9,197 nt of DNA, taken from a bacterium (GTDB lineage Bacteria; Bacillota_I; Bacilli_A; RF39; UBA660). The stretch lies in the NCBI GenBank assembly GCA_030539175.1, contig JAUNSN010000019.1, forward strand, positions 1-9,197. The letters are read 5' to 3'. Numbering within the stretch: position 1 is the stretch's first letter; the number at the start of each line of letters is the position of its first letter. Shown here in pieces: positions 1-9,197 of the stretch. Both the position numbers and the translations under genes were made by a program. The notes under the pieces were generated by a model. That model worked only from the letters and a program-made list of their open reading frames with translations, made no database searches and had not been told where the DNA came from.

Positions 1-91
1 TATTGTTGAATTAATCATATCACATAATTTATTATCAGACAAGTATATTAGAAAATTTTTGTAAGATATTTGAGTATTTGTTCTCCTTCAT

Positions 92-122
92 ACAAAAATA
101 AAAGCCTCAACAATCAAGGCTT
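92..122 (-). terminator. Rho-independent terminator downstream of tRNA-Pro
   Basis: On the minus strand the stem is AAGCCT (122-117) / AGGCTT (107-102) with a 9-nt loop, followed by TTATTTTTGT (101-92). It starts 12 nt after the tRNA 3' CCA. Confidence 0.6.
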
Positions 123-134
123 AACAAACATAAA

Positions 135-211
135 TGGTCGGGAAGACAGGATTTGAACCTGCAACCACCTGGTCCCAAACCAGGTGCTCTACCAAGTTGA
201 GCCACTTCCCG
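135..211 (-). tRNA. tRNA-Pro (anticodon UGG), 77 nt, CCA encoded
   Basis: The reverse complement folds by hand into a full cloverleaf: acceptor CGGGAAG/CTTCCCG, D arm GCTC-AACTTGGTA-GAGC, anticodon stem CCTGG/CCAGG with loop TTTGGGA (anticodon TGG, G37), variable TGGTT, T arm GCAGG-TTCAAAT-CCTGT, discriminator A, then CCA. Confidence 0.97.
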
Positions 212-231
212 ATGTCTTAAAAGACAAACAT

Positions 232-260
232 ATTATAACAAAAATAATTTACTTTATCAA
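232..260 (-). promoter_or_regulatory. Sigma-A type promoter for tRNA-Pro
   Basis: The minus strand reads TTGATA (260-255), a 17-nt spacer, then TGT-TATAAT (extended -10, hexamer 237-232). The -10 ends 20 nt upstream of the mature tRNA 5' end. Confidence 0.7.
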
Positions 261-414
261 CTTTATTTTGATATTTTTTATATAAAAATTTTTAAATATT
301 TTATTTTTATATTAAATACATAGTTTTATTTTGTTTTTATGACATATATTTTAAATATAACTTATGCTTTTACAAATATTAATTTTTAAAATTAAAGATT
401 TTTTACAAAAAGTA

Positions 415-423
415 TGTTAGAAT
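415..423 (+). promoter_or_regulatory. Possible extended -10 element upstream of the GGDEF locus
   Basis: TGTTAGAAT (TGnTAnAAT) lies ~30 nt upstream of the GTG at 454. No convincing -35 (AAGATT at 17-nt spacing). Confidence 0.3.
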
Positions 424-453
424 ACAATTAAATATGAAAGAGGATGAGTAATA

Positions 454-717
454 GTGAGTATAGTAAATTTAGAAATATATTCTATCTTAATAATTTGTAT
501 ATTAATTACTGATTATTATCTAAAACATAAGAATAAATTAAACATTAATAGTTATATATACATAATAATGGCCGGATGTATTGTTATATTATCTAGTATT
601 AATATATTCTTAGCAACCAATATTAATACTAATCTTAATGTCTATTATTTAGCCATAGTAGCCTATATTATTCTTATAATTCCTCCTATTTGTATATATC
701 TATATATATATCTATAA
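454..717 (+). CDS. N-terminal polytopic membrane segment, probably the frameshifted 5' part of the downstream GGDEF gene
   Basis: GTG start with AGAGGA (439-444) 9 nt upstream. It encodes 87 aa made of ~3 hydrophobic helices. It terminates inside a (TA)n tract and overlaps the next ORF by 28 nt in a different frame. Confidence 0.5.
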   Translation: MSIVNLEIYSILIICILITDYYLKHKNKLNINSYIYIIMAGCIVILSSINIFLATNINTNLNVYYLAIVAYIILIIPPICIYLYIYL

Positions 718-1541
718 ACTACTTTAATGAATATTTTAATATTAATAAAATTAATTCTAAACTTATAATATATATCATCACTTATATTCTTATTACTATT
801 TTTGTATTATTAATTCAACTTAAACAATTTTCTATAAAACCAGATCATATTCTTGATTTAGGTAAATATAGATATCTATTATTTATTACCTGTCTTCCTA
901 GTTTTTTAATAATAATAAGATTTATTAAAGAAAAAGACAAGAAAAAGGGAAGAAAAATAGATATACAATTATTAATAACTGTTTTAATACCTATTATAGG
1001 AAGTATTATTAGTATTCCAATTGAAAGTATTTCTCTCTTAATTCCTTCCTATACTTTATCATTAATATCAATATACATATATAGAAGTAATATTGAATTA
1101 TATAACGATCCATTAACAGGGATATATAATCGTAAAATACTTGAAGATACCAACTTTAAAATAAGTAAGAAAACAGCTATACTTTTCATAGATATAGATA
1201 AGTTTAAAAGTATTAATGATATTTATGGACATGATGTTGGTGATAAAGTATTAAAAGATGTAAGTTCAATTCTTAAGAATACTATTAGAGATAGTGATTA
1301 TCCAATTAGAATAGGTGGAGATGAATTTATAATTATTTGTTCTATTAAACAAAATAAAGATATTGCTCAATTAGTAAAAAGAATTAATAATAATATAGAA
1401 AAATATAACAAACAATCTCCTATACCTATATCCTTAAGTATAGGAGAGGGAATATATAATAAAAAAACAGAAAATATCAATGATTTTATTAAGAAAATAG
1501 ATGAAAAAATGTATGCTGAAAAAAAGAAAAAAATAAGATAA
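690..1541 (+). CDS. Membrane-anchored diguanylate cyclase (GGDEF domain)
   Basis: Hydrophobic N-terminal half, then canonical GGDEF-domain motifs: DPLTGIYNR, ILFIDIDKFKSINDIYGHDVGDKVL, an intact GGDEF (nt 1314-1328), and an RxxD I-site (RDSD) exactly 5 residues upstream of GGDEF. The annotated start is a TTG with no Shine-Dalgarno (pyrimidine-rich TCCTCC upstream), so the true start is probably the GTG at 454, reached via a frame change. Confidence 0.88.
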   Translation: MYISIYISINYFNEYFNINKINSKLIIYIITYILITIFVLLIQLKQFSIKPDHILDLGKYRYLLFITCLPSFLIIIRFIKEKDKKKGRKIDIQLLITVLIPIIGSIISIPIESISLLIPSYTLSLISIYIYRSNIELYNDPLTGIYNRKILEDTNFKISKKTAILFIDIDKFKSINDIYGHDVGDKVLKDVSSILKNTIRDSDYPIRIGGDEFIIICSIKQNKDIAQLVKRINNNIEKYNKQSPIPISLSIGEGIYNKKTENINDFIKKIDEKMYAEKKKKIR

Positions 1542-1557
1542 CAACTATCTTATTTTT
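1529..1557. terminator. Bidirectional AT-rich hairpin shared by the convergent GGDEF and aspS 3' ends
   Basis: Perfect 12-bp inverted repeat AAAAATAAGATA (1529-1540) / TATCTTATTTTT (1546-1557) with a 5-nt loop. It spans both stop codons. On the minus strand it is followed by TTTCTTTTTT. Only one G:C pair, so the stem is weak. Confidence 0.5.
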
Positions 1558-3281
1558 ATATGAACTTCTCGCAAACTTTTTTCATCTATTTCACTTGGAC
1601 AACCCATCATATAATCTTGTCCACTAACACTCATTGGGAAAGCTTGAACTTCTCGTAAGTTAGTCTCATCTTGTAATAACATGATAATTCTATCAATTCC
1701 TGGTGCCATACCTGCATGTGGAGGAACTCCATATTGAAAAGCTTCATACAAAGACTTAAATTTTGTCTTTAATACACTCTCATCATAACCTACTTTTGCA
1801 AAAGATTCTTTTAACAACTCAACATCATGATTTCTCACCGCACCACTTGACATTTCATGACCATTGCATACAAAATCAAATTGCATAGCAAGTATTTCAT
1901 CTAATTTATCATTATTAAAAGCTTTTTTACCTTCCTTTGGCATACTGAAAGGATTATGACAAAAGTCATATTTACCCTCATCTTCGTTATATTCAAATAA
2001 TGGTATATCATTAATAATACAAAATTCAAATTTATTATTATTTATTAACTCTAATTTTCTTCCTAATTCATCTCTTATTTTACCAGCTAATTTAGGTGCT
2101 TGTTCTTTATCTGCAATAAAGAACAAAACACTTCCAACTTTTAAATTAGCCTTATCTATTAAGCTTTTTCTTTCTTCATCAGTTAAAAATTTATCTATTG
2201 GACCATTAAAAACATAGTCATCCATTACTTTTATATAACCAATACCAGGCATACCTAAAGTTTTAGCATAATCAACTACTTCATTAAACCACGAATTAGA
2301 TTTACTAGCAATATCATCTACTTTAATACCTTTAACGACAATATCTCTAAAAGGTTTAAATTCACTATTAGCAAATTCATTAGTTAAATCTATTATCTCT
2401 AAAGGGTTTCTTAAATCAGGTTTATCAGTCCCATACTTATCCATTGCTTCTTTATAACTTATTCTTCTAAAGGGCTTAGGACTAACTTCTCTTGTCGAAA
2501 AGTTAGTAAATAAATCATAAAATATATCTTCTCCTATTTTATAAACATCTTCTTCTGTTACATAAGACATTTCAAAATCAAGTTGATAAAATTCTAATGT
2601 TCTATCCGCCCGACAATCTTCATCTCTAAAACAAGGAGCAATTTGATAATATCTATCAATTCCACCAACCATTAATAATTCTTTAAATATTTGAGGAGCT
2701 TGTGGTAAAGCATAAAACTTTCCTTTAAATTTTCGCGATGGAATAATAAAATCTCTTGCCCCCTCAGGAGAAGAAGCTGTAATAATAGGTGTTTGTACTT
2801 CTATAAAATCTAATTTATCCATCTTATTACGTAAAAATTGTAAAACTTTACTTCTTAAAATTATATTATCTTTTACTTTTTTATTCCTTAAATCTAAGTA
2901 ACGATAAGTAAGTCTAGTTTCTTCATTAACTTCTTTAGATGTAATTATTTCAAATGGTAAAGCATTCTTAGCTAAGCCTAATATTTGTAAGTTTTCAACA
3001 ACTAATTCAATTGTCCCAGTAGCCAATTTATCATTATAATCTTCTTCATTTCTTTTTCTTATTTTACCACTTACTGTTATACTAGATTCTCTTGTTAATC
3101 CATCAAAAACCTTATCATCATTACTTACCAGTTGCATACTTCCCTTATTATCACGTAAATCAACAAATATTACTCCACCATGATCACGAATATTTTCTAC
3201 AAATCCAGCTAATCTTATCTCTTTATCAACATAATCCTCTGTTATTTCATTACAATAATTACTGCGATATTTATTTATCAT
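1545..3281 (-). CDS. aspS: Aspartyl-tRNA synthetase, bacterial type (likely non-discriminating)
   Basis: 578 aa with class IIb signatures: FYALPQAPQIFKELLMVGG, QIAPCFRDEDCRADR (motif 2) and GMAPGIDRIIMLL (motif 3). It has the bacterial insertion domain. The ATG is preceded by AGGAGAG, which overlaps the gatB stop. It is the last gene of the gatCAB operon. Confidence 0.96.
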   Translation of the reverse strand: MINKYRSNYCNEITEDYVDKEIRLAGFVENIRDHGGVIFVDLRDNKGSMQLVSNDDKVFDGLTRESSITVSGKIRKRNEEDYNDKLATGTIELVVENLQILGLAKNALPFEIITSKEVNEETRLTYRYLDLRNKKVKDNIILRSKVLQFLRNKMDKLDFIEVQTPIITASSPEGARDFIIPSRKFKGKFYALPQAPQIFKELLMVGGIDRYYQIAPCFRDEDCRADRTLEFYQLDFEMSYVTEEDVYKIGEDIFYDLFTNFSTREVSPKPFRRISYKEAMDKYGTDKPDLRNPLEIIDLTNEFANSEFKPFRDIVVKGIKVDDIASKSNSWFNEVVDYAKTLGMPGIGYIKVMDDYVFNGPIDKFLTDEERKSLIDKANLKVGSVLFFIADKEQAPKLAGKIRDELGRKLELINNNKFEFCIINDIPLFEYNEDEGKYDFCHNPFSMPKEGKKAFNNDKLDEILAMQFDFVCNGHEMSSGAVRNHDVELLKESFAKVGYDESVLKTKFKSLYEAFQYGVPPHAGMAPGIDRIIMLLQDETNLREVQAFPMSVSGQDYMMGCPSEIDEKSLREVHIKIR

Positions 3282-3293
3282 ATCTTATCTCTC

Positions 3294-4715
3294 CTAACTT
3301 TTATCTAATTCTTCCTTAAACATCTGTGAAGCTTTACTTGGATTAGCCTGTCCTTTAGTTTTCTTCATCATTTGCCCAACAAAAAAGTCTAAAATATTTT
3401 TCCCACTCTTATATTTATCAACCATTGGTTTATTATCATTTATTATTTCAATAACCAAAGTTCTTAGTTCATCATCATCTGTTATTTGTCGCATATTAGA
3501 CTGTTTTATTATTTCAGTTGGAACTAACTCTTCAGTTAAAGCCTTATATAAAACTTCTTTACCTTGTTTTACTGATATAGTTGAATCTTCAACAGCTTTT
3601 ATTAAATCAACTAACATTTTTTCATTTACATAAATATCTCTAATTCCAAGTTCATATTTATTTAAATGTCCCATTATTACTCCATTTATCCAATTAGCCA
3701 CACTTTTAGGATTAATACCATAAGTTAAACATTTTTCAAAATATAAAGCATTTTCTTTTTCTTTAACCAATATATTAGCATCATATCTTGATAAACCATA
3801 TTCTTTCATATAAATATTAACTCTTTCAAACTGTAATTTAGGAATACTTGCTTTTATTTCATCTATCCAAGCCTTATCTAACTTTATTGCAGGTATATTA
3901 GGTTCAATAAAATACTTATAATCTACTGCTTCAACTTTATTTCTCATCGAAATAGTTGTTAAACTATCAACATCAAATCTTCTAGTTTCTTGAATAATTT
4001 TACCACCATTATCTAATATTTCTGTTTGTCTTTTTATTTCATACTCTAAAGCAAGTTTTACATTATTAAACGAATTAATATTCTTTATCTCAACCTTAGT
4101 ACCAAATTCTTTAGCATTTTCTTCCATTAAAGAAATATTAACATCACAACGCATTTGTCCTTTATCACTTCTTGCCTCACTTACTTCACAATATAAAAAT
4201 ACTTTTCTTAATGCTTCTAAAAATCCTAAAGCTTCATTTACACTATTCATTGTTGGTTCAGTAACAACTTCCATTAAAGGAATACCACTTCTATTATAAT
4301 CTATTAAAGAATAATTACCAAAATGATCTAAACTAGCAGTATCTTCTTCTAAATGAATATCATGAATATCTACCCTTTTATCAACGCCATCTACATTTAT
4401 CATTAAATAACCATTTATACCTACTGGTTTATGCATTTGTGTAATTTGATATCCTTTAGGTAAATCTGGATAAAAATAATTTTTTCTATCAAAAATTATT
4501 TTTTCTGGAACTTCACAATTAAGAGCTAAAGACATCATTAATGCTTTTCTTAATGCTTCTTTATTAATAACTGGCATAATACCAGGAAAGCCTAAATCAA
4601 CAACCGATAAATTACTATTAGGTTCAAGAGAATATTCATTTTTCCCTGTAGAAAAAACTTTAGATAAACTCCGAGCCTCACAATGAACTTCTAACCCAAT
4701 AACTATTTTTCGCAT
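3294..4715 (-). CDS. gatB: Asp-tRNA(Asn)/Glu-tRNA(Gln) amidotransferase subunit B
   Basis: 473 aa with a typical GatB N-terminus (VIGLEVHCE...), DYNRSGIPLMEVVTEP, and a C-terminal YqeY-like tail (GQMMKKTKGQANP). Its ATG overlaps the gatA TAA by 1 nt (TAATG). Confidence 0.97.
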   Translation of the reverse strand: MRKIVIGLEVHCEARSLSKVFSTGKNEYSLEPNSNLSVVDLGFPGIMPVINKEALRKALMMSLALNCEVPEKIIFDRKNYFYPDLPKGYQITQMHKPVGINGYLMINVDGVDKRVDIHDIHLEEDTASLDHFGNYSLIDYNRSGIPLMEVVTEPTMNSVNEALGFLEALRKVFLYCEVSEARSDKGQMRCDVNISLMEENAKEFGTKVEIKNINSFNNVKLALEYEIKRQTEILDNGGKIIQETRRFDVDSLTTISMRNKVEAVDYKYFIEPNIPAIKLDKAWIDEIKASIPKLQFERVNIYMKEYGLSRYDANILVKEKENALYFEKCLTYGINPKSVANWINGVIMGHLNKYELGIRDIYVNEKMLVDLIKAVEDSTISVKQGKEVLYKALTEELVPTEIIKQSNMRQITDDDELRTLVIEIINDNKPMVDKYKSGKNILDFFVGQMMKKTKGQANPSKASQMFKEELDKS

Positions 4716-6178
4716 TACTTATCACCTCTAGCAATCATATTCTTACATCCTAGTACATCTTCTATTTTTTTAGCCATATTTAAAACTACAACATCTTCCT
4801 TAACCCTTCCTGTTATATTTATCGCAACTGGCATATCATTTACCAAACCACTAGGAATAGTTATACTAGGAAAACCACCAAAATTACCGATTGCTAAATG
4901 ATTTTCTAACAATAAATATCTCTTTGATAATTTATCCAAATCATCACTTCCAGCTTTAGGTGCAATACCACCAGAAGCAGGCAATATTAAACCATCATAT
5001 TCTTTAAACAAATCATTAAATTTATCAACTATCATTCTTCTAATTCGACCGCTATTAAAGAATAATTTTTCTTGATTCTCTTTTTGTAATATATAACTAC
5101 CTAAAACAAATCTTCTTTTTATAAGTTCAGAAAATCCTTTAGTTCTAGCATCAAACATCATATCATTAACCTTCTTAGCATCTGATCTAGGTCCATATAA
5201 TATACCTGTTAAATTAGCATTATTGCTAGTTGCCTCAGCACAAGATATTGATATATAAGTCGGATATATAGCATTAAGTAATGTTTCATCAAATGAAACT
5301 TCCTCTACTACAAACCCCATTTCTTTACATTTATCAATAACACTATAAAAGTTATCCAATGTTTTATGTAATTCTTCATCATTAATATTTTCATATCTTT
5401 TTCTATCACATATTTCCTTAATATAAAATAATTTCCTTCCCCTAATATCATTATTAATAGAATCTAAATATACTACCGACTCATCTGGTAAACTAGTCAT
5501 ATCTTTCTCATCATGCCCTTTAATAGTATCCATCACAATTGCAACATCTTCAACACTTCTCGCAAAACATCCTAAATGATCTAAAGAAGAAGCAAAAGCA
5601 AATAAACCATAACGAGAAACGCGACCATAAGTTGGTTTATAACCAACTACTCCACCAAATGCGGCTGGTTTCCTAATTGAATCACCTGTATCTGAACCAA
5701 TTGCAAAAGGAACTATACCAAGCGCTACGGCAGCCGCACTTCCAGACGAAGAGCCACCTATTAAACATTCGCTATTCCAAGGATTCTTTACCATCCCAGT
5801 ATGACCAGTTGTTCCTGTTCCACCCATTGCTAATTCATCTAATACAGTTTTTCCCATTAATACTGCTCCACTATCTTTCAATTTCTTATAAATAGTCGCA
5901 TCATATACTGGTACATAATCACTTAATATATTAGATGATGCTGTAGTAAGTATTCCCTTAGTAGAAATATTATCTTTTAAAGCATAAGGGATACCATTTA
6001 ATAAACTATTAGGATTATTAACTTGTTCTTTAGTATTAATCAAAGTAACAAAACAATTATATTTATCTTGATATTTATTAGCTTTATTTAAACTATCTTT
6101 AAATAAAGAATCAGATGTCACTTCACCTAACTTTATTTTTTTTTGAATATCAATAATATTCATTTGAATATTTTCCAT
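4715..6178 (-). CDS. gatA: Asp-tRNA(Asn)/Glu-tRNA(Gln) amidotransferase subunit A (amidase family)
   Basis: 487 aa with the amidase signature GGSSSGSAAAVALG and GSDTGDSIRKPAAFGGVVGYKPTYGRVSRYG. The ATG directly abuts the gatC stop. Confidence 0.97.
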   Translation of the reverse strand: MENIQMNIIDIQKKIKLGEVTSDSLFKDSLNKANKYQDKYNCFVTLINTKEQVNNPNSLLNGIPYALKDNISTKGILTTASSNILSDYVPVYDATIYKKLKDSGAVLMGKTVLDELAMGGTGTTGHTGMVKNPWNSECLIGGSSSGSAAAVALGIVPFAIGSDTGDSIRKPAAFGGVVGYKPTYGRVSRYGLFAFASSLDHLGCFARSVEDVAIVMDTIKGHDEKDMTSLPDESVVYLDSINNDIRGRKLFYIKEICDRKRYENINDEELHKTLDNFYSVIDKCKEMGFVVEEVSFDETLLNAIYPTYISISCAEATSNNANLTGILYGPRSDAKKVNDMMFDARTKGFSELIKRRFVLGSYILQKENQEKLFFNSGRIRRMIVDKFNDLFKEYDGLILPASGGIAPKAGSDDLDKLSKRYLLLENHLAIGNFGGFPSITIPSGLVNDMPVAINITGRVKEDVVVLNMAKKIEDVLGCKNMIARGDK

Positions 6179-6469
6179 TTACTCCACCACCTTTGGAACT
6201 TTTACTTGATTATGTAATTTATCTTTAACATTAAATAAAGCTTCATCTACACTTATTACATCTTTAACTTCATCTTCCCTAAATTTTGCTTCTTCAAGTT
6301 CAAAAGGAAAAGTAAGAGGCTCAACATCTTTAATACCGTCAATAAGAGATATTAATTCCATTTGTTTTAATATAACATCAAACTCTCTTTGTAAGGTTTC
6401 ATATTCCTCATCCTTCATATCAAACATCAATTTAGATGCATAACTTTTTAATTTTTCTTTTTCTATCAT
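6179..6469 (-). CDS. gatC: Asp-tRNA(Asn)/Glu-tRNA(Gln) amidotransferase subunit C
   Basis: ~96 aa, GatC-like in size and position, immediately upstream of gatA. I moved the start to the internal ATG at 6469 (MIEKEKL...) because GGGAG (6480-6476) sits 6 nt upstream. The ATG at 6511 in the ORF track lies inside the predicted promoter. Confidence 0.88.
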   Translation of the reverse strand: MIEKEKLKSYASKLMFDMKDEEYETLQREFDVILKQMELISLIDGIKDVEPLTFPFELEEAKFREDEVKDVISVDEALFNVKDKLHNQVKVPKVVE

Positions 6470-6499
6470 AAGTATCTCCCTTTCAAATAAACTACATGT

Positions 6500-6529
6500 A
6501 TTATAACACAATATTGGTGTGTGTTACAA
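6500..6529 (-). promoter_or_regulatory. Promoter of gatCAB-aspS with an embedded dyad (copy 1 of the duplicated promoter)
   Basis: The minus strand reads TTGTAA (6529-6524), an 18-nt spacer, then TGT-TATAAT (extended -10, hexamer 6505-6500). A 7-bp inverted repeat TAACACA-N9-TGTGTTA (6504-6526) occupies the spacer and -10. The predicted 5' UTR to the gatC ATG is only ~25 nt. Confidence 0.6.
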
Positions 6530-6604
6530 CAAATAAAACCAATACATCCACTCTATTTTTATACCATTATTAATATTAATTATAAAAATTTTATTAATTA
6601 TACT
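6500..6604. repeat. 105-bp direct repeat, copy 1 (identical to 7943-8047)
   Basis: Base-by-base comparison shows 105/105 identity at an offset of 1443 bp. The flanks diverge immediately on both sides. Confidence 0.95.
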
Positions 6605-6645
6605 CCCGACTTCCGCACTTGAAATGTCATATTGTCATTTTTCCT

Positions 6646-6680
6646 AAAAAAAAGACCTAGAGCTTCTAAAGTTTTCTAGG
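6646..6680 (-). terminator. Rho-independent terminator after fic
   Basis: Minus strand: CCTAGA (6680-6675) ... TCTAGG (6661-6656), with an alternative tighter fold UUUAGA-AGC-UCUAGG. It is followed by TC + T8 (6655-6646) and lies 40 nt downstream of the fic stop. Confidence 0.5.
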
Positions 6681-6720
6681 CACATCTCAATATAGATTTT
6701 ATGATATTTGTTTAAATAAA

Positions 6721-7461
6721 TCAATCATTTTCTTCTAAAAAGTAATTAACTAGTTTTTCATAATTATCTTGACTATTAAGACAAGTATCTAATAAATATC
6801 CTTTTTCATTATTGATTTGATATTCTTTTATACCTCTTAAATAAAAGTCTTTGTTTCTTTCTTCTATATAAAATGGCATTATGTCATTATATAAACATTC
6901 TCTAAACATAATCATTCTACCAACTCTACCATTACCATCTTGAAATGGATGAATTCTTTCAAACCTAACGTGAAATTCAATTATGTCTTCAAGTGTTTTT
7001 TTAGAAATATCATTATACCAATTCATAAGTTTTAGCATTTCGTCAGACACTTTATCTGGTAAAGCAGTTGTAATATTGCCAACAAAGTTTTTTCTTTTTT
7101 TATATTCTCCTACATTAAACCATTCTTTTTCACTATCAGTTAATGTTCCATCCTTTAATATAAAATGGAATTTTTTAATCATATCTTCTGTTAATTTATC
7201 ATCTATTGTATCTAACATATACTTAAATAATGTAAAATGATTTTTAGTTTCTGTAGCATCTTTTAAAACAATCACTTTATCACTATTTGTCAAAATTGTT
7301 CCTGTGTCATATATACTTGCAGTTTCATCGGAAGTTATAGTAGATCCCTCCATATGATTAGTATTATAAGCAAATTCTAATTGTGTTTTATGATAAAGAT
7401 TACCAGATAAATTAATTCTTTTTTGTTCAATTAATGCTTTTTTAACATCACTTACTTTCAT
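6721..7461 (-). CDS. Fic-domain protein (class II, N-terminal autoinhibitory helix); putative AMP-transferase
   Basis: 246 aa. The canonical Fic motif HPFQDGNGRVGR (HxFx[D/E]GNGRxxR) is at nt 6916-6951. The inhibitory motif TNHMEG ([S/T]xxxE[G/N]) is at residues 34-39 (nt 7345-7362). Strong SD AGGAGG (7474-7469) lies 7 nt before the ATG. The stop is TGA. Confidence 0.93.
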   Translation of the reverse strand: MKVSDVKKALIEQKRINLSGNLYHKTQLEFAYNTNHMEGSTITSDETASIYDTGTILTNSDKVIVLKDATETKNHFTLFKYMLDTIDDKLTEDMIKKFHFILKDGTLTDSEKEWFNVGEYKKRKNFVGNITTALPDKVSDEMLKLMNWYNDISKKTLEDIIEFHVRFERIHPFQDGNGRVGRMIMFRECLYNDIMPFYIEERNKDFYLRGIKEYQINNEKGYLLDTCLNSQDNYEKLVNYFLEEND

Positions 7462-7523
7462 TATTATTCCTCCTTTTTAAATTTTTAGGGTTTGTTTTAA
7501 CAAGAGTTAATACTTCTTTATAT

Positions 7524-7546
7524 GTTTTATCAACAAGTGATAAAAC
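7524..7546 (-). other. 9-bp perfect hairpin overlapping the stop codon of the membrane ORF
   Basis: GTTTTATCA (7524-7532) / TGATAAAAC (7538-7546) with a 5-nt loop. No U-run follows on the minus strand, so it is not a canonical terminator. Confidence 0.4.
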
Positions 7547-7902
7547 TATATAATTCCATAATAGTGCAAAACAAATAAGCCAATTACAGTTTCAGTTCCA
7601 TACATAAAGTTTTTTATAAAACAATCAACAATTACTGTAAGACATATTATTAATCCATAAGCCACCAACATAAAGAATATTATTTCTGATGTCTTTCTTG
7701 TTAAATTATTACTATAACTCTTATCATTGTTTTTGTATCCAGTTTTTCCTTCACTAGACCATACATCTGGAAATTTTAAAAAGCTAAACAAGTTTAATCC
7801 TAACGAACACCAATATAAATACTTAACTCTTGAAATATCTAATAACGTCAAAACAAATGTTACTACTAATAATAAAATACTAAATATTTGCCATTTATTC
7901 AA
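7546..7902 (-). CDS. Hypothetical small integral membrane protein (~4 TM), no family recognised
   Basis: 118-aa ORF with four hydrophobic segments separated by a polar loop (SSEGKTGYKNNDKSYSNNLTRK). It is co-oriented with fic, 84 nt upstream of it, behind repeat copy 2. The start as drawn is a TTG with a poor SD. See the finding on the in-frame TGA at 7903-7905. Confidence 0.55.
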   Translation of the reverse strand: MNKWQIFSILLLVVTFVLTLLDISRVKYLYWCSLGLNLFSFLKFPDVWSSEGKTGYKNNDKSYSNNLTRKTSEIIFFMLVAYGLIICLTVIVDCFIKNFMYGTETVIGLFVLHYYGII

Positions 7903-7942
7903 TCACTTAAACTTATTCATCACCCATAAACTCCTTGTGACA

Positions 7943-7972
7943 ATTATAACACAATATTGGTGTGTGTTACAA
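7943..7972 (-). promoter_or_regulatory. Copy 2 of the duplicated promoter and dyad, driving the membrane-ORF/fic module
   Basis: Sequence identical to 6500-6529: TTGTAA (7972-7967), 18 nt, TGT-TATAAT (7948-7943), with dyad TAACACA-N9-TGTGTTA. AAGGAG (7936-7931) follows 6 nt downstream. Confidence 0.6.
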
Positions 7973-8047
7973 CAAATAAAACCAATACATCCACTCTATT
8001 TTTATACCATTATTAATATTAATTATAAAAATTTTATTAATTATACT
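7943..8047. repeat. 105-bp direct repeat, copy 2 (identical to 6500-6604)
   Basis: 105/105 identity to copy 1 at an offset of 1443 bp. Confidence 0.95.
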
Positions 8048-8071
8048 AAAATTAATTTATAACATCTTGTT

Positions 8072-8127
8072 ATAAAAGAAAAAACTAAAATTTTTATCCA
8101 AAAACTTTTTTTGGTAAAATTTTAGTT
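8072..8127 (-). terminator. Long AT-rich hairpin with U-run; likely terminator of the gpmI transcript
   Basis: The outer 11-bp stem AACTAAAATTT (8083-8093) / AAATTTTAGTT (8117-8127) encloses an inner 7-bp stem CCAAAAA (8098-8104) / TTTTTGG (8108-8114). On the minus strand it is followed by TTTTTTCTTTT (8082-8072). Confidence 0.5.
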
Positions 8128-8149
8128 ACCATTACCTCTTTTCTTCACT

Positions 8150-8178
8150 TTGACACCCTTTTTTTCTCATGATAGAAT
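8150..8178 (+). promoter_or_regulatory. Near-consensus orphan sigma-A promoter on the plus strand
   Basis: TTGACA (8150-8155), an exact 17-nt spacer, then TGA-TAGAAT (TG at 8170-8171, hexamer 8173-8178). This is the closest match to consensus in the window. No ORF lies downstream. Confidence 0.55.
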
Positions 8179-8184
8179 GTCATC

Positions 8185-8350
8185 AGAAAGGAAAAATTCC
8201 TTTCGTATAAAAAGACTTACAAAAATCATTAACTACCACACCCTTAAAAAAGAAAAAAGGGGACATTTAAATTTGTAATTAGGATACCTCCACGTTTTGT
8301 CCTAAATCACTTACTTATACTCCATATCATTCGTAAGTCTTTTTATTTAA
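8185..8350 (+). ncRNA. Candidate small or antisense RNA (hypothetical)
   Basis: It lies downstream of the 8150-8178 promoter and has no ATG or GTG on the plus strand in the interval. Structure:
- 5' hairpin GAAAGGAA-AAA-TTCCTTTC (8186-8204);
- a 14-bp long-range stem ATAAAAAGACTTAC (8207-8220) / GTAAGTCTTTTTAT (8333-8346) that runs into a T-run;
- an internal hairpin CCCTT/AAGGG (8241-8261);
- an internal hairpin TTAGGA/TCCTAA (8279-8305) whose loop carries CCTCC. Confidence 0.3.
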
Positions 8351-9197
8351 TTAAACTTTCTCCAGTCATATCGACTGGTTTTTCAATATTTAATATATCC
8401 AATATAGTCGGAGCAATATCAGCTAATCCACCATCTTTCAAGGTAACATTTTCGTTACATAAAACAAAGTTTACTTTATTCGTAGTATGCGTTGTAACAA
8501 TATTATTATCATCATCTATCATATATTCACAATTACCATGATCAGCTGTAATAATTAAAATTCCATCTTTCTCTTTAACTTTATCATATAATTTACCTAC
8601 TGCATTATCTACAGCCTCAACAGCTTGTACGGCCGCATCCATATTACCAGTATGTCCGACCATATCACCATTAGCATAATTAACAATAACCACATCATAT
8701 ATATTTTCATCTAACTTAGCAAGTAATTTCTCATTAACTTCATTTATACTCATCTCAGGTTTTAAATCATAAGTTGCCACTTTAGGAGAGGCGACTAAAA
8801 TATTATCACTATTCTTAAGTTTTAGGTCTCTACCTCCATCAAAGAAATAAGTAACATGATTATACTTTTCAGTTTCAGCAATTCTCAGTTGTTTTAAATT
8901 ATTTCTTTCTAACACTTCACCTAAAGTGTTACTAATATGTAAATCATCTATTAAATAAGGATATTTTATACTATCTCTTATTTTCATTAAAGTTATAACA
9001 TCATAACCATCCTTATAAAACTTACCTATTAATTCAACCGCCCTATCAGGACGAAAATTCATCCAAATTATTAAATCATCTTTTTCTATTTTAGAATTTT
9101 TAACAAACATAGTTGGTTCTAAAAATTCATCATATATCTTATTTTTATAACTATCATTAATAAATTTCTCAACTTTTTTTGAACATGTCATTGTCCC
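8343..9197 (-). CDS. gpmI: 2,3-bisphosphoglycerate-independent phosphoglycerate mutase, C-terminal part (5' end outside the window)
   Basis: iPGM hallmarks are present: NYANGDMVGHTGN and ITADHGNCE (metal and phosphotransferase domain). The reading frame stays open upstream of the ATG at 9191 to the window edge, and full-length iPGM is ~510 aa, so this is a partial gene. The stop is TAA at 8343-8345. Confidence 0.94.
   Translation of the reverse strand, partial: GTMTCSKKVEKFINDSYKNKIYDEFLEPTMFVKNSKIEKDDLIIWMNFRPDRAVELIGKFYKDGYDVITLMKIRDSIKYPYLIDDLHISNTLGEVLERNNLKQLRIAETEKYNHVTYFFDGGRDLKLKNSDNILVASPKVATYDLKPEMSINEVNEKLLAKLDENIYDVVIVNYANGDMVGHTGNMDAAVQAVEAVDNAVGKLYDKVKEKDGILIITADHGNCEYMIDDDNNIVTTHTTNKVNFVLCNENVTLKDGGLADIAPTILDILNIEKPVDMTGESLIK

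Follow-up and report, generated by a model that had tools for sequence, protein, structure and literature searches.

Identical promoter-like repeats bracket an apparent mobile-element fragment carrying fic upstream of gatCAB-aspS in an RF39 bacterium

Introduction

How does a fragment that appears to come from a mobile element end up between two identical stretches of non-coding DNA, directly ahead of an essential operon, and is it able to leave again? This question is raised by a 9,197-nt stretch of DNA (hereafter the window; contig JAUNSN010000019.1 of assembly GCA_030539175.1) from a bacterium of the GTDB lineage RF39; UBA660. Here, 105-bp direct repeats enclose a small membrane ORF and a fic gene between gpmI and gatCAB-aspS, the genes for making Asn-tRNA and Gln-tRNA and for charging tRNA-Asp. 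A first-pass annotation had described the enclosed DNA as a self-contained, potentially excisable unit that arose either by insertion of a circular cassette carrying the repeat or by promoter duplication followed by gene capture. The structure is a real but fairly ordinary genome rearrangement that opens no long-standing question. Our preferred reading, which we hold to be somewhat better supported than an even bet, is that a duplicated, promoter-bearing 105-bp segment brackets a 1338-bp foreign fragment from an xre-membrane-fic operon.

All of the window's genes around the repeats lie on the minus strand. In that reading direction, the parts are:

8048-8342, no strand assigned: intergenic region from the gpmI stop codon to repeat copy 2; outer flank, structured
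7943-8047, minus strand: repeat copy 2 on the gpmI side, a promoter-like segment pointing towards the membrane pseudogene and fic
7462-7942, minus strand: upstream part of the insert, comprising 6 nt, xre-tail homology, ribosome-binding site and decayed membrane gene
6721-7461, minus strand: fic, intact, 246 aa (Pfam PF02661, E = 4e-17)
6605-6720, minus strand: downstream part of the insert, comprising hairpin, T8, donor-conserved motif and 18 GC-rich nt
6500-6604, minus strand: repeat copy 1 (gatC-proximal), the same 105 nt, promoter-like, facing gatC
1545-6469, minus strand: gatCAB-aspS operon behind copy 1 (gatC 6179-6469, gatA 4715-6178, gatB 3294-4715, aspS 1545-3281)

Results

The two repeat copies are identical and specific to this locus

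A repeat search and a direct string comparison agree that 6500-6604 and 7943-8047 are equal at 105 of 105 bases (100% identity, two copies, 1443 nt start to start), just as the first-pass annotation had reported. Its statement that both flanks diverge also holds, with the nuance of a short shared patch: on the minus strand the downstream flanks ACAAGGAGTTTAT and ACATGTAGTTTAT agree at 11 of 13 positions after a 4-nt offset, which may be a chance match. The 3'-terminal 30-mer of the repeat occurs at two sites only in the window, even when up to three mismatches are tolerated (0 expected from 200 shuffles), and searches of JGI metagenome contigs and of IMG/VR gave no exact match to it. The whole 105-mer is found in none of 87 related fic loci. 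Taken together, these absences argue against the repeat being an att site or having been brought in by a cassette. When folded as single-stranded DNA, neither strand of the repeat beats shuffled sequence (z = -0.4 and -0.8).

The outer flank at 8048-8342 is without a match in any retrieved locus. A TATAA(A)TTAAT periodicity carries on weakly into the upstream flank of copy 2, and the gatC leader bears a weak resemblance (z = 3.5) to the T-box terminator tail of one relative (L010) and to the TATAATACAT leader of two others (L009 and L017). Native outer flanks and foreign inner flanks would fit both of these weak resemblances, which do not tell the order in which the copies arose.

Two Logan contigs from run SRR24915786, L001 and L021, are 100% identical to the window. 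L001 runs from 6529 into gatC and L021 from 7972 into the membrane ORF, each starting exactly 30 nt inside the downstream end of a repeat copy. Since they share this start but continue into different flanks, both downstream junctions are present in the reads, and a start 30 nt inside the repeat is how a k=31 graph behaves at a true repeat boundary. For the placement of both copies on a single molecule, the deposited MAG assembly is the source, as the Logan graph is interrupted at the repeat.

Each copy ends in a predicted promoter

On the minus strand each copy terminates exactly at an extended -10 element, TGtTATAAT (7951-7943 in copy 2). In copy 2 a -35-like TTGTAA lies at 7972-7967, separated from the -10 by an 18-nt spacer; the spacer region contains the inverted repeat TAACAC-N11-GTGTTA. 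Together, TTGTAA, 18 nt and TATAAT preceded by TG match 10 of 12 consensus positions in both copies, as in an extended -10 promoter of the sigma-70 type. In copy 1 the last base of the -10 hexamer is 6500; from there it is 30 nt to the gatC ATG (6469), across a stretch that includes a GGGAG Shine-Dalgarno sequence. The gatC start had earlier been placed at a TTG at 6511, overlapping the repeat, but the product on record (96 aa) begins at the ATG. The distance from the end of copy 2 to the GTG of the membrane gene is 19 nt, and thus the promoter-to-gene spacing is right for both downstream genes. Because a consensus promoter scan of this AT-rich region gave 20 sites against 19.4 expected in shuffles, i.e. 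no excess, the promoter call rests on the position and the extended -10. On these grounds the earlier assignment of a promoter-like element to both downstream units stands as a prediction.

The pattern CAATA(N1-4)TGTTATAAT, which was picked after the data were seen, describes the core promoter. It occurs 12 times in 1.53 Mb of retrieved DNA, on the same strand and upstream of fic or of xre-membrane-fic in every case except the gatC copy (copy 1 of the window, seen again in L001). The core promoter itself may be derived from a fic module. This likeness to fic-module promoters spans about 19 nt only, with marginal nhmmer E-values of 0.07 and 0.24, and TRTGnTATAAT is a general strong form of Gram-positive promoters. 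Homology of the whole repeat to the regulatory regions of xre operons was considered and rejected, as local alignments were no better than shuffles; an nhmmer profile of the repeat against these regions was likewise marginal and confined to the last ~19 nt. One locus, L075, has two collinear blocks in common with the repeat, and shared 9-mers were suggestive for L075 and L033 only (p ~0.01 before multiple testing).

The insert matches part of an accessory operon of mobile elements

Between the repeat copies lie 1338 bp. From 7936 to 6723 the window is 81% identical at the nucleotide level to L022, in which xre (HTH_3) is followed directly by a 172-aa membrane gene and then by fic, with overlaps between neighbours. 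Homology to this donor-type operon begins ~7 nt past the repeat (0-6 nt between), in the last ~10 nt of xre. At the insert's upstream end, 6 nt (7942-7937) have no traced origin, and they are followed by the xre tail and the ribosome-binding site of the membrane gene. In L003-L006 fic is 87% identical at the protein and 83% at the DNA level and stands in an xre / ~171-aa ORF / fic layout, whose middle ORF is not significantly similar to the membrane gene (E = 2.8). L003 additionally encodes an integrase, a Mob_Pre relaxase, an AAA_25 protein and FtsK, and the membrane-fic pairing recurs in L024, L025 and L029. By these sequence matches, the insert is identified as a truncated piece of an xre-membrane-fic operon from integrase- and relaxase-bearing elements of gut Bacilli. 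A search for remnants of xre, the 83-aa ORF, AAA_25 and HTH genes in the intergenic and fic-downstream regions returned nothing credible, with the best matches falling inside the repeat.

Downstream of fic, about 75 nt of the insert are missing from donor-type loci. A hairpin, CCTAGA...TCTAGG, can be read from the sequence at 6680-6656 and is followed by T8 at 6653-6646. The minimum free energy fold pairs this stretch otherwise and is no better than shuffles (z = +0.64), and a consensus terminator scan misses the hairpin; hairpin and T8 are thus a putative terminator. They are followed by a donor-conserved motif, AAAAATGACAATATGACATT, at 6642-6623; a AAAAATGACAnnATGACA motif downstream of fic is common to the window, L003 and L022. 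Adjoining copy 1 are 18 GC-rich nt without traced origin, TCAAGTGCGGAAGTCGGG (6622-6605), for which no matching tRNA or sequence was found in 103 loci. A tRNA or att remnant was considered for this stretch and rejected for want of a counterpart in those loci.

The only ORFs between the repeats are the 118-aa membrane ORF (7546-7902), which has no significant Pfam family, and Fic (6721-7461), confirming that the interval encodes no recombinase. As to the notion of a self-contained unit, an accessory fic module is indeed present, but its upstream end lies in an xre tail and its membrane gene is a pseudogene.

The membrane gene has decayed while Fic is intact

The membrane gene had been taken to be intact; compared with its intact 172-aa homologue (P0241), it carries a nonsense mutation and a frameshift. 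Its reading frame opens with GTG at 7923, followed by a 3-nt deletion and an in-frame TGA at 7905-7903 (AGA in the homologue); the TTG at 7902 offers a restart, and further on the T-run at 7571-7568 has lost 1 nt, which shifts the frame.

Fic, in contrast to the decayed gene ahead of it, is complete. Its translation contains the active-site motif HxFx(D/E)GNGRxxR as HPFQDGNGRVGR, which aligns with HPFQDGNGRIGR of CdFic, the closest solved relative (PDB 4x2c/4x2e, E = 1e-27). Near the N-terminus, T34-N-H-M-E38-G39 aligns with the inhibitory SNKIEG of CdFic. Class II Fic proteins, reportedly delineated by Engel et al. in 2012, are those with an inhibitory (S/T)xxxE(G/N) motif N-terminal to the Fic core in the same chain, as is the case here. 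Against PADLOC, the protein matches PDC-S04 over its full length (E = 1e-99) and SoFic with E = 1e-24. Judged by these motifs and profiles, it is an intact class II Fic and a candidate defence protein like PDC-S04. Homologues number >7900, and the best 120 of these >7900 are 81-100% identical; exact-protein look-ups of Fic and of the membrane ORF gave no match. A phage origin of fic was rejected, since IMG/VR yielded no Fic relatives.

The T-box leader of related operons is absent from the window

No T-box (Rfam RF00230) is found in the window at E <= 1. All six retrieved relatives with gatCAB-aspS (L008, L010, L014, L015, L019 and L020) have a T-box leader before gatC, scoring 118-142 bits against a gathering threshold of 93. 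This feature of the relatives had been overlooked earlier. A degenerate T-box in 8048-8342, at AAGGGTGTGGTAG, was entertained and discarded, as Rfam finds none there.

A GatA scan of GTDB genomes retrieved relatives at 62-71% identity, and in none of them is gpmI, fic or the membrane gene located upstream; gpmI adjoins gatC in no relative, and the databases yielded no genome of the same species. The nearest other GatC is 73% identical and has different neighbours, and a GatC look-up returned a single 2-kb Logan contig.

Duplicated flanks at other fic loci

Tight flanking repeats surround 5 of 74 fic genes and 5 of 393 other ORFs; once related loci are collapsed, flanking duplication is not significant as a fic-specific trait (p = 0.07-0.2). 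Regulatory DNA is duplicated around fic in three lineages: the window (105 bp, 100% identity), L037, where a duplicated upstream region (130 nt, 81% identity) brackets fic and is followed by a T-box and gltX, and L085-L089, where the bracketing element is a duplicated 31-bp terminator (97% identity). No other fic locus has fic beside gat, aspS or gltX.

Discussion

The repeat and its two downstream junctions are directly established, and so are the insert's origin, the decayed state of the membrane gene and the lack of a T-box. On this footing we propose the following scenario. The fragment represents the distal two genes, encoding the membrane protein and Fic, of an accessory operon found on integrative mobilizable or conjugative elements. 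It would have come without xre to abut the -10 box of copy 2, so that fic would be read from the copy 2 promoter through the decaying membrane gene. Transcription of fic would end at the hairpin and T8, and copy 1 would restart transcription 30 nt ahead of gatC, which would keep the essential gatCAB-aspS expressed despite the terminator-carrying insert. The operon of this lineage appears to have lost the T-box leader used by its relatives, which would leave it with no recognisable control element other than the duplicated promoter. As for the duplication, an in situ origin during illegitimate insertion or template switching is most likely.

Of the origins put forward earlier, promoter duplication with gene capture fits better than Campbell-type or site-specific insertion of a cassette. 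An insertable circular cassette, in particular, is at odds with an upstream end that lies inside the operon of a larger element and with the absence of the 105-mer from the 87 fic loci, JGI contigs and IMG/VR. The module is not mobile by itself: a recombinase and terminal inverted repeats are lacking, and its ends are not att-like. The ends of the insert, TGTCACAAGG... and ...GGAAGTCGGG, are not related to each other by inversion, and no inverted-repeat pair at these ends is among the 25 longest of 214. Loss or amplification of the module would proceed only by host homologous recombination between the repeats. As was argued before from sequence, a crossover of the 105-bp copies would leave one promoter on gatCAB-aspS.

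Could circular DNA containing the 105 bp and membrane-fic have recombined once, homologously, into a chromosomal copy? The geometry is formally that of a single-crossover product, with perfect copies that exactly bound the unit, and the same four junctions describe equally well a 1443-bp circle plus an empty site. However, such a Campbell-type event requires a circular donor already holding 105 bp of this lineage's promoter DNA, which only displaces the problem; searches for the sequence turned up no plasmid, phage or other element, and genes for replication or recombination are missing from the 1443-bp unit. We consider this origin unlikely.

Slightly less likely still is that the copies represent the attL and attR sites left by a decayed integrative element, once integrated at the gatC promoter region, that lost its integrase and most of its genes; should this improbable reading hold, a related incoming element could still excise the remnant. 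Direct repeats do flank mobile-element-derived cargo, there is no integrase in the window, and the elements that carry the closest fic modules also encode a tyrosine integrase and a relaxase. By definition, CIMEs (cis-mobilizable elements, which are decayed ICEs or IMEs) have lost their integration and transfer genes but retain attL and attR (PMC6323972). On inspection, TCAAGTGCGGAAGTCGGG read on the plus strand looks like the acceptor/T arm at a tRNA 3' end, which att sites commonly include, but a tRNA with the suggested end was not found. The repeats do not abut true element ends: donor homology sets in within 0-6 nt of the repeat, partway through the xre-membrane-fic operon (the last ~10 nt of xre), and this origin would call for two deletions that stop precisely at the att borders. 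Furthermore, the 105-mer is missing from the 87 fic loci, several of which have integrases, as well as from IMG/VR and JGI contigs, and an integrase is unlikely to target 105 identical bp of non-conserved, AT-rich promoter DNA.

We attach an equally low probability to the arrangement being old, with gene conversion, or selection acting on the doubled promoter, keeping the copies identical. The three lesions of the membrane gene relative to its homologue suggest some residence time, unless they predate transfer, and the diverged duplication of L037 (130 nt, 81%) shows that a bracketed fic can persist until its copies differ. Nevertheless, with 0 of 105 differences in mostly unconstrained AT-rich DNA between unrelated flanks, recency is the simplest explanation, and nothing directly indicates conversion.

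It is quite improbable that a recurrent mechanism which targets promoter or terminator DNA and duplicates 30-130 bp brings fic modules into the chromosomes of these gut Bacilli. In a milder version of this improbable reading, an element-derived promoter, free of the Xre repressor, would have been copied in place of T-box control of gatCAB-aspS. The least probable of all is an assembly artefact, in which a separate molecule or strain variant was threaded through the 105-mer of a chromosome that truly reads gpmI-repeat-gatC: the Logan graph is unresolved at the repeat, with both contigs stopping 30 nt inside and covering the two downstream junctions rather than their linkage, and the organism is known from one 24-kb MAG contig and one sequencing run, but assemblers do not usually work with a k or k-1 overlap of 105 nt, ordinary 150-nt reads are longer and should have settled the path, and the sole alternative topology is a gene-poor 1.4-kb circle.

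Under the preferred reading of a duplicated promoter segment around a foreign fragment, the locus offers a clean, datable case of a mobile-element fragment wedged between a promoter and an essential operon, which the cell survives through promoter duplication. If the promoter reading is true, an amino-acid-sensing T-box riboswitch has been swapped for an apparently simple promoter, and a Fic defence candidate is expressed from the same promoter sequence as housekeeping genes. The structure also predicts a specific instability, namely precise loss or amplification of 1443 bp.

How does the locus compare with known systems? Integron cassettes, which end in an attC site with the form of a structured imperfect palindrome, are not a match, given that the repeat folds no better than shuffles and there is no integron integrase. 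Like insertion sequences and transposons, the insert is flanked by a duplicated target. Known transposase duplications measure 2-14 bp; here, the duplication is far longer at 105 bp, no transposase lies between the repeats (membrane ORF and Fic being the only ORFs) and terminal inverted repeats are lacking. With CIMEs the locus shares mobile-element cargo between direct repeats and the lack of its own integrase and transfer genes. It differs in that its repeats, at most candidate att sites, were found in no related element and end exactly at a -10 box, and in that one border cuts through the donor operon. Campbell-type structures and amplifiable units bounded by direct repeats have the same repeat-insert-repeat order, and RecA-dependent loss or tandem amplification of 1443 bp would be expected here as well; in the window the likeness is one of sequence geometry, without a known circular donor carrying the repeat. 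The encoded Fic resembles CdFic, PDC-S04 and SoFic (for background on SoFic, see PMC11514479) in having HPFQDGNGRVGR and an N-terminal (S/T)xxxE(G/N) motif. Compared with the single-gene candidates PDC-S04 and SoFic, it is known from profile matches, is detached from its xre partner and stands behind a duplicated promoter. Finally, the window keeps the gatC-gatA-gatB-aspS order of the T-box-regulated operons of related gut Bacilli; where those have a T-box leader, the window has a 30-nt untranslated region after the duplicated promoter.

Structure and assembly support of the repeat

The 105-bp pair is the one outstanding repeat of the window: our repeat search confirmed the perfect direct repeat described in the first-pass annotation, with 6500-6604 and 7943-8047 identical at 105/105 bases and spaced 1443 bp apart. 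ORF and domain analysis places all genes of the region on the minus strand.

Features of the repeat region, in 5' to 3' order
Ends at 8343, minus strand: gpmI, C-terminal part
Between gpmI and repeat copy 2, 295 nt: intergenic region
8047 to 7943, minus strand: repeat copy 2, preceding the 118-aa membrane ORF
Between the copies, minus strand: 118-aa membrane ORF, then fic, then a hairpin and eight T
6604 to 6500, minus strand: repeat copy 1, then gatC, gatA, gatB and aspS

Since a 96-aa GatC is on record, we place the gatC start at the ATG at 6469; a mechanical ORF call starting at TTG 6511 would extend the gene into the repeat and was rejected. The flanks of the two copies are unrelated except for a short patch on one side (ACAAGGAGTTTAT versus ACATGTAGTTTAT, at a 4-nt offset), and AGTTTAT is found after both copies (7932 and 6493). 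The terminal 30-mer of the repeat has no further match in the window with ≤3 mismatches, none being expected by chance, and the repeat search detected no terminal inverted repeats around the insert.

Two Logan contigs, assembled independently from run SRR24915786, match the window at 100% identity: L001 spans 6529 down into gatB, and L021 spans 7972 down to 6784. Each starts with the same 30-mer, formed by the last 30 nt of its repeat copy on the downstream side, and beyond it the two diverge. Logan assemblies are built with k=31; the shared 30-mer is therefore the k-1 overlap at a de Bruijn graph branch, and both downstream junctions exist in the reads. While the Logan contigs cover these two junctions, linkage of the copies on one molecule rests on the deposited MAG contig (24,114 bp), in which Fic (MDO5569238.1) and GatC (MDO5569237.1) have consecutive accession numbers. 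One other topology alone would give these junctions: an empty site accompanied by a 1443-bp circle. That the pair is an assembly artefact is unlikely, because 105 nt is neither a usual assembler k nor longer than a read.

Elsewhere in the window, tRNA-Pro (UGG; 135-211, minus strand) lies downstream of aspS and a GGDEF gene and has no relation to the repeat. Two plus-strand ORFs that overlap in different frames (454-717 and 690-1541), one hydrophobic and 87 aa long, the other of 283 aa with a GGDEF domain and a hydrophobic N-terminal region, look like one membrane-bound diguanylate cyclase gene that is split by a frameshift or annotated with a wrong start.

The repeat as a putative promoter of gatCAB-aspS

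On the coding strand the repeat reads AGTATAATTAAT...TTGTTGTAACACACACCAATATTGTGTTATAAT. Its 5' two-thirds are nearly pure A+T, and its final nine bases form an extended -10 box, TGtTATAAT, the repeat and the -10 hexamer ending on the same T. Upstream, TTGTAA is separated from the -10 hexamer by an 18-nt spacer that is filled by the inverted repeat TAACAC-N11-GTGTTA. Between copy 1 and the gatC ATG are 30 nt, which include the ribosome-binding site GGGAG; between copy 2 and the GTG at which the membrane gene originally started are 19 nt. Because the promoter scan overall showed no enrichment over shuffles in this AT-rich DNA, it is match quality and position that lead us to propose that the repeat carries a promoter. 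Folding of the repeat as single-stranded DNA was not unusual in a fold test, and no Rfam family matched it.

The host is a rare gut Bacilli MAG of very high A+T content: among 5.8 billion proteins, the GatC that ranks next in similarity is 73% identical, and GatA identity to the closest GTDB genomes is 62-71%. In none of the relatives compared is gatC preceded by gpmI, the membrane gene or fic. In all six fetched relatives with gatCAB-aspS (L008, L010, L014, L015, L019 and L020) a T-box leader scoring 118-142 bits lies directly upstream of gatC. The window contains no T-box at E≤1, and its gatC leader (6470-6604 was compared with the relatives) is only 30 nt long; with weak statistics, these 30 nt loosely resemble the U-tract and ribosome-binding site after the L010 T-box terminator, and also the L009/L017 leader. 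In L012, an OLE (ornate large extremophilic) RNA (8873-9457, 360 bits) immediately follows gatB. Note that the L012 MAG is labelled Muribaculaceae, probably wrongly, since its gat genes group with Bacilli relatives.

In the gpmI-repeat intergenic region, the best promoter match (TTGACA, 17 nt, TAGAAT with TG; 11/12 positions) is on the plus strand at 8150-8178 and points towards gpmI (feature span 8150-8345). The ~160 nt that follow fold into a structure closed by a long helix (AAAAAGACUUAC / GUAAGUCUUUUU), with a U-run at its end (z=-4.7 versus shuffles), and match no Rfam family. This predicted structure could be either a small RNA whose transcription converges with that of gpmI, or a bidirectional gpmI terminator.

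The insert is a fragment of a mobile element

The fic gene is intact (246 aa), with HPFQDGNGRVGR as its active-site motif and TNHMEG as its N-terminal inhibitory motif. These two motifs together define class II Fic proteins and, with both present, the window protein is a class II Fic. Among solved structures, that of Clostridium difficile Fic (4x2c/4x2e) is the closest (E=1e-27). In PADLOC, the protein has a full-length match to PDC-S04, a single-gene defence candidate (E=1e-99), and a weaker one to SoFic; class II Fic genes of the SoFic type have been reported to protect against phage as standalone genes (PMC11514479). With >7900 homologues, the best 120 listed being 81-100% identical, this is a very common family, and solitary fic genes occur in ordinary chromosomal contexts, as in L002 (between spoIIR and prmC) and L075 (broken gene). 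No Fic relatives were found in IMG/VR, and no other fetched fic locus adjoins aminoacyl-tRNA genes.

The membrane ORF, by contrast with its intact 172-aa homologue P0241, is a damaged gene. P0241 begins MKMNKFKRLNK; the window gene begins GTG ATG AAT AAG TTT AAG TGA TTG, an in-frame stop replacing the homologue's Arg. A 3-nt deletion is a further lesion, and a 1-nt deletion in the T-run 7571-7568 throws the last ~50 codons out of frame.

Positions 7936-6723 align at 81% nucleotide identity with L022, a donor-type locus in which an Xre-type HTH gene, a 172-aa membrane gene and fic follow one another with overlapping ends, adjoined by an AAA_25 gene. The fic of L003-L006 is 87% identical in protein and 83% in DNA, in the layout xre / ~171-aa ORF / fic, with a middle ORF that does not significantly resemble the membrane gene (E=2.8); L003 additionally encodes a tyrosine integrase, a Mob_Pre relaxase, AAA_25 and FtsK. 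The membrane-fic pairing recurs in L024, L025 and L029. Homology to L022 begins 7 nt past the repeat at AAGGAGTTTATGGG. In L022 this sequence takes in the last few xre codons and the membrane gene's ribosome-binding site, so the cut that released the fragment fell within the operon. The earlier proposal of a self-contained excisable cassette is thus not borne out: the window structure is a mobile-element piece trapped between two copies of one putative promoter.

Downstream of fic, the motif AAAAATGACAnnATGACA is common to the window, L003 and L022, in the latter two as one arm of a long hairpin; the window has ~75 extra nt there with a terminator-like hairpin. Adjoining copy 1 are 18 GC-rich nt, TCAAGTGCGGAAGTCGGG (6605-6622; 61% G+C in a 25% G+C region), matching nothing in 103 loci. 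This stretch, placed between donor-like sequence and copy 1, reads CCCGACTTCCGCA on the plus strand and resembles a tRNA 3' end (T-stem and acceptor strand). In donor-type elements, the 12-mer GGAGTTTATGGG or a close variant occurs both in the xre tail, just ahead of the membrane gene, and shortly after fic (L022 1424 and 2665, L003 6761); it may be a short direct repeat bracketing the pair, or chance.

Origin of the repeat and of its duplication

The last ~17 nt of the repeat, CAATATTGTGTTATAAT, fit a signature seen in the promoters of fic modules. In 1.53 Mb of fetched DNA, the pattern CAATA(N1-4)TGTTATAAT was counted 12 times, always same-strand upstream of fic or xre-membrane-fic, save for the gatC copy (copy 1 and its Logan counterpart L001), and L075 has two collinear blocks in common with the repeat. 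Both copies are the best window matches to a fic-promoter profile, at only E=0.07 and 0.24, and TRTGnTATAAT is a generic strong Gram-positive promoter form as well. Whether the core promoter came with the module or is native and merely similar is close to an even call. If it came with the module, a promoter without its Xre repressor was copied ahead of gatCAB-aspS; the lost T-box control and this possible reuse of a mobile-element promoter add modest interest.

The sequences outside the pair (the intergenic region ahead of copy 2 and the gatC leader behind copy 1) look native, and those on the inside are the two ends of the foreign piece. We favour an ancestral intergenic region-repeat-gatC leader in which the repeat would have been duplicated in situ, during illegitimate insertion or by a double template switch, selection retaining only products that kept a promoter on the essential operon. 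The repeat opens with AG-TATAAT and closes with GT-TATAAT, and the joints may have made use of this as microhomology. A Campbell crossover producing repeat-insert-repeat would need a circle already holding the 105 bp. The whole 105-mer is found in 0/87 fic loci and its 30-mer is absent from JGI contigs and IMG/VR, which speaks against its being an att site or having been carried in by a cassette; the mid-operon border of the insert also disfavours an origin from att sites or as a CIME (as defined in PMC6323972). A transposase-type target duplication is excluded by the size, the lack of a transposase and the lack of inverted ends.

Consequences and parallels in other fic loci

Perfect identity over 105 bp suffices for RecA-dependent recombination, so the 1443-bp unit would be expected to be precisely lost or amplified in tandem, with one promoter left on gatCAB-aspS, in line with the first-pass annotation.

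An older, diverged parallel is L037, where a fic 84% identical to that of the window is bracketed by a 130-nt direct repeat of 81% identity (3802-3928 and 4878-5004), the downstream copy being followed by a T-box and gltX. In L085, L087, L088 and L089 (the L085-L089 type), a 31-nt terminator-like sequence flanks fic at 94-97% identity (in L088, at 3921-3951 and 4726-4756); it holds the last codons and the stop codon, ends the upstream gene and fic alike, and its copies bracket an 805-bp promoter-fic unit. Similarly tight flanking repeats surround 5 of 393 other ORFs of the same loci, and the enrichment for fic is not significant after collapsing related loci. A dedicated promoter-targeting insertion mechanism for fic modules is unlikely, and the repeat-insert-repeat arrangement adds a new example to a type of rearrangement that is already known.
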